The notes beneath the pieces were generated by a model, which was not told where the DNA came from, ran no database searches, and saw nothing but the letters and a program-made list of their open reading frames with translations. From an uncultured Prevotellaceae bacterium (lineage in GTDB: Bacteria; Bacteroidota; Bacteroidia; Bacteroidales; Bacteroidaceae): 64,000 bases of DNA. Positions 1 through 64,000 of the stretch are shown here, one piece after another (positions within the stretch are counted from its first letter, which is position 1; every line of letters starts with the position of its first letter). The stretch is taken from contig CACZPU010000008.1 of assembly GCA_902783165.1 (NCBI GenBank), positions 3,487-67,486 on the forward strand, in the 5' to 3' direction. Both the position numbers and the translations under genes were made by a program.

Positions 1-2
1 GA

Positions 3-728
3 AAGAAAGTATTTGTATGTGGACCAGCCTGTTTCTATGTCGCTCGCAGTTTGGAGCAGGTGAAGGTGGACATGGCCTATAGCCAGAATCCGGTGAAGAT
101 TCTTGGAGTGAGCGGCGGAGTTGCCTATGGCGCTCTTGGTGCCACCCACCACAGTTTGCACGACATTGCCGTGCTGCGCACCTTTCCTGGCATGACCGTC
201 TGTCTACCATCCGACTGGCGTATGACGAGAAAGCTGGTGAAATTCCTTGTTGATTTCAACAAGCCATGCTATGTGCGTGTTGGTCGTGCTGCTGTTCCAG
301 ATGTTTATGAGAACGATGATTTCGATTTCGAGTTGGGCAAAGCTATCCAGTTGTTGGATGGTAGCGACCTGACCATCGTTGCGGCAGGCGAAACTGTTTA
401 TCATGCTTGGCAGGCTGGTCTGCAGTTGAAAGAGAAGGGCATTTCTGCACGTGTGCTCGACTGCTCATGGATTAAGCCCTTTGATGAAGAAGCCATCCGC
501 AAGGCTGCCAGCGATACAGCCCGTATCATCACAGTTGAGGAGCACTCGCGTTTTGGCGGTCTGGGTGCCATGGTGTGTGAAACCATTTCCGAAAATCCCG
601 TTCCTGTTCGCATTATCGGTATACCCGACGAGAATGTGGTGCACGGTACCAATGCCGAAATATTCCACCACTATGGAATGGATGCTGAAGGAATTGTGAA
701 AGCAGCGCTAGATTTTGTTAAATCATAA
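3..728 (+). CDS. Transketolase C-terminal (pyrimidine-binding) subunit, 5' end outside window; AptB-like candidate
   Basis: Frame is open from position 3 (KKVFVCGPACFYVARSLEQVKVDMAYS). Motifs THHSLHD, YVRVGR and TVEEHSRFGGLG are typical of split transketolase beta subunits. Confidence 0.85.
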   Translation, partial: KKVFVCGPACFYVARSLEQVKVDMAYSQNPVKILGVSGGVAYGALGATHHSLHDIAVLRTFPGMTVCLPSDWRMTRKLVKFLVDFNKPCYVRVGRAAVPDVYENDDFDFELGKAIQLLDGSDLTIVAAGETVYHAWQAGLQLKEKGISARVLDCSWIKPFDEEAIRKAASDTARIITVEEHSRFGGLGAMVCETISENPVPVRIIGIPDENVVHGTNAEIFHHYGMDAEGIVKAALDFVKS

Positions 729-761
729 TTTGAAGAACCAGAAACCTGTTGCCATTGCAAG

Positions 762-2309
762 ATGAATCAGAGAATTATTGCCATTGACCAGAGTACATCG
801 TCGACCAAGGCATTGCTGTTCGACGAGCAGTGCCATATGATAGCCCGTACCAATGTGGATCATCAACAGTATTATCCGCAGACAGGTTGGGTGGAGCACG
901 ATGCAGAGGAGATTTATGAAAACATGGTGGAAGCTATTCGATTGCTTGTGAAGAAGTATATGGATTGTTGTCCACAAGGCAATGAATGCTCACCCAAACC
1001 GCAAGGCGACCCTGTTTCAGGGTTCTCAGCTTCCGACTCCCAGTTCAGTCTCTGTATCACCAACCAAAGAGAAACCGTTGTGGTGTGGAACAAGCTTACC
1101 GGCAAACCCATTGCACGTGCTGTGGTATGGCAGGACACTCGTGGTGGTGAACTCTGTCGCCAACTGCGCAGCGACGCCAAGACGGCTGACATGGTGATGA
1201 AAAAAAGCGGACTGCTCATCGATCCCAATTTTTCTGCATCGGGTGTGAAATGTCTGCTCGACCAGGTGGAGGGTGCTCGTGAGGCTGCTGCCCGTGGCGA
1301 ACTGCTGATGGGAACCATCGATACATGGCTTGTGTGGAAATTGACAGGCGGACGGGTGCATGCCACAGACTATACCAACGCCTCGCGTACCATGCTGTTC
1401 AATATCCACACCATGGATTGGGACGACGACCTGCTACAGCTGTTCGATATACCACGCTCGATGATGCCAGAGTTGAGGCCATGTGATGCCATCTATGGGG
1501 AGACAACCGTGGAGGGTGTATTTGAGAACCCCATACAGATAGCTGGTGTGTTGGGCGATTCGCACGGAGCCCTGGTAGGCCAGATGTGTTTCAAGCAGGG
1601 TTCTGGCAAGGTGACTTATGGCACAGGTTCCAGCGTCATGGTGAATATCGGTGAAGAGCCATTGCCAGCCCCAGAAGGACTGGTTACAAGTGTCGGTTTC
1701 TCCGCATTGGGCAGGACATGGTATGGCTATGAGGGGAATATCTACAGCACTGGCGCCACCTTGAAATGGATAGCCGACCAATTGCAACTGGTAGGACATC
1801 CCTCGGAAATGGAGGCTCTTGCAACGAGTGTCGACGACAATGGCGGCGTATATATCGTGCCGGCTTTCTCTGGGCTGGGAGCACCTTGGTGGCAAAGCAA
1901 TGTGAAGGGAGCTGTTTTTGGTCTTACGTTCGCTACCACGAAAGCCCATTTTCTGCGTGCTGCCTTGGAAAGCATTGCCTATCAGATAAAAGACCTTGTC
2001 GACGTTATGGCGCAAGCCACTGGTGGCAAGTTGAGTGAAATATGTGCTGACGGTGGTCCTACAAAGAACCGTTTCCTTATGCAGTTCCAGGCCGATATGC
2101 TCAACACACCTGTGGTGTGCACTGAGGTCGATGACGCTTCGGCTCTTGGTGCCGTTGTCATGAACGGTCTTGCCCGTGGTGTGTGGACAAGTTTCAACGA
2201 TGTTGTGGGATTCCGCAAGGTGACCCAAATTTATCGTCCACAAGCTTCGCCTTCTACCGTCCAGTTGTATGAAGGCTGGCGCCAGGCTGTGAGTCAGTTG
2301 ATCAAGTGA
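762..2309 (+). CDS. FGGY-family carbohydrate kinase (glycerol kinase-like)
   Basis: IDQSTSSTK, WVEHD, TNQRET, WQD, TDYTNASRT, GDSHGALVG, TYGTG and DGG motifs. Confidence 0.85.
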   Translation: MNQRIIAIDQSTSSTKALLFDEQCHMIARTNVDHQQYYPQTGWVEHDAEEIYENMVEAIRLLVKKYMDCCPQGNECSPKPQGDPVSGFSASDSQFSLCITNQRETVVVWNKLTGKPIARAVVWQDTRGGELCRQLRSDAKTADMVMKKSGLLIDPNFSASGVKCLLDQVEGAREAAARGELLMGTIDTWLVWKLTGGRVHATDYTNASRTMLFNIHTMDWDDDLLQLFDIPRSMMPELRPCDAIYGETTVEGVFENPIQIAGVLGDSHGALVGQMCFKQGSGKVTYGTGSSVMVNIGEEPLPAPEGLVTSVGFSALGRTWYGYEGNIYSTGATLKWIADQLQLVGHPSEMEALATSVDDNGGVYIVPAFSGLGAPWWQSNVKGAVFGLTFATTKAHFLRAALESIAYQIKDLVDVMAQATGGKLSEICADGGPTKNRFLMQFQADMLNTPVVCTEVDDASALGAVVMNGLARGVWTSFNDVVGFRKVTQIYRPQASPSTVQLYEGWRQAVSQLIK

Positions 2310-2369
2310 TGCGACGATGATAGAACAAAGAACCATTTTTGAATCAAATAACAATCAAACATAAACATT

Positions 2370-3794
2370 ATGAAGAACGGAAAGACTTGCTTCGGGGTCA
2401 TCATCGGCACCCGTGCCTATTTTAATTCAGAACTTGCACGCGATGTTCGCAAACAACTTCTGAAAGTTATTGAGGAACAAGGTTATGAATACGTAATCCT
2501 TCCTGAAGATGCCACACCAACAGGAAGCAGTTCGATTGAAACGCTGGAAGACGGTGTGCTCTGTTCAGAGCTTTTCCGCCAGCACCGAGATGAGATAGAT
2601 GGTATCATTGTCAGTCTGCCAAACTTTGGTTTCGAGATAGGTATCATTAATGCTATCAGCCGTGCAGAACTGAATGTGCCTATTCTGGTTCAAGCATGTG
2701 ACGACGAGAACGACAAAGTGGATTTGGACAGCCGTCGTGATGCTTTCTGTGGAAAGATATCTGTTTGCAATAACCTCTATCAATATGGCATCCCATTCAC
2801 CGACACCACATTGCACACCTATTCTATATATAGCGATACACTGGTGCAGGACATCAACAAGTTCGCCGCTGTTTGTTGCGTGGTGAACACCTTGCGTCAC
2901 TGCCGTATTGGCCAAATAGGAACCCGTCCGTTAGGTTTCAACACTTGTCGTGCCAGCGAGAAACTCTTGCAACGTAGCGGCATCACTGTTGTGCCTGCAG
3001 ACCTCTCGGAATTGCTTTTTGCTGCAGATAAGATTGCCGACGACGATCCTGCTCTGCTGAAAAAGATGGAGGATGTGCGTGGTTATGCAAGAGTGCCAGA
3101 GGCTTATGAAGAAAAGTTGAAGACACAGGCCAAGTTTGGCGTGGCTGTGGAAAACTGGGTGAAAGTGAACAAGGTGGATGCTGTTGCTCTTCAGTGTTGG
3201 GACTCTCTGGAAGTGAACTACGGCTGTGCTCCTTGCATCACCATGGCCATGTTGGGCGATATGGGCATTCCTTGTGCTTGCGAGACCGACATAGCCGGAG
3301 CCGTTTCAATGCTGGCATTGCATCTTGCCTCTGGTAAGGCTTCCGCTTTGGCAGACTGGAACAACAACTTTGCCGAAGACCGCAACAAGTGTGTCTGCAC
3401 ACATTGTGGTAATTTCCCCAAGTCGTTTGTGGGTAACAACGATGTGAAACTTGGTCCGTTGGGTGTACTGGGACGTACACTTGGCAAGGTACGCACATTT
3501 GGAGCTGTCTATGCTAAGGTATCAGAGGGCGACTTCACCTTCTTCCGTATTTCCACCGACGATCCGCGTGGTTGTATCAAAGCCTATCTTGGCGAAGGCA
3601 ATATCACCAATGAGCCTTACGGAATGGATGGTTGCATTGCCGTGACCAAGGTGGACAACCTCCAGAAGCTGATGAAATTTATCTGCAAGAACGGATTCGA
3701 GCACCATGTGGCATTGGTACGCAGCCATGTGGCAGAGATTGTTCGCGAGGCCATAGAGACCTATCTCGGTTGGGAACTTTATGTTCACGAGTAG
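2370..3794 (+). CDS. L-fucose/L-arabinose isomerase family sugar isomerase
   Basis: 474 aa ORF with LPNFGFE, RRDAFCGK, CETD, DWNN, HCGN and C-terminal FEHH, recognised as the fucose-isomerase-related family. Confidence 0.75.
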   Translation: MKNGKTCFGVIIGTRAYFNSELARDVRKQLLKVIEEQGYEYVILPEDATPTGSSSIETLEDGVLCSELFRQHRDEIDGIIVSLPNFGFEIGIINAISRAELNVPILVQACDDENDKVDLDSRRDAFCGKISVCNNLYQYGIPFTDTTLHTYSIYSDTLVQDINKFAAVCCVVNTLRHCRIGQIGTRPLGFNTCRASEKLLQRSGITVVPADLSELLFAADKIADDDPALLKKMEDVRGYARVPEAYEEKLKTQAKFGVAVENWVKVNKVDAVALQCWDSLEVNYGCAPCITMAMLGDMGIPCACETDIAGAVSMLALHLASGKASALADWNNNFAEDRNKCVCTHCGNFPKSFVGNNDVKLGPLGVLGRTLGKVRTFGAVYAKVSEGDFTFFRISTDDPRGCIKAYLGEGNITNEPYGMDGCIAVTKVDNLQKLMKFICKNGFEHHVALVRSHVAEIVREAIETYLGWELYVHE

Positions 3795-3820
3795 TGGCTT
3801 GTAGTGAGAAATAAAATGCA

Positions 3821-3853
3821 AAAAGTCTCGACTCATGGAGCCGAGACTTTTTT
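3821..3853 (+). terminator. Rho-independent terminator of the sugar operon
   Basis: AAAAGTCTCG (3821-3830) pairs with CGAGACTTTT (3842-3851), followed by a T run. Confidence 0.8.
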
Positions 3854-4009
3854 GTTTCTTGTTGTTTTTCCTTTTCCTTAACTCCCAATCGGTCATTGGC
3901 CCGACAATAATTGTTTCGCTTATCGAGTCTGTTCTGACACTATTGACTGCTTTGGGTTAAACAAAACTAAAAATCTTTGCCTGTTGGTCGGCTTATTATA
4001 ATTATTGTG

Positions 4010-4017
4010 TATATTTG
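4010..4017 (+). promoter_or_regulatory. Bacteroidota -7 promoter box
   Basis: TATATTTG matches TAnnTTTG, about 80 nt upstream of the 4099 ATG. Confidence 0.6.
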
Positions 4018-4098
4018 CGAATGAAATAGCCATGCAAATGGAAACTGTTTCATCTAACACACAAAAAAACTAATGTAAAAACTACTAAAACTACCAAA

Positions 4099-5316
4099 AT
4101 GAGAAAATTTTCAATTGTTTTGTTGTTGCTGATGTCGATGGTAACAGCATTTGCCCAAAACCCGAACCCCAAGAAAGATTACATCAAACTGGCTAATTAC
4201 GATGAGAGTAAGATACCCAACTACACACTGCCCGATGTGATGGTGTGCAACGACGGAACACGTGTCACCTCCAAGAATGAGTGGGAGAAGAAACGCCGAC
4301 CGGAAGTGCTGGCCATGCTGACGGAGTATATGTATGGCAAGATGCCTGTTGTAAAGAAACGGCTGCCTGCCACGGTGACAACCACGGAGAATGTTACTAT
4401 TGGTGGCATTTCGGCTGTAAGAAAGCTAATAGATATGTCGCTGAGTACCAAAGCCAATGCTACCCATGTGGAAGTTCAGCTCTATTTGCCTGCTGGCAGT
4501 CTGCAAAAGAAAACACCTGTGTTCGTAGGTATGTGCTTTGGCAAGAACGAGGTGGTGACAGGTAGACAGAAAGACACTTGGCAGCTGGAACGTATCTTGA
4601 GTCATGGCTATGGACTGGCCACTTTCTGCTATACCGATGTGGCACCAGACAAAATACTTGATGTGGTGACAGGTGTGCAGACCGACTACTACCAGCCAGG
4701 ACAGAGATATCCCATGCCAGATGAATGGGGAAGCATTGCCGCGTGGGCATGGACAGCCAGCCGTGTGGTAGACTATCTGGAGACCGACAAGCAGGTGGAT
4801 GCCAGCCGTGTGGCGGTGATTGGCCATTCTCGTCTGGGCAAGGCTGCTCTGTGGGCAGGTGCTACAGACAAACGTTTCGCGCTCACCATCCCTGTGAACA
4901 GTGGTTGTTGCGGTGCTGCTCTCTCTAATAGGAAGATTGGCGAAACAGTGGAATGTGTGAACGACCACTTCCCCTATTGGTTCAATGGCAATTTCCTGCA
5001 GTTCGGCAACCGCGAACAACGCATGCCCTTCGATCAGCACTTTGCTGTTGCCTTGTGTGCCCCACGTGCTGTATATATCGCCTCTGCCAGTGAGGATAAT
5101 TGGGCTGACCAACGCGGAGAGTTCCTTGGTGGATGGCACGCTAATCCTGTTTATGCGCTTTATGGAATGAAGGGAGTGGCAGCCGACCAATTGCCTGCCA
5201 TCGACCAACCAGTGACTGCAGGGCAGGTGGCTTATCATATCCGTACAGGCCGCCATGCAGTGTTGGCATTTGACTGGGAGCATTTCTTGATATATGCAGA
5301 TAAGGTGTTCAAATAA
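4099..5316 (+). CDS. Secreted CE15-like (glucuronoyl esterase family) alpha/beta hydrolase
   Basis: Signal peptide ending TAFA-Q, nucleophile elbow GHSRLGK, WGSIAAWAW, and EDNWAD and GRH motifs. Confidence 0.8.
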   Translation: MRKFSIVLLLLMSMVTAFAQNPNPKKDYIKLANYDESKIPNYTLPDVMVCNDGTRVTSKNEWEKKRRPEVLAMLTEYMYGKMPVVKKRLPATVTTTENVTIGGISAVRKLIDMSLSTKANATHVEVQLYLPAGSLQKKTPVFVGMCFGKNEVVTGRQKDTWQLERILSHGYGLATFCYTDVAPDKILDVVTGVQTDYYQPGQRYPMPDEWGSIAAWAWTASRVVDYLETDKQVDASRVAVIGHSRLGKAALWAGATDKRFALTIPVNSGCCGAALSNRKIGETVECVNDHFPYWFNGNFLQFGNREQRMPFDQHFAVALCAPRAVYIASASEDNWADQRGEFLGGWHANPVYALYGMKGVAADQLPAIDQPVTAGQVAYHIRTGRHAVLAFDWEHFLIYADKVFK

Positions 5317-5366
5317 TCTTCTTGATGACATTTTCTTGTAAGTATCATTTGCATTGACACACCTCT

Positions 5367-5374
5367 TATTTTTG
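5367..5374 (+). promoter_or_regulatory. Bacteroidota -7 promoter box
   Basis: TATTTTTG upstream of the GH28 ATG at 5409. Confidence 0.55.
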
Positions 5375-5408
5375 CATCAGAATAAACAACTTTTGCAATC
5401 GATATTAT

Positions 5409-6968
5409 ATGAATAAGAAGACAATGATTACGATGCTGGCTGTGTTAGTGATGGGATGCCAGCAAATCAGCGCACAGTCAAGACTTACGCGCGAACAAGT
5501 GGGAGCTGCATGCATGCCGGCTGAAGTGGTGCCAATAGAGGCTCCGTTTGATATGCCTCAGCTGAAACGAAATGTTTTTCCTGACCTTACTGTAACAGTG
5601 AAACTGAAGAAGGCAGATAAGAAAGGGCTGATTACCGAGAAAGTGCAGGCTGCCATCGACGACGTAAACGCTAAGGGCGGCGGCACAGTGATTATTCCCC
5701 AGGGAGAATGGAACACGGGGCGCATCATCCTAAAGAGTAATGTAAACTTGCATATTCCTGAAGGTGTCACCCTGAATTTCAGTAGTGAGGTGAAAGACTA
5801 TTTGCCAGTGATGTTCACTCGTAGCGCAGGAATAGAGGGAATGTCGGTGGGCGCACTCATTTATGCATACGAGCAGGACAATATCGCCATCACGGGCAGA
5901 GGGCTTTTGGTAGGTCCTCCTATGGATGCTCCTCTTCGCAAAGCCTCTGTGAATTATGGAAACTATGACAGGAATTTTGACTATTCTGTTCCGCCAACAC
6001 AGCGCTTTTACGATGGTGTTGACCGTGGCGGAAAAATCTTCGCTCCGACATTCATCGGACCTGTTCGTTGCACAAATGTGTTGATAGAGGGGGTGTCATT
6101 ATTGCGTTCGCCATTCTGGAACGTAGTGCCCACCTATTGTGAGAATGTGATTATACGTGGTGTGAATGTTGAGTCGGAAGAACCTTGGCATATAGATTGC
6201 GGCGACGGCATGGATATTGAGTCGTGCAAGAATATTCTGATAGAATACTGTACGGTGAATACAGGCGACGATGGATTTACCATCAAGTCTGGACGTGGTG
6301 AAGACGGTTTGCGTGTGAACAAGCCAACGGAGAATTTGGTGATTCGCTACTGTTTGGCCAAGAAATGTCATGGTGGTGTGACTTGTGGCAGTGAAACCGC
6401 TGGTATGATTCGCGATGTATATGTGCACGATTGTGTGTTCGATGGTTCAAGTGTGGGTATTCGTTTCAAGACCCGCAGGCCGCGTGGTGGTGGCGGTGAG
6501 AATTTGTATTACGAACGCATCACGATGAACAATGTGGGCAGTGCCATTAAGTTCGACATGCTGGGAGCAGCCATTTATGTGGGCAATGCTTCTCAACGAG
6601 TATTAATGCCTCACAATCAGTTCACACCCGTCTATCGAAACATCAAAATTCGTGATCTTGACATCAACAATGCCAACTACTTCTTGAATGTCATTGGCAT
6701 CCCCGAGTCTCCGGCTATGAATGTGCAGATTCAGAATGCGAAGTCATCGTCCAAGCGACTTATGGCCTTGCATGATATAAATAATCTGTTAGTGGAGAAC
6801 TGCCAGTTGAAGTCGGAGGAGAACGTCATAGACATTCTCGACGGCAGGAATATGACATTCCGCAACATCTCGTTCATCACTCCCAATGGGAAAGTAGAGG
6901 TGAAGAAGGATGGTAGCTTGGTGGAGAACAATCATTTTGAGAATTGTTCACCAAAGATAACGGAATAA
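5409..6968 (+). CDS. Glycoside hydrolase family 28 (polygalacturonase-like), secreted
   Basis: GDGMD, TGDD, IKSG, CHGG and RFK motifs, a beta-helix-like pattern and an N-terminal signal peptide. Confidence 0.88.
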   Translation: MNKKTMITMLAVLVMGCQQISAQSRLTREQVGAACMPAEVVPIEAPFDMPQLKRNVFPDLTVTVKLKKADKKGLITEKVQAAIDDVNAKGGGTVIIPQGEWNTGRIILKSNVNLHIPEGVTLNFSSEVKDYLPVMFTRSAGIEGMSVGALIYAYEQDNIAITGRGLLVGPPMDAPLRKASVNYGNYDRNFDYSVPPTQRFYDGVDRGGKIFAPTFIGPVRCTNVLIEGVSLLRSPFWNVVPTYCENVIIRGVNVESEEPWHIDCGDGMDIESCKNILIEYCTVNTGDDGFTIKSGRGEDGLRVNKPTENLVIRYCLAKKCHGGVTCGSETAGMIRDVYVHDCVFDGSSVGIRFKTRRPRGGGGENLYYERITMNNVGSAIKFDMLGAAIYVGNASQRVLMPHNQFTPVYRNIKIRDLDINNANYFLNVIGIPESPAMNVQIQNAKSSSKRLMALHDINNLLVENCQLKSEENVIDILDGRNMTFRNISFITPNGKVEVKKDGSLVENNHFENCSPKITE

Positions 6969-7022
6969 GGTTTTATTCGTGAAATCACGGCAAACGATTG
7001 TTGTGTCCAAGTAGGAGCATAC

Positions 7023-7098
7023 AAGACTGTGCCATTATAACCATCAGAAATGTACATACAACGCGTACATGTTCTAAACGGTATAATGGCACAGTCTT
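7023..7098. terminator. Long hairpin between convergent genes; likely bidirectional terminator
   Basis: AAGACTGTGCCATTATA (7023-7039) is the exact reverse complement of 7082-7098. Inner helices are AGAA/TTCT and ATGTAC/GTACAT. Confidence 0.7.
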
Positions 7099-7102
7099 TT
7101 TA

Positions 7103-8467
7103 TTATAGTGCTATTCCTTTCAGGGTGGCGCTGCTGCTTTCGGTGATTCGCACTCGAACAGTCTCGCCGATGTGATGATTGCCTTTATCGAATATCACTG
7201 CTTTGTTTTGCTGGTTGCGTCCCATGAGCTGTTGGCGTGAGCGCTTGCTGTAACCTTCTACCAAGACATCAAATTCTTTGTTGATGTCTGCCGCATTCTG
7301 CTGGGCCGAAATGGTTGTCTGCAATGCAATCAGTTCGTTGAGTCGCCTTATCTTTTCTTGTTCAGGAACATTGTCGACTAGATGCTTGGCAGCATAGGTG
7401 CCTGGCCTTTCTGAGTATTTGAACATGAAGGCAGAGTCGAATTTCACTTCGCGCACGAGTGAGAGCGTTTGTTGGAAATCGTCTTCGGTCTCGTCGCAAT
7501 AGCCAACGAAGATGTCGGTGGTCAGTCCGCAGTCGGGAATAATGCGTCGGATGGCCTCTACTTTTTGCAGATAGTCCTCACGAGTGTATTTGCGATTCAT
7601 GAGTTTTAGGGTGTGATTGCTTCCGCTCTGTGCGGGGAAGTGGATGTGGTGGCACAGATTGGATTCTTCGGCAATGGCATGAAGTATATCTTCGCTCATG
7701 TCTTCGGGATTGGAGGTAGTGAACCGAACGCGCATCTGGGGCACCTCTTTAGCCACCGTGCGCAGCAGTTGGGCGAAGCTGGTTCCGTCTGGCATGGGTT
7801 TTCCCGAAGGAGAAAGTCCGTAGCTGTTGACGTTTTGTCCAAGAAGAGTTACTTCCTTGAATCCGCGTTGTTGCAGGTCGCGCACTTCGCGCAGGATACT
7901 TTCCACGTCTCTCGACCTCTCTCTTCCACGTGTAAATGGCACGATGCAGTAGTGGCAGAAGTTGTTGCAACCTCGCATGATGCTTACAAAACCGCTTATT
8001 TTGGCCGTGTGTAGCCGTTGTGGAATGATGTCGCGATAAGTCTCTGTGGTAGACAGTTCAATGTTGATGGCTTTGTTTCCGGCTTCGCATTGTGCGATGA
8101 GGTCGGGAAGCGACAAATAGGCATCGGGTCCTGCCACCAAGTCGGCATGATGGTTTTGCAGCAAATCCTCTTTCACACGTTCTGCCATGCACCCTAGAAC
8201 ACCAATAATCAGTTTGTTTGGCGATTTGGACGAAGGCGTTGCCGAGTTGGAATTTCTCTTGTTTCTCAATGCATTCACTTCTTCCAGCCGATGGTATATC
8301 TTTTGCTCGGCATTATCGCGAACCGAACAAGTGTTCAGAAATACGGCATCAGCTTCATCGATAGTGTTGCAAACCTCATAGCCAGCCATTTGCATTACCG
8401 AGGCCACCACTTCCGAATCGGCAACGTTCATCTGGCAGCCGTATGTTTCTATATACAGTTTCTTCAT
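7103..8467 (-). CDS. miaB: tRNA-2-methylthio-N6-dimethylallyladenosine synthase
   Basis: ETYGCQMN, NTCSVR, GCMAE, radical SAM motif GCNNFCHYC and a C-terminal TRAM domain. Confidence 0.95.
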   Translation of the reverse strand: MKKLYIETYGCQMNVADSEVVASVMQMAGYEVCNTIDEADAVFLNTCSVRDNAEQKIYHRLEEVNALRNKRNSNSATPSSKSPNKLIIGVLGCMAERVKEDLLQNHHADLVAGPDAYLSLPDLIAQCEAGNKAINIELSTTETYRDIIPQRLHTAKISGFVSIMRGCNNFCHYCIVPFTRGRERSRDVESILREVRDLQQRGFKEVTLLGQNVNSYGLSPSGKPMPDGTSFAQLLRTVAKEVPQMRVRFTTSNPEDMSEDILHAIAEESNLCHHIHFPAQSGSNHTLKLMNRKYTREDYLQKVEAIRRIIPDCGLTTDIFVGYCDETEDDFQQTLSLVREVKFDSAFMFKYSERPGTYAAKHLVDNVPEQEKIRRLNELIALQTTISAQQNAADINKEFDVLVEGYSKRSRQQLMGRNQQNKAVIFDKGNHHIGETVRVRITESSSATLKGIAL

Positions 8468-8476
8468 TCGTTATGT

Positions 8477-9703
8477 TCACTTAATCATTTCTTTAGCTTC
8501 TTCTGTTAGGAAAGGAAGCAGTTCATCGAAGCTGAGGATGAACGACGGCATGCCTATGGCATAAGCGGCAATCTCGTATTGCTGGTAACAGAACAACATA
8601 CCGTTTTTCTCTAAAGTGGGAGGATTCTGCGGTAGAGGCAGATTTTCGATGCCACCTTCGATGATAAGGTTGTCTTTTAATTGTTCGTCGGTTACAACTT
8701 CCTCACCTGCTTCTTTGAAATAGTCTTTCAATCCTTTTTTGATAAGGTTTCGGAATTGGGGAGATGCGGTATTCTTCAACATGTTCCATCCCATCCTCTT
8801 GCCGTTGCTTTTGCGGAATGTAGTGCCAATGGCGATGGCTCCTCCGTGGGCTCCGCCTTGGAACTCCTCATATTTGGAGTGCATGGTGAGATAGTCGTTC
8901 CCCTCAGCGATTTTCGTGATTTGATAATCGTAGTAGAAAGGAGGTATCTCGCTTCTGTCGACCAGCATTTCTTCGCGCGATTCCTTCATGGTGGCGTAAC
9001 CCTTGTCTACAGCCGCCTTCAGCAGAGCGTCTTTGTTGTTGGCCAGTTTAGCATCGACACCGAGCACCTCGGCAATGTATTTGCGCAGAGAGTCTACCAG
9101 TACTGCATTGCCGCTGACTGGATACTCCACATGTATCTTCACTTCTGCAGTCGTGTCGCTCTGCTCTTTGCCAATGGAATCAAATACCAGTTCTTCTGTA
9201 TTCAGATAGCTCTTCATGCTCTCTTTCCAGTTGAAGTCGTTGTTGGTGTCCACAAAATTGTCTATTTTCCATTCGTTGTCTTCTTCAACCATGCTGAGGC
9301 GCACTATGGTTGTTGTGCCGCAGTTGTGCAGATTGAGTGAAACAGTGGCAGTGTCGCTCGAAATGTTCTCAACGATGATGTTGTCGGCACTCACATTCTG
9401 GAAATCTTGCCCCATCACCCAGTGATCGGCCTCGAAAAACCCGACACCATCTATATTGGCATCCTTTTTATAAATATCGCTCACCAGTTTGTTCCATTCT
9501 TTGGAACAGTACAGACTGTCGAGTTGACGGGCAACATCAGATTGTGGAGAAGCATTGTAGCGCGAGGCCATATCGTTGTAGATGTCAGTAACCCTGTTTA
9601 CAATCACATCATCGTTCATGAGCTTCTTGTTGTTGCAACCGGTAAAAATGAAAGCAATGCAGCCAATGGTCATTATCCAAAGCAATGTAAAAGTCTTTTT
9701 CAT
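8477..9703 (-). CDS. Lipoprotein with DUF3828-like N-terminal domain and DUF4163/DUF3298 (RsiV/PdaC-like) C-terminal domain
   Basis: Lipobox IFTGC. EADHWVMGQD and WKIDNF in the N half; GGAHG and YQQYEIAAYAIG in the C half. Confidence 0.65.
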   Translation of the reverse strand: MKKTFTLLWIMTIGCIAFIFTGCNNKKLMNDDVIVNRVTDIYNDMASRYNASPQSDVARQLDSLYCSKEWNKLVSDIYKKDANIDGVGFFEADHWVMGQDFQNVSADNIIVENISSDTATVSLNLHNCGTTTIVRLSMVEEDNEWKIDNFVDTNNDFNWKESMKSYLNTEELVFDSIGKEQSDTTAEVKIHVEYPVSGNAVLVDSLRKYIAEVLGVDAKLANNKDALLKAAVDKGYATMKESREEMLVDRSEIPPFYYDYQITKIAEGNDYLTMHSKYEEFQGGAHGGAIAIGTTFRKSNGKRMGWNMLKNTASPQFRNLIKKGLKDYFKEAGEEVVTDEQLKDNLIIEGGIENLPLPQNPPTLEKNGMLFCYQQYEIAAYAIGMPSFILSFDELLPFLTEEAKEMIK

Positions 9704-9740
9704 TTCTTATATATAGATTTTATTATAATAGTGATTCCTT

Positions 9741-10706
9741 TCAATCTTGTTTCATTTTTTTGGAGAAAAACAGCATTGTATAAAACAATACTACCCCCGA
9801 GATGAGGCCGGCAACGGCATCAATTACATAGTGGGCCATGATATAAACGGTGGAGATACACAGAAGGACGAAAAACGGCAGCAGCACGTAGAACAGTTTA
9901 CGGTTGCCACTGCGCCACGAAAGCAGGAGCAAAATGGTGCTGACGCCCACATGGCTGCTGGGGAATGCTGCTGTAGGTCGCTCGCCGGCATTGTGGGCCG
10001 ACTCCACTTGTTGGTAAAAGAATCCGTCTGTCCATCCTGGACTGGTCATCCGTTCCATGCTATGGTAGAAATAGTCGTGCACATTCGGGAATATGCCTTG
10101 TCCGATGTTCTCCATATCGGCTGCGAGATAATAGTATTGTGGGCCTGTGACAGGAAGGAAGATGTAGATGACGTAGTAAACGAAAAACGAAGCAAGGATA
10201 ATGAACGAAGCGCGTTGAAACTCGTGATAGCGCCATACGAAATAAAACACGAACACCAACACAATCATGGGGAAATAGGAGGCATAGCCCAAGTCCATTA
10301 GTTCGCTGAAGAAATGGCTGGGCACGGATTGGTGAAACAACAAGGCCGGCTGGCAGCCGAATAATTGCTGTTCCCATCCAGCAAAAAGATGGTCGAGGTT
10401 GGGGAACATGCGGTTGATTTCATACGTGTCGGGATACCACCAGGATAGCAGCGCCAGCTGGAGTGTGGCGCGGGCAAATCGCGTGAACCGGCATGGAATC
10501 ATTCGATAAACGGCATAAAGGGCTGCTGTTGTGGCTACGATACGTACACGTCCCCATATCATAGCCTCCGAGTTCTGCACTTTGGTGAAACAGAACAAGA
10601 TGAGGAACAGCGTGAGCAGCAGATATGCTACCATTGCCCATTCGTAGGCAAACAGTCCCTTGTATGGTTTTTTCTCTATTTTGAACAAATCTTTCAGAAA
10701 CTTCAT
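9741..10706 (-). CDS. PAP2-family integral membrane phosphatase/phosphotransferase (Aur1/IPC-synthase-like)
   Basis: Multiple hydrophobic segments with PVTGP, AAFPSSHVG and HYVID motifs. Confidence 0.8.
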   Translation of the reverse strand: MKFLKDLFKIEKKPYKGLFAYEWAMVAYLLLTLFLILFCFTKVQNSEAMIWGRVRIVATTAALYAVYRMIPCRFTRFARATLQLALLSWWYPDTYEINRMFPNLDHLFAGWEQQLFGCQPALLFHQSVPSHFFSELMDLGYASYFPMIVLVFVFYFVWRYHEFQRASFIILASFFVYYVIYIFLPVTGPQYYYLAADMENIGQGIFPNVHDYFYHSMERMTSPGWTDGFFYQQVESAHNAGERPTAAFPSSHVGVSTILLLLSWRSGNRKLFYVLLPFFVLLCISTVYIMAHYVIDAVAGLISGVVLFYTMLFFSKKMKQD

Positions 10707-10741
10707 ACCTCAGTAATTGAATCTTCTACAGATTACAGTCG

Positions 10742-11788
10742 TCAAAGCCACCCTTGCTCCTTATACCATTCAACGGTCAGCTTCACGCCTTTGTCCAGTT
10801 TCACCAATGGTTCATAGCCCAGTTCCCGCCGAGCCGGCTCAATGTCGCATCGCCAGTTACGCTGTCGCAGAATGTGATATTTGTCGTTGTTCAGTGCAGA
10901 TACGCTGCCAGTGGCCTTTCCTATTAGTTCGCCAAAGAAAGTGGCAATGCGCAAAATCCAAATGGGAGCCTTGATACGAAGGCACCACGGATGCCCCATT
11001 TCACGAATAATCAAGTCGCTGAATGTGGCCGATTGATACACCTCGCCATCGCTGAGAAAGTATTTTCTGCCGCTTCCACCTTTCTCAAGTGCCAGAAAAA
11101 CAGCTTGCACCACATCGGTGACATAAACGAAAGTGATGTCCTGCCGCTTGTAGCCTACAGAGAAATCGGTGTGTCCCTTGATGCTTTTAGCCATGAGGAA
11201 ATAATCTTTTTCGCGCGGGCCATACACCCCAGTAGGGCGAAGTACAACATAGGGGAAGGAGCCATTGCCCACTTCAGTTGCCCACTTGTCAAGAAATGCC
11301 TCTGCTTCCAGTTTGCTTTTTCCGTAGGCAGTGTTGGGCTGCGGATGGTCTGTCTCTTTTATTTCTTCATAGGGCTGCTCTTCGTGAATGGCTCCGAAGA
11401 TGCTGAGGCTGCTCAGATAGACGAATTTCTTCACGGGCATCTTTACGGCAGCGAGTGCTTTCACCAAATGGATGGTACCTTCGGTGTTGATGCGATGGAA
11501 GTCTTCCTTGTGAAGACATTTCGTAACACCGGCGGCATGCACCACATAGTCGAACCTCACATCCTTCAGCTGCTCCTTCAGCTCGCTTTCCGACGACAGG
11601 TTCAGCTCGAAGAATCGGATACGTTCATCCTGCAGGTATTGGCGAGAACTGCTTTTCCGCACAGCCGCCCACACTTGCATGCCCCTGCGCAACGCCTCCT
11701 CGACAATGAAACTGCCGATGAAACCGCTGGCGCCTGTTACCAGAATCCTTTTCCCAGCATAGACAGATGCTACATTCTCCTTTTCCAT
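10742..11788 (-). CDS. NAD-dependent epimerase/dehydratase (extended SDR)
   Basis: TGASGFIG, HAAG, YLSS, YGKSK and RPTGVYGP motifs. Confidence 0.88.
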   Translation of the reverse strand: MEKENVASVYAGKRILVTGASGFIGSFIVEEALRRGMQVWAAVRKSSSRQYLQDERIRFFELNLSSESELKEQLKDVRFDYVVHAAGVTKCLHKEDFHRINTEGTIHLVKALAAVKMPVKKFVYLSSLSIFGAIHEEQPYEEIKETDHPQPNTAYGKSKLEAEAFLDKWATEVGNGSFPYVVLRPTGVYGPREKDYFLMAKSIKGHTDFSVGYKRQDITFVYVTDVVQAVFLALEKGGSGRKYFLSDGEVYQSATFSDLIIREMGHPWCLRIKAPIWILRIATFFGELIGKATGSVSALNNDKYHILRQRNWRCDIEPARRELGYEPLVKLDKGVKLTVEWYKEQGWL

Positions 11789-11795
11789 TCGGCTG

Positions 11796-11803
11796 CAAAG
11801 TTA
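11796..11803 (-). promoter_or_regulatory. Bacteroidota -7 promoter box
   Basis: TAACTTTG on the minus strand, 7 nt before the ATG at 11788. Confidence 0.6.
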
Positions 11804-11935
11804 CGATTTTTTAATGAACAATGCAAAACGGAAACTGAAAACTTGCCATACTTCTTGATAATTATCCCATATGGTTTTTAATTTTGTCAGCAGGCCACGG
11901 ACAAAACTCTTTTCAAGCACGAATATGATGAAAGC

Positions 11936-11960
11936 AAAAGCCGACTCGTTGTCGGCCTTT
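11936..11960 (-). terminator. Probable terminator of the pectate lyase gene
   Basis: On the minus strand GCCGAC-AACGA-GTCGGC is followed by TTTT. Confidence 0.55.
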
Positions 11961-12023
11961 ACAGTGTTGATTCAAGTGTAGCAGTCTTGCTGTTTGGCAA
12001 GGCTGCTTGAAGCTATAAGCAGA

Positions 12024-14573
12024 TTATTTCGCAGTGTCGGCGAGTTGGGTGACTGCGAAATGAATATTTCGGGTGAGTGTACTGACACGGTCTTGGTCTG
12101 TGGCAAACACACGGATGGTGTAAAATCCATTCTTACGAGGTGCTTGGATGAGATATTTGCCATCTCCCTGTTCCTTGCACTCCATTCCATTGTTATCCAT
12201 TATCACAAATATCGGGTTCTTGTTGTAACCGGCAAAATAGAGTTTCATGTCCACGGTTATCTTTTCACCTGCCTTCAAGTATCCATGTGGATGAGTCAAC
12301 CAGTCAAGATATTCTTCCAGGTTCGTGAAACCATCGCCATCTTCGTCAGCATTCGCGTCTGAGAAATCACCGGCAGCTGATTTCGGGTTGCTTCCTTTCA
12401 GTTCCTCCCACCAGTTGGGTAGTCCGTCGTTGTCGCTATCAAATCCTTTTTGACGATGCACTTCTCTCACTGGATTCGCCTCGTCGCCACCACAGTCTTT
12501 CTCATCGTCTATCAATCCCTTGAGTCCGCTGTTGCTGCCAACGGCCGAATAAGTACCGTCCAATGTTTCTTGGATGATTCGCTGGTCATGAATATCCAAA
12601 GACGGCATGTTGCAGCCAACATCCGACATGACATTCTTCCAGGCCTCGCGTGCACTCTCAATCTTTGCCAGCGAGGGGAAGAAAGGACGATCAGCCAATG
12701 GTTGCCAGTCAACTTTCTGCTGGCTGCGTTGCCGCCTGCCGTTTGCCCTTTGCGATGGAGGTGCCTTGGTGGGGTCGTCGCCGTACACTTCCCAGTTAAT
12801 GACACGCCCAGAAGGTACAAAGAATCGGTACGTGTCTCCCTCCTTGTCATCCACCTGCTTGCCCGTAGGGCATTCCTCGCGCACATTGCCACTTACGTAA
12901 GCTGATTGAGAGCCTTTGCCAGTGCCTTCAAGGTCGAGACTGAAGATGAACTTGTTGTGGGTGGCAGGACCCTCTTTGTAATAGTTGTTCACAAAGTTAA
13001 TCTCATGGGCACCGCCATCACAAGCGCGTCCACCCCAGTTATAGCACACATTATTGAACAAGTCGAGCCTGCCTGCATAAAAGCCCGCACCATCCAAGGC
13101 GCCGCTCATGCTCCAGTTTCTTCCTTCGTTATGTGCCAGCAGATTGTGGTGATAGGAACTGATGTCCCCGCCAATCGTAGCTGCATATCCGTGGCGGGTG
13201 CCCTTAGGATAGTTTTTATGGCCAGCCACATTCAACGCCTCTGCAATGATATTATGTTGGAAGGAAATGGTCTTTGCCCCACGACTGCTGAATCCCTCGT
13301 CCATACTCCATGCGATGCTGCAATGGTCCACGATGGAATTCTCACCGCCAGCACATCCCATGCCGTCGGAAGTACGTCCGCCGCCGAGGCGATGACGGAT
13401 ATAACGACAGATGGCATCGTGGCCGATACCAAAAGATGCCCCTCTCAACAAGATGCCTTCGCCTGGGGCAGTCTGGCCTGCCAACGTGACATACTCGCGC
13501 ATTCCTAATCCTCTCTTCAGATAGATGGTGCCTCCGACATCAAAGATGATTGTACGCGGACCATGCAGGTTTTCCAATCCATAACGTAAGGAGCCTGGTT
13601 GGTTGTCATCGTTCAGGTTTGTCACGTGATATACCATGCCCCCTCTGCCACCGATGGCATATTTTCCATAGCCCTCGGCACTGGGGAATGCCAAACGACG
13701 GGGACGGAACGTCCAAATTATTCCTTCTGTTACCTTACCTTCTGCATCCTCCTCGTCCACACGCCAGTAGTATGTATCTTTGCAATTCAGATTTTCAAGC
13801 CAATAGTAGGGGTCACGTGTCAGCCGCACCTCTTTAAGGTTATTTTTGTCAGTGCCTGCATAAAGATGATGTTTTACGGCATTCTGTGCCCCGTCCCATT
13901 TCAGTAAGGCTTTTCCGTTGTCGGCATTTGCATGCAAGTCAAGGTCTGCTGGAATCGGGTTTTGAGCTCTCAGTTTTGGATTAATTTCATCGAGAACTAA
14001 TGCGTTGATACACAAATTTGAAGAAAACATACCATTCAGGGCAGCCTCAGACTGTGGGCGATAGACAATCACCACATCCTTTCCCTTCTTGACATCAAAG
14101 GTGAGATACGATTGTCCTGCATCAGTGGCACGCAAAGCCCTTGAGGTTTGTTCTACATTCTCCAATTTCTTTACACCGTCCACAAAAACATCGATTGCGG
14201 GAGCCTTACCCGTGCTGACATTGTTGTGGTATGCCAAAAGTGAATGACTGCCAGCGCTCAAACCACTGATTGTGACGAGAACACCCGCTTGACAACCCAA
14301 ACCGTCGCCCACTAAACGGTCGTGGCGTTGTACACCATCCTTCCACCATACGCAAGATATTTGTCCATTCTTCTCGGGCGCTACGGTCAGAAGGATGTTT
14401 TTATCACGGTCTATTACCTTTGTCTCTTTCTGTGACTGATGTATTGCCCACGGTAAATATCCATTGGCAGTCACTTGTCTGGGTTGACGTCCCTCCAAAT
14501 TGAAATCAATTTTCTGGGCATATAATGGCATCAAGCACACACACACCAACAGCAGCGTCACAAACCTTCTCAT
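12024..14573 (-). CDS. Multidomain polysaccharide lyase family 1 (pectate lyase-like), secreted
   Basis: AFPSAEGYGKYAIGGRGGMVYHVTNL, GSLRY, GQTAPG, VDHCSIAWSMDE and DSDNDGLPNWWE motifs. Signal peptide ending LYA-Q. Confidence 0.88.
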   Translation of the reverse strand: MRRFVTLLLVCVCLMPLYAQKIDFNLEGRQPRQVTANGYLPWAIHQSQKETKVIDRDKNILLTVAPEKNGQISCVWWKDGVQRHDRLVGDGLGCQAGVLVTISGLSAGSHSLLAYHNNVSTGKAPAIDVFVDGVKKLENVEQTSRALRATDAGQSYLTFDVKKGKDVVIVYRPQSEAALNGMFSSNLCINALVLDEINPKLRAQNPIPADLDLHANADNGKALLKWDGAQNAVKHHLYAGTDKNNLKEVRLTRDPYYWLENLNCKDTYYWRVDEEDAEGKVTEGIIWTFRPRRLAFPSAEGYGKYAIGGRGGMVYHVTNLNDDNQPGSLRYGLENLHGPRTIIFDVGGTIYLKRGLGMREYVTLAGQTAPGEGILLRGASFGIGHDAICRYIRHRLGGGRTSDGMGCAGGENSIVDHCSIAWSMDEGFSSRGAKTISFQHNIIAEALNVAGHKNYPKGTRHGYAATIGGDISSYHHNLLAHNEGRNWSMSGALDGAGFYAGRLDLFNNVCYNWGGRACDGGAHEINFVNNYYKEGPATHNKFIFSLDLEGTGKGSQSAYVSGNVREECPTGKQVDDKEGDTYRFFVPSGRVINWEVYGDDPTKAPPSQRANGRRQRSQQKVDWQPLADRPFFPSLAKIESAREAWKNVMSDVGCNMPSLDIHDQRIIQETLDGTYSAVGSNSGLKGLIDDEKDCGGDEANPVREVHRQKGFDSDNDGLPNWWEELKGSNPKSAAGDFSDANADEDGDGFTNLEEYLDWLTHPHGYLKAGEKITVDMKLYFAGYNKNPIFVIMDNNGMECKEQGDGKYLIQAPRKNGFYTIRVFATDQDRVSTLTRNIHFAVTQLADTAK

Positions 14574-14901
14574 AATAAGTCTTTTTTGTTTTAATAGATA
14601 TTGGAATTATTTTTACATATAACGTTTCTCTGCCAATTTGTACTCAATAATGAATGGCAACACCATTTGGTTTCCTTAAAGCGTCGTAATGTGGAAAAAC
14701 GTAGAGAATGTACAAAGATTCTAATGCATCCACCAAGTAAGATAAATACAAATAGGAAACGACAGCACAACAGGATTATCCGTAAAATACATGAAACGCT
14801 CTGCTTGATTGTTAAGAGAACCTCCCGTCAGGGAATAGTGAAATTTACTAATACATTATTTAATTTATGGCGAAATTCTTCTTTGTTTCAGATTTATTTT
14901 T

Positions 14902-14909
14902 TATTTTTG
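14902..14909 (+). promoter_or_regulatory. Bacteroidota -7 promoter box of rnr
   Basis: TATTTTTG, with TTTG at 14882-14885 upstream and the ATG at 14934. Confidence 0.65.
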
Positions 14910-14933
14910 CGACAAATAACTAAAACCTCTATT

Positions 14934-17147
14934 ATGTCAAAAAGTAAAAATAAGGGTAGCAAACGTCTGACTAAAAGAATGCTGGTCGAGATGCTGAGCA
15001 ACATGTTTCAGCATAGTCCAAATGAGACGTTCAGTTTCAAACAAATATTCAAACAGTTGCATCTTACTACACATCCTGCCAAGATGCTAGCAATTGACAT
15101 CCTGGAAGAGATGGCATGGGACGACTATTTGAGCAAGGTTTCAGAGAACAGCTACCGCCTCAACACACAGGGGCAAGTGCTCGAAGGAACGTTTATCCGC
15201 AAGGCAAACGGCAAGAACTCGTTTGTTGCCGATGGGAGCGACAAGCCTATTTTTATTGCCGAGCGCAACTCGATGTTCGCCTTGAATGGCGATCGCGTGC
15301 GTGTTACGATGATGGCGCGAAGAGAAAAGCACATCAAGGAGGCCATGGTCACCGAGATATTGCAACGTGCTCACGACCAAGTGGTAGGACGCCTTCAGGT
15401 GGAACACGACTTTGCATTCTTGATTCCTGATGGCAATTTGTTTGTACACGATGTATTTATTCCGAAGAAAAAGCTCAAGGGTGGAAAGAACAACGACAAG
15501 GCGGTGGTGAAAATCACCCAGTGGCCATCGGAAGACAGCAAGAATATAGTAGGCGAGGTGGTGGACATTCTTGGTAAAATTGGTGAGAACAATGCCGAGA
15601 TGCATGCCATTCTAGCACAATACGGGCTCCCATACAAGTATCCGAAAAGCGTAGAGGAGGCTGCCAACAAGATTGATCCCGGTATTACCGACAGGGAAAT
15701 CGCCCGTCGTGAGGATTTCCGCAAGGTGACAACCATCACCATCGACCCACACGATGCAAAGGATTTCGACGATGCGCTAAGCATTCGAAGAATAGGCGAT
15801 GCTTTTTCACCCAAGAGTTCGCAGCTTTGGGAGGTCGGCGTACACATTGCCGATGTGTCGCACTATGTGAAAGAAGGAAGTATTATTGATAAGGAAGCAC
15901 AAAAGCGTGCCACCAGTGTATACCTTGTCGACCGCACCATACCGATGTTGCCCGAGCGCCTTTGCAACTTCATCTGCTCACTCAGGCCCGATGAAGACAA
16001 GCTCTGCTACAGTGTCATCTTCAAGCTTGATGCCGAAGCCAACGTCAAAGACTGGCATTTGGCTCACACAGTCATTCGCAGCAACCGGCGTTTTGCCTAC
16101 GAGGAGGTTCAGGACATTCTCGAGAAGAATGGAGTGATTGACGGAACCGGTCAGCCAGCACCTGCCAAGAAAACCTATGAGGGTGAATTGGCCGAAGAAC
16201 TGGTAACGCTCGATGCACTAGCCAAGAAACTCAGGGAGAAGCGGTTTAAGAGTGGTTCGGTGAAGTTCGACCGTGAAGAATTGCATTTCGATATCGATGA
16301 ACAGGGCAAACCCACACGTGCTTATTTCAAGAAATCGAAAGACGCCAACAAGCTAATCGAGGAGTTTATGTTGCTTGCCAACCGCACTGTGGCAGAATCG
16401 ATAGGGAAGGTAAAGAAGGGCGACAAAGCCAAGACACTGCCTTATCGTATCCACGACCAGCCAGACCCCACTAAGCTAGAACGCCTACGCCAGTTCATCA
16501 CCCGGTTTGGCTATAAGGTCAAGACAACAGGAACAAAGGGCGAGATTAGCCGTTCGCTTAACAAGCTGATGGATGATGTAAATGGCAAGCGCGAGCAGAA
16601 TGTCGTTGAAAGCGTTGCTCTGCGTGCCATGATGAAAGCCAAATATAGTGTGCATAATATTGGCCACTACGGACTTGCCTTCGACTATTACACCCATTTC
16701 ACATCGCCCATCCGCCGCTATCCCGATATGATGGTGCACCGTCTGCTCACGCGCTATCAGGAGGGTGGCCGCTCTGCTAACAAAGACCACTATGAGGAGC
16801 TATGCGAGCACAGTAGCGATATGGAGCAAATAGCACAGAATGCTGAACGCGACAGCATCAAATACAAGATGGTGGAATTCATGTCTGAATTTGTTGGTGA
16901 AGAGTTCGATGCGCATATCAGTGGCATCACTTCCTATGGCATTTATGCAGAGATAGACGAAAACCATTGCGAGGGAATGATTCCTATGCACGACCTTGAT
17001 GACGACTACTATGAGTTTGATGAAAAGAATTATCAGTTGGTAGGTCGCCGCCGCCACCATAAATACATGTTAGGTGACCCCATACGCATCAAGGTGGTTA
17101 GAGCCGATGTGGAAAAGCGACAATTGGACTTCTGTATTGCCGAGTGA
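14934..17147 (+). CDS. rnr: Ribonuclease R
   Basis: RNB motifs TIDPHDAKDFDDA and HYGLAFDYYTHFTSPIRRYPD, plus a C-terminal S1 domain. Start moved from the ORF-track 14601 to the ATG after the promoter box. Confidence 0.93.
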   Translation: MSKSKNKGSKRLTKRMLVEMLSNMFQHSPNETFSFKQIFKQLHLTTHPAKMLAIDILEEMAWDDYLSKVSENSYRLNTQGQVLEGTFIRKANGKNSFVADGSDKPIFIAERNSMFALNGDRVRVTMMARREKHIKEAMVTEILQRAHDQVVGRLQVEHDFAFLIPDGNLFVHDVFIPKKKLKGGKNNDKAVVKITQWPSEDSKNIVGEVVDILGKIGENNAEMHAILAQYGLPYKYPKSVEEAANKIDPGITDREIARREDFRKVTTITIDPHDAKDFDDALSIRRIGDAFSPKSSQLWEVGVHIADVSHYVKEGSIIDKEAQKRATSVYLVDRTIPMLPERLCNFICSLRPDEDKLCYSVIFKLDAEANVKDWHLAHTVIRSNRRFAYEEVQDILEKNGVIDGTGQPAPAKKTYEGELAEELVTLDALAKKLREKRFKSGSVKFDREELHFDIDEQGKPTRAYFKKSKDANKLIEEFMLLANRTVAESIGKVKKGDKAKTLPYRIHDQPDPTKLERLRQFITRFGYKVKTTGTKGEISRSLNKLMDDVNGKREQNVVESVALRAMMKAKYSVHNIGHYGLAFDYYTHFTSPIRRYPDMMVHRLLTRYQEGGRSANKDHYEELCEHSSDMEQIAQNAERDSIKYKMVEFMSEFVGEEFDAHISGITSYGIYAEIDENHCEGMIPMHDLDDDYYEFDEKNYQLVGRRRHHKYMLGDPIRIKVVRADVEKRQLDFCIAE

Positions 17148-17219
17148 TAATGAAAACGGGGCCATGTGCTGAGGATTTGCTTGACCATTATACCCTGCGT
17201 TTGTAGCGTGTTATGTTAT

Positions 17220-17266
17220 AAAAGCATTCACCACCATAGTTTCAAGCTATGGTGGTGAATGCTTTT
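17220..17266. terminator. Bidirectional terminator between rnr and cysS
   Basis: Perfect 20-bp stem AAAAGCATTCACCACCATAG / CTATGGTGGTGAATGCTTTT with a 7-nt loop. Confidence 0.85.
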
Positions 17267-17289
17267 TGTGATTGTTGTTCTACAAGATG

Positions 17290-18780
17290 TTACTTGTTCA
17301 GTTTCCAGGTGACGCCATCCTTAGTGTCTTTAACCTCAAATCCTGCGGCAGCAAGTTCATCGCGAATTTGGTCGCTGGTAGCCCAGTCTTTAGCAGCCTT
17401 GGCCTTGGCTCGGAGGTTGAGCACCATGTCCACCACCTTGCCATATGCTTCTTCACGAGCATCGTTGTTTGCTCCCTTGTCGTTGCGCAGACCAAGGAGG
17501 TCGATGGCAAAGAGATGCATAGTGTCGGAAAGCTCTTTTAGGCAGTCGGCACAGATTTGTGCCTTATGGTCGAGGAGAGTGTTCACCACGCGGCATGCCT
17601 CAAACAGATGGCTGATGACAATCTGTGTGAGCAGGTCGTCGTTCATAGCGTCGTAGCATTTCTGTCGCAACGACTTTACAAATTGTTCGGTATCAGGGTC
17701 GCACTTGGCGGATACTGGTACGCGTTCCAGATCATTGATGCCGTTCATCAGTCGCTCCAATCCCTTTTCGCTGGCTATCAGCGCTTCGTTGGAAAAGTCG
17801 ACAGTGCTGCGATAGTGGGCAGAGAGGATGAAGAAGCGAATGGTCATAGGCGAATACGCATGCTCTAACGATGGATGATTGCCGGTAAAGAACTGCTCGA
17901 GAGTGATGAAGTTGCCGAGCGATTTGCCCATCTTCTGCCCGTTGATGGTAATCATATTGTTGTGCATCCAGTATTTCACCATGTCGTCGCCCTGGCTGGC
18001 GGTGGCTTGAGCTATCTCGCATTCGTGATGGGGGAAGACCAGGTCCATGCCTCCGCCGTGGATGTCGAAATGGCTGCCAAGATATTTGCGTCCCATGGCG
18101 GTGCACTCGCAATGCCATCCGGGGAATCCGTCGCTCCATGGGCTTGGCCAGCGCATGATGTGTTCGGGCGAAGCCTTCTTCCATAACGCGAAGTCGGCTT
18201 GGTTGCGCTTCTCGCCTACGCCGTCGAGTGTGCGACTCTCGTTGATGACATTCTCAAGTGTGCGGCCAGAAAGTTTGCCATAGTGGTATTTCTTGTTGTA
18301 GGCCTCAATATCGAAATAAACAGAGCCGTTGCTTTCGTAGGCGAACCCGTTGTCGAGGATTTCCTGCACCAATTGCTGTTGCTCAATGATGTGGCCGGTG
18401 GCATGTGGTTCAATGGATGGTGGTAGCACGTTAAGTGCTTCCATGGCCTGGTGGTAGCGGTTGGTGTAGTATTGCGCTATCTCCATGGGTTCCAGTTGCT
18501 CGAGCCTAGCTTTCTTGGCAATCTTGTCTTCTCCCTCATCGGCATCATGCTCCAGGTGTCCCACATCGGTAATGTTGCGTACATAGCGCACTTTGTATCC
18601 GAGGTGCTTCAGGTAACGGAAGAGTATGTCGAAGGTGATGGCTGGCCGTGCATGTCCCAGATGGGGGTCGCCGTATACGGTAGGGCCGCAAACATAAAGT
18701 CCTACGTTGGGTGCATGCAGGGGTTCGAAACGCTCCTTCTGGCGGTGAAGGGTATTGTATATCAACAGTGTCTGTTCCAT
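17290..18780 (-). CDS. cysS: Cysteine--tRNA ligase
   Basis: [41 protein letters not shown] and KMGKS motifs. Confidence 0.97.
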
Positions 18781-18824
18781 GATAAATCTGCTGTTATGGA
18801 TAAATGTTTTTGTCTTATCGGGTG

Positions 18825-18832
18825 CAAAAGTA
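18825..18832 (-). promoter_or_regulatory. Bacteroidota -7 promoter box of cysS
   Basis: TACTTTTG on the minus strand. Confidence 0.6.
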
Positions 18833-19011
18833 CATAAAATAATTGATACTTTGGCCTTTGGCGGTTATAAAAATGCTATTAGCAAAGCGAAGTAACGAAA
18901 AAGTCGAGAGCAGAACACAGTTTTTTTATTGATAATCAAATATGATTCTTCTGGTTTATGGTCGACAACAAACCATTGTAGCATGTTGAGTTCATTCTTA
19001 AAACCAAGAAA

Positions 19012-19037
19012 AGGCGGGACAACAGGTGGTCCCGCCT
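19012..19037 (-). terminator. Terminator of the ECF operon
   Basis: AGGCGGGAC stem with an 8-nt loop, followed by TTTTCTT on the minus strand. Confidence 0.7.
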
Positions 19038-19069
19038 AAGGCCGTAGTAAATCGCTTATGAAATGTAGG

Positions 19070-19957
19070 TTACAAATAAAGTCCGAACGAAAGTGATTTG
19101 AATTTGACGCTTCCGTCTTTGAGCACATCATTAGGACTGTATTTCAGATAAAAATTGAAAAAAGGTGTGTAAATGACCCCCATTAAATCGAATGTCACTT
19201 TACGTTGGCCAATGTTTTTCTCCACCTCCTTGAACTTTCCTCCATCTTTCTTGTATCGGGTCTTGATGCTTGCATAGGTATTAAGGTTGACGACAGGACC
19301 GACGTCGAATCCCCAGCAGTCTTTATTGAAACGATGACAAAACATCAGTGCTCCAGAAATGGAGAACACTTTGATACGTGAGAAATTCGGGTCAGATTCG
19401 GCAGGATAGGGTGCTAATAGCACCTTGCCTTCTTGGTTCTTCACAAAGCGCATGTTTCCTGTAGTACGGTAGTTGCGCCAATTGAAGAAGGTTTGTAGGG
19501 ATACTCTTGTCTTTTCCTTTTTGTCGAAATTCTGATTGATGGAAATGAAGGGGAGTGCAAATTCCCAAGAATGGAATGTGCTGAACTCTGTGCCTGTGGC
19601 GGTTTTGGTGGGAGCAGTAAAACCAATCAAAAGCGGTCCTCCCAACAATACCTCCCAGTTGAATTTGTTGTTGTTTCCCGACACGCTCACGGTATGCCTT
19701 AGGCTACGCAGGCTCCATGAGTCTTTGTTGATTTCCACATTGCTCACATAGTTGCTGTCTACCAACTGGATAGTGTTACGATAATCGTAGTTGTAGTCGT
19801 CCTCTTTTCCTTTCACAACAATCTTTTGAATAGAATCACCAGTGATGATGGTCACTATTCGTGGTTTTTTAATAACAATGGTGTCGTTGTTGGTTGTCTC
19901 GGCAGTTGCAATGAATGGTGTAGAGACAAGTAATAGCATAAAGATAATCTTTTTCAT
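19070..19957 (-). CDS. Putative outer-membrane beta-barrel protein
   Basis: Signal peptide, amphipathic strand pattern and C-terminal SFGLYL. Last gene of the ECF operon. Confidence 0.6.
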   Translation of the reverse strand: MKKIIFMLLLVSTPFIATAETTNNDTIVIKKPRIVTIITGDSIQKIVVKGKEDDYNYDYRNTIQLVDSNYVSNVEINKDSWSLRSLRHTVSVSGNNNKFNWEVLLGGPLLIGFTAPTKTATGTEFSTFHSWEFALPFISINQNFDKKEKTRVSLQTFFNWRNYRTTGNMRFVKNQEGKVLLAPYPAESDPNFSRIKVFSISGALMFCHRFNKDCWGFDVGPVVNLNTYASIKTRYKKDGGKFKEVEKNIGQRKVTFDLMGVIYTPFFNFYLKYSPNDVLKDGSVKFKSLSFGLYL

Positions 19958-19965
19958 ATATGTTT

Positions 19966-20454
19966 TTATTTTGATATTGCAGCATTGTTCAGTATTGTTT
20001 TCAGTTGAGTGATGGAGGTCAGAGATCCTTCCATGTAGATGATGACGATTTCTGACTTGTGCTTGTAGGTTGTTGCTTTATAGCAGAGATAGCGGTTTTT
20101 TCCTTCTTGTGAATCAAGCTTGACCATCTCTGTGGAAACTTTAGATATTTTCTTCATTATTTTGTTGTTGGTCGCTTTTTCATAAGATTCTTTGCCTTCG
20201 CAGTCTTTTGCAACGAGTTGTTCAATAACTTTCTGTTCATCGCTGTTGGCAAAGAAACGTAAACTATGGAAAAACGACAACTGGTATTTGGCAATCATCT
20301 TACCTCTCACGCTGGTTTCCATCATTTGCTCTTTGGGTATGATTTCCCCTTTGAACAAAGCATTGACATGCAGTCCTTGTTGAGCGTGCATAGGTATTAT
20401 GTTGGCCATTATGACGAATAATAATGCAATTAGATTTTTCATATCATGCATCAA
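19966..20454 (-). CDS. Secreted hypothetical protein (DUF6108/DUF4252-like)
   Basis: Signal peptide ending MHA-Q, position in the ECF operon and C-terminal IIYMEG. Confidence 0.55.
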   Translation of the reverse strand: MMHDMKNLIALLFVIMANIIPMHAQQGLHVNALFKGEIIPKEQMMETSVRGKMIAKYQLSFFHSLRFFANSDEQKVIEQLVAKDCEGKESYEKATNNKIMKKISKVSTEMVKLDSQEGKNRYLCYKATTYKHKSEIVIIYMEGSLTSITQLKTILNNAAISK

Positions 20455-20457
20455 TGG

Positions 20458-20889
20458 TTATATGTTAAACATGTCTTTTAATTGTTCTTCAACATCGTTT
20501 TCATCAATTGTGATTTCTGAGATGTTTCTTTGCAATTCTTGCATCACAATTTGTCTGTCTGTACATTTCTTTCCGTAAATAAAAGCCACGCATTCGTTTT
20601 GTTGTTGATGCCAGATGAGTGCACCGCCGCCAACCAGAAATAATAGTAATGATGCTGCGATGGCAATCCATTTGTGCCGTTTGCTGTTTGTTTTTTTCTT
20701 TTCTGACACATATTCGTGTTTTAGGGAAATACCCTCTAACCCTATAAAAAGTGGTCGTAACGACAGTAAATCCTCTGGCACATCATGATTTTTATAAACG
20801 TTGAACAGTAATTGTTCCTCTTCGAGGGTCGTTTCTCCTTCGAGGAAACGTTCTGTCAGTGTACGTATTTTCAAATGGTTATTCATCAT
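20458..20889 (-). CDS. Putative anti-sigma factor (single TM)
   Basis: N-terminal ERFLEGETTLEEE and a central TM helix WIAIAASLLLFLVGG. Directly downstream of the ECF sigma. Confidence 0.65.
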   Translation of the reverse strand: MMNNHLKIRTLTERFLEGETTLEEEQLLFNVYKNHDVPEDLLSLRPLFIGLEGISLKHEYVSEKKKTNSKRHKWIAIAASLLLFLVGGGALIWHQQQNECVAFIYGKKCTDRQIVMQELQRNISEITIDENDVEEQLKDMFNI

Positions 20890-20907
20890 TATCTGATAAT
20901 TTGTATT

Positions 20908-21381
20908 TTACTTTTTTTGGTTTGAAAGTACTTTCTGGGCAATGGCTTTACGAGCACGACTCAAGGTTTTTCTAACCGCCACTTCTGTGGAGCCAGTCAG
21001 TTCCGCAATATCTTTCATTTCCATACCTTCCATATGTCGCAATCGTATGATGGTTTGCTGCATAAAAGGTAGAGTTTTCAATATGTTCATTGTACGTTCC
21101 AGCAATTCTTCGTCGACAGGTTCTTCTATGATGTCATGGGGCAATTCCCCATGTATAATGGTCTTTCTGTTTCTGATTTTGTCGACACAAAAGTTTCGCG
21201 TGAGCACCATGGCCAAACCATCCGGCTTTTTTTTCAGCTGATCTGATATCTGCCAAAGATGAAGTAGCACATCCTGCACTGTGTCTTCTGCTTCCTCAGC
21301 ATCACCAAGATATCTTATTGCAGTTTGTAGCAGCCTCGGTCTTAACCTGATTGATACTTCTTTAAACTCTTTTGGTGTCAT
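20908..21381 (-). CDS. ECF-type RNA polymerase sigma-70 factor
   Basis: Region 2 (AEDTVQDVLLHLW, NFCVDKIR) and region 4 (EIAELTG, VRKTLSRARK). Start set at MTPKEF; 21399 is an alternative. Confidence 0.9.
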   Translation of the reverse strand: MTPKEFKEVSIRLRPRLLQTAIRYLGDAEEAEDTVQDVLLHLWQISDQLKKKPDGLAMVLTRNFCVDKIRNRKTIIHGELPHDIIEEPVDEELLERTMNILKTLPFMQQTIIRLRHMEGMEMKDIAELTGSTEVAVRKTLSRARKAIAQKVLSNQKK

Positions 21382-21462
21382 TTTTGTTAACCATTTCACT
21401 TTATAATACGAGAATTAATACGTTTTGTGACACTAAGGTTATGATTTTTTCAAAATAATGTG

Positions 21463-21470
21463 TACTTTTG
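21463..21470 (+). promoter_or_regulatory. Bacteroidota -7 promoter box of the Fur-family gene
   Basis: TACTTTTG, 8 nt before the ATG at 21479. Confidence 0.6.
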
Positions 21471-21478
21471 TAGAAAAT

Positions 21479-21916
21479 ATGGCAAAAGTTATGGATGAAT
21501 TGAAATGTACGGAGTTGCTTGACCAACATCATATCAAGCCCACTGCCAATCGTATATTGGTGGTTAAATCGTTGGCCGTGGCTAACCGCCCCATGTCGCT
21601 TAGCGAACTTGAAAACAAGATTCTTACTATTGACAAGTCTGGCATCTTCCGCGCCCTCACGTTGTTCAAGGAACACCATTTGGTGCATGTAATAGAGGAC
21701 GGAGGCGACGGCGTTCGCTATGAATTGTGCATGAGCAGACACATAGACGAAGACGACGATATGCATGTCCACTTCTATTGCGAGCAATGCCACAAGACAT
21801 TCTGCATGGAAGGCATTGCCATACCCCATGTGGATTTGCCAGCTGGCTATCGGATGCATACAGCCAACTTTGTGATAAAGGGGAAATGCCCGGCATGTGG
21901 TGGGCGCGCCGATTGA
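21479..21916 (+). CDS. Fur-family transcriptional regulator
   Basis: HHIKPTANR, IFRALTLF, HVHFYCEQC and C-terminal CPAC zinc motifs. Confidence 0.88.
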   Translation: MAKVMDELKCTELLDQHHIKPTANRILVVKSLAVANRPMSLSELENKILTIDKSGIFRALTLFKEHHLVHVIEDGGDGVRYELCMSRHIDEDDDMHVHFYCEQCHKTFCMEGIAIPHVDLPAGYRMHTANFVIKGKCPACGGRAD

Positions 21917-22055
21917 GGCTTTCTTTTTTCAGTGTCTGTCGGTAATTTGCCTTGTTTTCATGGTGGTAATCATCGCCAGAAACAATGAAAAGTGAAAAAA
22001 ATTAAAGACAACAACAATTATCAACTGCTAATAATAGATTATCAATTTAAATGAT

Positions 22056-22063
22056 TACCTTTG
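22056..22063 (+). promoter_or_regulatory. Bacteroidota -7 promoter box
   Basis: TACCTTTG, about 90 nt upstream of the CoA-transferase ATG. Confidence 0.65.
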
Positions 22064-22151
22064 CACACGAAATTCTGGCCAATCTCTGAAAGCAGACAGC
22101 AATCAGGATTTCGGTATCTTTCAGACTCTTAACAACTATTTAATATCAATA

Positions 22152-23657
22152 ATGGCTTACACACGTTTGACCGCTGCTGAAGCTGCAGCGCTTATTAAAA
22201 ACAATGAGAATCTTGCTCTTAGCGGATTTACACCTGCTGGTGTGGCTAAGGCTGTAACAAAAGAACTTGCAAAGATTGCCGTGAAAGAGCATGAAGCAGG
22301 ACGTGAGTTCAAGGTGGGAGTATTTACTGGAGCATCTACCGGACAGAGTACCGATGGAGATTTGGCTAATGCACAGGCTCTGAAGTATCGCGCTCCGTAT
22401 ACCACGAATCCCGATTTCCGCAAGCATGTTAATCAGGGAGAAATTCCTTACAATGACCTTCATCTGAGCCACATGGCACAGGAATTGCGCTATGGATTCT
22501 ATGGTGAAGTTGACTGGGCAATCCTTGAAGTGTGCGATATTGAGGAGACACCAACAGAGTATCGTGCCTACCTGACAGCTGCTGGTGGTATTTCTCCTAC
22601 TGCAGCCCGTTTGGCCAAAAAGGTTATTCTTGAGTTGAACGCTTTCCACAATCCCAATGCCAAGTTTATTCATGATGTTTATGAGCCACTTGACCCTCCT
22701 TACCGCAAGGCTATTCCAATTGAGCATGTAGGCGACCGAATTGGTGTTCCTTATGTGTCTATACCCAAAGAGAAACTGGTGGGTGTGGTTGAATGCAACA
22801 TTCCTGATGAGGCTCGTGCTTTCACCGACAGCAACCCCGTTACAGACAAGATAGGATACCTCACAGCTGAGTTCCTTGTGGAGGAGATGCACAAAGGTCG
22901 TATTCCAAAGGAATTCCTGCCATTGCAGAGTGGAGTGGGCTCTACAGCCAACGCCATCCTCGGTGCACTGGGTGAGGACAAGCATGTGCCCGATTTCAAT
23001 ATCTATACCGAAGTAATCCAGAACTCTGTCATCGGCATGATGCTCAGTGGTCGTGTGAAGGATGCTTCAGCCTGCTCATTGACCGTTAGCAACGAGTGCC
23101 TGATGCAGGTTTACGACAATATGGACTATTTCAAGAACCACCTCACTCTGCGCCAGAGTGAAATCAGCAACAATGCTGAAATCATTCGTCGTCTTGGTGT
23201 TATCGCCATCAATACAGCTATCGAGTGCGACATTTACGGAAATGCCAATTCCACTCACATTAGTGGTGTGAAGATGATGAACGGTATCGGTGGTTCAGGC
23301 GACTTCGAGCGCAATGCTTATCTCAGCATCTTCACTTGCCCATCAACAGCAAAGGGAGGCGTAATCAGTTCAATAGTTCCTTTCGTGAGCCATCAGGATC
23401 ATTCAGAGCACGATGTGAACATCATTGTAACAGAACAAGGTGTTGCCGACTTGCGTGGCAAGAGTCCAGCACAACGCGCACAGCATATCATCGAGCAGTG
23501 CGTACATCCCGACTACAAGCAGCTGCTTTGGGATTACTTGAAGATTGCCAAGGGTGGACATACTCGTCACAACCTGACAGCCGCCTTCGCTATGCACGAC
23601 TCACTGGCTCGCAAGGGTGACATGCGTCTGACAGATTTCGCTGAATATGTGAAGTAA
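22152..23657 (+). CDS. Succinate CoA-transferase / acetyl-CoA hydrolase family
   Basis: SGFTPAG, TGAST, PLQSGVG, MMNGIGGSGDF and IVTEQGVADLRG motifs. Confidence 0.92.
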   Translation: MAYTRLTAAEAAALIKNNENLALSGFTPAGVAKAVTKELAKIAVKEHEAGREFKVGVFTGASTGQSTDGDLANAQALKYRAPYTTNPDFRKHVNQGEIPYNDLHLSHMAQELRYGFYGEVDWAILEVCDIEETPTEYRAYLTAAGGISPTAARLAKKVILELNAFHNPNAKFIHDVYEPLDPPYRKAIPIEHVGDRIGVPYVSIPKEKLVGVVECNIPDEARAFTDSNPVTDKIGYLTAEFLVEEMHKGRIPKEFLPLQSGVGSTANAILGALGEDKHVPDFNIYTEVIQNSVIGMMLSGRVKDASACSLTVSNECLMQVYDNMDYFKNHLTLRQSEISNNAEIIRRLGVIAINTAIECDIYGNANSTHISGVKMMNGIGGSGDFERNAYLSIFTCPSTAKGGVISSIVPFVSHQDHSEHDVNIIVTEQGVADLRGKSPAQRAQHIIEQCVHPDYKQLLWDYLKIAKGGHTRHNLTAAFAMHDSLARKGDMRLTDFAEYVK

Positions 23658-23678
23658 TTTATACTTTCCAATAAACCC

Positions 23679-23713
23679 AAACAGCCCATTTGCAGAACGC
23701 AAATGGGCTGTTT
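23679..23713 (+). terminator. Rho-independent terminator
   Basis: Perfect 15-bp stem AAACAGCCCATTTGC / GCAAATGGGCTGTTT with a 5-nt loop. Confidence 0.8.
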
Positions 23714-23862
23714 AAGTTTATGGTGCAGACAGTGAGAGGTTTATATGGAAACTCGGCTTTCTTATTCGTAAAATGGTTTATCTTTTCGTCGTGATGTTTT
23801 TGATATTCATTTAGGTTACTTTCCCAAGAGAAATGCGTCCTTTTGGAAATAATGTACCTATT

Positions 23863-24837
23863 ATGAAAAAACTACTGTTATGTCTTTGCGCAACACTCAT
23901 GATAATAGGTTGTGCTAAAACAAAAGATGTGTATATGTTTACATCTCACCGTGAGCCAGCTCTCGACGGTTTGCATTTTCTCTATAGTTATGACGGTTTG
24001 CATTGGGACAGTCTTCCCGGTTCGTGGCTTCGCCCTGAGATAGGCAACAAAGAATTGTACCAAAATTATCTTACCAACCGCGTGGACACACCGAAATTCT
24101 ATCCGCAATCCATGATGCGCGATCCATCGATACTTCAAGGCCCCGATGGAACTTTCCATTTGGTGTGGACATTGAGCTGGAACGGAGAACAGGCCTTCGG
24201 TTACGCCTCTTCCAAAGATTTGATTCATTGGAGTGAACAGCGAAAGATAGATGTGATGAAAGATTCCACAACCAATAATGTGTGGGCGCCTGAGCTGTTT
24301 TACGATGAGGACCAACAATTGTATTACATTATATGGTCCTCCGCTATACCGAGAGAACGTTATACAGATGCAGACAAACTAGGAACCAATGGTTGTCATC
24401 GAGCCTATTATACGACAACCAAAGATTTTAAAACATTTGCACCTACACGTCCTTACTATGATCCGGGATTCAATTCCATTGACGGATTCTTGCTGAAACG
24501 TGGCAAGAAAGACTATGTTCTGATTATCAAAGACAATCGCAAACCTGGCTATAGCGACTTGTTTTGTGCCTTTGGAGAATCCCCCGAGGGGCCGTTTAGC
24601 AATCCTTCGGTGAAATTTGCGCCCACTTATTCGGAAGGGCCATGTGCCGTGAAGCTGGGCGATGAGTGGATTATCTATTTCGACGTTTATCGCCAGGGGC
24701 GCTATGGAGCTGTGAGCACTCGCGACTTCAAGACATTCACACCTGCCGACGACCGTATTTCCATTCCTGCAGGACACAAGCACGGAACAGTGTTTAAAGT
24801 CAAGGAAAGTGTGTTGAAGAAGATGCTAAACAAATAG
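23863..24837 (+). CDS. GH43-like five-bladed beta-propeller glycosidase, lipoprotein
   Basis: Lipobox IIGC with MRDPSI, SKDLIHW, WAPE, SIDG and SEGP motifs. Start set at MKKLL. Confidence 0.78.
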   Translation: MKKLLLCLCATLMIIGCAKTKDVYMFTSHREPALDGLHFLYSYDGLHWDSLPGSWLRPEIGNKELYQNYLTNRVDTPKFYPQSMMRDPSILQGPDGTFHLVWTLSWNGEQAFGYASSKDLIHWSEQRKIDVMKDSTTNNVWAPELFYDEDQQLYYIIWSSAIPRERYTDADKLGTNGCHRAYYTTTKDFKTFAPTRPYYDPGFNSIDGFLLKRGKKDYVLIIKDNRKPGYSDLFCAFGESPEGPFSNPSVKFAPTYSEGPCAVKLGDEWIIYFDVYRQGRYGAVSTRDFKTFTPADDRISIPAGHKHGTVFKVKESVLKKMLNK

Positions 24838-24853
24838 CAGATAGATTTCAAGA

Positions 24854-24916
24854 AACCAATTCGCACGAGTTTTCATCAAAGTATTATATTTATGTGAAAA
24901 CTCGTGCGAATTGGTT
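24854..24916. repeat. Perfect 22-bp inverted repeat with 19-bp AT-rich spacer (terminator or REP/MITE-like)
   Basis: AACCAATTCGCACGAGTTTTCA (24854-24875) is the exact reverse complement of 24895-24916. It lies between convergent genes. Confidence 0.8.
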
Positions 24917-24957
24917 ATAATGATAACAGCCAGCCATATCGTGGTGGCAGATAATGA

Positions 24958-25599
24958 TTACAAGTCGAACTTATAGCCAAGTGTAATCATGATGTTGCTG
25001 TTCTTGATGCCTTTCAAAGCCAAGGTGGTGATAGTGTTATCTTTTTTGTATACATCAGAAAGACCAATGTTATAACGAGCATCTATCACAAAGTTTTGAT
25101 ATTCGTATGAAACACCTACAGGAATTGAAAAATCAATACTTGAAGTTTGGTCAGTAACATCAGCAACCTTAATGTTATCTTTGAGGAAAGATGTCTCTAT
25201 GTCAATATCAGAACTCATGTTAACACCTATTTGTAAACCAGCTTTCAGGGCAAGTCCCTGTGTAACATACACATTAGCAAGAATGGGAAAGTTAAGATAA
25301 TCAACTTTAGCTGCTACCTTTCCTAATTTAACTCCCCAAGGATTAACATTCAATTTTGCTCCCTGCATAGAGTAGAGGAATCCTGCAGAGATGCCGAGGA
25401 ACGGTGTAGTCTGGTATTCAGCCTCGACACCCACGGCAAGACCAGCACGCATACTTGTACTCAACTCACTTCCAGAGAAATTAGAAAGATTCAGTCCGAT
25501 GGTTGGCTTGAGGGCAAACGAGCCCGTGGCGTGCTGAGCACTTGCTGTAAGTGTAACCATCATCACCACAGCTGTAAAGAGTAATTTTTTCATATTCAT
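24958..25599 (-). CDS. Porin-family / OmpA-like outer-membrane beta-barrel
   Basis: Signal peptide ending ASA-Q, YSMQGAK, DYLNFPILA, DARYNIGLS and terminal GYKFDL. AT-rich coding. Confidence 0.8.
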   Translation of the reverse strand: MNMKKLLFTAVVMMVTLTASAQHATGSFALKPTIGLNLSNFSGSELSTSMRAGLAVGVEAEYQTTPFLGISAGFLYSMQGAKLNVNPWGVKLGKVAAKVDYLNFPILANVYVTQGLALKAGLQIGVNMSSDIDIETSFLKDNIKVADVTDQTSSIDFSIPVGVSYEYQNFVIDARYNIGLSDVYKKDNTITTLALKGIKNSNIMITLGYKFDL

Positions 25600-25667
25600 T
25601 CTTTTTTAATGGAACAAAAATCGTAATAAAATATGTCAATAACACAAAAATCTTTTTGTATCAATTG

Positions 25668-25716
25668 CAAAAGTACAAAAAAAGTTTGGAATATATGATT
25701 TTTTTTGCTATTTTTG
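25668..25716. promoter_or_regulatory. Back-to-back divergent -7 promoter boxes
   Basis: TACTTTTG on minus (25668-25675) and TATTTTTG on plus (25709-25716). Confidence 0.6.
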
Positions 25717-25806
25717 CTGCATAGAAAATCAAACTGATATTTTCTGGAACCACTTTTTTCTTTTTGTTTTTATACTAATCTTAGACAATCAAATAATCTT
25801 CCAACT

Positions 25807-27180
25807 ATGTCTCAAGACAATCACAAACTCAATCGCAGACAGTTTCTCAAGATGGTGGGAATGGGTTCTGCTTCAGCGATGGCCATGATGGCAATGAAAC
25901 CATTTAAAGTGTTGGCTCATCCAAGTAAGATTAAATATTCGTCGTCTTCAATACAACAAGGCATTGCCGGTAGCATGACCTATCGTGAAAACCACCATAC
26001 TGGCGATAAAGTTTCGTTGTTGGGTTATGGCATGATGCGACTGCCCCAGAAAGATGGTCAAATCAATCAGGAATTGGTGAACCAGGAAGTCGACTATGCC
26101 ATTGAACATGGTGTAAACTATTTTGACACTGCTCCACGCTATTGTGGCGGTCGTTCTGAAACGGCTACGGGCATTGCCTTGAGCAGACATCCGCGTGACA
26201 AATATCTCATTGCCACAAAAATGTCGAACCAAAGCAGGAACATGTGGCCGTTGGAGGAATCAAAGAAAATGTATTACCAGTCGTTCAAGTCCCTTCAAGT
26301 AGACTATATTGATTATTATCTTATGCACAGTGTTGGCGGGAGTGGCATGAAAGATTTCCGTCCGCGCTTTCTTGACAATGGTCTGCTCGATTTCCTCTTG
26401 GAGGAACGCAAGGCTGGTCGTATTCGCAATTTGGGCTTCTCTTATCATGGCAATGTGGAGGTTTTCGATTGGTTGCTTGATCATCAAGACCAATATCATT
26501 GGGATTTTTGTCAGATAGAGCTTAACTATGTGGATTGGCGTCATGCCTCTACTGGCCGAAAAAGAGATGCAGATGCCGAGTATTTATATAATAAATGTGA
26601 GAAGGCGGGCGTGCAGTGTGTCATCATGGAACCGCTGCTCGGTGGACGTCTCACTCGTCTTCCTGAGGAATTCGCTCGTCAGCTGAAGTCATTGCGTCCC
26701 GATGACAGCCAGGCAGCATGGTCGTTCCGTTGGATTGGCACCTTACCCAATGTGCTAACGGCATTGAGCGGAATGACTCTGATGGAGCATCTGGTTGACA
26801 ATGTGAAGACATTCTCACCGCTTGAGCCTTGCGATGAGAAGGAAAAGGCACTCCTTGCCCGTATTGCCGATGATATGCAGGGCTATCCAACCATCCCGTG
26901 TACTGCTTGTGAATATTGCATGCCGTGTCCTTATGGTGTGGATATTCCCGGTAATTTCGCCTATTACAATGAGGCAGTGAACAAAAAACTGTTGCCTTTG
27001 CCCGACAAAGACTCATCCGACTATCGCAGCCGGCATAATGAATATGTCAAGGGTTTCAAGAAGGCGATAGCCGAACTCAAGCGTGCCGACAAGTGTATGG
27101 ATTGCGAAGAATGCCTCGCAAAGTGTCCACAGCAGATTCGTATTCCCAATCAGATGGCTCGTTTGGTGGAATTGCTTTAA
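25807..27180 (+). CDS. Aldo/keto reductase with C-terminal 4Fe-4S dicluster and Tat signal
   Basis: NRRQFLK leader, AKR tetrad context (FDTA..Y, ATK, LMH), and CTACEYCMPCP and CMDCEECLAKCP. Confidence 0.85.
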   Translation: MSQDNHKLNRRQFLKMVGMGSASAMAMMAMKPFKVLAHPSKIKYSSSSIQQGIAGSMTYRENHHTGDKVSLLGYGMMRLPQKDGQINQELVNQEVDYAIEHGVNYFDTAPRYCGGRSETATGIALSRHPRDKYLIATKMSNQSRNMWPLEESKKMYYQSFKSLQVDYIDYYLMHSVGGSGMKDFRPRFLDNGLLDFLLEERKAGRIRNLGFSYHGNVEVFDWLLDHQDQYHWDFCQIELNYVDWRHASTGRKRDADAEYLYNKCEKAGVQCVIMEPLLGGRLTRLPEEFARQLKSLRPDDSQAAWSFRWIGTLPNVLTALSGMTLMEHLVDNVKTFSPLEPCDEKEKALLARIADDMQGYPTIPCTACEYCMPCPYGVDIPGNFAYYNEAVNKKLLPLPDKDSSDYRSRHNEYVKGFKKAIAELKRADKCMDCEECLAKCPQQIRIPNQMARLVELL

Positions 27181-27253
27181 TCTTTTTCTGAAGAAATGAT
27201 TTGGAATAAAAAATAAATGCTATCTTTGCAAAGGTTTTAATGCAATGGTATTT

Positions 27254-28090
27254 ATGAAAATCATTATCGGAATAGATGTTGGTATCAGTACAACAAAGAT
27301 AGTAGGGTTGTGTAACGGTGAGGTGGTTTCACCCATCCGCATAAAGGCTACCGACCCTATTACTTCTCTTTATGGAGCTTTTGGCAAGTATCTGCATGAC
27401 AACAAAATCAGTCTTGAAGATATCGAGCAGGTGATGCTTACAGGCGTGGGAAGTGCCTATGTCAACGAGTCGCTTTTCGGATTGCCCATTCAGAAAGCAG
27501 AGGAGTTTATTGCCGATGGGCTTGGTGCCCGCTACGAATCGAAGCAGGACCGTATGATTGTGGTGAGCATGGGTACAGGAACTTCTTTTGTGAAGTACGA
27601 CAATGAAAACATTCAGCACATCGGAGGTATAGGTATTGGTGGCGGTACATTGCAGGGATTGTCGAGGTTGTTGCTTAATACCGACGACATCAGGCATGTA
27701 GCTGCACTTGCCGAACATGGAGATATATCGCATGTGAACTTGCAGATAGGCGACATTAGTGCCGTTCCCCTGCCAGGGCTTCCACTCGATGCCACAGCCT
27801 CTATCTTTGGCAATGTGCAGAGCAATGCTTCACAGGAGGATATTGCAGCAGGAATAATCTGCACCGTTGTGCAGACGATAGGTTCTGCCACTATCCTTTC
27901 TTCTCTTGGCACAGGCATTAAGGATTTCGTAATGATTGGCAATCTCACATTGTTACCACAATGCAAGACCATCTTCCCCATGATGGAGAAGCTCTATGGT
28001 GTTCATTTCATCATCCCCACCTATTCACAATTCTGTACTGCCATAGGTGCGGCATTGTGTTATAAGCAGAACATAAAACTTTCAGAATAG
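27254..28090 (+). CDS. Type II pantothenate kinase
   Basis: GIDVGISTTK, LTGVGS, EFIADGLG, SMGTGTS, GIGGGT and GDIS motifs. The -7 box TATCTTTG is at 27221-27228. Confidence 0.85.
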   Translation: MKIIIGIDVGISTTKIVGLCNGEVVSPIRIKATDPITSLYGAFGKYLHDNKISLEDIEQVMLTGVGSAYVNESLFGLPIQKAEEFIADGLGARYESKQDRMIVVSMGTGTSFVKYDNENIQHIGGIGIGGGTLQGLSRLLLNTDDIRHVAALAEHGDISHVNLQIGDISAVPLPGLPLDATASIFGNVQSNASQEDIAAGIICTVVQTIGSATILSSLGTGIKDFVMIGNLTLLPQCKTIFPMMEKLYGVHFIIPTYSQFCTAIGAALCYKQNIKLSE

Positions 28091-28093
28091 TTG

Positions 28094-29512
28094 CTATTCC
28101 AAGGTTAAACGAACCACATAAGCAGCATCGGAGGGCAGACGCGAGCCATGAGGAATGGTCAGTGTCAGCCCTTCGTTGCTTTGGCTGACATGGCATTTGA
28201 AGTTGCGTTTCACACTCAGTAGCGTGGCATCTGTCACCTTTCCTTTCAGATTGCTGTCTTTCAGGGCGGTGAGCAATTGTGGCTTGTCGGTTCCCGGCCA
28301 GTCGAGGAAGATGGCATAAAGCACATTTCCCTTGCGTGTGTAGCATACCCGGTTTCCTGAAGACGTCGTCTCGTGCGAAACCACATAAGGCCTTGTTCCA
28401 TATATACTCTCTCCATACGACCATAGCCAGACACCCACATTCTCTATAATATCTTTTTGTTCTTGGGGGAATGTGCCGTCGGCCATTGGTGACAGGTTGA
28501 GAAGCAGTTGGCCGTTGTTGCTCACAACTTCTATAAGCTTTTGTATGATGTCTCGGTGGCTGCGGTATTGCATACCACGCACATATCCCCACGAAGAGTG
28601 GTAGCCTGTGCTGATGGTATAGTCGCAGAGCCATGGTGTGGGATCTATTTGGTCGGGATTGCTCATCTCATGATCCAACATTCCTATTGAGCGCGGGAAT
28701 TCCTTGAACTTATAGGTGAAGATAACCTCTTGGCCTGTTTGCTGGGCATGGTTGAAGTAATGAGCCAGAAATTCCAGCTTTTTCTGTTCTGGGATGGAAT
28801 CCATCCACGCATCAAAATAGATGATGTCGGGACTGTATTTGCTGACAACCTCCTTCGATTTGTTCAGCCACATGTCGTACCATTCGGCTCGAGGCATCAG
28901 ACAACCGTACATCTTGGCATATTTAGGATTATTGGCAGCCCATTCTGGCTTAACTTTTACGTAATAGTAATTATTCTCATGATGTAAGGAAAGGAAGAAT
29001 TTCATGTTGTGCTGCTTGATGGAGCGCGACAGTTCTCCAACGATGTCACGCTTCGGTCCCATCTTCTTGGCATTGAAAGGGGTGTATTTGGAATCCCACA
29101 TCGAGAAACCGTCATGATGCTCACCAACCAGTCCGGCAAAGCGAGCGCCGCTGCTGCGGAACAGTTCTGCCCATTCGTCGGCATTGAACTTCTCAGCCTT
29201 GAACATCGGAATGAAGTCGTGATAACCGAATTGCGACAATGGACCATAAATTTGCTCATGGCGCTGGCGGGCATTCATCAGTCCTACACCTTCATCGTGC
29301 ATATAATGGAAATACTGTTCGTTGCCATAGGCAGGCACAGAATAAACGCCCCAGTGGCAATAGATGCCGAATTTGGCATCGCGTATCCAATCGGGTACGG
29401 CAACATGGCGTTCAAGTGACTGCCATGAAGGTTCAAATCTCTCTTGTGCCTGTGTGTGAAGACACAAGGTTATCAGTCCAATCAAAAGGAAATAAGTCTT
29501 TTTTGTTTTCAT
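28094..29512 (-). CDS. Alpha-L-fucosidase, GH29
   Basis: DAKFGIYCHWG, EHHDGFSMWDS, YFDAW and LNLSP motifs, with a signal peptide. Confidence 0.9.
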   Translation of the reverse strand: MKTKKTYFLLIGLITLCLHTQAQERFEPSWQSLERHVAVPDWIRDAKFGIYCHWGVYSVPAYGNEQYFHYMHDEGVGLMNARQRHEQIYGPLSQFGYHDFIPMFKAEKFNADEWAELFRSSGARFAGLVGEHHDGFSMWDSKYTPFNAKKMGPKRDIVGELSRSIKQHNMKFFLSLHHENNYYYVKVKPEWAANNPKYAKMYGCLMPRAEWYDMWLNKSKEVVSKYSPDIIYFDAWMDSIPEQKKLEFLAHYFNHAQQTGQEVIFTYKFKEFPRSIGMLDHEMSNPDQIDPTPWLCDYTISTGYHSSWGYVRGMQYRSHRDIIQKLIEVVSNNGQLLLNLSPMADGTFPQEQKDIIENVGVWLWSYGESIYGTRPYVVSHETTSSGNRVCYTRKGNVLYAIFLDWPGTDKPQLLTALKDSNLKGKVTDATLLSVKRNFKCHVSQSNEGLTLTIPHGSRLPSDAAYVVRLTLE

Positions 29513-29514
29513 GT

Positions 29515-30510
29515 TTATTTTTCTGAGAATAATACTTGTATAACTGTTTGTCCCACAGCTTGAAGCGTGTTCTTGTCGATATGCTGCATATCATCATTCA
29601 CCGTATGCCATGTTGGGCCGAAGTTGCTCTGCTCACAATTTGGATAAAAGGGGATGATGTCTATGCATTGGATGCGTGCTTTTTCATTGACAGGAATATG
29701 ATCGTCGGTGATTTTTGCGCCAACTTGGTCGGGGAAATAGCTGCCGAAACCCATTACCTTGGCCGCAGCCCAAACCTTGTCTACAATATTCTGTGCATAT
29801 TGTTTCGACATTCCTTCTTGATAGAAGTGCGCACCTTGACCGCCAACCATATCCAAAAGGATTCCATAGCGTGCCTTATAGCCAGCCTTGTGCAGATTGT
29901 CAGACCAGTATTGTGCACCTAAGGCCCAGCTTTCACTGTTGTATGTGGAGGTATCCCATTGTGGCACACCCCAGTCCTCGGCATCAAAGCAGATGAAGTC
30001 TATGCCCACCTTCAACGAATCCGCCTGTTGAAGCAATCTGGCAATCTCCAACATCACGGCAACACCACTGGCACCGTCATCGGCGGCCATCACAGGCTTG
30101 TGCCAATTGGCGCTGTCTGGATCGTTGTCGGCCCATGGACGGCTGTCCCAATGTGCACAAAGCATTACCCGCTCCGTCTGTTCCGGTTTGTTGGCGGCAA
30201 TGATGTTGGTGCTGTGAAGCACGGTTCCGTCATATCCATTCAGGTCGGCTTTCTGCACGGTTACCTCGCAACCGAACTGCTTGAATTTATTTACAATCCA
30301 TTTTTCGCAGTCATCATGTGCCTTGCTGTTCATGGTACGTGGGCCGAATTCGCACTGTGCCTCACAATAGGCAAAAGCGCTATCTGCCACAAAAGACGGT
30401 CCTACAGGCACCTGGCTGACAAGGTCGACCCCGTTCAAAGCCTGCTTGTTGCTTTTGCACGAACCGAAAATTAATGCTACGGCAATGGTTGCCCAAACAA
30501 AATTTCTCAT
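29515..30510 (-). CDS. M28-family lipoprotein, probable glutaminyl cyclase
   Basis: Lipobox FGSC with AHWDSRP, ADDGASGVAV, FDAEDWG, LLDMVG, DDH and WHT motifs. Confidence 0.78.
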   Translation of the reverse strand: MRNFVWATIAVALIFGSCKSNKQALNGVDLVSQVPVGPSFVADSAFAYCEAQCEFGPRTMNSKAHDDCEKWIVNKFKQFGCEVTVQKADLNGYDGTVLHSTNIIAANKPEQTERVMLCAHWDSRPWADNDPDSANWHKPVMAADDGASGVAVMLEIARLLQQADSLKVGIDFICFDAEDWGVPQWDTSTYNSESWALGAQYWSDNLHKAGYKARYGILLDMVGGQGAHFYQEGMSKQYAQNIVDKVWAAAKVMGFGSYFPDQVGAKITDDHIPVNEKARIQCIDIIPFYPNCEQSNFGPTWHTVNDDMQHIDKNTLQAVGQTVIQVLFSEK

Positions 30511-30530
30511 ATACTATACATTATTATATA

Positions 30531-32312
30531 TTAATATGTATTATTCACCCTTTGTACTTGGGCCATGACGCGGAGCCAATTGCCACCCCAAATCTTCTCA
30601 ATGTCACGCTCGCTATATTTGCGGCGAAGCAGATGAAGAGTGAAATTGATCATTTCGCTGCTGTCGGCAAGTCCGATAATACCTCCGTCGCCATCGAAAT
30701 CGGTACCCAATCCCACGTGTTCTATTCCCATAATGCTGATGGCGTGTTCCAGATGGTCAATGGCATCGAGGACGGTTGCCTCACCGTCTTTGCGTAGGAA
30801 TCCTGAGTAGAGTGTGATGTGTGCCACTCCTCCGTGGGCGGCAAGAGCCCTCAGCTGGTCGTCGGTAAGGTTTCTTGGATGGTCGCAAAGAGCCTTGCAG
30901 TTGCTATGGCTGCAAACGATAGGTGTGGAGCTGATTTCGAGTGCATCGTAGAAACTCTTCTCTCCAGCATGGCTCAAGTCGACCATGATGCCATGGCGGT
31001 TCATTTCTTGGATGACTTTCTCTCCGAATTGGCTCACTCCATTGTGTGTGTTGCATCCGCGTGCAGAGTCGCAGATGTCATTGTCGCCATTGTGGCAGAG
31101 TGTGATGTAGACAATGCCTCTTTGGGCGAAATGCTTCACATTGGCTAAATCGTGATTCAATGCAAGACCGTTCTCTATTCCGAGCATGATGCTTTTGCGT
31201 CCCTTGCGCTTGTCTCCGTAGAGGTCGCCCGGTGTTCGTGCAATGCTTACATATTGGCTGTTCGCCTTTACTATGTCTTCAATCCTGTCGAAAATGAGAT
31301 TGGCATAGGTGAAAGGACTCAGTTCGCCGTTTTTTGTCGTGTTGTTGCTCCATGTCACATCCACCATTTTCGAGAATTGCTCGCCAATCTTGGGTTGGGG
31401 AAGATAGGCCACCATAATCACGGCATCCTGACGACCTTCAACCATCTTGTGCATATCAACGAGGATGCGTGGGTCGCGCTGCTCGAAGTGGATTCCCTTC
31501 GGGAAGAACATGGGAGTGTCACAATGGGTGTCAAGCGTGATGATGCGACGATGCAGTTGCTTGGCCACATGGAAATTCTGAGCCTGTTTTACCAGCCATT
31601 TGAAGATGGGCAGGCCCGACTCCAACCATTCTGGGTGCCATTGTACAGCCATCATAGACTTATACTCGATGCTCTCCATGGCTTCTATTACACCGTCGGG
31701 CGAAGTGGCTGTCGGGCGGAACAGTCTACCCGTGTCGCTCACGGCTTGATGGTGGAAGCTATTGACGAATATCTGTTGACTTTCGTAGAGTGAGAACAGT
31801 TCGCTGTCTTTCTCGATGGTGATGCCATGTGTGAGTTCCTGTCGGTCGGCATCTTGAGAGTGTTTGATGGTAGGCGTGGGAATATCCTGCGCCACATGGC
31901 CGTCGAAAGCCATTGCCATTGTCTGCATGCCTCGGCAGATTCCGAGCATGGGAATCTGACGGTTGTAGGCCAAACGGGCCAGCATAAGCTCTGCCTTATC
32001 GCGGTGCGCATTGATACCTCTCAGTCGCGGCGACGGGTCTTCACCTGCCCATAGCGGATTGATGTCAGCGCCACCGCTGAAGAGCAGTCCGTCAATATGC
32101 TCGAGTGTGTTGATGAGCACATTCTTGTCTGCAACAGGAGGAATCAGTACGGGCGTACCTCCAGCGGCAACCACCTGCATATAGTATCTGTCGCGTAGTG
32201 CTGCGTCACCGTCCACATAGTTGCAAGTGATGCCTATCAGCGGCTGGTGTTCTGCCTCGGGGAAGGAGGAGTAGATTTTGGCTAGATGCGCTTTTAGGTT
32301 GAAATTTTCCAT
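30531..32312 (-). CDS. Fusion of peptidase C26 (gamma-glutamyl hydrolase) and M19 dipeptidase
   Basis: N half has SGGADI, GICRGMQ, NSFHHQ and QWHPE. C half has DTHCD, LGIENG, VDLSH, SHSN and GTDFDG. Confidence 0.85.
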   Translation of the reverse strand: MENFNLKAHLAKIYSSFPEAEHQPLIGITCNYVDGDAALRDRYYMQVVAAGGTPVLIPPVADKNVLINTLEHIDGLLFSGGADINPLWAGEDPSPRLRGINAHRDKAELMLARLAYNRQIPMLGICRGMQTMAMAFDGHVAQDIPTPTIKHSQDADRQELTHGITIEKDSELFSLYESQQIFVNSFHHQAVSDTGRLFRPTATSPDGVIEAMESIEYKSMMAVQWHPEWLESGLPIFKWLVKQAQNFHVAKQLHRRIITLDTHCDTPMFFPKGIHFEQRDPRILVDMHKMVEGRQDAVIMVAYLPQPKIGEQFSKMVDVTWSNNTTKNGELSPFTYANLIFDRIEDIVKANSQYVSIARTPGDLYGDKRKGRKSIMLGIENGLALNHDLANVKHFAQRGIVYITLCHNGDNDICDSARGCNTHNGVSQFGEKVIQEMNRHGIMVDLSHAGEKSFYDALEISSTPIVCSHSNCKALCDHPRNLTDDQLRALAAHGGVAHITLYSGFLRKDGEATVLDAIDHLEHAISIMGIEHVGLGTDFDGDGGIIGLADSSEMINFTLHLLRRKYSERDIEKIWGGNWLRVMAQVQRVNNTY

Positions 32313-32330
32313 GCTTGCTTCCCTTCCGTT

Positions 32331-32795
32331 CTAACCTTCCGCTTCAATTGGTATTTCGCGATGGATGCTTTGCTCCAGCGAGATGAGCGTCTCGGTGGTC
32401 ATCACTCCCGGAATGCATTGCATTTGGTTGTTGAGCAAGTCCATCAGTTGTTCGTTGTCGCGTGCATACAGTTTCACCAACATGGTGTAAGGACCAGTGG
32501 TGAAGTGGCATTCCACCACTTCTGGAATGTGCTGAAGGCGTTCCACCACTTGTTTGTACATGTTACCCCGTTCGAGTGTAATACCTACGAATGTACAAGT
32601 GCTGTATCCTAGTGCTTTGGGATTTACGTCGAATCCGCTGCCTGTAATTACTCCGTCTTCTATCAGGTGCTGCACACGTTGGTGGATGGCAGCTCTTGAC
32701 ACATTGCATTCACCGGCCACATCTTTGAACGGCACTCGGGCATTCAACGACAAGATACTCAATATTTTCTTGTCCAAACGGTCTATTTTTTCCAT
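32331..32795 (-). CDS. Lrp/AsnC-family transcriptional regulator
   Basis: IDRLDKKIL, NARVPF, ECHFTTG and TETLISL motifs. The -7 box TATATTTG is at 32834-32841. Start moved to MEKID. Confidence 0.9.
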   Translation of the reverse strand: MEKIDRLDKKILSILSLNARVPFKDVAGECNVSRAAIHQRVQHLIEDGVITGSGFDVNPKALGYSTCTFVGITLERGNMYKQVVERLQHIPEVVECHFTTGPYTMLVKLYARDNEQLMDLLNNQMQCIPGVMTTETLISLEQSIHREIPIEAEG

Positions 32796-33087
32796 TTCGA
32801 TAGGTTGTATTAAATAAGTTGATAATTTGTTAGCAAATATAGGACATTTGGGCGAATTATGCAACATTCTTGCAAATTTTTTTGTATTTCTTTGCGGTTT
32901 TTGTTACATTTTGTCACTTTTGGAAGGCATCTCCCTTTCCTGTTTGATATTTTGAAGACCACTTGTTTGCTCCATAGTGCATGGGCGTCTTTGTAGAAAA
33001 GTACGATTTTGACTGATATTCCGAATACTTCTTTTCTATTTACGATTTTTTTATTATTTTTGTAACCATAACCAACAGATATGCCAC

Positions 33088-33816
33088 ATGACCGTACAAC
33101 AATTCATTCAGAACTACAGAGAGGCATTTGGAAGCAAAGTGCCATTGCCTTTGCTCTTTGGATATAGTACCGAGGCGGTGGCCGAAACACCCAAAATCGG
33201 CGGATGTTTTTTCAAGGGACTGCAAGCTGCAAGAGAGGGCATTCCCGTCAGTCTTAGTGCCGATGTCATCGGTTGTGGTGGAGGAAAACTCTACACGGGA
33301 TTCTCTGACATGCCTGAGCGAGTGCCCGGATTCGTCTCGTTGAAGGAGAAATACAAGCAAACACCCCAAATGGTGGTTGACTATATAGATAGTCTTGACA
33401 TGAAAAGGGCCGAGAAGCCATATCTGAATTTCGTCAGAATAGACAAGGCGGAATCGTTCGATGGCTACGAGGGAATTCTTTTCTATGCCACACCCGACAT
33501 GTTGTCGGGTCTCTGCGGATGGGCTTTCTTCGACTGTGGTGAGCCAGATGCCGTTGTTTCACGTTTCGGTTCAGGATGCAGTAGCGTTGTTTCGATGACC
33601 ATTGTCGAGAACGAAAGGCAGGGCTATCGTTGTTTCCTTGGCCTTTTCGACCCATCGGTGCGCCCTTGGGTGGGACGCAACGAACTTAGTTTCACCATTC
33701 CCATCTGTCGTTTCACACAAATGATGGAGACGATGAAAGACTGTTTCCTGTTCGACTCCCATGCGTGGGCAAAAATAAGGAACAGGCTGGAGACCGCCGA
33801 TGATATCGCCGAATGA
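33088..33816 (+). CDS. DUF169-family protein
   Basis: GGCFF, IGCGGG, PDMLSGL, FGSGC and DPSVRP motifs. The -7 box is at 33055-33062. Confidence 0.7.
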   Translation: MTVQQFIQNYREAFGSKVPLPLLFGYSTEAVAETPKIGGCFFKGLQAAREGIPVSLSADVIGCGGGKLYTGFSDMPERVPGFVSLKEKYKQTPQMVVDYIDSLDMKRAEKPYLNFVRIDKAESFDGYEGILFYATPDMLSGLCGWAFFDCGEPDAVVSRFGSGCSSVVSMTIVENERQGYRCFLGLFDPSVRPWVGRNELSFTIPICRFTQMMETMKDCFLFDSHAWAKIRNRLETADDIAE

Positions 33817-33934
33817 CGGCTTGTGGGTAGCATTCAAACCTAACTCCTTGCCGAAGGTGTCTTGTTCTCGCAGACCGCCTTGAGGTAGAACAACAACAAA
33901 CAGAACAATAATCATAAAGACAAACTATTTCAGT

Positions 33935-35056
33935 ATGGAAAACAAGCTAACCGACAATTGCATGAAATTGGGTTTCGGTATGATGCGACTGCCGAAAATT
34001 GAAGGAACGAAAGACATTGATATTGAGCACACCAAGAGAATGGTGGATGCTTTCATACAGGCTGGCGGCAAATATTTTGACACCGCCTATGTATACGAAG
34101 GTTCGGAGGCTGCCACCAAACTTGCGCTCTGCGACCGATATCCTCGCGATAGCTATTACCTAGCCGACAAGCTCAATGCCTCTGACTTTGCCTGCAAGAC
34201 CGAGGAAGAGGCCAAGAACGAAATCAATGTCAGCCTTGAGCGCACAGGCGCGGGATACTTCGATTTCTATCTTCTCCATGGCATCGATTCGGGCAACAAG
34301 GACAAATACACTCAATATGGCATTTGGGATTACGTGAAGGGCCTGAAGGAAAAGGGGCTTGTCCGCCACTATGGATTCTCCTTCCACTCTGACCCCGACC
34401 AGCTCGAGGAACTGCTCACCGAACATCCCGATGTTGAATTTGTGCAACTCCAAATCAACTATTCCGATTGGGACGACCCTTTCATCGCATCGCGCCGCTG
34501 CTATGAAGTGGCCACTCGTCATGGTGTGCCCATTGTCGTGATGGAGCCCGTGAAAGGTGGCAAGCTAAGCAATCCTCCTCAGCAGGTGAAGGATATTCTG
34601 AAACAAGCCAACCCCGAGGCATCCTATGCATCATGGGCCATCCGATTTGCTGCATCGCTGCCCAATGTGATGATGGTGCTCAGCGGTATGTCGAACATGG
34701 AGCAAATGGAAGACAATGTGTCATTCATGCACGAACTGCAACCCCTGAATGATGAAGAACAGCGTGTTTTGGCAGCTGCCTGCAAGGCATTGTCAGAGTT
34801 CGATGGCATTGCTTGCACCGCTTGCCATTATTGTACTCCCGGCTGTCCCATGGAAATTCACATTCCCGAGATTTTTGCGGTGATGAATGTGTACAAGATG
34901 TATGGCGACTTGAACGAGGCGCGCAACGAATACCAATGGCGTCCTGGGGGTGAGAAGGCCTCGGCTTGTGTGCAATGTGGTCAGTGTGAGAATGCTTGTC
35001 CGCAGCATCTTCCCATCATCAGTCTGCTGGAAGAGGTGGCGGAAACGTTGGAGTGA
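33935..35056 (+). CDS. Cytoplasmic aldo/keto reductase with 4Fe-4S dicluster
   Basis: LGFGMMRLP, FDTAYVY, LLHG, CTACHYCTPGCP and CVQCGQCENACP motifs. No export signal. Confidence 0.88.
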   Translation: MENKLTDNCMKLGFGMMRLPKIEGTKDIDIEHTKRMVDAFIQAGGKYFDTAYVYEGSEAATKLALCDRYPRDSYYLADKLNASDFACKTEEEAKNEINVSLERTGAGYFDFYLLHGIDSGNKDKYTQYGIWDYVKGLKEKGLVRHYGFSFHSDPDQLEELLTEHPDVEFVQLQINYSDWDDPFIASRRCYEVATRHGVPIVVMEPVKGGKLSNPPQQVKDILKQANPEASYASWAIRFAASLPNVMMVLSGMSNMEQMEDNVSFMHELQPLNDEEQRVLAAACKALSEFDGIACTACHYCTPGCPMEIHIPEIFAVMNVYKMYGDLNEARNEYQWRPGGEKASACVQCGQCENACPQHLPIISLLEEVAETLE

Positions 35057-35313
35057 TGCCGGCCTATGCCATCTTTCGAGGCATTTGGCGACCGAGTTCT
35101 CTGTCGGCTACCGATTGTAAAAGGATGGAATAGGGGAGTGGTATCATCATTAGAGCGCTCCGTTTTTTGAGTCAGCAGTCCATGACTTGTTCTGTTTGGC
35201 GCTTTCATACAAACGTATTTCACATGGCCTGGCCAACATATTGGCCAGGCTTATTTGTGCCATTCCCGAACAAGCAGAAAAAGATGGTTTGATGATGAAT
35301 GATGATTTGGATT

Positions 35314-35456
35314 ATTACAGATGCTTTGTAGAAGTTCTACAAGGCATCTGTAATACTTCTACAAAGCATTTGTAATCATTCTACAAAGCATTTGTAATAC
35401 TTCTACAGATTATGTCTTAAAATCCTGTAATCCAATTACAGACAATCTTTGTAGAA
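35314..35456. repeat. 22-bp tandem array (consensus TTCTACAAAGCATTTGTAATAC) with inverted copies
   Basis: Direct copies at 35335, 35357 and 35379, a partial copy at 35401, an inverted copy at 35314-35333 and a degenerate inverted copy at 35435-35456. Confidence 0.9.
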
Positions 35457-35461
35457 GGTTT

Positions 35462-35501
35462 ACCCTTTTTGCAAAAGGCGTATCCGTTTGCAAAACAGGG
35501 T
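35462..35501 (-). terminator. Probable terminator of the FKBP operon
   Basis: ACCCT/AGGGT and TTTTGCAAA/TTTGCAAAA arms directly after the 35503 stop. Confidence 0.5.
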
Positions 35502-35502
35502 G

Positions 35503-36438
35503 TTATTTGACGATATCTATCAGTTCGAGCGTGAAAATGAGGGTGCTACAGGGAGGAATCTCGCCCATGTCGCGTTTGCCGTATGCCAGTTCTTGTGGGA
35601 TGAAGAGTTTCCACTTGCTGCCCACGGGCATCATGGTGAGTGCTTCTGTCCAACCCTTGATGAGCTGGTTGGCGCGGAACTTGTTGGTTTGTTCCGTACG
35701 CTTGTAGCTGCTGTCGAACACAGTTCCGTCGATGAGGCTGCCCTCGTATTTCACAATGACCTCATCGTCGGCCTTCGGGATGGCACCGTTTCCCTGGGTG
35801 AGAACGATATATTGCAATCCGCTGGGTGTGGTTTTCACTCCCTCGCGCAGCTTGTTTTCAGCAAGGAATTGCTCTCCGGCCTTCCTATTGGTCTCTGCTT
35901 GGGCCGCTTTCTTGGCGTCTTCTTCCAGTTTTTTCTTTGCTTTTATCTCGGCAACCTTCTCCATGCACCCTTTGAAAAGTTTGTTGGCGTCGTTGGAAGA
36001 TATCAGCGTGGTGTCGTTTTTCAATGCAGCGATGAAGCCTTGGTAGAAGAGAGGAGCCTGAACGCTGTCGGAAACGGTTGCCAACGAGCTTGAGATGTCG
36101 GACAGCATGCGCTCTTTCACCATTTTGGCTATTTGTATGCCGGCGCTATAGGCCTTGACAGGGTCGTCGAAATTGCTCTTCACGGCGTCCTCGAAACCGC
36201 GTACGAAATCGTCGAGAAAGGCTTCCTCCACCCCATATTGTTGTTTGATATAGTTGGTGAGACCTTCTGTGACGGCCATTCCCGAGGCAAAGCTGATGGA
36301 ATCGGAAGGAGTGTTCAGAACGACAGCAGGCATTTGAGTGGCGGCTTTTTTCTTCTTCTTGTCCTTCTTTTCAGCATTGGCCTGGCAGAAAGAAGCACCC
36401 ACCACGAGGGTGAGTGCTATGATAATAATCTTTCTCAT
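35503..36438 (-). CDS. FKBP-type peptidyl-prolyl isomerase (secreted, duplicated N-domain)
   Basis: VKYEGSLIDGTVFDSS, LIKGWTEAL, MPVGSKW and ELAYG motifs, with a signal peptide. Confidence 0.92.
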   Translation of the reverse strand: MRKIIIIALTLVVGASFCQANAEKKDKKKKKAATQMPAVVLNTPSDSISFASGMAVTEGLTNYIKQQYGVEEAFLDDFVRGFEDAVKSNFDDPVKAYSAGIQIAKMVKERMLSDISSSLATVSDSVQAPLFYQGFIAALKNDTTLISSNDANKLFKGCMEKVAEIKAKKKLEEDAKKAAQAETNRKAGEQFLAENKLREGVKTTPSGLQYIVLTQGNGAIPKADDEVIVKYEGSLIDGTVFDSSYKRTEQTNKFRANQLIKGWTEALTMMPVGSKWKLFIPQELAYGKRDMGEIPPCSTLIFTLELIDIVK

Positions 36439-36455
36439 TTCTGGAAAGAGTTTTG

Positions 36456-37325
36456 TTATTTAATACCAAGAAGCTCGATAGTGAAGATGAGAGCAGAGAA
36501 TGGCTTGATTTCGCGCTGCTCGCGAGCACCATAGGCTTTCTCTTGAGGAATCACAACCTCCCACTTAGAGCCGACTGGCATGTGAGTGAGTGCCTCTGTC
36601 CATCCGGGAATCACTTGGTTGGCGCGGAATGTAGCACTCTGCTTGCGGTCGTAAGAACTGTCGAACACCTTGCCGTCGATAGTCTTTCCCTCGTAGTTCA
36701 CTTCCACATTAGAGGTGTCTTTGGGGAGTGCGCCAGTACCAACGTTGATAACACGGTAGAGCACACCGCCAGGGAGTTTCTTCACGCCTTCTTTCTTGGC
36801 GTACTCGGCCACATATTTCTCGCCGGCAGCCTTGTTGTCGCCATAGAGATCTTCCATGCTCTTTGCCTTGATTTGCTCCATTTTGACCTGAGCAAGCTGC
36901 TGAGCCTCCATAACATTCATCAGGCCTTTCTTGCCCATTGTGCCGGTGATGAAGGCCGACATGAAGTTTTTCAGAGAGATGGTCTTGGTGGAATCATCGC
37001 CGAAGATGTCGTGGTTGATGCCACGAATCATCTGAGTGCTGATTTGCTGACCAATCTGGATACCAGCATAGTAGGCAGCCTTTGCCTTGTTGTCGCCAGC
37101 GTTTGCACCTTCGTTGAGACCTTTGATGAACTGGTCCATGTAAGCGGTGTCAACGCCCATTCGTCCTACGAGATATTCCTTCAGACCCTGTGTCTGTGCC
37201 ATACCGATAGCATAGCTCAGACTATCGATGTCTGTTTTCAGACTAGCTCTTGGAGTACCATTGCCGCATGCTGAGAAAACGATAGCGGCGATAGCCATAA
37301 CGGCTACAAAAGATAATTTTTTCAT
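36456..37325 (-). CDS. FKBP-type peptidyl-prolyl isomerase (lipoprotein)
   Basis: Lipobox FSAC with NYEGKTIDGKVFDSS and VIPGWTEAL motifs. Confidence 0.92.
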   Translation of the reverse strand: MKKLSFVAVMAIAAIVFSACGNGTPRASLKTDIDSLSYAIGMAQTQGLKEYLVGRMGVDTAYMDQFIKGLNEGANAGDNKAKAAYYAGIQIGQQISTQMIRGINHDIFGDDSTKTISLKNFMSAFITGTMGKKGLMNVMEAQQLAQVKMEQIKAKSMEDLYGDNKAAGEKYVAEYAKKEGVKKLPGGVLYRVINVGTGALPKDTSNVEVNYEGKTIDGKVFDSSYDRKQSATFRANQVIPGWTEALTHMPVGSKWEVVIPQEKAYGAREQREIKPFSALIFTIELLGIK

Positions 37326-37373
37326 TGTTTTGTTTTTATAATTGTTAATGATGTTCCTTTGTTTTTCGGGTGG

Positions 37374-37979
37374 CTACAGCACATTGAGCAGTTCCACGTC
37401 GAAGATGAGCGCAGCATAGGGTGGTATGCTGTTGCCGGCACCGCTTGGCCCATAGGCCAGCAGATAGGGTATGAAGAAGCGGTATTTGGCACCTTCTTTC
37501 ATCAGTTGGAGACCTTCTGTCCATCCGGCAATCACTTGCTGGAGGCCAAACACTGCGGGCTCTCCGCGCTGCACGCTGCTATCAAACACGGTACCGTTGA
37601 TGAGGAATCCTTCATAGTGGCAGCGCACCTTGTCGGTGGCTTTCGGGCTCTTGCCGTTGCCTTCTTTCAGAACCATGTATTGCAGACCGCTCTTGCAGGT
37701 GACCACTCCCTCTTTCTTGGCATTGTCTTCGAGGAATTTCTCGCCGGCCACTTTGGCCTCTTTTCCTTTTGCCTCACGCTCCTTGTTGAGTTCCTCTTCG
37801 CGTTTCTGGAAGTATTGCTGTACATGAGCTTGTGCTTCGCGATGACCAATTTTCAATTCATTTCCTTCGATGACGTCGCGCACAGCTGCAGAAAAGTCTT
37901 CTATAGAGAAATGTTCAATGCCCATTTGGGCAAGCTGCTGACCGATACCCAGTCCCAGCCCGTAACTTAGTTTATCCAT
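37374..37979 (-). CDS. FKBP-type peptidyl-prolyl isomerase (cytoplasmic, FklB-like)
   Basis: MDKLSYGLG start with HYEGFLINGTVFDSS and VIAGWTEGLQ motifs. The -7 box TACCTTTG is at 38067-38074 on minus. Confidence 0.92.
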   Translation of the reverse strand: MDKLSYGLGLGIGQQLAQMGIEHFSIEDFSAAVRDVIEGNELKIGHREAQAHVQQYFQKREEELNKEREAKGKEAKVAGEKFLEDNAKKEGVVTCKSGLQYMVLKEGNGKSPKATDKVRCHYEGFLINGTVFDSSVQRGEPAVFGLQQVIAGWTEGLQLMKEGAKYRFFIPYLLAYGPSGAGNSIPPYAALIFDVELLNVL

Positions 37980-38201
37980 GTTTAATTCTACGTAAAATAT
38001 TGATAAAGCCTGCTTGCCTTCCGATGCGAAAACCGTTTTTTTGCAAGTTGTTGTTTTAAAACGTGGCAAAGGTACTATTTTTCTTGGATTTACTTGCCGT
38101 TATTGAGAAAAAATTCGTATTTTTGTGCAAATTTTAGAATCTATATCATCTAATAAGAGATGTAGGAATAGTGAAAGGGTAAATTAAAAACAATTATAGA
38201 G

Positions 38202-38894
38202 ATGAAAAAGATAGTTGTATTGACTGGTGCCGGTATGTCGGCAGAGAGCGGTCTGAGCACATTCCGCGATGCCAACGGCCTATGGGAACAGCACGAGGTG
38301 CAGCGTGTGGCTACTCATGAAGCTTGGGAGGACGATCCTGTGTATGTGAATAATTTCTACAACATGCTGAGGAAAAAGCTGGTGGCTGCTCGTCCCAACG
38401 AAGGGCATTTGTTGGTGGCTAAGCTGGAAGAGCAATACGATGTGACGGTAGTCACACAGAATGTGGACAATCTGCACGAGATGGCTGGTTCAAGCAATGT
38501 GATTCACCTTCACGGCGAGCTGATGAAAGTGTGCTCGAGCCGCGATGTGGACAATCCCCGTTATCAAAAGACCCTTTCGGAGCCCAATCTGGAAGTGGCT
38601 CCTGGAGAGAAAGCCGGCGACGGTTCGTTGCTCCGCCCGTTCATCGTGTTCTTTGGCGAGGGCGTTCCCAATATAAGTCTTGCCGCCAACGAAGCATCCA
38701 AAGCCGACATCTTTATCATCATCGGCACCTCGCTGAACGTTTATCCAGCTGCCGGGCTTGTGCAATACACACGTCCGGGAATACCTGTCTATCTGATTGA
38801 CCCTAAGGATGTGAGAGCTGGCGGAGGCGTGCAGCATATCCAGAAAGGTGCCAGCGAAGGAATGCGCGAACTGGTAAAAATATTGATGAAATAA
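38202..38894 (+). CDS. NAD-dependent protein deacylase (sirtuin, CobB/Sir2)
   Basis: GAGMSAESG, TQNVD, HLHG, RPFIVFFGE and IGTS motifs. The -7 box is at 38118-38125. Confidence 0.92.
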   Translation: MKKIVVLTGAGMSAESGLSTFRDANGLWEQHEVQRVATHEAWEDDPVYVNNFYNMLRKKLVAARPNEGHLLVAKLEEQYDVTVVTQNVDNLHEMAGSSNVIHLHGELMKVCSSRDVDNPRYQKTLSEPNLEVAPGEKAGDGSLLRPFIVFFGEGVPNISLAANEASKADIFIIIGTSLNVYPAAGLVQYTRPGIPVYLIDPKDVRAGGGVQHIQKGASEGMRELVKILMK

Positions 38895-38921
38895 GGAATT
38901 GTGTAGATTGAAAATATATAT

Positions 38922-38958
38922 TAATATCTCCGCAACATAAAAAATAATATCTCTGCAA
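38922..38958 (+). promoter_or_regulatory. Tandem direct repeat upstream of a promoter (candidate operator)
   Basis: TAATATCTC(C/T)GCAA at 38922 and 38945, 23 bp apart. The -7 box TACCTTTG is at 38984-38991. Confidence 0.5.
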
Positions 38959-39012
38959 TTTCATTTTAATCGATTTTTTGCATTACCTTTGCACAAAATT
39001 TTTTTATTAACG

Positions 39013-39936
39013 ATGAAAACGATTACTATTGAGAAGAAGAAATTGTGGAAAGAGCTACGCGACTATATACTGATAGGCATCGCCATGCTCTCTTATTGTA
39101 TCGGATGGTCCATTTTCTTGTTGCCTAACGGAATTACCACGGGCGGCGTGCCTGGTATATCTTCTATCCTGGAATGGAGCCCACTGCATATTCCCGCACA
39201 ATTGTCTTATTTCGTTATTAATGCCGGCCTTTTGCTGGTGGCATTGAAGATTCTAGGCTTGAAATTCTGTGTGAAAACCATTTATGGAGTGGTGGTGCTG
39301 ACCACCGCCTTGTCGTTGACGCGCGACTATACGGCCAATCTCCATTTGTTGGCAGACCAGCCTTTCATGGCCGCTGTATTAGGAGCCGTGTTCTGCGGTA
39401 GCGGTGTTGGTCTGGGACTGGGAGCCAACGGCTCTACTGGTGGTACGGATATCATTGCTGCCATCATCAACAAATATCGCGACATCTCGCTGGGGCGTGT
39501 CATCCTGATATGCGATGTCATCATCATCTCGAGCAGCTATTTTGTGCTGAAAGATTGGGAGAAGGTGATTTATGGCTATGTGGTGCTCTATGTGACGGCC
39601 TTTTGTATCGACCAAGTGGTCAATTCTATGCGCCGTAGTGTGCAATTCTTCATCATCTCGGAGAAATATCAGGACATTGCGCGTCGCATCAACGAGGACC
39701 CGCATCGTGGTTGTACGGTGATCAACGGTCAGGGATTCTATTCCGGACATGAGGTGAAAATGCTCTTCGTGCTGGCCAAGCAGACCGAAAGTGCCAAGAT
39801 ATTTGAGCTGATTGACGAGATTGACCCAGAGGCCTTTGTAAGCCAGAGTGCCGTGATTGGTGTTTATGGTCAGGGATTCGATCGTTTCAAGGTGAGCCAT
39901 AAGCACAAGCCATTGCCCAAGGCCGAGGAAATTTAG
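39013..39936 (+). CDS. YitT-family membrane protein (DUF161/DUF2179)
   Basis: ITTGGVPG, GSTGGTDIIA, RGCTVING and DPEAFV motifs. Confidence 0.88.
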   Translation: MKTITIEKKKLWKELRDYILIGIAMLSYCIGWSIFLLPNGITTGGVPGISSILEWSPLHIPAQLSYFVINAGLLLVALKILGLKFCVKTIYGVVVLTTALSLTRDYTANLHLLADQPFMAAVLGAVFCGSGVGLGLGANGSTGGTDIIAAIINKYRDISLGRVILICDVIIISSSYFVLKDWEKVIYGYVVLYVTAFCIDQVVNSMRRSVQFFIISEKYQDIARRINEDPHRGCTVINGQGFYSGHEVKMLFVLAKQTESAKIFELIDEIDPEAFVSQSAVIGVYGQGFDRFKVSHKHKPLPKAEEI

Positions 39937-39976
39937 TCTACAGATTCACACAATTAAAAGCTAAACATTGATTGAT

Positions 39977-41962
39977 ATGGAAGAAAAGAAAAACATTCAG
40001 CTCCCCGAAAATGCCTTTCGAGAGCTGAAAGAGGGTGAACAATACGAGCCCATCATGAAGCCAGGCAAACAATATGCTGAGGTGAACGGATGGTCGGTGA
40101 CATGGGGCGTGCTGATGGCTGTGCTCTTTTCAGCAGCAGCGGCCTATCTAGGGTTGAAGGTCGGCCAAGTGTTTGAGGCGGCCATTCCTATCGCCATCAT
40201 TGCCGTTGGTGTGTCGACAGCCGCCAAGCGCAAACAGGGATTGGGCGAGAATGTGATTATTCAGAGCATCGGAGCATGCTCGGGTTCGGTGGTTGCTGGA
40301 GCCATCTTCACATTGCCTGCCATCTATATCCTGCAGGCCAAATATCCTGAAATGTCGGCATCGTTCATCAATGTGTTCATGAGTTCGTTGCTCGGAGGAA
40401 TCCTCGGCATTCTTTTCATGATACCGTTCCGTAAGTATTTTGTGAGCGACATGCACGGGAAGTATCCTTTCCCGGAGGCAACAGCCACCACACAAGTGCT
40501 CGTTAGCGGTGAGAAAGGCGGAAGCCAGGCCAAGCCGCTGTTGCTCGCAGGAATAGTCGGCGGACTCTACGATTTCATTGTGGCTACCTTTGGATGGTGG
40601 AATGAGAATGTGACCACCCGCATGGTGGGCTTTGGGTGCGACTTGGCTGACAAGGCCAAGTTGGTGTTCAAGGTGAACACAGGCGCTGCAGTGTTGGGTC
40701 TTGGCTATATCATCGGATTGAAATATGCCTTCATCATCTGCCTGGGCTCGCTTGCTGTATGGTGGATTATCGTGCCTGGAATGGCATTGCTCTTCCCCGA
40801 CCACATATTGAACCTTTGGGATCCGAGCATCACCACGGCTGTGGGTGATATGTCGCCCGAGCAGATTTTCAAGGCTTATGGCAAGTCGATAGGCATTGGA
40901 GGCATCGCCATGGCCGGTATCATCGGTATCGTGAAGAGCTGGGGCATCATCAGAAGTGCCGTCAGCCTTGCCACGAAAGAGATGAAGGGCGGCAGTAGTG
41001 CCAGCAAGGACATGATACGTACACAGCGCGATATAGCTTTCAAAATTATCGCTATCGGCTCTGTTATTACTATCATTGTCACCTTCTTGTTCTTCTGGTT
41101 TGGCGTGATGGACAATATCTTGTTTGCCATTGTGGGCATTCTTCTGGTGACAGTCATCGCATTCCTGTTCACAACAGTTGCTGCAAATGCCATCGCCATT
41201 GTAGGAAGCAACCCCGTGAGCGGAATGACACTGATGACACTTATACTGGCATCGGTGGTGATGGTTGCCGTAGGTCTGAAAGGTCCTGGCGGAATGCTTG
41301 CCTCGTTGATTATGGGCGGCGTGGTGTGTACGGCTCTCTCGGTGGCAGGCTCGTTCATTACCGACTTGAAGATAGGCTACTGGTTGGGAACCACTCCCAA
41401 GAAACAGGAGCAATGGAAATTCCTGGGTGTACTTGTAAGTGCCGCTACCGTGGGTGGTGTGATGATATTGCTTAACAAGACCTACGATTTTGCCAGCGGC
41501 GAACTGGCTGCTCCTCAAGCCAATGCCATGGCTGCTGTGATAGAACCATTGATGAGTGGCGTGGGTGCTCCTTGGATATTGTATGGCATCGGTGCCGTGA
41601 TAGCTTTGGTGCTTACCTTCTTCAAGGTTCCTGCCCTGCCTTTTGCCCTTGGAATGTTTATTCCACTTGAGTTGAATATCCCGTTGTTGGTGGGTGGAGC
41701 CGTCAATTGGTACGTCACCTCACGCAAGAAAGACTCCGAGGATGTTCGTAAGGAGCGTGGCGAAAAGGGAACGCTTTTGGCTAGTGGATTCATTGCTGGA
41801 GGTGCCTTGATGGGTGTAGTGAGTGCCTTGTTGCGGTTTGCAGGTTTCAATGCTATCAACGAGAGTTGGCTTGCCAATCCGATGTCGCAGTTCTGCTCGC
41901 TCGTGGCCTACATTCTTCTGATTGCCTACTTTATCCGTGCTACGAAACCCGCCAGCAAGTAA
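39977..41962 (+). CDS. OPT-family oligopeptide transporter
   Basis: YLGLKVG, ENVIIQS, YPFPEATA, GSNPVSG, DLKIGYWLG and APQA motifs, with many TM segments. Confidence 0.92.
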   Translation: MEEKKNIQLPENAFRELKEGEQYEPIMKPGKQYAEVNGWSVTWGVLMAVLFSAAAAYLGLKVGQVFEAAIPIAIIAVGVSTAAKRKQGLGENVIIQSIGACSGSVVAGAIFTLPAIYILQAKYPEMSASFINVFMSSLLGGILGILFMIPFRKYFVSDMHGKYPFPEATATTQVLVSGEKGGSQAKPLLLAGIVGGLYDFIVATFGWWNENVTTRMVGFGCDLADKAKLVFKVNTGAAVLGLGYIIGLKYAFIICLGSLAVWWIIVPGMALLFPDHILNLWDPSITTAVGDMSPEQIFKAYGKSIGIGGIAMAGIIGIVKSWGIIRSAVSLATKEMKGGSSASKDMIRTQRDIAFKIIAIGSVITIIVTFLFFWFGVMDNILFAIVGILLVTVIAFLFTTVAANAIAIVGSNPVSGMTLMTLILASVVMVAVGLKGPGGMLASLIMGGVVCTALSVAGSFITDLKIGYWLGTTPKKQEQWKFLGVLVSAATVGGVMILLNKTYDFASGELAAPQANAMAAVIEPLMSGVGAPWILYGIGAVIALVLTFFKVPALPFALGMFIPLELNIPLLVGGAVNWYVTSRKKDSEDVRKERGEKGTLLASGFIAGGALMGVVSALLRFAGFNAINESWLANPMSQFCSLVAYILLIAYFIRATKPASK

Positions 41963-42062
41963 AGTGGTGATATCAATTATATGGAGGATTCAGAATCGTT
42001 CAGAATCCTCTAGAGATTCCGGAAAAACTATAGAGAAAAAACGAGAGTAATAAATACATAAA

Positions 42063-42114
42063 AAGCCGCAGGCAAACGATAAGGTTAAACACCTTTTCAA
42101 TTTGCTTGCGGCTT
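42063..42114. terminator. Bidirectional terminator-like hairpin
   Basis: AAGCCGCAGGCAAA / TTTGCTTGCGGCTT arms with an inner AAGGT/ACCTT helix, between convergent genes. Confidence 0.7.
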
Positions 42115-42241
42115 CTTTTTTTATTGATGTTTCTTGATGTCTCTGCTATTATTCGTTTGGGTTTTCTCTTATATGTTTATTCAGAATGTTTCTTTTTATC
42201 TAACTTCAGAGCATTTTGTTGTTCGTCTCTTAACGATTCTT

Positions 42242-43423
42242 TTATTGTTCTTTTTGAATGTTTCGCGTGTCGGTCTTCAATCCTAATAGGAATCGGTCGA
42301 TGAATGCTTGCACTTCGGGCCATTGGCTTTCTGGCAACTGGCAGTGACCGTGGCCTCCAACAATGCTCCAACCCATGCGGTCGCCAATGCCAAATCGTTC
42401 CCAAACCTTGTAAGCTTCTTTAGCAGATGCGAGCATGGCAGCATCGGAAAGCCACACATAGTCGGGGTTGCCAATAAGAAGGAGGGCGCGTGGGCATACC
42501 ATGGCACACAACTCGTGCTGGTCGTAAGGCAGCTGATAGACAGAGTCGCCGTGGAAATTCTCGCGTTGGCTCTCCAAGAACCAATGGTAGTCGGTCTTGT
42601 CAATGTCCTCCACCTTCTCTTTAGATTCATGCGACTTGCGCCATGCAGCCGCACCACCTCCACCAGGTTCTTGGGCAATGGTCAGTGCAATACGCTCATC
42701 GAAGGCACCGCAATACAGAGCCATCTTTCCAGCATATGAACAACCTGTTACCCCAATGCGACTCATGTCGATTTTGGTTCTCGTGGAACCCAATTGTTGC
42801 AATCCATCAATCAGTCGGCTTAATCCCCAAGCCCATTCGCTATAGGCTCCATTGTCTTTTAGGTGTGGGTAGAGTTGGTCGAATGGGTGCTCACCTCGTT
42901 CGTGGTGCTTTCGCCATTGCGAATAGTCATTCACTTGGAACTCGTGGAATGTCATGGTAGCTATAGGGCGATTGTCGAAGAGCTGCTTGGGCAGTGATAT
43001 CATGCTAGTGCCAATCATCAGTGCGTAGGGCGGCTTTCCCACTTTCGGGTAGCGTATGGTGGAGCGTAAGGTCAGTGTGTGTCCATTGACGGAAACGTTC
43101 ACCACCAGAGCTGTGTCGCCTTGCATACGCGCCACCACTTGTCCCGATTCCACGCTTGGTTTGGTTCCGATACCATAATGTTGTATCATGTGGCAGATAT
43201 CGCTTCGCCGCTTGGACCAATCATCGAAGCCATTCACTCCTTCAAGGGCGTTAGGCAGTTGGCGTATGACGGGTAGCTTAGTGGGGTGCGGCATGGCTGG
43301 CGGAGCAAAGCGCATCCCCGTGTTCTCCACGTTGTATACCAATGGAATATTCTTTTTCTGCGCACTTGCCATTGTGGCGGTGAGCAATGTGAGCACTATG
43401 CAAAGGATTCTAATCATATTCAA
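42242..43423 (-). CDS. Secreted CE15-family esterase with non-canonical GCSYAGK elbow
   Basis: Signal peptide ending ASA-Q with WAWGLSRLID, GCSYAGK, QEPGGGG, LPYDQHEL and GGHGHC motifs. Confidence 0.82.
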   Translation of the reverse strand: MNMIRILCIVLTLLTATMASAQKKNIPLVYNVENTGMRFAPPAMPHPTKLPVIRQLPNALEGVNGFDDWSKRRSDICHMIQHYGIGTKPSVESGQVVARMQGDTALVVNVSVNGHTLTLRSTIRYPKVGKPPYALMIGTSMISLPKQLFDNRPIATMTFHEFQVNDYSQWRKHHERGEHPFDQLYPHLKDNGAYSEWAWGLSRLIDGLQQLGSTRTKIDMSRIGVTGCSYAGKMALYCGAFDERIALTIAQEPGGGGAAAWRKSHESKEKVEDIDKTDYHWFLESQRENFHGDSVYQLPYDQHELCAMVCPRALLLIGNPDYVWLSDAAMLASAKEAYKVWERFGIGDRMGWSIVGGHGHCQLPESQWPEVQAFIDRFLLGLKTDTRNIQKEQ

Positions 43424-43433
43424 GTCTTATTTA

Positions 43434-43590
43434 TTACACTACTTTCTTGCTGCTGTGGATGCAGAAGCCTTTCTCTTTGGGCTCGTGAGGGAGAGGCACA
43501 CCTTGCAGATAGTATCATTAGATTTTTTTGTTGGTAACAACTTATTTCGCTCTCTCTCGTAAGATACATCTGTTTTGGTAGATGGTTTTT
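43434..43590 (-). pseudogene. Frameshifted remnant of a Prevotella-type C-terminal secretion (T9SS-like) tail
   Basis: 43514-43434 reads YYLQGVPLPHEPKEKGFCIHSSKKVV*. The upstream linker-like text (KPSTKTDVS...KSNDT) is in another frame and there is no start codon. Confidence 0.5.
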
Positions 43591-43624
43591 ACCTTTCATT
43601 AAAAGGCTGCACAACAGCCTTTTG

Positions 43625-43632
43625 CAAAGATA
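43625..43632 (-). promoter_or_regulatory. Bacteroidota -7 promoter box with adjoining hairpin
   Basis: TATCTTTG on minus, followed by the AAAAGGCTG/CAGCCTTTT hairpin at 43601-43623. Confidence 0.55.
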
Positions 43633-44019
43633 AATTGTTTTTTTGAAAATACCAAATGTTTATACCCTAAAAAAGACTTTTTCTGAAGTGCTTAGGCATT
43701 GTGCTTACACGTTATTACTTACACAACCCTACAAGCCCAGTTGTGGAAAGGAATACATCAAAGTTGGGGCGAAAAGAGAAGGGCGAATCAATGTGGATAA
43801 CAGTGAAACGACGGCTAACAACGCTACAAACATTTGGCATGACAGAGATGTAAATGGGCACAATTGTGTTGGCTGACGGAGCTTCTTACTTGTAAGTAGC
43901 GAAAAACGAAGGTGTTTTATGGGAATATTTCAATTATTATCACTAATTTTGCGACGTGGTTTGGCTTGCTGTTGTTGTACATAACAAACAACGGTACGCC
44001 GATAAACTCCTGAAGACTA

Positions 44020-45453
44020 ATGGAAAAAGATGTACAACAGGCTTCGGCCGAAACAAAGCGTGTGGCTGGATGTCTTATTGCAGCCACCAATTCTGGATGT
44101 GGGAAGACCACCATTACCATGGGATTGCTACGCTCCCTGAAAAGAAGACAACTGAATGTGCAGCCGTTCAAGTGCGGACCTGACTATATCGACACTCAGT
44201 ATCACCGCATCGCATCAGGATGCGAGAGCGTGAATCTCGACACATGGTTTGCATCCGAGCGCCATATTAAACAGGTGTTTGAGCACTATGGACAGCAGGC
44301 AGATGTGTGCGTGGTAGAAGGTGTGATGGGACTCTACGACGGCTATTGCCGATGGCATGGTAGCAGTGGTGAGATAGCGCACTTGCTCCATTTGCCTGTG
44401 GTATTGGTGGTGAATGCGCGCAGCATGGCATTTAGCGTGGCCCCCATCCTTTACGGCTACAAGCATTTTGCTATGAAGGGCGACAGTGGGCAGGATGCTC
44501 CGCTTGAATTGGCTGGCGTGATATTCAACCAAGTAGGTTCCGAACGCCACAAGCAATTGTTGCGCTCGGCATGCGACGAGGTGGGATTGAGGTGTTTGGG
44601 TATGATTCCGCGTGTGCCCGATATGCAGATTCCTTCACGTCATTTGGGGTTGACACTGGAGAACAAACAACTTATAGAGACGCTGGTAGAAAAGGCTGCA
44701 GCAGTTGTGGAGGAGTATGTGGATGTGGATGGGTTGTTGGAAATGATGAGAGATGGAATATACCAGAAGCCTAAAGAAACACCAATAAAACCACATCATA
44801 AAGGAGAATTACATAGTGGAATGCTCCCCATTGGTATTGAAAGCATTTTTCCTGTGGCGCATAAACGTGATGATAATTCCCAAGGAGGAATGTGTGCCCG
44901 TATCTTGGTGGCCCGCGATGAAGCATTCAATTTTGTCTATCGTGAGAACATAGATGTGTTGAGGCTGTGCGGAGAAGTGGTGTTTTTCTCTCCCTTGCAT
45001 GACCAAATGTTACCTCCAGCCACCGATTTCCTCTATCTGCCGGGCGGCTATCCTGAGTTTTTCCTTGAACAGCTTAGCGCCAATGAAGCAATGCGCAATA
45101 GCATCCGCGAGTATATAGAGCAGGGTGGCAGGTGCCTGGCTGAATGTGGCGGAATGATGTATCTGTGCCAGCATGTGGCGGGCGAGGACGGGAGGAAGTT
45201 TCCGATGGTGGGTGTACTCAACCAAGACGCAACCATGGTGGGCATGCACTTGCATTTGGGTTACCGCACGTTCAAGTTTGAAGGTCGCACCTGGCGTGGC
45301 CACGAGTTTCATTATTCTTCGGTGCCTAATCCCGACAACGCATGTACGTTGCCTATTGAGATAAGCGACGGGCATGGCAACATGGTGGATTCAAAGGTGT
45401 ATAAATGTAAAAATTTATTGGCAAGCTATATTCATCTCTATTGGGGAGAATGA
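44020..45453 (+). CDS. cbiA: Cobyrinate a,c-diamide synthase
   Basis: SGCGKTT, FKCGPDYID, EGVMGLYDG, SRHLGL, DEAFNFVY, GGYPE, ECGGMMYL and GHEFHYS motifs. The -7 box is at 43944-43951. Confidence 0.93.
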   Translation: MEKDVQQASAETKRVAGCLIAATNSGCGKTTITMGLLRSLKRRQLNVQPFKCGPDYIDTQYHRIASGCESVNLDTWFASERHIKQVFEHYGQQADVCVVEGVMGLYDGYCRWHGSSGEIAHLLHLPVVLVVNARSMAFSVAPILYGYKHFAMKGDSGQDAPLELAGVIFNQVGSERHKQLLRSACDEVGLRCLGMIPRVPDMQIPSRHLGLTLENKQLIETLVEKAAAVVEEYVDVDGLLEMMRDGIYQKPKETPIKPHHKGELHSGMLPIGIESIFPVAHKRDDNSQGGMCARILVARDEAFNFVYRENIDVLRLCGEVVFFSPLHDQMLPPATDFLYLPGGYPEFFLEQLSANEAMRNSIREYIEQGGRCLAECGGMMYLCQHVAGEDGRKFPMVGVLNQDATMVGMHLHLGYRTFKFEGRTWRGHEFHYSSVPNPDNACTLPIEISDGHGNMVDSKVYKCKNLLASYIHLYWGE

Positions 45454-45569
45454 TTTTCTCCAATCCTTGGGTTTCACACCTTTTTCTATTTATATTTTCG
45501 AGAAACGCCGCTTGCTGATTTAAGCAATAAAAAATCAGATAGTTGTTTGGTGGGCTCAAAAGTTTTCAT

Positions 45570-45577
45570 TACATTTG
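45570..45577 (+). promoter_or_regulatory. Bacteroidota -7 promoter box
   Basis: TACATTTG upstream of the polyferredoxin gene. Confidence 0.6.
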
Positions 45578-45620
45578 CAAGTGGAATTGGATATACTAAA
45601 ACATTATGCACTAATACATT

Positions 45621-47168
45621 ATGCTTAGAAAAGTAAGAATTCTGTTGGCTGCGATAGCTTTCACGGCCATCACTTTGTTGTTCCTGGATATCAGCGGCGC
45701 CTTGCACCAATGGTTGGGATGGCTGGCTACAATACAGTTCTTGCCTGCATTGCTGGCCATGAATGTGCTTGTAGTGGTGTTGCTGGTGGTGCTCACACTG
45801 GTTTTCGGCCGCATCTACTGCTCGGTGATTTGCCCGTTGGGAGTAATGCAGGACATTATCTCGTGGATTCATGGCAGACACAAGAAGAATCGCTTCGCTT
45901 TTTCGCCAGAGAAACGTTGGTGGCGCTATGGCACTTTGGGCGTTTTCGTGGTGGCTTTCATTGCCGGAGTCAACTCGCTGGTGGCCCTTCTGGCGCCCTA
46001 TAGCTCGTATGGACGAATAGCCAACAACTTGCTACGTCCTGTATATGAGGCAGGCAACAATGTGTTGGCGAGTATCGCAGAACACTATGACAGCTATGCC
46101 TTCTACCATACTGATGTCTGGGTGAAGAGCATTCCCACACTGATAGTGGCAATCGTCACGTTGGTGGTTATAGCTGTTCTGGCTTGGCGAGGAGGGCGTA
46201 CTTATTGCAATACGATATGTCCAGTGGGTACCATCCTCAGCTTCTTGGCCAGATTCTCATGGATGAAGATACATTTCGATGGGGACAAGTGCCGCCAGTG
46301 TTCTAAATGTTCGAAGAACTGCAAGGCTTCCTGTATCGATTATAAGACGCTGAAAGTAGACTATAGCCGTTGTGTGGTGTGCGGCAATTGTCTGGAGGAG
46401 TGCAAGTTCGGAGCACTGAAATACTCGCATGCGCGCCCAGTCATCCAAAAGCCTAAACAGGCAGATGCTCCTTTGCAAGAGCAAAACGATACGATTGACG
46501 ATGTTCAGGGGGCCGCATTTAAAGAGAATGTGACCGTTGATCAGAGCCGCCGTTCGTTTGTAATAGGTGCCGCATTGGCAACAACAGCAGCCGCATTGGC
46601 ACAGGAGCAAAAGAAAGTGGATGGAGGACTGGCGGTTATCGAGGACAGGGTGCCGCACGACAAGAGCACACCAGTGACGCCTCCGGGTTCTCTCTCTGCC
46701 AAGAATATGCAGCAGCATTGCACTGCATGCCAGTTGTGTGTGTCGGCTTGTCCCAACGAGGTGTTGCGCCCATCCACAGACCTGCTCACCTTTATGCAAC
46801 CAACGATGGGTTATGAGCGAGGATATTGCCGTGTGGAGTGCAACGATTGCGGACAAGTATGTCCCACAGGAGCTATCAAGCCCATCACACTCGAGGAGAA
46901 AAGCTCCATCCAAATAGGTCATGCCGTATGGGTGAAGAAGAATTGCATTCCTGTTGTCGAAGGAGTGGAGTGCGGCAATTGCGAGCGCCATTGTCCAGCG
47001 GGTGCCATTGAGATGGTTCCCCTCGATGAGAACGATGAAATGTCTGTGATGATACCTGCCGTGAACGAGGCCAAGTGTATCGGATGTGGAGCATGTGAGA
47101 ACCTTTGTCCAGCACGACCATTCAGTGCTATCTATGTGGAGGGACACGAGACTCACCGAATACTCTGA
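45621..47168 (+). CDS. Membrane polyferredoxin: NapH/MauN-like domain fused to NapG/MauM-like domain
   Basis: TM helices, two CxxxCP motifs (CSVICPLG, CNTICPVG), two cluster motifs, internal SRRSF plus a hydrophobic segment, then PPGS and four further cluster motifs. Confidence 0.85.
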   Translation: MLRKVRILLAAIAFTAITLLFLDISGALHQWLGWLATIQFLPALLAMNVLVVVLLVVLTLVFGRIYCSVICPLGVMQDIISWIHGRHKKNRFAFSPEKRWWRYGTLGVFVVAFIAGVNSLVALLAPYSSYGRIANNLLRPVYEAGNNVLASIAEHYDSYAFYHTDVWVKSIPTLIVAIVTLVVIAVLAWRGGRTYCNTICPVGTILSFLARFSWMKIHFDGDKCRQCSKCSKNCKASCIDYKTLKVDYSRCVVCGNCLEECKFGALKYSHARPVIQKPKQADAPLQEQNDTIDDVQGAAFKENVTVDQSRRSFVIGAALATTAAALAQEQKKVDGGLAVIEDRVPHDKSTPVTPPGSLSAKNMQQHCTACQLCVSACPNEVLRPSTDLLTFMQPTMGYERGYCRVECNDCGQVCPTGAIKPITLEEKSSIQIGHAVWVKKNCIPVVEGVECGNCERHCPAGAIEMVPLDENDEMSVMIPAVNEAKCIGCGACENLCPARPFSAIYVEGHETHRIL

Positions 47169-47221
47169 CCTCACCTTCAAAGACAAACCAATCACAATAT
47201 TAACCATTATATTTTAAAGAG

Positions 47222-48652
47222 ATGGACAGACGACAATTCCTCAAGATATTCGGAGGCACGGCAGTGGCATCATCAACATTGCTCGCGGCCTGTAAGAAGA
47301 GCGACGGCCAGCAGAAGACACTTGCCGAGCGGCAAGAGCCTCCTACCGACAAGATGACCATGCGCGTGAATCCAAACACCAATGACAAGGTGTCGCTCCT
47401 TGGCTATGGTATGATGAGACTCCCCATCGAAGGAGGTGGCAATCCACGTGAGAATCCAGATGCCGACTACGACCAGGAGATGATTAACAAGCAGGTGGAC
47501 TACGCTATTGCACATGGAGTGAATTATTTTGACACAAGTCCCGCCTATTGTAGAGGTCTTTCGGAACGATGCACAGGCATAGCCTTGCACCGACATCCAC
47601 GAGACAAATATTTCATTGCCACGAAGATGAGCAATTTCTCGCCAGACACATGGACCAGGGAGAGTTCCATCGAAATGTTTGAAAACTCGCTCAAAGAGTT
47701 GCAGGTGGACTATATCGACTATTTGCTCTTGCATGGTATAGGTGGTGATTCGCGATACTTGGATAGTGAGGAGACCTTCAATGCGCGCTATATGGACAAC
47801 GGTATTCTCGACTGGCTTGTCGAGCAGAAGAAGAAAGGACGTATACGCAACCTTGGATTCTCCTATCATGGCGATGTGGAAATCTACGACATGCTCTTGA
47901 AATGGCACGACGAGGGAAGATACCATTGGGACTTCGCACAGATAGAACTTAACTACCTCGACTGGGAGTGGGCCGATGAAATAAATGACCGCAACACAGA
48001 TGCATCCTACCTCTATGCCGAATTGGAGAAACGAGGCATACCTGCCGTCATTATGGAACCGCTTCTTGGCGGAAGACTGGCCAACGTTCCTGACCCTGTG
48101 GTGGCAAAAATGAAGCAACGTGAACCCGAAAGTTCGGTCGCATCATGGGCATTCAGGTATGCTGGAACCCCCAAGGGAGTGCTTACTGTGCTCAGCGGTA
48201 TGACCTACATGGAGCATCTGCGCGACAACATTTTCTCGTATGCACCGTTGAAACCCATCTCAAAAGAGGAGAACGACTTCCTCATGGAGGTGGCAGAAGA
48301 CATCTATAACTTGAAAACCATCCCTTGCAACGAGTGCAACTATTGCATGCCATGCCCTTATGGAATCAATATACCAGCTATTCTTGCACATTACAACAAA
48401 TGTATCAAGGAAGGCAACATACCTCACGTGGAGGAAGAGCAGAAGAAGCACATGGAGGCAGCTGAATACCGTAGAAGGCGAAGAGCATTCCTTATAGGAT
48501 ACGACCGCTCGGTACCCAAGCTCAGACAGGCAAACCATTGTATCCAGTGCGGACAATGCTCACCCCATTGCCCCCAACGCATCGACATACCAAAGGAAAT
48601 GCGGCGCATAGACGAATTCACCGAAGCTTTGAAACGCGAAGGAAGGCTTTAG
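47222..48652 (+). CDS. Aldo/keto reductase with 4Fe-4S dicluster, Tat lipoprotein leader
   Basis: MDRRQFLK...LLAAC leader with FDTSPAY, ATK, LLHG, CNECNYCMPCP and CIQCGQCSPHCP motifs. Confidence 0.87.
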   Translation: MDRRQFLKIFGGTAVASSTLLAACKKSDGQQKTLAERQEPPTDKMTMRVNPNTNDKVSLLGYGMMRLPIEGGGNPRENPDADYDQEMINKQVDYAIAHGVNYFDTSPAYCRGLSERCTGIALHRHPRDKYFIATKMSNFSPDTWTRESSIEMFENSLKELQVDYIDYLLLHGIGGDSRYLDSEETFNARYMDNGILDWLVEQKKKGRIRNLGFSYHGDVEIYDMLLKWHDEGRYHWDFAQIELNYLDWEWADEINDRNTDASYLYAELEKRGIPAVIMEPLLGGRLANVPDPVVAKMKQREPESSVASWAFRYAGTPKGVLTVLSGMTYMEHLRDNIFSYAPLKPISKEENDFLMEVAEDIYNLKTIPCNECNYCMPCPYGINIPAILAHYNKCIKEGNIPHVEEEQKKHMEAAEYRRRRRAFLIGYDRSVPKLRQANHCIQCGQCSPHCPQRIDIPKEMRRIDEFTEALKREGRL

Positions 48653-48698
48653 ACAAACATCATCTGTTCTACCTTTGCAAGAATAGTGTTTTCAAACA

Positions 48699-50195
48699 AT
48701 GAATAAGAAACTACACCCCATCATGTTTGCTGGCACAGGAAGCGATGTGGGAAAGAGTATCGTTGCCACTGCTTTCTGCCGGATATTCAAGGAAGACGGC
48801 TACCAGCCCGCACCCTTCAAGGCGCAAAACATGGCACTCAACTCCTATGCTACCCCCGAAGGACTGGAGATAGGAAGGGCGCAGGCTGTACAGGCCGAGG
48901 CAGCAGGACTGGCTTGTCATACCGATATGAATCCCTTGTTGCTCAAGCCCAATAGTGACCATACATCGCAAGTGGTGCTCAACGGCAAACCCATGGGAAA
49001 CTATCATGCTAGGGAATATTTTGGCGAGGAAACAAAGAACGGCATTTCGCGTGCCATGCTGAGAGAGGAAGTGCATCGTGCCTTCGACAGACTGGCCTCT
49101 CGATATAACCCCATTGTGATGGAAGGGGCGGGAAGTATTGCCGAAATCAACCTCCACGATCGCGACTTGGTGAATATGAGCATGGCCATGTACGCCCAAG
49201 CCGATGTCATCCTTGTGGCCGATATCGACCGTGGCGGAGTATTTGCAAGCGTCTATGGCTCCATCATGCTTCTCCCGCCAGAGGAGCGTGCACTCATCAA
49301 GGGCATTATCATCAACAAATTTCGGGGCGACATATCGCTTTTCGACGAAGGCCGACGCATGTTAGAGCAATTGTGTGGCATACCTGTGCTGGCAGTGCTA
49401 CCTTTTTTTAATGACATACATATCGAGGAGGAAGACTCTGTTTCGCTGGAAACGAAGAGTCGCGAGGCTGAGGAAGGGAAGGTGAACATTGCCATCGTCA
49501 TGCTTGGGCGCCTGAGCAATTTCACCGATTTTGATGCTTTGGAGCGCGATGAACGCGTGCATTTGTTTTACACCAATAACACCGAAGAGATTCGGAAAGC
49601 CGACATCATCATCATTCCTGGATCAAAAAACACCATTGCCGACCTCATGGAGATTCGGCGGAACGGTGTGGCACAAGCCATCCTCAGGGCACACCATGAT
49701 GGAAAAACCGTAATGGGCATCTGCGGCGGTTATCAGATGATGGGCGAGGAAATTCTCGACCCCAATCATGTGGAAGGGGAGGTGGAGCGAATGCCAGGCT
49801 TAGGATTATTGCCTACACGCACTATTATGGGTGGAGAGAAACGCACCGTACAGACAACATTCCGCTTTCTCCACTATCCAGAAGAGTGTCGTGGATATGA
49901 AATCCACATGGGTGAGACCAGTGTGATTCGCGATGAACAACACAAAGTGGCAGACACAGAGCAGGAGATACCAGCAGGATTCTATCTCAGCAACAAGTGT
50001 TTCGGCACCTACATGCACGGCATTCTCGACAATCAGCCTGTGGTTGACCATCTGCTTGAGCCATTCATTAGCCGATTGGAGGAACGAAAGCATTTCAACT
50101 ACGCTGAATACAAAGAGTTGCAATACAAACGGTTGGCCGAAGCCACACGCCTTTATACCGACATGGAGAAATTGTATCAGATACTCCAAGATTGA
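48699..50195 (+). CDS. cobQ: Cobyric acid synthase (CbiP)
   Basis: GTGSDVGKS, PFKAQNMALNS, EGAGS, DIDRGG, INKFRGD, SNFTDF, PGSK, GICGGYQM and GTYMHG motifs. Own -7 box at 48670-48677. Confidence 0.95.
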   Translation: MNKKLHPIMFAGTGSDVGKSIVATAFCRIFKEDGYQPAPFKAQNMALNSYATPEGLEIGRAQAVQAEAAGLACHTDMNPLLLKPNSDHTSQVVLNGKPMGNYHAREYFGEETKNGISRAMLREEVHRAFDRLASRYNPIVMEGAGSIAEINLHDRDLVNMSMAMYAQADVILVADIDRGGVFASVYGSIMLLPPEERALIKGIIINKFRGDISLFDEGRRMLEQLCGIPVLAVLPFFNDIHIEEEDSVSLETKSREAEEGKVNIAIVMLGRLSNFTDFDALERDERVHLFYTNNTEEIRKADIIIIPGSKNTIADLMEIRRNGVAQAILRAHHDGKTVMGICGGYQMMGEEILDPNHVEGEVERMPGLGLLPTRTIMGGEKRTVQTTFRFLHYPEECRGYEIHMGETSVIRDEQHKVADTEQEIPAGFYLSNKCFGTYMHGILDNQPVVDHLLEPFISRLEERKHFNYAEYKELQYKRLAEATRLYTDMEKLYQILQD

Positions 50196-50352
50196 TTGTT
50201 GTCCTGTGGGCATTGTGGCAAAATGTTCTTATATATATAGGTATAGAGAAGTTGTATCACAATGTTCCATCATAAGATTATCGGCTTAAAGAAGTCATAC
50301 CCATTATTCCAAAAGGCAATGTCAATCTGACCATTTCATCGCATATAACACA

Positions 50353-51144
50353 ATGATAGGAACCATCGTCAACACAGCCACCATCATAGCGGGAAGCATC
50401 ATAGGTAGTATCCTGCATAGGGGTGTCAAGGAAAAATACAAGCAGGTGCTTTATACAGGGCTGGGACTGGCAAGTCTCGCCATCGGACTTAATGCCACCA
50501 TCTCCAACTTGCCCAAAAGCCAATACCCCGTGCTCTTCATTGTAAGTCTTGCCATCGGAGGTGTGGCGGGCACCGCTATCGATATCGATGGAAGATTCAA
50601 GCGCATGGTGGACAAACGGGAGAAACGCAAAGGTAAACCAGACAAGGACAATCTCAGGGAATTGCAAGAGTTGGAGGAAAGCAAGGCTTTACAAAACTTG
50701 GAAAAGCGCAAGGATGAAATGGAAAAACACCATTCGCGATTGGCCGACGGACTGTCGACAGCTATTCTACTCTATTGCATTGGTCCTTTGTCGATGCTCG
50801 GTCCTGTAATCAGCGCGCTGAAAGGCGACCATACGTTCCTCTTCACCAATGCAACGCTCGATTTTGTCTCCTCGATGGTTTTCTCATCCACCTACGGCAT
50901 GGGCATGGTTCTGGCCGCGCCTGTTCTTTTCTGCTGGCAAGGAATGTTCTGGCTCATCGCCCATGTGTCGAGTACGGCTATCAGCGACGCTCTGATGGCA
51001 GAGTTGCTTATTGTTGGAGGGCTGATGATTACCGGTTCGGGCTTGGGACTGCTTAACCTGAAGGATTGCAAAACACTCAATCTATTGCCAGCTTTGCTCG
51101 TACCTGTACTATGGTTTCTCTTGAAATCGTTCTTCAACATCTGA
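50353..51144 (+). CDS. DUF554-family membrane protein
   Basis: MIGTIVN, LYCIGPLS, TNATLD and NLLPAL motifs. Confidence 0.85.
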   Translation: MIGTIVNTATIIAGSIIGSILHRGVKEKYKQVLYTGLGLASLAIGLNATISNLPKSQYPVLFIVSLAIGGVAGTAIDIDGRFKRMVDKREKRKGKPDKDNLRELQELEESKALQNLEKRKDEMEKHHSRLADGLSTAILLYCIGPLSMLGPVISALKGDHTFLFTNATLDFVSSMVFSSTYGMGMVLAAPVLFCWQGMFWLIAHVSSTAISDALMAELLIVGGLMITGSGLGLLNLKDCKTLNLLPALLVPVLWFLLKSFFNI

Positions 51145-51168
51145 AACTAATTATTATCAATCACAAAT

Positions 51169-51942
51169 ATGAAACGTACATATATCAGAATCTTATCCCT
51201 ATTGGTGGCGTGCCTTATTCTTAGTAATGCAGCCTTTGCCGGAAACAAACGTGTGCTATACATCGGCGACTCCATTACCGACGGAGGATGGGGAAGGAGC
51301 GGAGGCATGATGACTCCTTCGGAGAAACGCAACCACAAAGACTTGAATCATCTCTACGGACATAGTTTCATGATGCTTTGTGCAGCCCATTATATGAGTG
51401 AATATCCTGATTCCGACTATGTATTCCTCAATAGGGGCATCAGCGGAAACACACTCAACGATGTGGCTCAACGATGGCAGGCTGATGCGCTCGACTTGAA
51501 ACCCGATGTGGTCACCTTGCTCGTGGGAACCAACGACATTGACCGATACCTGGCTGATTACGAGAAAGACAACAACCTCAATTTTGACTATCGGGAATGG
51601 GGGAAACAATATGAACAATTGCTCGACCAACTGGTGGAACAAAATCCGCATGTCACAATCTTGGTGGGCAGTCCATTCGTCGACAAAGGTGGAAAAATTG
51701 GCAAGGCTCCTACCTTTGTCAAGCGCCAGAAAATGATTCGCAAGTTGGGAAACATCATCGCCGACATCGCCAAAAACCACCATGCCATCTATCTGCCTTT
51801 CAGGGAGATGTTCGAACAGCTGACAAAGACACAACCGCGCGAACACTATTGGATTTGGGACGGCATTCATCCCACTACGGCTGGACACCAACGCATGGCC
51901 GATCTATGGGTGGAGATGGCCGACCGCATGCATGTTCTCTGA
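51169..51942 (+). CDS. Secreted SGNH/GDSL hydrolase
   Basis: GDSITD, NRGISGN, GTND and DGIHP blocks, with a signal peptide. Confidence 0.88.
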   Translation: MKRTYIRILSLLVACLILSNAAFAGNKRVLYIGDSITDGGWGRSGGMMTPSEKRNHKDLNHLYGHSFMMLCAAHYMSEYPDSDYVFLNRGISGNTLNDVAQRWQADALDLKPDVVTLLVGTNDIDRYLADYEKDNNLNFDYREWGKQYEQLLDQLVEQNPHVTILVGSPFVDKGGKIGKAPTFVKRQKMIRKLGNIIADIAKNHHAIYLPFREMFEQLTKTQPREHYWIWDGIHPTTAGHQRMADLWVEMADRMHVL

Positions 51943-52201
51943 CAAATGTGCCATAAGCACGTAAAGAACGTTCCGTAAACGTTGAGCGAACATACCTTTT
52001 GCGCGAAGTATAAAAGCCATATGCACGAAAGGAATGCACAATTCACATGAAACCATCATGACTTATGCGAAGAAAGAAAGGACAATTTGCGCGGAAATTA
52101 AAAGCTATAGGGGATTTTTCTTAAACAATAGGGAAAATCCCTTTTTTTATTGTGGGAATTACGTATTTTTGCACCATCTAATCAATTAATATCAAATAAT
52201 T

Positions 52202-52906
52202 ATGAAAGATAAGACTATCATTGCCGCTGCCCTCATAGCTCTGGGCATCGTCATCATGGGAGAATCATTGAGGTCTGGCATCAATGCTTTTGCCAATAAA
52301 GACCGCAAAGTGAATGTGAAAGGCCTGGCCGAGCAAGAGGTGGAGGCCGACAAAGTGACGTGGCCTATCGTGTCGAAGGAAATGGGCAACGACCTGCCCG
52401 AGCTCTACAACAAGATTGGTGCCACACAAGGCAAAATAAAAGCCTTCCTATTGAGGAATGGAATCAAGGAAACGGAGCTTACCATCAATGCTCCTCAGGT
52501 GATTGACCTCAATGCCGAGCAATATAACAACAATTACAGGTCCTATCGCTACATTATCACATCAGTGATCACTGTCACTTCCAAGAATGTCTCGCAAGTG
52601 AGAAGTATCATTGCGCGTCAGGGTGACTTACTGAAAGAAGGTGTCGCTATTGTTGACGGAGGCTACGAGAATCCAGTGAAATACGAGTTTGTGGCTTTCA
52701 AGGAAATGAAACCTAAAATGATGCAGGAGGCCATTGAGAACGCTGAGAAGACCGCCCAGCAATTTGCCGAGAACAGCCACTCCAAACTGAACAAGATTGT
52801 GAGCGCCGACCAAGGTCAATTCTCTATCGACGACCGCGACTCCAACACGCCCTACATCAAGAAGGTGCGCGTGGTGACAACAGTTACCTATTCGTTGAAA
52901 AACTAG
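52202..52906 (+). CDS. SIMPL-domain (DUF541) protein
   Basis: VNVKGLAEQEV, ANQ-like SADQGQFSI and KKVRVV motifs. The -7 box is at 52164-52171. Confidence 0.82.
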   Translation: MKDKTIIAAALIALGIVIMGESLRSGINAFANKDRKVNVKGLAEQEVEADKVTWPIVSKEMGNDLPELYNKIGATQGKIKAFLLRNGIKETELTINAPQVIDLNAEQYNNNYRSYRYIITSVITVTSKNVSQVRSIIARQGDLLKEGVAIVDGGYENPVKYEFVAFKEMKPKMMQEAIENAEKTAQQFAENSHSKLNKIVSADQGQFSIDDRDSNTPYIKKVRVVTTVTYSLKN

Positions 52907-52982
52907 GCCGTCCATTTTTGGAAACGAACGCAAAGCCCACCTTGTCCGCTTTGCACAGTGGAAAGGAGTCTAAGCCATTTGC

Positions 52983-54062
52983 CTAGAAAAAGACAATACA
53001 AACACAAGCAATGACCACCATCATAGCTTCTGCCGATTGATTTACCTTGCAGGCCAGAGTCATATCGGCAGAAGTGAGTGGGCGGTCGTGCGTACCGATG
53101 TTTGGTTTCTCGATGGTTTCGCCAAAGTAGATGTGCGTTCCTCCAAACTGGCAATCGAGAATCCCGGCCAAGGCACTCTCCGGCCATCCGCTATTGGGTG
53201 AGGCATGTTGGTTGCCGTACCGTCCCACGAAACGGATAAGCTCCCAAACATTCCGCCCTTTCATCTCAGATTTCTTTGTCGACGAATTGTTTATTCCGCT
53301 TTTCTCATGCTCTGCTTCTGCACATTCGTCTGTACTTTTCTCATGGCCTTCCTTATTCTCTCCTTTACATAATCCCATTATGGTCATCAGCCGATAGCCA
53401 ACAATCATGAGCAAGGCAGTAAGGCGTGCGGGAATATAGTTGGCCACATCGTCGATGCGGGCAGCTACCGTGCCGAAATGCCGATAACGCTCTGTCCGGT
53501 AGCCAATCATAGAGTCGAGTGTGTTCACCATTTTGTAGGTCATCATACCTGGAACACCTATGAGTATCAGCCAGAAAAGAGGTGCTATCACTCCATCGGA
53601 GAGGTTCTCGGCAAGTGTCTCGAGGGCGGCTTTGCGTATCTCTTGTGCATCGAGTTGCGAGGTGTCGCGGCCCACGATGCGTGCCACTTGGCTTCGGCCC
53701 TCATCAATCGAGCGGTCGAGTGCTTCGAATACCATGCGCACCTCCTTGATGAGTGTTGTTCCTGCAAGACAGAAGAAGATGAGAATGGTTTGGAGAATGA
53801 CCACTATAGCGGTGCTCCACAATCGATAATTGTCGCCCAAGAGCATAGGAACGCGCAATAACAACCACGTGAGCGCAAAGGTGGCCAGAATCAATGTCAC
53901 GGCCATCAGGCCACCCTTTGCCCGGCGATGTGCCCCCTTGTTCAGCAGACGCTCTCCACAAGCAATGGCCTTGCCGAAATAGACCACTGGGTGTGGCCAT
54001 TTTGGCGGGTCGCCCAAAAGCTTGTCGAGAAGCCATCCTATGATAAGTGAAATGTAGGTCAT
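52983..54062 (-). CDS. cbiB: Adenosylcobinamide-phosphate synthase
   Basis: GDPPKWPHPV, IVGRDT, LAENLSDGVIAP, YKMVNTLDSMIG and SPNSGWPE motifs. Start set at MTYIS. Confidence 0.93.
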   Translation of the reverse strand: MTYISLIIGWLLDKLLGDPPKWPHPVVYFGKAIACGERLLNKGAHRRAKGGLMAVTLILATFALTWLLLRVPMLLGDNYRLWSTAIVVILQTILIFFCLAGTTLIKEVRMVFEALDRSIDEGRSQVARIVGRDTSQLDAQEIRKAALETLAENLSDGVIAPLFWLILIGVPGMMTYKMVNTLDSMIGYRTERYRHFGTVAARIDDVANYIPARLTALLMIVGYRLMTIMGLCKGENKEGHEKSTDECAEAEHEKSGINNSSTKKSEMKGRNVWELIRFVGRYGNQHASPNSGWPESALAGILDCQFGGTHIYFGETIEKPNIGTHDRPLTSADMTLACKVNQSAEAMMVVIACVCIVFF

Positions 54063-54140
54063 ATCCTTGTTTTTTGTCCTTTTTGTACCTTTTCTTTGTT
54101 CTTTCAATATTTAACAACAAAACGTTTGGCTTTTCATATA

Positions 54141-54249
54141 GTTGTACATCTTATATGTACAACTTGTACAAGTAACATGTACGGCTTGTACATATAAGAT
54201 GTACAACTTGTACAAGTTAGATGTACAACTCTAATAAATGACGTGTACA
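54141..54249. repeat. 22-bp tandem array of self-palindromic TGTACA units
   Basis: Units at 54142, 54164, 54186 and 54208 plus a degenerate fifth. 54141-54162 is the exact reverse complement of 54186-54207. Confidence 0.9.
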
Positions 54250-54322
54250 TTTTTAAAACATTTATCCCCATTCTATATGTAGTCATTACACATTTTGTGT
54301 GCAATGTGTTTTCTTTGGTGAA

Positions 54323-55369
54323 TCACTGCTCGCACAATTGGCGCAAAGCGTTGACGAGCAGCTTGTTTTCTTCGGGCGATTGAGCCGCAACGCGGATGTA
54401 ATGTCGGTTGAGTCCGGCAAAATTATGTGCTGAGCGTATAAGAATGCCATATTCGTCAACCAACCTGCGCTTCATCACGATGCTGTCTTTGCCGGGCATG
54501 TGTATCAGCATGAAGTGGGTTTGGGTGGGCAGAGCCTCTATGCCGCCTATGGTATTGAGTTCGGCGTTGAGGTGCTGGGCTTCTTGCAAGTAGGTTTCTA
54601 TGTCGAACAGGAAATCGTCGGCATGCTCGAGGATGTACTGGCATGCTTGTGAGGCCAGCGCGTTCACGCTCCATGGCATACGGTATTGGCGCAATGTTTC
54701 GGCGAGCGGTTCGGGTGCCGTGACGTATCCGAGCCGCAATCCGGGAATGGAATATTTCTTGGTCATGGAGTGGAGCAGAATGCAGTTGCCCAAGAGAGCA
54801 ACCTCACGCGGTTGAATAAGTTCCTCTTGGCAGAAGAATTCATAGCTTTGGTCGATGACAAACACGGTGTGTGGATGGTTCATCATGCTTTCCACCAACT
54901 GTACTTTGGGAATCACCTTGCCGGTGGGGTTGTTGGGGTTGCATAGCCACACGAGGTTCATCTCATCGGTTACCTCCTCCAACGAACGGATGTGCTTCAC
55001 CTCGTGACCATGCATTCGGCATGCGTCCTCATATTCGCTGAAAGTAGGAATGAGGATGGCTGTGAGGCATCTCTGGCGGTTCACCTCGTCGTTGTCGAAA
55101 GCCGCTGCGGTGGCTTGTGCAATGAGGTAAATGGCTTCGGTGGCGCCGTTGGTTATCAAGTTCTCCTCTTGGCGGTTTTGAAATCTTGTGGCGAGCATTC
55201 GCTCCAAGCTTTTCATTTCTGCCGGAGGGTAGTTTCCTATGCACCCTATGGATTGTTGCAGGTGCTCGCAGAGTCCTGGCATTTGTATGGCGTGGTAGAC
55301 ATTCGAACTGAAATTATGCCGTATGTCGCCCGAATAATCATAGATGTCGTCGCCGTGTCCTTGTATCAT
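54323..55369 (-). CDS. cobD: Threonine-phosphate decarboxylase (PLP class I/II; Salmonella CobD / aerobic CobC)
   Basis: MIQGHG, FSSN, CNPNNPTG and SMTKKYSIPGLRLGY motifs. Upstream of cbiB. Confidence 0.85.
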   Translation of the reverse strand: MIQGHGDDIYDYSGDIRHNFSSNVYHAIQMPGLCEHLQQSIGCIGNYPPAEMKSLERMLATRFQNRQEENLITNGATEAIYLIAQATAAAFDNDEVNRQRCLTAILIPTFSEYEDACRMHGHEVKHIRSLEEVTDEMNLVWLCNPNNPTGKVIPKVQLVESMMNHPHTVFVIDQSYEFFCQEELIQPREVALLGNCILLHSMTKKYSIPGLRLGYVTAPEPLAETLRQYRMPWSVNALASQACQYILEHADDFLFDIETYLQEAQHLNAELNTIGGIEALPTQTHFMLIHMPGKDSIVMKRRLVDEYGILIRSAHNFAGLNRHYIRVAAQSPEENKLLVNALRQLCEQ

Positions 55370-55374
55370 GGTTG

Positions 55375-55382
55375 CAAAAGTA
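55375..55382 (-). promoter_or_regulatory. -7 box positioned for a leaderless transcript
   Basis: TACTTTTG followed by only CAACC before the ATG at 55369. Confidence 0.6.
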
Positions 55383-55607
55383 CAAAAATAATTGGAAATA
55401 GACGAATAAGGCTTAAAAAACCTTGCTTGTGTTTGCCTCTGACATAACCAATCAGCAATGGCTAAAACATGGGCACTTTGAATTGCGTCTACTATTGTTT
55501 TGTTTTCCCTATTCCTGTCAATTTTTGCAAATAATACAGTTTTTTGTGGGTGCTGACTTGTAATTGAAGTTTTTTATGTATATTTGCATACGATAAAAGC
55601 AGATGTT

Positions 55608-56258
55608 ATGGCAAAGCACAGATTATGGCAGGATGAATACTGGCTGCTCCTCATGCAGCTGTATCTGAAGAGGCCTGAGGGCGTGAAACCAATGTATTCG
55701 AAGCCGATGGTGGCGCTGGCGCTGGAATTGCACATCCCCCCCCAATATCTTTACGAGCAGATGTTCAAGCTGAGGCAGCTCGACACTCCTCGTATGGAGC
55801 GGCTTTGGGAACGCTACGGCCATAATCCGCAACGATTGGCCAAGGGTGTGCGCATGCTTAGGAAGATGAAGGGCTTCAGCAACGCCGATGCCTTCTACGA
55901 GGGAGTGGACACTATCGAATCGTGGGAACTCGACTTCAAGCCAGTGACCGAAGGCAGCACCATGTTGCCAGTGATGCTTATCATCATCCTTGATTTATAT
56001 TTCCGCCTCACACCAAACACCATGGTGGCCGATACACCGGAGATTATAGAGTTGGCCAGATTGCTCAAACTGAAACCCAAGGAGGTGGTAGAAGTGATGG
56101 ATGTTTATCAGTTGTGCGACCCCTATCTGAACCGCTCGGCCATCATTCTGAGCCCGCTGCTTGGTCCGTGCCAGCAGATTTGGCAACGCTTTGGCAATGA
56201 CAACCCTGAGAAATTGGCTGGTTTGGCAGCCCAGTTGAAAGACTATTTCAGTAGTTAA
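55608..56258 (+). CDS. Hypothetical protein with two tandem related helical modules
   Basis: Start moved to MAKHRLW after the -7 box at 55579-55586. The two halves share the pattern L..LY...ELA..L..P...LD....W.R.G..P..LA. Confidence 0.7.
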   Translation: MAKHRLWQDEYWLLLMQLYLKRPEGVKPMYSKPMVALALELHIPPQYLYEQMFKLRQLDTPRMERLWERYGHNPQRLAKGVRMLRKMKGFSNADAFYEGVDTIESWELDFKPVTEGSTMLPVMLIIILDLYFRLTPNTMVADTPEIIELARLLKLKPKEVVEVMDVYQLCDPYLNRSAIILSPLLGPCQQIWQRFGNDNPEKLAGLAAQLKDYFSS

Positions 56259-56315
56259 GCACCGAAGGAGGACAATGGGCAGAGCATCTGCAATGACAAG
56301 TGTGAAAGAACAAAG

Positions 56316-57821
56316 ATGAAACAGATACAAACGCAGGAACTGAAGTTGGTTCAACAACAACGATTGTCGCAACAACAAATGCTACAAGTCAGGCTGTTGG
56401 AGATGCCGTTGGCCGAGTTCGAGCAGAATGTGAGGACAGAGGTTGATGACAATCCGGCTTTGGAAGTGTTGCCCTCTGATGAGAACGACTTCGGCGAAAA
56501 CATGAACGATGATGAAGGCGAGGAGACTACGGTTGGCGGAGAGGCTGATGAGGCAGAAATGATTGCCCGTGACGAGCGTGAGACGGCTCTCAGCGACATG
56601 CTGAACAATATGGGTAGCGACGACGAGATGCCCACACCGGCCTATGGCAAATATATGAGTGGCGCCGACTATGAGGAGATAACCTACGGAGACCCAACGT
56701 CTTTCTATGACAAGTTGAAAGAACAAATGGGCGAAGAGGACATCAGTGAACAACAGCGCGACGTACTTGAATACCTGATTGGCTCGCTCGACAGTGATGG
56801 CTTATTGCGCAAAACACTCGACACAATAGCCGACGAACTTGCCATCTACCATAATATTTATGTTTCGGAAAAGGAAGTGGAGGAGGTGCTGCACATTCTC
56901 CAACGCTTCGACCCACCAGGAATCGGAGCCCGCTCGTTGCAGGAATGTCTTTTGATACAAATAAACCAGCGGCCGCCATCGCCCACACGCCAGTTGCTTC
57001 ACAAGGTGATGGCCGATTTCTACGACCTCTTCATTAATCGCCGCTGGGATAAAATAGCCCAGCAACTCGACTTGAACGACGAGACGGTAGAGCACCTACA
57101 GGAAGAAATTCTCCGGTTGAACCCGAAACCGGGAGCTGCCATGGGAGAGACAGAAGGCAGAAGCCTGCAACAGATTATTCCCGATTTTATTGTCGATACC
57201 GCAGACGACGGCACTGTCAGCTTCTACATTAACAAAGGTCGGGTGCCCGACTTGTATATATCACCCACCTTCAACGAGATGGTGAAGGGGTATCAGGGCA
57301 ACAAAGGCAACATGAACCGGCAGATGAAGGAAGCTTTGGTATATGCTAAAGAAAAGGTGGACCGCGCCAAAAACTTTATCGAGGCCGTGAAGCAACGACG
57401 TCATACTCTTTACATCACCATGAAGACAATCATCGACATGCAGCGGAAGTTTTTCCAAGACGGTGATGAAAGCGACCTGCAGCCCATGGTGCTGAAGGAC
57501 GTGGCGGAGCGGACAGGGCTCGACATCAGTACTGTTTCGAGGGTGTGCAACGTGAAATATGCACAAACACGATGGGGAATTTTCCGCCTCCGCCATTTTT
57601 TCAGCGAAGGCGTAAAGACCGAAAACGGCGAATCGTTGTCAAACAGAAAATTGAAATTGGCTCTGCAAGAGCTCATTGATGGTGAAGATAAGAAGAACCC
57701 ATTCAACGATGAGGCTCTTTCAAGGGAAATGAAGAGTCGCGGTATGCCTATTGCTCGCCGCACGGTGTCTAAATACAGAGAACAGCTGGGCATACCCTCT
57801 GCAAGAATGAGAAAGAAATGA
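56316..57821 (+). CDS. rpoN: RNA polymerase sigma-54 factor
   Basis: Q/L-rich region I, NPALE, PPGIGARSLQECL, DISTVSR and the RpoN box ARRTVSKYRE. Confidence 0.95.
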   Translation: MKQIQTQELKLVQQQRLSQQQMLQVRLLEMPLAEFEQNVRTEVDDNPALEVLPSDENDFGENMNDDEGEETTVGGEADEAEMIARDERETALSDMLNNMGSDDEMPTPAYGKYMSGADYEEITYGDPTSFYDKLKEQMGEEDISEQQRDVLEYLIGSLDSDGLLRKTLDTIADELAIYHNIYVSEKEVEEVLHILQRFDPPGIGARSLQECLLIQINQRPPSPTRQLLHKVMADFYDLFINRRWDKIAQQLDLNDETVEHLQEEILRLNPKPGAAMGETEGRSLQQIIPDFIVDTADDGTVSFYINKGRVPDLYISPTFNEMVKGYQGNKGNMNRQMKEALVYAKEKVDRAKNFIEAVKQRRHTLYITMKTIIDMQRKFFQDGDESDLQPMVLKDVAERTGLDISTVSRVCNVKYAQTRWGIFRLRHFFSEGVKTENGESLSNRKLKLALQELIDGEDKKNPFNDEALSREMKSRGMPIARRTVSKYREQLGIPSARMRKK

Positions 57822-58435
57822 GAGAAAGAGATATCATATTTACGGCACGTTTGCTTAGCTCTATCTTCAATCCGTTCTACCTTCCATTGGTGGGACTGAT
57901 TATCTTGTTCATGTTCAGCTATCTTAGCCTGCTGCCCTTTTTCTTCAAGTTGCAGGTGTTGCTCATCGTGTACTTGTGTACGGTGCTGCTTCCCACCTTG
58001 CTCATTCGTCTCTATCGCCACTATCAAGGGTGGACACTCTACGAGATGGGTATCAAGGAGCGCCGCATGGTGCCCTACATTATTTCCATCATGAGTTATT
58101 TCCTTTGCTACTATCTCATGAACATGCTCCATATACCGCATTTTATGAGTAGCATACTGGTGGCGGCGCTTGCCATTCAAGTGGTGTGTGCCATCATCAA
58201 TCTGTTTTGGAAAATCAGCACTCATACTGCAGCCATTGGTGGTGTAACGGGGGCTTTGCTGGCCTTTTCCGCAATGTTTGTCTTCAATCCTGTGTGGTGG
58301 CTGTGCCTGCTTATTATCATAGCAGGGTTGTTGGGCACCAGTCGTATGATTCTGCGGCAACACACACTCCCACAAGTGGTGTCTGGTTTTCTGCTGGGCA
58401 TCGTCCTTGCCTATATCTCTGTGTTATGTTTTTAA
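57818..58435 (+). CDS. PAP2-like integral membrane protein
   Basis: ATGA overlap with rpoN, six or so TM segments, and KISTH and SRMILRQHTLPQV motifs. Confidence 0.65.
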   Translation: MRERDIIFTARLLSSIFNPFYLPLVGLIILFMFSYLSLLPFFFKLQVLLIVYLCTVLLPTLLIRLYRHYQGWTLYEMGIKERRMVPYIISIMSYFLCYYLMNMLHIPHFMSSILVAALAIQVVCAIINLFWKISTHTAAIGGVTGALLAFSAMFVFNPVWWLCLLIIIAGLLGTSRMILRQHTLPQVVSGFLLGIVLAYISVLCF

Positions 58436-58512
58436 AAACAATCGGTCTTTGTTCAATGATATTTGTATCTGAATAACTATAAATAATTAACTTTTCATTA
58501 TAATCAAACAAT

Positions 58513-59022
58513 ATGTCTCCATTAGTTAGTATCATCATGGGCAGTACAAGCGACCTGCCCGTCATGGAAAAAGCCATGCAGTTTCTTAACGACATGCAAG
58601 TGCCTTTCGAGGTGAACGCCCTTTCTGCCCACCGTACACCCGATGCCGTGGAGCATTTCGCCAAAGGTGCAAAGGCGCGTGGCATCAAAGTGATAATAGC
58701 TGGTGCCGGTATGGCAGCTGCATTGCCTGGAGTGATTGCTGCCAGTACATCCTTGCCGGTGATAGGTGTTCCTATCAAAGGTAGTGTGCTTGATGGAGTG
58801 GATGCTTTGTATAGCATTTTGCAGATGCCTCCAGGAATTCCCGTGGCTACTGTAGCCATCAACGGTGCTATGAACGCAGCCATCTTAGCGTGCCAGATGA
58901 TATCGCTTGCTGATGAAGCTCTCTCTGCCAAGATGGAGGCCTACAAGGCAAGCCTGGGTTCAAAGATAGAAAAGGCCAATTTGGCTTTGGCGGAGGTGAA
59001 ATACGAATACAAAGTGAACTAA
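58513..59022 (+). CDS. purE: N5-carboxyaminoimidazole ribonucleotide mutase
   Basis: IIMGSTSD, SAHRTP, AGAGMAAALPG and QMPPGIPVATV motifs. Confidence 0.97.
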   Translation: MSPLVSIIMGSTSDLPVMEKAMQFLNDMQVPFEVNALSAHRTPDAVEHFAKGAKARGIKVIIAGAGMAAALPGVIAASTSLPVIGVPIKGSVLDGVDALYSILQMPPGIPVATVAINGAMNAAILACQMISLADEALSAKMEAYKASLGSKIEKANLALAEVKYEYKVN

Positions 59023-59025
59023 ACG

Positions 59026-60426
59026 ATGAAAGTGAAACCATTTCGCCGGCAGACATCTGTCACCTATGTAGGAAACACACCTATGGGCGGTGACAATCCT
59101 ATCCGCGTACAATCGATGACAACCACCAGCACCATGGACACCATGGCAAGCGTAGAACAGATAATCCGCATCGTGGAGGCAGGTGGCGAATATGTAAGAT
59201 TGACTACCCAAGGCACACGTGAGGCGGAAAATATGAAGAATATCTGTGCCGAACTCCGGAAAAGAGGATACTCTACGCCATTGGTGGCCGATGTACACTT
59301 CAATCCCAAAGTGGCTGATGTGGCTGCTCTCTATTGCGAGAAGGTGAGAGTGAATCCCGGCAACTATGTGGATCCAGGACGTACCTTCAAGCATCTTGAA
59401 TACACTGACGAAGAATACGCTGAGGAGTTGAAGAAAATAGAGCGTCAATTTGTGCCGTTCCTTCAAATATGCAAAGAACATAACACGGCGGTTCGCATAG
59501 GTGTGAATCATGGAAGTTTGTCGGATAGGATTATGAGTCGCTATGGTGACACCCCAGCCGGTATAGTGGAGAGTTGCATGGAGTTTCTGCGAATTTGCAA
59601 GCGTGAGTCTTTCCACGATGTGGTCATCAGCATCAAAGCGTCCAATACGGTAGTCATGGTGCAATCCGTTAGGCTGCTGGTGCAGGCTATGGACAAGGAG
59701 GATATGCACTATCCGCTTCATTTGGGCGTGACTGAGGCAGGTGAAGGAGAAGACGGGCGCATCAAGAGTGCTCTAGGCATTGGTGCCCTGCTCACAGAAG
59801 GCATTGGCGACACCATCCGTGTGTCGCTTTCAGAAGAGCCTGAGTGCGAAATCCCCGTAGCACGTAAACTGGTCGACTCCATCGGCGAATGTGTCAAATT
59901 GAGGGATGAAGCAGAACAATCGATTGCCAACGACACCATTTCTCTCTGCATCGACGAGCCTGATTGGGAGACATTCCAATTGAAGGCAGCCATGTCGGTT
60001 GGCGCCTTGCTCATCGACCGTAAAGCCACTCGTTTGGTGTTGCGCTCCAAAGGAGCAGTCCAATGGGAAGAACCATTGCTAACAGCCCTTGCCGACGGCA
60101 TTCTTCAGGCTGCGCGCATCAAGTTCACAAAGACCGAATACATCTCCTGTCCTGGTTGCGGTCGCACACTCTACGATCTGCGCTCTACCATCGCCCGCAT
60201 AAAGGAAGCCACAAAGCACATGGTGGGATTGAAGATAGGCATCATGGGTTGCATTGTCAACGGTCCAGGCGAGATGGCCGACGCCGACTATGGTTATGTG
60301 GGAGCAGCACGTGGCAAGATATCGCTTTATCGTGGCAAGGAGTGCATTGTGAAAAACATTCCCGAAGAGGAGGCGGTTGACCGTCTGCTCGAACTTATAC
60401 AACAAGACAAACAGCAAAGCCGATAG
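59026..60426 (+). CDS. ispG: (E)-4-hydroxy-3-methylbut-2-enyl-diphosphate synthase
   Basis: VQSMTTT, VADVHF, RVNPGN, RIGVNHGS, HLGVTEAG, SCPGCGRT and MGCIVNGPGE motifs. Confidence 0.95.
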   Translation: MKVKPFRRQTSVTYVGNTPMGGDNPIRVQSMTTTSTMDTMASVEQIIRIVEAGGEYVRLTTQGTREAENMKNICAELRKRGYSTPLVADVHFNPKVADVAALYCEKVRVNPGNYVDPGRTFKHLEYTDEEYAEELKKIERQFVPFLQICKEHNTAVRIGVNHGSLSDRIMSRYGDTPAGIVESCMEFLRICKRESFHDVVISIKASNTVVMVQSVRLLVQAMDKEDMHYPLHLGVTEAGEGEDGRIKSALGIGALLTEGIGDTIRVSLSEEPECEIPVARKLVDSIGECVKLRDEAEQSIANDTISLCIDEPDWETFQLKAAMSVGALLIDRKATRLVLRSKGAVQWEEPLLTALADGILQAARIKFTKTEYISCPGCGRTLYDLRSTIARIKEATKHMVGLKIGIMGCIVNGPGEMADADYGYVGAARGKISLYRGKECIVKNIPEEEAVDRLLELIQQDKQQSR

Positions 60427-60443
60427 ACTTCTCTATCGGCTTT
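60416..60443 (+). terminator. Terminator overlapping the ispG stop codon
   Basis: AAAGCCGATAG / CTATCGGCTTT 11-bp stem with a 6-nt loop. Confidence 0.75.
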
Positions 60444-60590
60444 CTATTTCTTGGAAATGATTCTGGCAAATCTTCATTTTGAACTAATGTGTAGTCATTC
60501 AAGTTTTCACCTTTATATAATACTACTGACACACGTGCATTAGCGATACGATAAATGATGATATTCTAGTTCGTCTTTACCTTATTTATA

Positions 60591-62138
60591 TTATAATCCT
60601 CTCTCAGCCCAATCGCCTCTGTCAAGATTGCGATAACCGATGGCTTCGGCTATATGAAGTGCTTGGACTTTCTCTGAATTATCCAAGTCGGCAATGGTGC
60701 GGGCAACTTTGAGGATGCGACTATAGGCACGGGCGGAGAGTTTCAGTCGCTCCATAGCTATACGTAACATGTCCATAGAGGCTGCATCGGGTTCTGCGAA
60801 TTGATGCAACATGCGTTCCGTCATTTGAGCGTTGCAATGAATACCCTTGAAGTCTTTGAAACGTACCTCTTGGATTTGCCTTGCCTTAATCACTCTTTCA
60901 CGTATCTTTTCGCTTGGTTCCCCAGGTTTTAGCTTACTGAGTTCGGAGAAGGGTACTTGTGAAATCTCGCAGTGGAGGTCTATTCGGTCGAGCAACGGAC
61001 CAGAGATTTTGTTCATGTAGCGTTGTATTTGCCCCGGTGTGCAGACACAGGTGTGCGTGGGGTCGCCATAATAACCGCATGGACATGGGTTCATGGAAGC
61101 CACGAACATGAAGGAACAAGGATACTCGAGAGTATATTTGGCGCGGCTGATGGTGATATGGCGATCCTCCAGAGGCTGCCTGAGCACTTCGAGTGTTGAC
61201 TTGTTGAACTCCGGCAGCTCGTCGAGGAAAAGCACTCCATTGTGTGCGAGCGATATTTCTCCTGGTTGCGGATTGGCTCCTCCGCCAACGAGCGCCACTT
61301 GAGAAATGGTATGATGAGGTGCTCGGAATGGCCGTTGGGAGATGAGGCTTGTATCACGGCTTAACTTTCCAGCAATGCTATGTATTTGTGTTGTTTCCAA
61401 ACTCTCTGCCAAAGACAGTGGTGGAAGTATTCCTGGTAATCGTTTTGCCATCATTGACTTGCCGCTTCCCGGAGGACCTATCATTATCATATTGTGGCCT
61501 CCTGCTGCAGCAACTTCCAATGCACGTTTTACGTTTTCTTGTCCACGTACATCGGCAAAATCAAGGTCGAAATGGCTTTGTTGCTCATAGAATTCTCGTC
61601 GGGTGTCAATGACGGTTGGCTCAAACTGTTGAGTTCCATTGAAGAAATTGATGACATCATTGAGCGATTCCATCCCGTAGACATTGATTTGATTGACAAC
61701 GGCAGCTTCGCGTATGTTTTGTTTGGGAACGATGAGTCCTTTGAACTTTTCTTTTCTTGCGCGTACGGCTATAGGCAGGGCGCCGCGCACTGGTTGCAGT
61801 TGCCCGTCCAAGCTCAGTTCGCCCACCATGAGATATTCGTTGAGATGGTCGCTCATCACTTTGTTGTTGGCGGCAAGTATTGCAATGGCGAGCGGAAGGT
61901 CGTAGCTGCTTCCCTCTTTGCGCAAGTCAGCTGGCGCCATATTGACTGTGATGTCGGCCACGGGAAACTTGAATCCGTTGTTTTGCATGGCTGCGGCAAT
62001 TCGGTCGCGACTTTCTTTTACGGCATTGTCGGGCAGTCCGGTAAGGTGGTATAAGACTCCTCGATTCATACTTACTTCTACGGTAACAGTTGTTACTTCC
62101 AGCCCGTTTACTGCAGCCGTGTATGTTTTTACTAGCAT
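60591..62138 (-). CDS. YifB/ComM Mg-chelatase-like AAA+ ATPase
   Basis: GLPDNAVKESRDR, KEGSSYDLP, GPPGSGKS, PFRAPHH, LDELPEF, NPCPCG and SARAY motifs. The -7 box is at 62161-62168. Start moved to MLVKT. Confidence 0.92.
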   Translation of the reverse strand: MLVKTYTAAVNGLEVTTVTVEVSMNRGVLYHLTGLPDNAVKESRDRIAAAMQNNGFKFPVADITVNMAPADLRKEGSSYDLPLAIAILAANNKVMSDHLNEYLMVGELSLDGQLQPVRGALPIAVRARKEKFKGLIVPKQNIREAAVVNQINVYGMESLNDVINFFNGTQQFEPTVIDTRREFYEQQSHFDLDFADVRGQENVKRALEVAAAGGHNMIMIGPPGSGKSMMAKRLPGILPPLSLAESLETTQIHSIAGKLSRDTSLISQRPFRAPHHTISQVALVGGGANPQPGEISLAHNGVLFLDELPEFNKSTLEVLRQPLEDRHITISRAKYTLEYPCSFMFVASMNPCPCGYYGDPTHTCVCTPGQIQRYMNKISGPLLDRIDLHCEISQVPFSELSKLKPGEPSEKIRERVIKARQIQEVRFKDFKGIHCNAQMTERMLHQFAEPDAASMDMLRIAMERLKLSARAYSRILKVARTIADLDNSEKVQALHIAEAIGYRNLDRGDWAERGL

Positions 62139-62321
62139 GATATAGATTGTTATTCTTTTGCAAAGATAATCAATATTTTCCTTATCAAATACGATTATGG
62201 GCAAAATTTAAGGCAATGATATTCCAGATGGCACAAGACTCCTCGATAAGAGTGACTGCAAAGGTGGCTTCCATCAGGTCGTTTTGTGCCAACTGCGATG
62301 TTGTTGCCAAAGAAAATGCTT

Positions 62322-63407
62322 TTACTTCAGCATTTTCTCTAGCTGTTCTTGCATCTCTTTCGCATTGAGGCCTCGGGCAACAATCTTTCCGTTGACATCA
62401 TAGATGATATTGTCTGGAATTGTCTGCAAACCGAATTTCTCCATGAGTGGGCTCTCGAACATGAGTTCGTCGCAAACCGTTGCCCATTGTAGAGAGTCGT
62501 AACGAAGCATATTCTTGCAATCCTGCATGTTGCCGTCGAGGCTGATGCCCAACACTCCAAGCTTGTTACCAGATTCGGTTTTTGCTCTCTTGATGCGTCG
62601 TTGTACGTCTTGGCTTTCATAGTTCCAGCTTGACCACACGTGAACCACCGAGACCTTCCCTCGCAAGTCGCTGTCGTTCACTTTCCGGCCATAGATGTCG
62701 GTGGCGGAGAACGATGGCAAGGGTTTTCCTAAGGCTGCGCGTTGCATGATGTTGAGTTCGCTTTGAATCTTTACAATCTCGCTGTTTTGAGGTTGTGCCT
62801 TCAAAAGAAAATCCGCCAACGATGAAGCGGTAGGGTAGTGAACGTCTTTGTCAAGCAAGAAATATTTTTTCAACAAGAAGATGCTGACGGGCGATTGAGG
62901 ATGGTCTTTGATGAATTGTTCGGCTCGTCTGACGATTTCTGGTGGCGATGCGCTAACGATTTGTTGCCGGAATGAAGTCATTTCCTCGTTGGCCTCTGTT
63001 CCTTTCACTGTCATCTCCTTGAGATGTGAGGCGTCGGCTTTTATCTTCACCGATTTGCCTGGTGTCGCAAAGATGGGATGCTCGGAGAAATTAGGGAATA
63101 CGAGCATGAGGACTCCCTCGTGTGGGCATGGTCTTTCGTACGAGAATCGTCCTCCTTCTACGCGTATGGTGTCAAGTCCGTTCACCAAGTGGTCTTGGCT
63201 GTAGACATAGAATTCTCCTTTGTTGAGGTTGAGAAGATGGCCTTCAATCTTGAAATATCCGCTCTTTGGCCCACACGACACAATGGTGAGCGCTACGGCC
63301 AACAAGCAGACGAAGGCAGAAGTTGTAATAAAACGACAAGCGAGGGATCGTGGGTTATGGTTGCAGCCACGAGAAAGGCTGTGAACAATATTTCTTAAAT
63401 CTACCAT
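62322..63407 (-). CDS. DUF4369 + TlpA/AhpC-TSA-like lipoprotein lacking the CxxC motif
   Basis: Lipobox IVSC, GGRFSY, PIFATPG, WSSWNYES in place of WASWCxxC, GISLD and IVARGL. The start codon is uncertain. Confidence 0.75.
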   Translation of the reverse strand: MVDLRNIVHSLSRGCNHNPRSLACRFITTSAFVCLLAVALTIVSCGPKSGYFKIEGHLLNLNKGEFYVYSQDHLVNGLDTIRVEGGRFSYERPCPHEGVLMLVFPNFSEHPIFATPGKSVKIKADASHLKEMTVKGTEANEEMTSFRQQIVSASPPEIVRRAEQFIKDHPQSPVSIFLLKKYFLLDKDVHYPTASSLADFLLKAQPQNSEIVKIQSELNIMQRAALGKPLPSFSATDIYGRKVNDSDLRGKVSVVHVWSSWNYESQDVQRRIKRAKTESGNKLGVLGISLDGNMQDCKNMLRYDSLQWATVCDELMFESPLMEKFGLQTIPDNIIYDVNGKIVARGLNAKEMQEQLEKMLK

Positions 63408-63430
63408 AACCGATAATCCTTCGCTTGTCG
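63334..63430. repeat. 28-bp imperfect inverted repeat spanning the TlpA-like start
   Basis: 63334-63361 vs 63402-63430 match at about 24 of 28 positions. Inner CAGCC/GGCTG hairpin. Confidence 0.75.
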
Positions 63431-63443
63431 CTTGTGGATAGTA

Positions 63444-64000
63444 TTATTTGCTTACGTTGATAAGCTCAAGGTCGTTGTTGGCATAGTTAGCCAGACCTGG
63501 GTTCTTCTGCAAAGCTGTTCTCAAGAAGGTAGCAGCATTTGAAGTGTTGCCCTGACGTGCACTCAGGATAGCCTGGAGATAGTCGGTCATAGCGTCCTTG
63601 TTCTTGATACCGTTGAGAATAACGGCTGCAGTGGCATAGTTCTTGTTCAGGATTTCTGCCAGAGCGGCTGTGTTGTTGTAAGAATCCTTCAGGTTCTTGG
63701 CAGCCTCTGCATAGTTGCCCTTGGCGATATTCAAGCTACCAAGCACATTGGCCAGACCGTTGGCACCGGTTGCCTTGGAGATATAGTTCTCAGCTGTGGC
63801 TACATCGCCGTTGAGCAATGAAATCAAACCGAGGTTTGCGTTAGCCTCAGGAGCGTTGGCATTGGCGCGGAGAGCCTTTGCGATATAATCCTTAGCAGCG
63901 TCGGTCTTACCCTCATTGAAGAGAATGGCAGCCACGTTGCTTGCTGTACGATAGTCAGCGGGATACAGGTCGGCAGCCTTCTTGTAGATTTCCTCTTTCT
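63444..64000 (-). CDS. C-terminal part of a TPR-repeat protein (5' end outside window)
   Basis: Frame is open to the window edge (EIYKKAADLYPADYRTASNVAA) with repeated TPR-like A..NLG patterns. Confidence 0.8.
   Translation of the reverse strand, partial: KEEIYKKAADLYPADYRTASNVAAILFNEGKTDAAKDYIAKALRANANAPEANANLGLISLLNGDVATAENYISKATGANGLANVLGSLNIAKGNYAEAAKNLKDSYNNTAALAEILNKNYATAAVILNGIKNKDAMTDYLQAILSARQGNTSNAATFLRTALQKNPGLANYANNDLELINVSK

Follow-up and report, generated by a model that had tools for sequence, protein, structure and literature searches.

Apiose, a branched pentose of plant cell walls, is a signature sugar of rhamnogalacturonan-II (RG-II) and also of the apiogalacturonan of duckweed and seagrass. 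A transketolase-type pathway for its breakdown occurs in Pectobacterium carotovorum and in E. coli ST131/ST1193. This D-apiose pathway, with the proteins ApsI (EC 5.3.1.38), AplK and AptA/AptB (MetaCyc PWY-8089), was reportedly described by Carter et al. in 2018. In E. coli SE15, the genes are named aplK, aptA and aptB, and D-apiose alone as carbon source supported the growth of strains with that cluster (PMC13001218). The supplements of that paper held no description of apsI, and a full-text literature search on apulose, apiose isomerase, and fucose isomerase combined with apiose returned nothing useful. In the present analysis, transketolase-type apiose clusters were seen in Rahnella, Serratia and Pasteurella.

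Here, we compared these systems with a locus at the start of the window, that is, the whole stretch of 64,000 nt that was analysed (G000:C8:3487-67486), whose host is a gut or rumen Prevotella-like bacterium. Four adjacent genes, encoding the N and C subunits of a transketolase (TK-N and TK-C), an FGGY kinase and an isomerase, would most likely serve the breakdown of D-apiose by the route already described. The operon is therefore a sound re-annotation, and the pathway is not new. As in the ApsI/AplK/AptAB system, the module comprises a split TK pair with the AptB-type change of Asp469 to Leu and a GlpK-derived FGGY kinase with the motifs GDSH and GTGSS, and related loci carry a CUT2 ABC plus DUF2291 transporter; the PF02952 isomerase of the module is 44% identical to that of the Rahnella cluster. 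In contrast to that system, protein identities are 35-44%, the order here is TK-N, TK-C, kinase, isomerase, and the setting is a Bacteroidota genome with CAZymes alongside.

Layout and distribution of the operon

An earlier note on this DNA had described three co-oriented genes closed by a terminator and followed by CE15 and GH28 genes, and this layout was confirmed: all ORFs lie on the + strand, and the hairpin begins 26 nt past the isomerase stop codon. The intergenic gaps are 33 bp between TK-C and kinase and 60 bp between kinase and isomerase. A search upstream for a transketolase N subunit, which the same note had advised, revealed a Transketolase_N gene just ahead of TK-C on the contig, separated from it by an 8-bp gap, and the unit therefore consists of four genes. 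No transporter or regulator adjoins the operon in its own genome, which we counted against the apiose reading.

Features of the operon and its downstream neighbours (positions are those of the window unless prefixed L002)
Feature	Position	Strand	Evidence
Transketolase_N subunit (AptA-like), 277 aa	L002:2447-3280, wholly upstream of window		Pfam
Transketolase C-subunit (AptB-like), C-terminal 241 aa	3-728	+	Pfam Transket_pyr + Transketolase_C
Transketolase C-subunit, complete gene, 308 aa	L002:3288-4214; start 198 bp ahead of window		
GlpK-like FGGY kinase, predicted apulose kinase (AplK-type), 515 aa	762-2309	+	FGGY_N + FGGY_C
FucI/AraA-fold aldose-ketose isomerase, predicted D-apiose isomerase, 474 aa	2370-3794	+	Fucose_iso_C
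Palindromic hairpin terminator, end of operon	3820-3852	.	15-bp stem, 3-nt loop, + strand T-run
CE15 esterase	4099-5316	+	GCE_fung
GH28	5409-6968	+	Glyco_hydro_28

The CE15 and GH28 genes have a TAnnTTTG box of their own, TATATTTG, at positions 4010-4017, and therefore form a separate transcription unit. A CE15 gene adjoins the module in only one of the 90 related loci. Membership of the CE15/GH28 pair in the apiose system was rejected in view of its own promoter box and this non-conserved adjacency.

The four-gene order was kept in 7 of the 120 other Prevotellaceae genomes sampled, all four genes were present in at least 56 of 80 Bacteroidota loci, and the order was found across phyla; this conservation shows that the genes are not juxtaposed by chance. 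Segatella bryantii DSM 11371 has this operon too (locus L026), with an isomerase 85% identical to that of the window. The isomerase clade had members in Bacteroidota and Gammaproteobacteria, plus one locus each under the labels KSB1, Chloroflexia and Sphaerochaeta. The search for related loci started from a narrower alignment and returned almost only Bacteroidota, leaving out the modules of Thermotoga and Clostridia.

Active sites of the kinase and the split transketolase

On the GlpK equivalog model TIGR01311, the window kinase scored 550.9 bits, below the cut-off of 590.35, whereas true Bacteroidota GlpKs scored 626-771 bits; E. coli AplK scored 495. Kinase scores across a sample of 151 Bacteroidota genomes were bimodal. 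Five kinases in this sample fell below the cut-off, and all four that were looked at (the window's and three others) were linked to an isomerase and a TK; the fifth, a truncated protein from genome G174, was left out of the linkage count. In the tree, the window kinase fell into a clade of its own (98), outside the GlpK clade (100). It had no specific placement with AplK, this part of the tree being a polytomy, and we counted this against the apiose reading; monophyly of the module kinases and AplK was not rejected (AU p = 0.095). Identity to the AplKs of E. coli and Rahnella was 37-38%, and overall E. coli GlpK was the nearer relative (43%, 446 bits, as against 37% and 317 bits for AplK), a further point against apiose.

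The residues of GlpK that contact glycerol are Arg83, Glu84, Tyr135, Asp245 and Phe270 (PMC3245297). In the window kinase, Arg83, Glu84 and Asp245 are kept, Tyr135 is replaced by Asn and Phe270 by Ser, and the neighbouring residues Gln246 and Gln247 are replaced by Ser and His. Its motifs are GDSH and YGTGSSV, as against GDQQ and GTG[CS]F in all GlpKs. D-S-H with Ser270 (GlpK numbering) was present in all 20 aligned module kinases and in the AplKs of E. coli, Rahnella, Serratia and Pasteurella, whereas all full-length GlpKs aligned had D-Q-Q with Phe270. Thus, although the kinase shares with E. coli GlpK (P0A6F3, PDB 1GLA) its fold, about 43% identity and the residues Arg83, Glu84, Trp103 and Asp245, it differs in its sub-cut-off score, in the S/H, S270 and N135 substitutions, and in that module kinases are always operonic with TK and isomerase. 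From AplK, it differs in the Asn at the position of GlpK Tyr135 and in a 20-aa Cys-rich insert. Given its low TIGR01311 score, its place outside the GlpK clade and the active-site changes of AplK type, the window kinase is, judged from its sequence, not a glycerol kinase, in line with what the earlier note had held.

Automatic annotation would instead give three unrelated housekeeping genes, namely a glycerol kinase, a generic split TK and an L-fucose/L-arabinose isomerase. A more permissive GlpK subfamily model of NCBIfam, NF000756, does accept the window kinase (588 bits, cut-off 498), and no second GlpK was found in its own genome assembly (91% complete), which we counted against the apiose reading. 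However, beyond the score and the tree position, the kinase departs from GlpK at two of the five residues that contact glycerol, genomes G121 and G183 each have a module kinase besides a true GlpK, the four-gene order is kept across phyla, and the isomerase matches neither a FucI nor an AraA equivalog; unrelated housekeeping genes are hardly credible.

TK-N is 43% identical to AptA and TK-C 35% identical to AptB of E. coli SE15. In TK-C, YG[AP]L..THH replaces the canonical GEDGPTH, which amounts to a change of Asp469 to Leu common to the module and AptB; the window has YGALGATHH, and the AptBs of E. coli, Rahnella and Serratia have YGPLASTHH. The Asp is kept in the canonical TK of the same genome (GEDGPTHE) and in the TK of L110, a kinase-less, isomerase-linked locus (KDGATHQ). 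Loss of the canonical Asp469 as the mark of an AptB-type subunit is an operational criterion of our own. The canonical TK is full-length and lies elsewhere in the genome, on contig C127, and the split pair is additional to it. Routine annotation calls such genes 'glycerol kinase', 'transketolase' and 'L-fucose isomerase family', and for the module proteins the protein atlas gave only generic names. Simple marks for re-annotation are GDSH together with GTGSS for the kinase, and YGxLxxTHH for the TK C-subunit.

The isomerase and the proposed route

The only Pfam match of the isomerase was Fucose_iso_C (PF02952). Its AlphaFold model (pLDDT 94) had L-arabinose isomerases as best PDB matches (TM 0.82, 13% identity), and it shares with AraA and FucI (PDB 4r1q, 4f2d, 1fui) the three-domain fold. 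The conserved residues E305, D307, D329, H345, H445 and H446 include acidic and His residues at positions similar to those of the Mn2+ ligands of AraA, as mapped by position rather than by superposition. In contrast to this structural likeness, identity to AraA and FucI is 12-15%, a PDB sequence search with the isomerase gave no match, a profile search gave a marginal AraA match only, and there was no match to the NCBIfam FucI or AraA equivalogs. Similarity to the sulfoquinovose isomerase SftI was weak (111 bits, cut-off 700).

The isomerase was 44% identical over its full length to that of the Rahnella AplK-AptAB cluster, and the two fell into one clade (SH-aLRT 88). An isomerase of this family is the sole isomerase in the AplK-AptAB clusters of Rahnella, Pasteurella and Serratia, and the Serratia cluster adjoins a PF13204 apiosidase. 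This presence in Proteobacteria argues against reading the FucI-like protein as a novel substitute peculiar to Bacteroidota. The E. coli apiose cluster differs in having two SDR oxidoreductases in place of the isomerase. The fucose-isomerase-family protein is thus a plausible candidate for the apiose isomerase, the step that the earlier note had tentatively assigned to it.

We infer the substrate and every reaction step, and we consider that the four-gene operon probably serves D-apiose catabolism through the non-oxidative, transketolase-type pathway. Conversion of D-apiose to apulose would fall to the FucI/AraA-fold isomerase, and the GlpK-derived kinase would phosphorylate one of the hydroxymethyl groups, at the glycerol-like end, to give apulose-4-phosphate. 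The dedicated split transketolase (N and C subunits) would then move the C1-C2 glycolaldehyde unit onto glyceraldehyde-3-phosphate, yielding xylulose-5-phosphate and DHAP. The basis of this reading is that all four proteins have homologues in the apiose cluster of Proteobacteria, together with the shared derived active-site residues, the conserved gene order and the presence of apiose-releasing enzymes in the genome.

At identities of up to 42%, the isomerase family covers diverse functions, with relatives linked to an aldolase, GatZ or AP_endonuc_2. In six related loci, relatives of the isomerase occurred with a DRL-like reductoisomerase, a Zn-ADH, a DUF4432 protein and a non-GlpK FGGY kinase. 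Should the characterised ApsI turn out to have another fold, the PF02952 clade might represent an uncharacterised, non-homologous and indeed the commonest apiose isomerase, and these four proteins would then make up a second route, so far undescribed, that it feeds as well; we regard this as doubtful.

Pectin enzymes, transport and other substrates

The earlier note had also linked the locus to pectin. This link holds at the level of the genome and of related loci, but the adjacency to CE15 and GH28 is not conserved. In the same genome, contig C96 carries a cluster of GH140 (apiosidase, 366 bits), GH95, BT1020-like and GH2 enzymes. Within 8 kb of the module, the 90 related loci had GH140, GH28 and GH78 five times each, and GH95 and GH127 four times each. 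GH140 was present in 5 of the 8 isomerase-positive Prevotellaceae genomes compared with 15 of the 113 isomerase-negative ones; its absence from the remaining three isomerase-positive genomes counts against the apiose reading. Among the 120 other Prevotellaceae genomes, 19 had GH140 and 7 the operon. A distinction between gut or rumen Prevotellaceae that burn apiose and those that merely release it with GH140 would help to explain pectin cross-feeding. Together with the homology and the kinase and TK-C signatures, this GH140/RG-II context supports the apiose-type pathway proposed in the earlier note.

The same enzyme logic might act on another rare or branched sugar from pectin or plant glycans, as that note had allowed. 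The identities of only 35-44% to the proteobacterial enzymes, the diversity of the isomerase family and the isomerase-positive genomes that have no GH140 would be consistent with such a substrate. However, a GlpK-derived kinase and an Asp-less TK together fit only a ketose whose tertiary C3 bears two hydroxymethyl groups, and the Asp lost from the TK is the residue that reads the 2-hydroxyl of the aldose product. As the enzymes of the apiose clusters moreover carry identical signatures, and the isomerase groups with the isomerases of the proteobacterial clusters, another rare sugar is possible but improbable, and less likely than apiose.

A CUT2 ABC system with DUF2291, like that of the E. coli cluster, was found in 9 of the 90 related loci. 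A GRP-type permease was looked for in the window's own genome without success, which was counted against the apiose reading. A module-linked substrate-binding protein (SBP) was 33% identical to the SBP of the E. coli apiose cluster, and the DUF2291 proteins had no similarity detectable by BLAST. The best PDB match of the SBP of one Bacteroidota locus (L085) was the T. maritima ribose-binding protein 2fn8 (E = 6e-103), again a point against apiose. The same match list held a Rhizobium etli binding protein (4ry0/5ibq), which was reportedly crystallised with both ribose and apiose; ribose-type binding proteins would thus be compatible with apiose. On balance, the binding-protein evidence is neutral.

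Ribose-like transport would also suit a route for D-arabinose or another linear pentose, in which the isomerase would yield D-ribulose, the kinase D-ribulose-5-phosphate, and the TK would add pentose-phosphate capacity. FucI-fold enzymes include known D-arabinose isomerases, with PDB 3a9r among the fold matches of the window isomerase, and the module-linked binding protein is most like 2fn8. By its description, a Thermotoga ribose operon (2013, PMC3750489) appears to have the same module of isomerase, kinase and split TK with a ribose-type CUT2 ABC transporter; it differs in also having a ribokinase and RbsD. For these putative Thermotoga equivalents, a role in D-arabinose conversion within an operon induced by ribose was predicted (PMC3750489), which speaks against apiose. 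However, that substrate is a prediction rather than an assay result. A dedicated TK would be superfluous for a linear pentulose-5-phosphate in a genome that already has a canonical TK, the derived active-site changes of kinase and TK are common to AplK and AptB specifically, and it is RG-II enzymes, GH140 among them, that recur next to the module. We therefore consider a linear pentose very improbable as the substrate and retain D-apiose. Elsewhere in the genome, contig C118 carries a DeoR regulator that is 63% identical to module-linked ones and lies beside unrelated MFS and racemase genes.

Operon layout and distribution

The operon at the start of the window probably acts in D-apiose catabolism. 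From its sequence we read it as a representative, in Bacteroidota, of the already known transketolase-type D-apiose pathway, masked by generic annotations. The window (G000:C8:3487-67486 when mapped to its own contig) opens within the gene for the transketolase C-subunit, whose complete product, encoded at the contig start, has 308 aa. Upstream, where the earlier note had advised looking, we found the N-subunit gene, preceded by ~530 bp of non-coding DNA and, beyond it, an outer-membrane beta-barrel gene. The terminator said to close the operon was recovered as a hairpin, and the CE15 and GH28 genes described downstream are present. As these two genes have their own perfect Bacteroidota -7 box, they were treated as a separate unit.

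Features of the operon and of the remaining window (L002, start of the window's contig)
Feature	Position	Strand	Remarks
Transketolase_N subunit, 277 aa	L002:2447-3280		8 bases upstream of C-subunit gene
Transketolase C-subunit, last 241 residues	window 3-728	+	Transket_pyr + Transketolase_C
FGGY kinase, 515 aa	window 762-2309	+	FGGY family
Isomerase-family protein, 474 aa	window 2370-3794	+	Fucose_iso_C, sole Pfam match
Palindromic hairpin, 15-bp stem, T-run	window 3820-3852		3' of isomerase stop
-7 box TATATTTG	window 4010-4017		ahead of CE15/GH28
CE15	window 4099-5316
GH28	window 5409-6968
ORF, 849 aa	window 12024-14573	-	no Pfam match at E <= 1e-5
GH43-like / BT_3657-like_N protein, 334 aa	window 23833-24837	+	20 kb from module

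The remaining window holds largely housekeeping genes (MiaB, RNase R, CysS), with one GH43-like and one GH29 gene scattered among them. The GH43-like protein is 67% identical to one directly adjoining the apiose module in four other loci (L019, L064, L070, L073).

The source organism is a Prevotellaceae member, and the closest matches of its isomerase are from Segatella/Prevotella (81-88% identity; S. bryantii DSM 11371, 85%). Within the family the isomerase is patchy: of 120 other genomes sampled from Prevotellaceae, 7 have it, and the five sampled from the same genus all lack it. All seven positive genomes keep the order N-subunit, C-subunit, kinase, isomerase, with varying flanks. A scan of species genomes gave 80 loci, mostly from Bacteroidota, with the kinase in 68 and both transketolase subunits in 56, counts affected by the many loci that end at contig ends. 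The four genes also occur, at 38-48% identity, in three more distant Bacteroidota (G121, G183, G167), where an ABC transporter lies between them.

Kinase and transketolase

In E. coli SE15, ECSF_RS02700, RS02710 and RS02715 are aplK, aptA and aptB, and D-apiose supports growth of strains with this cluster as sole carbon source (PMC13001218). Identities of the window's proteins were 37% to AplK, 43% (N-subunit) to AptA and 35% (C-subunit) to AptB. The claim that the kinase is not a glycerol kinase (GlpK) was borne out by model score, phylogeny and active-site residues. Against the TIGR01311 GlpK equivalog model it scored 551 bits, below the cut-off of 590 (E. coli GlpK, 767; E. coli AplK, 495). 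Scores were bimodal in 151 Bacteroidota genomes, with GlpK at 626-771 bits in 70 genomes and five matches under the cut-off (530-578 bits). Besides a truncated sequence from G174, these five comprise the four kinases examined, the window's own and three others, all of which lie beside isomerase and transketolase genes; two genomes with such a kinase additionally encode a true GlpK. In a maximum-likelihood tree, GlpKs from E. coli and Bacteroidota formed one clade (support 100) and the window-type kinases a separate one (98). AplK fell outside the GlpK clade, in a polytomy, and a constraint joining it to all module kinases was not rejected (AU p = 0.095).

Two points count against the apiose reading here: by overall similarity the window kinase is nearer GlpK than AplK, and no other GlpK was found in its own 91% complete assembly. 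The window kinase shares two active-site changes with AplK. GlpK contacts glycerol through Arg83, Glu84, Tyr135, Asp245 and Phe270 (PMC3245297). In our alignment all full-length GlpKs have D245-Q-Q and all GlpKs F270; D-S-H and Ser270 are found instead in every module kinase, in E. coli AplK and in its orthologues from Rahnella, Serratia and Pasteurella. The position of GlpK Tyr135 is Asn in the window kinase and Leu in AplK. Apulose corresponds to glycerol with a glycoloyl group on C2, which a glycerol-kinase scaffold with smaller C2-side residues would fit. A 20-residue Cys-rich insert at kinase residues 66-85 (window 957-1016), with three Cys in YMDCCPQGNECSPKPQGDPV, is absent from GlpK and AplK and, within the alignment, confined to the five closest Prevotella relatives.

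As the genome also encodes a canonical full-length transketolase (on contig C127), the split pair is additional to it. In the canonical enzyme the motif is GEDGPTH, whose Asp (Asp469, E. coli numbering) binds the aldose 2-hydroxyl. All module C-subunits have YGALG[AST]THH, and E. coli, Rahnella and Serratia AptB have YGPLASTHH; the Asp is retained in an isomerase-linked transketolase with no kinase (L110). Loss of the Asp would fit a reaction yielding a ketone (DHAP) in place of a 2-hydroxy-aldehyde.

Isomerase

An AlphaFold model of the isomerase was confident (pLDDT 94), and its best fold matches were L-arabinose isomerases (TM 0.82, 13% identity), with FucI poorer; a sequence search of the PDB gave no match. 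Conserved E305, D307, D329, H345 and H445/446 resemble AraA metal and catalytic residues, as mapped by position only and not by superposition. The family is mixed in function, relatives at <=42% identity occurring with aldolases, GatZ, AP_endonuc_2 or kinase-less transketolase.

The proteobacterial AplK orthologues examined (70-72% identity to E. coli AplK) lie in informative clusters. Those of Rahnella and Pasteurella testudinis comprise SBP, DUF2291, ATPase, permease, SorC regulator, AptA, AptB, a PF02952 isomerase and AplK; that of Serratia ficaria comprises regulator, AptA, AptB, isomerase, AplK and GH1, and has both a PF13204 apiosidase and a PTS in its vicinity. In all three, the PF02952 protein is the sole isomerase. 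In contrast, the E. coli cluster has two SDRs in place of a PF02952 isomerase gene, and is described as differing from Pectobacterium by having 'no apsI' (PMC13001218). ApsI therefore likely belongs to PF02952. The window isomerase is 44% identical over its full length to that of Rahnella and clusters with the Rahnella, Pasteurella and Serratia proteins (SH-aLRT 88), separate from relatives in other contexts, which strengthens the earlier proposal that this fucose-isomerase-family protein may supply the isomerase step. These data give no grounds for regarding the isomerase as a novelty of Bacteroidota.

On a Serratia ficaria-like contig (L154), AptA-AptB-isomerase-AplK is flanked by a PF13204 apiosidase, PTS EIIBC and GH1, which suggests phosphotransferase-system uptake of an apioside in an enterobacterium.

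Links to apiose release and other gene contexts

Equivalent genes in Thermotoga have been predicted to encode D-arabinose enzymes in a ribose-induced operon (PMC3750489). This prediction counts against the apiose reading, as does the module-linked ABC binding protein, nearest to the T. maritima ribose-binding protein; so too does the lack, in the 91% complete assembly, of any GRP permease or of a regulator adjoining the operon. The same genome encodes a GH140 apiosidase (PF13204, 366 bits) in a cluster on contig C96 that also holds GH95, GH2 and a BT_1020-like enzyme, and has GH127 and GH78 on C34. In G011, genes for a GRP-type permease, a binding-protein-like product and GH43-like, GH28, GH95 and GH140 enzymes come after the module, inside 10 kb. 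Within 8 kb of the module in 90 related loci we counted GRP permease (24), DeoR regulator (23), CUT2 binding protein (16), DUF2291 (9), GH140, GH28 and GH78 (5 each), and GH95, GH127 and GH2 (4 each). GH140 was present in 5/8 isomerase-positive versus 15/113 isomerase-negative genomes of the Prevotellaceae sample, a co-occurrence that is indicative only, because related genomes are not independent. The RG-II-type cluster (G000:C96:6000-22000) encodes GH2, GH140, a flavodoxin/ODP protein, a PfkB kinase, GH95, a 438-aa protein without Pfam match and the 1110-aa BT_1020-like enzyme.

The same isomerase clade has a second conserved context (L081, L083, L087, L094, L100, L105, L148; 55-58% identity to the window's), with a GRP permease 57% identical to the transketolase-module-linked one, a non-GlpK FGGY kinase, a DRL-like oxidoreductase (PF21135; best PDB match Brucella DRL 3upl, E = 2e-99), Zn-ADH and DUF4432, and no transketolase. 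In L094 two GH140-like genes flank it. This context may represent a downstream pathway of the same sugar that has not yet been described.

A stand-alone DHBP-synthase-like (RibB-like, ~205 aa) gene adjoins the transketolase/kinase/isomerase module in 13 of 90 loci (L042, L043, L050-L053, L056, L077, L084, L088, L090, L098, L099). RibB chemistry includes a carbon-skeleton rearrangement. The window's genome has a single RibB homologue, on C83, probably a housekeeping copy. PF07632 (Sde182 nucleoside-hydrolase-like, formerly DUF1593) proteins adjoin the module in 7/90 loci (L042, ~12700-17400, with four tandem copies; L020, L051, L076, L085, L104, L142), and in G037 and G002 one lies downstream of a SusC/SusD pair; these neighbours are candidate glycosidases for apiose-containing substrates.

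What the first reader, a model, noticed from the sequence alone, without database searches (positions are those of the whole stretch)
35314..35456. 22-bp array with exact 11-bp-phased TACA-N7-TGTA-N7 skeleton shared with a second, different array
Seen: half-sites alternate TACA/TGTA at 35316, 35327, 35338, 35349, 35360, 35371, 35382, 35393 and 35404, every 11 bp. The phase holds even across the inversion point at 35334. The array at 54.1 kb has the same skeleton with different N7 fillers. There are no unique spacers, so it is not CRISPR. Inference: conserved half-sites with free fillers at about one helical turn suggest a protein lattice on one face of the DNA, such as a nucleoid, repressor or iteron-like binder. 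An alternative is a dispersed family of self-amplifying palindromic repeats. I know of no named element with this rule.
Basis: partly seen in the sequence, partly recalled or inferred. Interest (0 to 1): 0.72.

Follow-up and report, generated by a model that had tools for sequence, protein, structure and literature searches.

The report
Phased palindrome arrays tied to DUF6078
The array is one of about 22 scattered copies of 22-base palindromic repeat arrays in this rumen Prevotella genome, and each array type also sits beside the gene for a small uncharacterised zinc protein (DUF6078) that probably recognises it, a repeat-and-protein pairing I found in no paper.

Summary
TACA and TGTA alternate every 11 bp at 35316-35407, across the unit inversion at 35334. 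The 54.1-kb array has the same skeleton (13 matches in the window, 0 in shuffles).

These are not two private sites. The genome holds 22 such arrays in two families: A (about 10 loci, including this one) and B (about 12, including the 54.1-kb array). The skeleton occurs in 43 of 401 species of the genus, with 0 hits for a mirrored control.

All arrays are intergenic, between housekeeping genes and mostly just past a gene's 3' end. Both window arrays have the same length in 10 other strains.

The key link is a small Cys4 protein gene, DUF6078 (PF19555). It almost always has a 21-22-bp palindromic array next to it (31 of 43 loci). Each paralog has its own unit type, and that type is the one scattered through the same genome. 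In this genome one paralog carries a family A array and another a B-like array.

No RAYT link, Rfam family, spacers or rep gene were found.

Best reading: these are dispersed recognition arrays of DUF6078 paralogs, analogous to REP/RAYT but with an unrelated protein. Binding itself is inferred. How the arrays spread, and what they do at gene ends, is unknown.

The parts
35314..35407 (.). Array 1 core (family A). One inverted unit (35314-35334), three direct 22-bp units (35335-35400) and a partial unit. Nine TACA/TGTA half-sites lie exactly 11 bp apart.
   Evidence: (TRF: period 22, 3.3 copies).
35408..35457 (.). Family A tail module. It holds the palindrome TGTAATCCAATTACA (35426-35440) and a last diverged inverted unit ATTACAGACAATCTTTGTAGAAG (35435-35457). 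A like module (CAGACAATnTCTGTAAT-N4-TTACAG) ends most family A copies.
33935..35056 (+). Aldo-keto reductase gene with a C-terminal Fe-S domain. It is the left neighbour, converging on array 1.
   Evidence: Pfam Aldo_ket_red, Fer4.
35226..35251 (+). Intrinsic terminator of the reductase gene. It lies upstream of array 1, so the array is outside that transcript.
35503..36438 (-). FKBP-type peptidyl-prolyl isomerase gene. Its stop codon is 46 bp from the array tail, and no canonical terminator lies between.
54142..54230 (.). Array 2 core (family B). TGTACA hexamers are spaced 13 and 9 bp alternately (22-bp period), and the whole array is a long palindrome centred on TGTACGGCTTGTACA.
54231..54265 (.). 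Family B tail module (TGTACA followed by TTTTTAAAACATTT). A like TTGAAAACATT motif follows most family B copies.
52983..54062 (-). cobD/cbiB gene, 80 bp downstream of array 2 on the minus strand.
   Evidence: Pfam CobD_Cbib, 359 aa.
54323..55369 (-). Class I/II aminotransferase gene (CobC-like). Array 2 lies in the 260-bp spacer between it and cobD, with no terminator, so it is probably co-transcribed.

Best explanation
Array 1 is one of about 10 family A copies, and the 54.1-kb array one of about 12 family B copies, of a dispersed non-coding element. The element is a row of 22-bp units carrying inverted half-sites (TACA/TGTA) exactly one helical turn apart, usually closed by a short family-specific tail.

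Each family is the partner of one paralog of DUF6078. This is a roughly 145-residue protein with four conserved cysteines and no known function. Each paralog's gene keeps a 'home' array of the same type right beside it.

My proposed mechanism is that DUF6078 recognises the half-sites as a symmetric oligomer. Because the sites repeat every 11 and 22 bp, the bound proteins would line up on one face of the DNA as a continuous row. At its own gene this would give autoregulation. At the scattered copies it would mark gene ends, perhaps as a roadblock or insulator.

Shown: the dispersed families, their phase, their stability within the species, and the gene-array linkage with matching types.

Inferred: binding, whether DNA or RNA is the target, what the scattered copies do, and how they were copied to new sites.
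For: Dispersed family:
- The genome has 22 phased arrays, all intergenic with unique flanks.
- The skeleton occurs in 43 of 401 species of the genus, and the mirrored control pattern in 0.

Gene linkage:
- The genome's three DUF6078 genes each have an array. C11:11205-11633 has a family A array starting 3 nt after its stop. C16:39782-40216 has a B-like TGTAC array with 13/9 spacing between its promoter and start codon. C46:9715-10140 has three GTCCCA-N5-TGGGAC units.
- Across genomes, 31 of 43 DUF6078 loci have a period 21-23 or 44 array within 300 bp. Against an 11% background this gives p = 8e-21.

Type matching:
- TTACC-N7-GGTAA arrays occur in the three genomes tested whose DUF6078 gene has that type beside it (G068 8 loci, G081 4, G130 4). 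One array occurs in G002, whose one examined paralog carries another type, and one hit in G005. Seven other genomes, including three with no DUF6078 gene, and the control have none.
- 36 of 43 genomes with TACA arrays carry PF19555, against 189 of 358 others (p = 7e-5). All seven misses are at most 85% complete, and two of them had only one or two hits.
- In the protein tree the clade of the C11 paralog carries TTACA/CTACA units and the clade of the C16 paralog carries GTACA/TATACA units.

Behaviour of the arrays:
- Some home arrays overlap the promoter or 5' UTR, the usual place for an autoregulatory operator.
- In 10 same-species contigs per locus, all three arrays checked keep their length. 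The 6 SNPs seen in the array 1 spacer avoid the TACA/TGTA cores.
- In family A the complementarity beyond the 4-bp core is only 33-55%. Single units are therefore poor hairpins, which fits recognition on duplex DNA.

The protein:
- It folds with high confidence (pLDDT 94) and has no catalytic signature that I could recognise.
Against: - No binding experiment or protein-DNA model was possible.
- The predicted fold matches nothing known, so DNA binding rests on context alone.
- Binding sites for a regulator do not explain how 3-5-unit arrays came to lie after unrelated housekeeping genes. Some copying mechanism is still needed.
- The largest 22-bp family in this genome (family D, GAAA-N7-TTTC, 26 loci), and its look-alike in G290, have no DUF6078 gene beside them.
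- A DUF6078-negative genome still has a few non-palindromic period-22 arrays.
- Arrays with inverted units fold into long hairpins on either strand (z = -6.6 to -10), and array 2 is probably transcribed, so an RNA target is not excluded.
- The correlation across genomes is not corrected for phylogeny.
Confidence: 0.6

Rival explanations
1. These are selfish REP- or MITE-like repeats, and DUF6078 is the enzyme that copies them, a new kind of domesticated transposase or nuclease. Its gene sits next to a master copy, as RAYT genes sit among their REPs. On this reading the arrays have no host function, and the conserved TACA/TGTA are cleavage or recognition tags.
For: - Copy number is lineage-specific and varies widely, from a single hit to about 186 per genome.
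- Each species has its own unit sequence.
- The arrays lie at gene ends, where insertions do least harm.
- None of 160 loci orthologous to the reductase gene in other species has an array.
- Two copies of one locus (C22 and C97) differ by unit order and by a 22-bp insertion while their flanks are 95-100% identical.
- One oral-Prevotella strain lacks exactly one unit.
- The overall layout, a single-copy gene plus a home copy plus scattered copies, is that of REP/RAYT.
Against: - The conserved residues show no HUH, DDE or recombinase motif that I could recognise.
- The fold has no match to transposases (best TM 0.24).
- No terminal inverted repeats or target-site duplications were seen.
- Arrays are fixed in place and length in 10 strains at each of three loci.
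- Solo units are almost absent, unlike REPs.
Confidence: 0.2
2. The element works at the RNA level. The arrays are transcribed as 3' UTR or intercistronic hairpins that end or stabilise transcripts, as REPs do in E. coli. DUF6078 would then be an RNA-binding protein, or not involved at all.
For: - Both window arrays fold strongly on either strand (z = -6.6 to -10).
- Array 2 lies inside the aminotransferase-cobD spacer with no terminator.
- Array 1 follows the FKBP gene with no other terminator.
- The home array of the C11 paralog lies between the stop codon and a terminator hairpin, so it is in the 3' UTR.
- Most arrays lie 60-120 bp past a stop codon.
- The weak fold hits are RRM-like alpha/beta domains.
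Against: - Units occur in both orientations within one array and relative to the neighbouring gene, so no single RNA sequence is conserved.
- The conserved feature is a strand-symmetric skeleton.
- In direct arrays of family A the intra-unit stem is only 4 bp.
- Some home arrays lie upstream of the promoter, where they are not transcribed with the gene (L202 and L225).
- No Rfam family matches.
Confidence: 0.12
3. These are ordinary minisatellites made by replication slippage at palindromic seeds. They have no protein partner, and their position next to DUF6078 is chance or a shared insertion preference.
For: - Tandem head-to-tail units and some unit-number differences between strains or copies.
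- Period 22 is the commonest tandem period in the genome, and it includes families with no DUF6078 partner.
Against: - Slippage does not scatter one unit type to 10-50 unlinked loci.
- It does not explain why the type next to each DUF6078 paralog is the type scattered in that genome.
- The adjacency has p = 8e-21.
- Array length is stable in 10 strains at each of three loci.
Confidence: 0.04
4. The arrays are iterons or centromere-like sites of a replicon, or sites for chromosome partition or nucleoid organisation bound by a known protein such as Rep, ParB or ParR.
For: A 22-bp period and 11-bp phasing are typical of iterons (R6K) and of ParR/parC sites. This rests on my own knowledge.
Against: - No rep or par gene lies nearby. 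The flanks are housekeeping genes such as thrS, dnaG, dxs, miaA and cobD.
- There are 22 loci on many contigs.
- In the one complete genome checked, the arrays are spread over the whole 3.5-Mb chromosome (G068).
- Unit sequence changes from species to species.
Confidence: 0.02

Closest known systems
REP/BIME elements and REPINs with their RAYT (TnpA-REP, Y1 HUH) genes in Proteobacteria (PMC3733652)
   Same: Both are short palindromic non-coding units, clustered in either orientation in intergenic DNA and mostly at gene ends. Sequences are species-specific. Several families can coexist in one genome, each tied to its own single-copy gene that has copies of the repeat beside it.
   Different: - The partner gene is DUF6078, not a Y1 transposase. 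PF01797 is absent from this genome, uncorrelated with the arrays (7 of 13 against 7 of 13), and never flanked by them.
- Units are strictly 22 bp and abut head to tail in phase.
- Solo units are rare.
- Copy number is tens, not hundreds.
- The conserved tag is an internal TACA/TGTA pair, not a terminal GTAG or CGTC.
BrickBuilt minisatellite-MITE of Porphyromonas gingivalis (Klein et al. 2015, PMC4596501)
   Same: The host also belongs to Bacteroidales. The element is a spacer-less tandem repeat of 23 nt with flanking leader and tail modules. It has about 19 copies, always intergenic, and it breaks draft assemblies.
   Different: - The BrickBuilt unit (AGAYCATARTATCCTCTCRTRTG) is unrelated and not palindromic.
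- BrickBuilt has terminal inverted repeats shared with ISPg elements. None were found here.
- No cognate small protein is reported for BrickBuilt.
Arrays of short operator repeats bound cooperatively by small dimeric repressors (omega heptads of inc18 plasmids, ParR/parC 11-bp iterons, MetJ metboxes); from my own knowledge
   Same: Abutting short sites can occur in direct or inverted orientation, are phased with the helix, and are read by a small protein. The protein's own gene lies next to such an array.
   Different: Those arrays sit at promoters or centromeres of one replicon and regulate the adjacent genes. Here most copies lie after unrelated chromosomal housekeeping genes, and the protein fold is unrelated to RHH proteins as far as the searches show.
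Pfam PF19555 (DUF6078)
   Same: The three partner proteins in this genome match the family end to end (E = 1e-34 to 1e-37).
   Different: The family has no assigned function and appears in no paper in the searchable library. Its link to 22-bp arrays is not part of its description, as far as I could tell.

Membership tests
REP/REPIN-RAYT | A cognate RAYT (Y1_Tnp, PF01797) gene, flanked by the repeats. | tested here: not met
   There is no PF01797 match in this genome. It is present in 7 of 13 array-rich and 7 of 13 array-free genomes. No array lies near six Y1 genes.
REP/REPIN-RAYT | A 20-40-bp imperfect palindrome with a terminal GTAG or CGTC tag (PMC3733652). | tested here: inconclusive
   The units are 22-bp palindromes. 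Family A arms read TGTAGAAG, which contains GTAG. Family B has GTAC and related species have GTAA. The invariant part is TACA/TGTA.
REP/REPIN-RAYT | Many dispersed intergenic copies, as singletons and inverted doublets. | tested here: not met
   The copies are dispersed and intergenic, but there are only about 10-12 loci per family. Almost all are arrays of 2-5 units, and solo units are nearly absent.
MITE (BrickBuilt type) | Terminal inverted repeats shared with an IS, and target-site duplications. | tested here: inconclusive
   No consistent terminal inverted repeats or duplications were visible in aligned copies. No empty site was available to define the ends, because the relatives are too distant and the strains all carry the array.
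MITE (BrickBuilt type) | An internal spacer-less tandem repeat with conserved flanking modules. | tested here: met
   Each element is a 22-bp array plus a family-specific tail on one side. The unit sequence is unrelated to BrickBuilt.
CRISPR array | Repeats separated by unique spacers of similar length. | tested here: not met
   The units abut with no spacers.
Plasmid iterons / partition site | An adjacent rep or par gene on a replicon. | tested here: not met
   The flanks are chromosomal housekeeping genes, and there are 22 loci.
Known structured RNA (Rfam 15) | A match at the family's gathering score. | tested here: not met
   There were 0 hits in the window. Only sub-threshold generic-hairpin hits appeared at E up to 10.
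DUF6078-linked 22-bp arrays (provisional class, not in the literature) | A 22-bp period, palindromic units, and the same unit type beside a DUF6078 gene in the same genome. | tested here: met
   A family A array lies 3 nt after the C11 paralog, and a B-like array lies in the 5' region of the C16 paralog. The general rule holds at 31 of 43 loci, and types match across genomes.
DUF6078-linked 22-bp arrays (provisional class, not in the literature) | Physical binding of the protein to the array. | not testable with these tools
   This needs EMSA, footprinting, DAP-seq or a protein-DNA structure model.

The most novel reading that the evidence does not exclude
DUF6078 founds a new class of sequence-specific nucleic-acid-binding proteins with a fold not seen in solved structures. 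Its members would assemble as a same-face row on arrays of 22-bp phased palindromes. Paralogs would carry different, fast-evolving recognition codes (TACA, TACC, GTCC, GAAAC and others). The scattered arrays would be protein-marked punctuation at gene ends, for example transcription roadblocks or insulators, spread by a copying route not yet known.
Probability: 0.3. Interest if true: 0.85.

Novelty: new variant of a known kind. Interest (0 to 1): 0.72.

Why it matters
Prevotella are dominant gut and rumen bacteria, and their non-coding DNA is little studied. If the reading holds, it gives a first function to a protein family with no known role, found in 56% of the sampled species of the genus. 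It also explains a conspicuous class of repeats that break draft assemblies. It would add a second, unrelated example of the 'dispersed repeat plus cognate single-copy gene' arrangement so far known from REP/RAYT.

The many paralogs with visibly different half-sites offer a natural series for working out a new DNA-recognition code. The idea is directly testable, because a PF19555 match was also found in the Bacteroides thetaiotaomicron control genome and a close homologue is annotated in an oral Prevotella isolate.

Tried and rejected
- **RAYT/Y1 transposase as partner.** It is absent here and uncorrelated with the arrays.
- **Known RNA family.** Rfam gave nothing at gathering scores and only generic hairpin noise below them.
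- **Larger mobile element.** The flanks are unique except for one duplicated locus, C22/C97. Genome self-comparison found no IS carrying the arrays.
- **Empty-site comparison.** 160 loci orthologous to the reductase gene in other species have no array, but their intergenic DNA is unalignable and the reductase-FKBP gene order is not kept. The same-species contigs all carry the arrays. Insertion ends therefore could not be defined.
- **Function of DUF6078.** Sequence searches of the PDB gave no hit at E < 0.3. PHROGs gave nothing useful. Fold search of the PDB and BFVD gave no significant match. The first structure model, from 13 sequences, was poor (pLDDT 55). The 140-sequence alignment gave pLDDT 94.
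- **Partner for family D.** tblastn with the three paralogs found no fourth DUF6078 gene.
- **Literature.** Five searches found no description of these arrays or of DUF6078.

Full report
**1. The observation**

The sequence at 35314-35457 reads as follows:
- one unit, ATTACAGATGCTTTGTAGAAG (35314-35334);
- three direct 22-bp copies of its reverse complement, TTCTACAAAGCATYTGTAAT plus two bases (35335-35400);
- a partial unit;
- a 50-bp tail.

TACA and TGTA alternate at 35316, 35327 and so on up to 35404, exactly 11 bp apart, through the inversion at 35334. The pattern TACA-N7-TGTA-N7-TACA matches 13 times in the window, only here and at 54145-54225. It matches 0 times in 100 shuffles.

The second array (54142-54230) shares the skeleton only in a loose sense. 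Its true unit is the palindromic hexamer TGTACA at alternating 13- and 9-bp spacing. Both arrays follow one general rule: NNTACA-N7-TGTANN-N3, which adds up to 22 bp.

**2. A dispersed family, not two private sites**

- The window lies in a 2.73-Mb draft of 139 contigs.
- A scan for four or more phased half-sites finds 22 arrays. Ten are family A (unit about TTCTACAAAGCATCTGTAGAAG) and twelve are family B (unit about TTGTACATCTTATATGTACAAC).
- TACA-N7-TGTA occurs 118 times, against 21-58 for spacings of 3-13.
- Solo units are almost absent.
- Flanks are unique, apart from one duplicated locus, C22/C97.
- Every array is intergenic among ordinary genes such as thrS, dnaG, dxs, miaA and GAPDH. 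Of the 16 arrays with a gene called on both sides, four lie between convergent genes, ten between tandem genes and two between divergent genes. They are usually 60-120 bp past a stop codon.
- Most copies end in a family-specific tail: CAGACAATnTCTGTAAT-N4-TTACAG in family A and TGTACA-n-TTGAAAACATT in family B.
- Within a family the fillers are conserved but occur in both orientations (GATGCTT or AAGCATC; TCTTATA or TATAAGA). Whole units are therefore flipped about their dyad.

**3. Distribution**

- The organism is a rumen Prevotella. The best relatives of the reductase are 85% identical proteins from Prevotellaceae assemblies recovered from rumen metagenomes.
- A five-half-site skeleton occurs in 43 of 401 species of the genus, from a single hit up to about 140 hits per strand. 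Each genome has its own fillers. A mirrored control pattern occurs in none.
- The skeleton occurs in 0 of 24 other families of the order.
- TRF shows that period 22 is by far the commonest tandem period in this genome, with 58 loci. That count includes a larger family D, GTGAAAGATAAGGTTTCACCTT. It has the same geometry on GAAA/TTTC half-sites and 26 loci.
- TACA/TGTA is therefore a widespread code, but not the only one.

**4. What it is not**

- No Rfam family matches.
- There are no spacers, so it is not CRISPR.
- No rep or par genes lie nearby.
- There is no RAYT link. PF01797 is absent here, equally common in array-rich and array-free genomes, and never flanked by arrays.
- The P. gingivalis BrickBuilt element has a similar architecture, with a 23-nt spacer-less repeat plus leader and tail and 19 intergenic copies. 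Its sequence is unrelated, and it has IS-type terminal repeats.

**5. The partner gene**

A gene next to a family A array (C11:11205-11633) also lay next to an array in a second species. It is a full-length DUF6078 protein (PF19555, E = 8e-38).

All three DUF6078 genes of this genome have an array:
- The C11 paralog is followed, 3 nt after its stop, by a complete family A element.
- The C16 paralog (C16:39782-40216) has a B-like TGTAC array with 13/9 spacing between its promoter (TACTTTTG) and its start codon.
- The C46 paralog (C46:9715-10140) is followed by three GTCCCA-N5-TGGGAC units.

Across the genus and the order, 31 of 43 DUF6078 loci have a period 21-23 or 44 array within 300 bp. Inspection by eye adds several more. 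Against a generous 11% background this gives p = 8e-21. Each paralog has its own palindromic unit: TTACA, GTACA, TTACC, GTCCCA, GTCCGAAG, GGGTAAT, GAAAC, TGGCA and others.

**6. Types match**

- TTACC-N7-GGTAA arrays are found in the three genomes tested whose DUF6078 gene carries that type. G068 has 8 loci, spread over a complete 3.5-Mb chromosome. G081 and G130 have four each. One array also occurs in G002, whose one examined paralog carries another type, and there is one hit in G005.
- Seven other genomes have none, including three with no DUF6078 gene at all. The control pattern also has none.
- 36 of 43 genomes with TACA arrays have PF19555, against 189 of 358 others (p = 7e-5). All seven exceptions are at most 85% complete, and two of them had only one or two hits.
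- On the protein tree the C11 clade carries TTACA/CTACA units, with one TTACC sister. The C16 clade carries GTACA/TATACA units. The two GTCCCA proteins are sisters.
- A 400-kb sample of a DUF6078-positive genome (G290) has 61 TRF rows of period 22. The same amount of a DUF6078-negative genome (G031) has four, and those are not palindromic.

**7. Stability**

I retrieved 10 same-species metagenome contigs for each of three loci.
- The C11 home array is identical in all 10.
- The spacer holding array 2 is 260 bp in all 10, with two SNPs outside the array.
- The spacer holding array 1 is 446 bp in all 10. It has six SNPs in two strains, none in a TACA/TGTA core, against none in 1236 bp of flanking coding DNA (p = 3e-4).

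The arrays are therefore fixed features of the species, and the fillers can drift. Over longer times they change by whole units. One oral-Prevotella strain lacks exactly one unit. The C22 and C97 copies differ by unit order and by a 22-bp insertion.

**8. The protein**

- The family has 1083 clusters at 50% identity.
- C18 and C29 are invariant, and C23 and C58 nearly so. There is also a conserved FG-x3-YY-x2-R-x-G...P-x2-Q segment.
- With 140 sequences AlphaFold2 gives pLDDT 94 and pTM 0.83. The model has an N-terminal Cys4 region followed by a beta-alpha-alpha-beta-alpha-beta domain.
- Foldseek finds no significant relative in the PDB (best E = 0.57, TM 0.24). In BFVD it finds only small uncharacterised phage proteins.
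- No paper in the searchable library mentions the family.
- DUF6078 has no conserved neighbouring gene. Its neighbours differ between species.

**9. Reading**

The simplest account of a single-copy gene with a matching home array and scattered copies of the same type is that DUF6078 recognises the units.

Several points favour recognition of duplex DNA by a symmetric oligomer that lines up on one helical face:
- the half-sites are inverted;
- the phase is strictly 11/22 bp whatever the unit orientation;
- single family A units are poor hairpins;
- some home arrays sit at operator positions.

This is inference. An RNA target is not excluded. Long hairpins form on both strands, array 2 is probably co-transcribed, and the C11 home array lies in a 3' UTR. 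A catalytic role in copying the arrays is not excluded either. Some copying mechanism must exist, because such arrays do not arise independently at tens of loci.

Family D has no DUF6078 partner, and this remains unexplained.

**10. Earlier notes of this scan**

I had found the link myself before I looked up 'DUF6078' in the scan's notes. Those notes show that follow-ups on other genomes reached the same pairing. They agree with this report but are not independent proof.

New here:
- the cross-genome type-matching test;
- the genus-wide correlation;
- the within-species stability of three loci;
- the confident fold with no known relative;
- the unpartnered GAAA/TTTC family.

Noticed in passing
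Outside the window: G000 C117:41829-42407, with 12 or more copies at contig ends (C17, C30, C51, C88, C94, C95, C102, C116, C129, C133): A dispersed element of about 550 bp, 85-92% identical between copies. It consists of 8-13 units of a 22-bp repeat GTGAAAGATAAGGTTTCACCTT (GAAA-N7-TTTC-N7, 'family D') plus a conserved tail of about 350 bp carrying 11/23-bp CACACTGAACC repeats. With 26 array loci it is the largest repeat family of the genome. No DUF6078 gene lies beside it.
   Followed up: partly
Outside the window: G000 C4:12255-12436: A 66-bp tandem repeat (2.8 copies, 93% matches) built from family A-like modules (CTTGTAATCAAATTACAAG ... TTGTAGAAGGATTACAA). It runs into a family A array at the contig end.
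   Followed up: no
Outside the window: G000 C22:1-250 and C97:1-270: Two copies of one locus, either a duplication or strain variants merged in the assembly. Their flanks are 95-100% identical, but their family A arrays differ by the order of two units and by one extra diverged 22-bp unit.
   Followed up: partly
Outside the window: G000 C46:9715-10540; also L210 (G237): The GTCCCA-type DUF6078 paralog is followed in both genomes by a similar gene (MKFSFVSIDRQKN...TAEWFFERILSDTK...). This paralog may travel on a mobile element.
   Followed up: no
L302 (same-species contig), 2883-3936: In the one strain with four SNPs inside array 1, the neighbouring aldo-keto reductase gene is called as two pieces (109 aa and a 258-aa piece that runs off the end of the fetched stretch). 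This is either a frameshift or an assembly error.
   Followed up: no
L213 (G002), 302-1437: Large tandem repeats of 95-111 bp (2-3.5 copies), containing AATCTGTGAGAA-type words, lie just upstream of that genome's DUF6078 gene. A 22-bp array lies downstream of the same gene.
   Followed up: no
G000, whole genome (TRF): Period 12 is the second commonest tandem period, with 39 rows of at least 2.5 copies. I did not check whether these are coding repeats.
   Followed up: no
L249-L268 (G031, a DUF6078-negative genome): A few non-palindromic period-22 arrays, for example TAATCTGCATCAAGTTACAAGC in 5 copies, occur in a genome with no DUF6078 gene. The 22-bp period may therefore have more than one cause in this genus.
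   Followed up: no

Follow-up and report, generated by a model that had tools for sequence, protein, structure and literature searches.

A polyferredoxin paired with a predicted exported, iron-sulfur-wired aldo-keto reductase in Bacteroidales

Aldo-keto reductases (AKRs) are classic cytoplasmic NAD(P)H enzymes. In the window analysed here, a stretch of 64,000 nucleotides from an uncultured Prevotellaceae bacterium (contig CACZPU010000008.1), the gene for an AKR with a twin-arginine (Tat) signal and iron-sulfur cluster motifs follows that for a membrane polyferredoxin (PFD), raising the question of where such an enzyme would work and with what it would exchange electrons. The features that bear on this question are listed in Table 1.

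Table 1. Positions of the gene pair, its motifs and the AKR paralogues in the window.
Feature	Position	Strand	Basis or remark
-7 promoter box, Bacteroidetes type, TACATTTG	45570..45577	+	44 nt upstream of PFD start codon
PFD, NapH-NapG fusion, polytopic, 515 aa	45621..47168	+	ORF, Pfam/NCBIfam, hydropathy
NapH-like membrane part of PFD	45639..46184	+	Hydropathy, loop charges
PFD transmembrane helices TM1; TM2; TM3; TM4	45639-45695; 45750-45806; 45936-45992; 46128-46184	+	
PFD CX3CP-1	45819-45836	+	
PFD CX3CP-2 (46206-46223) and cytoplasmic 2x[4Fe-4S] ferredoxin motifs (46290-46403)	46206..46403	+	
Internal Tat signal of PFD	46545..46616	+	SRRSF; RR at 46548-46553; TM5 at 46557-46601; KK at 46611-46616
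NapG-like domain of PFD, predicted periplasmic	46680..47165	+	PPGS, then four [4Fe-4S] motifs (46719-47108)
AKR, Tat lipoprotein with C-terminal 2x[4Fe-4S] domain, 476 aa	47222..48652	+	ORF, Pfam, homologue conservation
AKR twin-arginine signal MDRRQFLK, h-region, lipobox LLAAC24	47222..47293	+	Conservation
AKR TIM barrel	47399..48277	+	PF00248; D104, Y109, K135, H171
Motifs within AKR barrel: DTSPAYC (D104, Y109); GFSYHG; MEPLLGG	47531-47551; 47855-47872; 48053-48073	+	
AKR helical dicluster domain, CNECNYCMPCP ... CIQCGQCSPHCP	48326..48574	+	Fer4_9/Fer4_17
Second exported paralogue (AKR-FeS), 457 aa, 46% identity	25807..27180	+	Tat signal NRRQFLK, without lipobox, GFSYHG
Third paralogue (AKR-FeS), predicted cytoplasmic, 373 aa, 33% identity	33935..35056	+	GFSFHS, MEPVKGG

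Domain organisation of the two proteins

The PFD protein contains four hydrophobic helices (residues 7-25, 44-62, 106-124, and 170-188; Kyte-Doolittle 2.3-3.1), two pairs of CX3CP cysteines (C67/C71 and C196/C200), and two CxxCxxCxxxC motifs within residues 224-261. A twin arginine (S309-R310-R311-S-F) stands directly before a fifth helix, FVIGAALATTAAALA, which is weakly hydrophobic (Kyte-Doolittle 0.98 over 19 residues or 1.99 over 15) and is followed by QEQKK (KK being residues 331-332), PPGS (354-357), and four cluster motifs (C367-C496). The number of K+R per loop (3/0/8/3/5) fits an N-in topology that places the two CX3CP motifs at the cytoplasmic side. Pfam domains were two Fer4_5 and four Fer4, residues 175-269 being NapH-like and 305-498 NapG-like in Pfam and NCBIfam, with an NCBIfam MauM/NapG match at 337-496. 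Among 66 full-length homologues, the RR pair is kept in 63 and replaced by KR in the other 3, all 28 motif cysteines are invariant (including the 16 of the NapG-like domain), and an extra cysteine, C238, is kept in 86%. The stretch AQEKKKVDGG after TM5 is also conserved.

PFD therefore carries, in one chain, the NapH set (four helices, two CX3CP, two [4Fe-4S]) and the NapG set (Tat signal, four [4Fe-4S]). For NapH-NapG fusion polyferredoxins, it was demonstrated experimentally that both Sec and Tat are needed for insertion, the prototype being Q1NSB0 of the delta proteobacterium MLMS-1 (Tooke et al., eLife 2017, PMC5449189). PFD shares with this class the five helices, the RR immediately ahead of the last one, the weakly hydrophobic character of this helix and the positive charges after it, as well as about three cluster sites in the cytoplasm and four outside, as predicted in PFD. 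Its assignment as a fusion polyferredoxin of the dual Sec/Tat type is thus supported. The taxa given for the class in PMC5449189 are Chloroflexi, Nitrospirae, and Euryarchaeota, plus a table with Latescibacteria, Caldithrix, and others; Bacteroidales are not among them. That paper names no catalytic partner for the class, whereas PFD has a fixed one, an exported AKR with an iron-sulfur domain (AKR-FeS).

The two modules, their motifs, and their predicted sidedness are those of NapGH of E. coli and Wolinella succinogenes, NosGH, and MauMN, and NapGH is presumably, by analogy, the model for a link of PFD to the quinone pool. In contrast to NapGH, both modules are fused in PFD, and the partner is an AKR-fold protein instead of NapA/NapB; NapA is absent from the host genome. 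Scores of PFD were far below the NCBIfam cut-offs for NapH (TIGR02163, 80.7 vs. 213; NF007013, 78 vs. 234) and for NapG (TIGR00397, 76.5 vs. 178.9; NF007012, 73.5 vs. 269), so quinol oxidation can be ascribed to PFD by analogy only.

In the AKR, PF00248 covers residues 60-352 (117.8 bits vs. a Pfam cut-off of 24), followed by the cluster motifs CxxCxxCxxCP (369-379) and CxxCxxCxxxCP (440-451). The RRxF motif, the lipobox Cys, the Asp/Tyr/Lys/His tetrad, and the eight cluster cysteines each recur in 97% or more of 77 homologues, and the eight cysteines are invariant across 52 diverse members of the AKR-FeS family. The AlphaFold2 model (pLDDT 91.3, pTM 0.87) had ordinary AKR barrels as its best Foldseek matches, with coverage of the barrel only. 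These sequence features, the Tat signal being of the consensus type, support a Tat lipoprotein, predicted to be lipidated. All the features named in the original prediction were thus found where it had placed them, including the RR of PFD at nucleotides 46548-46553: its NapH-NapG-like protein with an internal twin-arginine signal agrees with the domain matches, the hydropathy, and the RR or KR in 66 of 66 homologues, its Tat-lipoprotein AKR with tetrad and two cluster motifs is borne out by the homologues as well, and the twin arginines are conserved in both proteins.

The same prediction had regarded the AKR as a normally NADPH-dependent fold. The fold itself was confirmed by PF00248 and the tetrad, but the nicotinamide-binding Asn is missing, S214-Y215-H216 replacing the Ser-Asn pair after strand 5, with Y215 at the Asn and next to it a His like that of the nickel-pincer enzyme NphT. 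The consensus of the AKR-FeS family at this site is GFSFHG. The label of "NADPH-type fold" therefore conceals a cofactor question, and no flavin domain is present in the module.

Pairing, relatives and neighbourhood

PFD lies immediately beside AKR in 147 of 166 loci, with homologues of 60-78% identity (in 75 of the first 80), and of the 20 Bacteroidales genomes that bear the pair, about 18 have the two genes adjacent. Among 151 Bacteroidales genomes, high-scoring PFD orthologues were found in precisely the 20 with AKR. The pairing also holds at 42% identity (loci L083 and L084), with the gene order reversed (L082), and in L092, all of which supports an evolutionarily fixed gene pair. TatC adjoins the pair in 46 of 80 loci and is encoded in all 20 AKR-bearing Bacteroidales genomes, that of the host being at C130:36500-37312. 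The idea that Tat is present solely for this module was rejected at the order level, as TatC was found in 133 of the 151 genomes. No PF00384 match was detected anywhere in the host genome; hence, it has no molybdopterin enzyme, and PFD is left without a Nap partner.

The module is present in about 13% of the sampled Bacteroidales families and is widespread in rumen and gut Prevotella, Bacteroides, and Phocaeicola, with relatives of 38-44% identity in other phyla. A metagenome scan added no taxonomic breadth, as it retrieved only relatives of 51-71% identity. In its fuller versions, the operon also encodes a small TonB-dependent receptor, a solitary membrane protein like an ECF S component, and DUF1893, a nucleotide-binding deaminase-like fold that some species have fused to the exported AKR. 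Literature searches returned no paper that deals with an exported or iron-sulfur AKR, with the function of DUF1893, or with a PFD-AKR module.

Neither the two further AKR-FeS paralogues of the window nor the cobalamin genes at the flanks of the pair had been noticed in the original prediction. No polyferredoxin gene adjoins the second exported paralogue, which groups in the exported clade of the query. The exported forms make up a supported clade separate from the cytoplasmic ones, with about 50 extra N-terminal residues that carry the Tat signal, the lipobox being present or absent. The two-domain core, the GFSxH motif, and the cluster cysteines are common to these forms and to cytoplasmic AKR-ferredoxin fusions of the COG1453 type (about 375 aa), from which the exported forms differ in a first cluster motif one residue shorter and in the link to a polyferredoxin gene; the exported clade is a sister group or a derivative of such fusions. 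Signal-less cytoplasmic AKR-FeS of about 375 aa are, in fact, the larger part of the family, one of them in this window, and the RR motifs of the pair could on that ground be coincidental, with both proteins facing the cytoplasm and the AKR being an ordinary ferredoxin-linked enzyme. We consider this hardly credible: conservation extends to both Tat motifs, the lipobox, and the KK stop, TatC is often a neighbour, the exported forms are a clade of their own with an N-terminal extension, and the PFD class has been shown to be Tat-dependent (PMC5449189).

The pair lies between cbiA (44020-45453) and cobQ (48699-50195), with cbiB and cobD nearby, an arrangement that suggests a role in corrinoid metabolism, for example, the reduction of periplasmic cobalt corrinoids during salvage. 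L001 and L002, which are the closest relatives, have the same flanks, CobQ is 5 kb away in L064, and some homologous operons include the ECF S-like membrane protein and the TonB-dependent receptor, which aligns end to end with a B12-receptor model. However, the score of this receptor is generic (131 bits vs. a 600-bit cut-off), only 3 of the first 80 loci have cobalamin genes close to the pair, and the flanking arrangement recurs in no more than the two closest relatives. The TAnnTTTG box is found 57 times in the window vs. 37 expected, and boxes similar to that of the pair precede cbiA (43944) and cobQ (48670), whereas a hairpin (45440-45464) closes cbiA; cbiA, the pair, and cobQ thus look like separate transcription units. 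Neither the window nor eight homologous loci yielded a cobalamin or other riboswitch at the Rfam gathering threshold, and none was found at E <= 1 upstream of cbiA or PFD. With a promoter box for each unit and no riboswitch, the flanking genes appear to be a lineage-specific accident, and a corrinoid role is very improbable.

Location, wiring and direction of electron flow

Taken together, a PFD of the dual Sec/Tat type, a Tat-lipoprotein AKR, their fixed pairing, and the TatC neighbour make an extracytoplasmic, iron-sulfur-wired AKR the best reading of the sequences, and predicted location and wiring are the well-supported parts of it. In this arrangement, Sec would insert the first four helices of PFD, leaving the two CX3CP motifs and two [4Fe-4S] clusters on the cytoplasmic face, and the RR motif, the weakly hydrophobic TM5, and the KK stop would pass the NapG-like domain, folded and with its four clusters, to Tat. 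The AKR would be loaded with its two [4Fe-4S] clusters in the cytoplasm, exported folded through Tat, lipidated at C24, and docked onto the NapG-like domain. Electrons would then run along a chain of about eight iron-sulfur clusters, with the menaquinone pool at one end (the NapH-like part) and the Asp/Tyr/Lys/His site of the AKR at the other, and the substrate would be a small periplasmic carbonyl-type compound, handled without free NAD(P)H. Prevotella uses menaquinone (PMC10739449). We give a probability of roughly 55% to the pair being one self-contained, periplasm-facing membrane oxidoreductase that links the menaquinone pool to the AKR as a quinol-driven reductase.

An extracytoplasmic reductase driven by menaquinol had been proposed in the original prediction, and its export half is sustained by the signals, the pairing, and TatC. 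As for the driving force, ordinary carbonyls (about -200 mV) lie beyond the reducing power of menaquinol (about -74 mV), which implies either an acceptor of high potential or a reversed flow. If the pair is a quinol-driven reductase, our guess is an acceptor that takes single electrons, such as a quinone or an alpha-dicarbonyl-like compound. Known AKR chemistry is hydride transfer throughout, and iron-sulfur clusters cannot supply a hydride without a two-electron/one-electron converter.

By sequence, the nearest characterised relatives of the AKR are aldose 1-dehydrogenases and NphT, and with such relatives the opposite direction of flow fits equally well. Its best sequence matches with a solved structure are L-galactose 1-dehydrogenases, AKR11C1, and NphT (sugar oxidiser/reducer). 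The same architecture would then be a periplasmic aldose or alcohol dehydrogenase that delivers electrons through the iron-sulfur chain to menaquinone and fumarate reductase, as an anaerobic counterpart of quinone-linked periplasmic sugar dehydrogenases. By textbook potentials, electrons from aldose-to-lactone oxidation (about -360 mV) would go strongly downhill to menaquinone, whereas those from menaquinol to a carbonyl would go uphill; moreover, Bacteroidales release monosaccharides in the periplasm, and the AKR-FeS paralogues of the window have glycoside hydrolases around them. On the other hand, electron sinks rather than donors are scarce for gut and rumen fermenters, a hydride-accepting cofactor that passes single electrons to the clusters would still be required, and the characterised NapH-family modules are all reported to oxidise quinol (PMC5449189). 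We regard reversed flow as possible, if clearly less likely than the quinol-driven reductase.

A converter of that kind would be at hand if the AKR were an NphT-type nickel-pincer (NPMN) enzyme, whose nickel cofactor would replace NAD(P)H and interconvert hydride and the single electrons of the clusters. NphT (Semersky et al., Nat Chem 2026, PMC13524815; PDB 9YEB), in which H144 is a nickel ligand and K200 tethers the cofactor, has, like the AKR, a barrel with the full catalytic tetrad, no nicotinamide-binding Asn, and a His at the nickel-ligand position (S/T-x-H-G). In HMMER alignments, H216 of the AKR (GFSYH216G) falls on H144 (GITGH144G), and about 108 of 114 family representatives have the equivalent His, which is conserved at 90% or more. 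Unlike the AKR, NphT is a soluble, redox-neutral hydride shuttle, and the AKR has in addition the 2x[4Fe-4S] domain, the Tat signal, the predicted lipid anchor, and the membrane polyferredoxin partner. The tether Lys position, placed by spacing, would be L282 in the AKR, with Lys in only 16 of the 114 representatives; on the other side, the His is reported to stand without the Lys in 40% of lar-linked AKRs, and His-only non-covalent binders are allowed (PMC13524815). The whole-family profile ranked 9YEB ninth, a profile of the C-terminal half gave no match to it, sequence alignment failing beyond residue 150, and 9YEB was absent from the Foldseek top 50 for the AKR model (PDB copy to April 2026). 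PFD paralogues adjoin larBCE in 9 of 9 Bacteroidales loci examined, so nickel-pincer genes and a PFD-type wire do associate, but the partner encoded there is a Tat-signal DUF362 protein, not an AKR. Furthermore, LarC is missing from the host genome (91% complete), where neither LarB nor LarE scored above cut-off, no lar gene was detected in the 166 AKR loci or in five more distant contexts, and LarC (24 genomes) and AKR (20 genomes) never occur together in the 151 Bacteroidales genomes (hypergeometric P = 0.024). A nickel-pincer AKR is, on this evidence, improbable. Scavenging of the cofactor, instead of its synthesis, by the exported AKR-FeS of lar-less Bacteroidales would jointly explain the NphT-like His, the mutual exclusion of LarC and AKR, and the operons with receptor, ECF S-like protein, and DUF1893; we rate it as slightly more doubtful still. 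In that case, the nickel-pincer cofactor would have its first salvage route, and the AKR would be the first nickel-pincer enzyme iron-sulfur-wired to a respiratory chain.

Meaning for gut and rumen Bacteroidales

An exported, lipid-anchored AKR wired to the membrane by ten or so iron-sulfur clusters would be a new way of driving the AKR fold, and the PFD-AKR module a new type of periplasmic redox enzyme. It also sets a chemical puzzle, that of single-electron carriers serving a hydride-transfer site without a flavin, in a genome without the nickel-pincer pathway. In this rumen Prevotella, the pair probably links the membrane quinone pool to extracytoplasmic chemistry without free NAD(P)H and, since the module is common, a diet- or host-derived compound is probably reduced or oxidised by it at scale in gut and rumen ecosystems.

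Architecture and setting of the gene pair

The window, contig C8:3487-67486, comes from the genome of a rumen Prevotella (2.73 Mb, 91% complete). Within it, the two genes are co-oriented and separated by 53 nt (see the table). The original prediction had proposed a NapH-NapG-like polyferredoxin (PFD) with an internal twin-arginine signal, coupled to a Tat-lipoprotein aldo-keto reductase (AKR), and all the elements that it listed were found in both genes at the positions where it had placed them. The flanking genes are cbiA and cobQ, in an order found only in the two closest relatives (loci L001 and L002), with CobQ located 5 kb off in one more locus (L064). The pair has a Bacteroidetes-type -7 box of its own, as do both neighbours, and no riboswitch was found in the window or in the eight homologous loci searched. 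Our interpretation is that the pair forms a unit of its own, which came to lie between cobalamin genes; it looks like an insertion splitting a cbiA-cobQ arrangement common only to L001 and L002.

Features of the polyferredoxin and aldo-keto reductase genes, their surroundings, and the AKR-FeS paralogues in the window
Feature	Position (nt)	Strand	Residues	Details
Second AKR-FeS paralogue	25807-27180	+	457 aa	46% identical; Tat signal NRRQFLK; without lipobox Cys; keeps GFSYHG and all cluster cysteines
Third AKR-FeS paralogue	33935-35056	+	373 aa	Cytoplasmic; His and Lys of the nickel-pincer AKR motif (GFSFHS, MEPVKGG)
TAnnTTTG box (-7) before cbiA	43944-43951
cbiA	44020-45453			Flank on the PFD side
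Hairpin closing cbiA	45440-45464			11-bp stem, overlapping the cbiA stop codon
TAnnTTTG box (-7) before PFD	45570-45577
PFD (gene 1)	45621-47168	+	515 aa
PFD helices 1-4			7-25, 44-62, 106-124, 170-188	Strongly hydrophobic
PFD CX3CP motifs				After helix 2 and after helix 4
PFD ferredoxin-type motifs			224-261	Two motifs
PFD internal Tat motif	46548-46553 (RR)		R310-R311	S-R310-R311-S-F, after a 45-residue linker
PFD region after SRRSF				FVIGAALATTAAALA, QEQKK, PPGS, then four further cluster motifs
AKR (gene 2)	47222-48652	+	476 aa
AKR N-terminus				MDRRQFLKIFGGTAVASSTLLAAC
AKR PF00248 domain			60-352	D104, Y109, K135, H171
AKR C-terminal helical dicluster domain			from C369	C369xxCxxCxxCP ... 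C440xxCxxCxxxCP
TAnnTTTG box (-7) before cobQ	48670-48677
cobQ	48699-50195			Flank on the AKR side

The Lys plus Arg counts of the PFD loops (3, 0, 8, 3, and 5) are compatible with an N-in topology, which would place the first ferredoxin domain on the cytoplasmic side, along with the two CX3CP motifs. Polyferredoxins of this class, NapH-NapG fusions with five helices and around seven clusters, are already known; reporter fusions revealed that their last helix and C-terminal domain require Tat, and the handover from Sec depends on this helix being weakly hydrophobic and being followed by positive charges (Tooke et al., eLife 2017, PMC5449189). PFD likewise carries all three features, namely RR before the last helix, a weakly hydrophobic fifth helix (hydropathy 0.98-1.99 vs. 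2.3-3.1 for helices 1-4), and KK after it, in agreement with the dual Sec/Tat class to which the prediction had referred. Assignment of PFD as a NapH or NapG orthologue was rejected, as its NCBIfam scores (74-81 bits) were far under the cut-offs (179-269), and no molybdopterin oxidoreductase was found anywhere in the host genome; PFD thus probably functions like NapGH, outside the Nap system. Regarding AKR, AlphaFold2 gave a confident model from 52 family members (pLDDT 91.3, pTM 0.87), with disorder limited to the signal peptide.

Conservation, pairing, and neighbours

Conservation was analysed on 80 loci each from genomes and metagenomes, with relatives 51-89% identical. Among 66 full-length PFD homologues, the internal motif was RR in 63 and KR in 3, followed by an h-region persistently rich in Ala, Thr, and Gly and by an almost invariant AQEKKKVDGG sequence, and all 28 motif cysteines were invariant. 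Within the 77 AKRs compared, the RRxF core, the lipobox Cys, the catalytic tetrad, and the eight cluster cysteines were each present in at least 97%. Non-conservation of the RR motifs among homologues, named in the original prediction as a ground for refutation, was thus not observed.

The pairing of both genes was equally persistent. Of the first 80 loci, 75 have PFD directly adjoining AKR, and in the remaining five the contig ends around 1.1 kb or less upstream; the total is 147 of 166 loci. The pairing is retained at 42% identity in loci L083 and L084 (with a second AKR behind), in L092, and, reversed, in L082. Of 151 evenly sampled Bacteroidales genomes (G000-G150), 20 encode AKR, and full-length PFD matches of at least 49% identity were found in the same 20, the copy of genome G039 being in two pieces (54-58% identity). 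PFD and AKR adjoin each other in about 18 of these 20 genomes, the others being G039, with its split copy, and G110, in which they lie on separate contigs. Locus L083 (6398-10888) encodes PFD followed by two tandem genes for AKRs with an iron-sulfur domain (AKR-FeS), the first of which (P0251) reads GFSFSG, with loss of the usual His.

Several genes accompany the pair. TatC adjoins it in 46 of 80 loci, and tatA-tatC adjoin a distant homologue. A DUF1893 (TM1506-like) gene follows AKR in 34 of 80 loci, frequently overlapping its stop codon (L021, L036, and L048 among them), a 170-residue membrane protein with weak likeness to a folate-type ECF S component (E = 0.0045) is present in 28 loci, a small TonB-dependent receptor in 14, and a DUF362 protein or a flavodoxin, each with a signal peptide, in some operons. 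A fuller operon (L025, L031, L036, L060, L064, L074) includes a signal-peptide DUF362, a TonB-dependent receptor, TatC, PFD, AKR, DUF1893, and the 170-residue membrane protein. DUF1893 probably acts in the periplasm, since proteins P0106 and P0241 are single-chain fusions of a Tat signal, lipobox, AKR, iron-sulfur domain, and C-terminal DUF1893; the stand-alone form has no signal of its own and its gene frequently overlaps the AKR stop, so it is probably exported together with AKR. The host genome carries the bare two genes and has no DUF1893; TatC and a DUF362 protein are encoded elsewhere in it, as is a homologue of the 170-residue protein.

Loci with the same gene order and 70-72% identity to AKR were also found in bins labelled as Firmicutes or Actinobacteria (Oscillibacter, Lachnospiraceae, Vescimonas, and others; L029, L040, L046, L048, L057, L063, L066, L069, L075, L077, L078), which are likely mis-binned Bacteroidales contigs.

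Family members and the cofactor question

A HMMER search of 1.84 billion representatives yielded 7868 relatives, and three members of the AKR-FeS family are encoded in the window. When 93 two-domain members were placed in a quick maximum-likelihood tree, AKR and the second paralogue belong to one clade of mostly exported forms (support 99), the third paralogue falls in a large cytoplasmic clade (support 100), and a few other exported forms are located at the base of a larger group containing the latter. The second paralogue has no polyferredoxin alongside, so it may share PFD at 45621-47168. A crude scan of the host genome gave nine candidate N-terminal Tat signals, of which only those of the two exported AKRs were convincing; these two proteins and PFD may make up the bulk of the Tat substrates encoded there.

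Iron-sulfur clusters carry single electrons, AKR chemistry is a hydride transfer, and the periplasm is devoid of NAD(P)H. Neither PFD nor AKR has a flavin domain. Canonical AKRs grip the nicotinamide through a Ser-Asn pair, at the position of which AKR has S214-Y215-H216 (family consensus GFSFHG). A nickel-pincer mononucleotide is bound by another AKR, NphT (PDB 9YEB), through His144 as the nickel ligand and Lys200 as a thioamide tether, and many lar-linked AKRs carry the His without the Lys (Semersky et al., Nat Chem 2026, PMC13524815). The nickel-ligand His has a counterpart in our AKR, where GFSYH216G aligns to GITGH144G (HMMER), and such a His is present in about 108 of 114 family representatives; the Lys200 position, placed by spacing only, would correspond to L282 (in MEPLLGG), with Lys in 16 of the 114 (1 exported form). 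Though this His matches NphT, AKR was not classed as a nickel-pincer enzyme: LarC is absent from the host genome (91% complete), in which no LarB or LarE scored above the cut-off, and no lar genes were found in 166 AKR loci or in five distant contexts. Moreover, LarC (24 genomes) and exported AKR-FeS (20) overlap in none of the 151 Bacteroidales genomes, with around 3.2 expected by chance (hypergeometric P = 0.024). The third paralogue has both nickel-pincer residues despite this lack of lar genes in its genome.

Polyferredoxin paralogues of 38-45% identity were detected in around 55 further Bacteroidales genomes. In all nine LarC loci examined (L094 6464-11800; L181-L188), larB/(E)/C lie head to head with a gene for a DUF362 protein bearing a Tat signal, behind which a polyferredoxin paralogue follows. 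This type of polyferredoxin, as a membrane electron carrier or wire, thus has exported partners of two kinds or more, and the nickel-pincer genes accompany the DUF362-type partner, not the AKR. DUF362 and LarA belong to one Pfam clan (PMC11770544), and the Tat-signal DUF362 beside larBCE is a candidate for an exported enzyme of the nickel-pincer type, attached to a similar membrane wire.

Direction of electron flow

For this module, the analysis establishes the motifs and their conservation, a fixed pairing of both genes, the nearby Tat genes, and loss of the Asn that binds nicotinamide. AKR would dock on the NapG-like domain of PFD, around eight clusters would bridge the quinone pool and the Asp/Tyr/Lys/His site, and the NapH-like part would trade electrons with menaquinone, the Prevotella quinone according to PMC10739449. 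A reverse flow, in which an aldose or alcohol is oxidised and the electrons pass to menaquinone and fumarate reductase, is a serious rival, as it is thermodynamically easy and agrees with the nearest characterised relatives. A quinol-driven reductase is favoured, by analogy, by family precedent and by the demand for electron sinks among gut anaerobes. Menaquinol, at about -74 mV, is unable to reduce ordinary carbonyls, at about -200 mV. Because of this, our committed guess for the quinol-driven reductase is a quinone, an alpha-dicarbonyl-like compound, or another acceptor that combines a high potential with uptake of electrons one at a time; a hydride carrier would then no longer be needed.

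In a literature search, no paper was found on an exported iron-sulfur AKR, its fixed pairing with a polyferredoxin of this known class, or the accessory genes.
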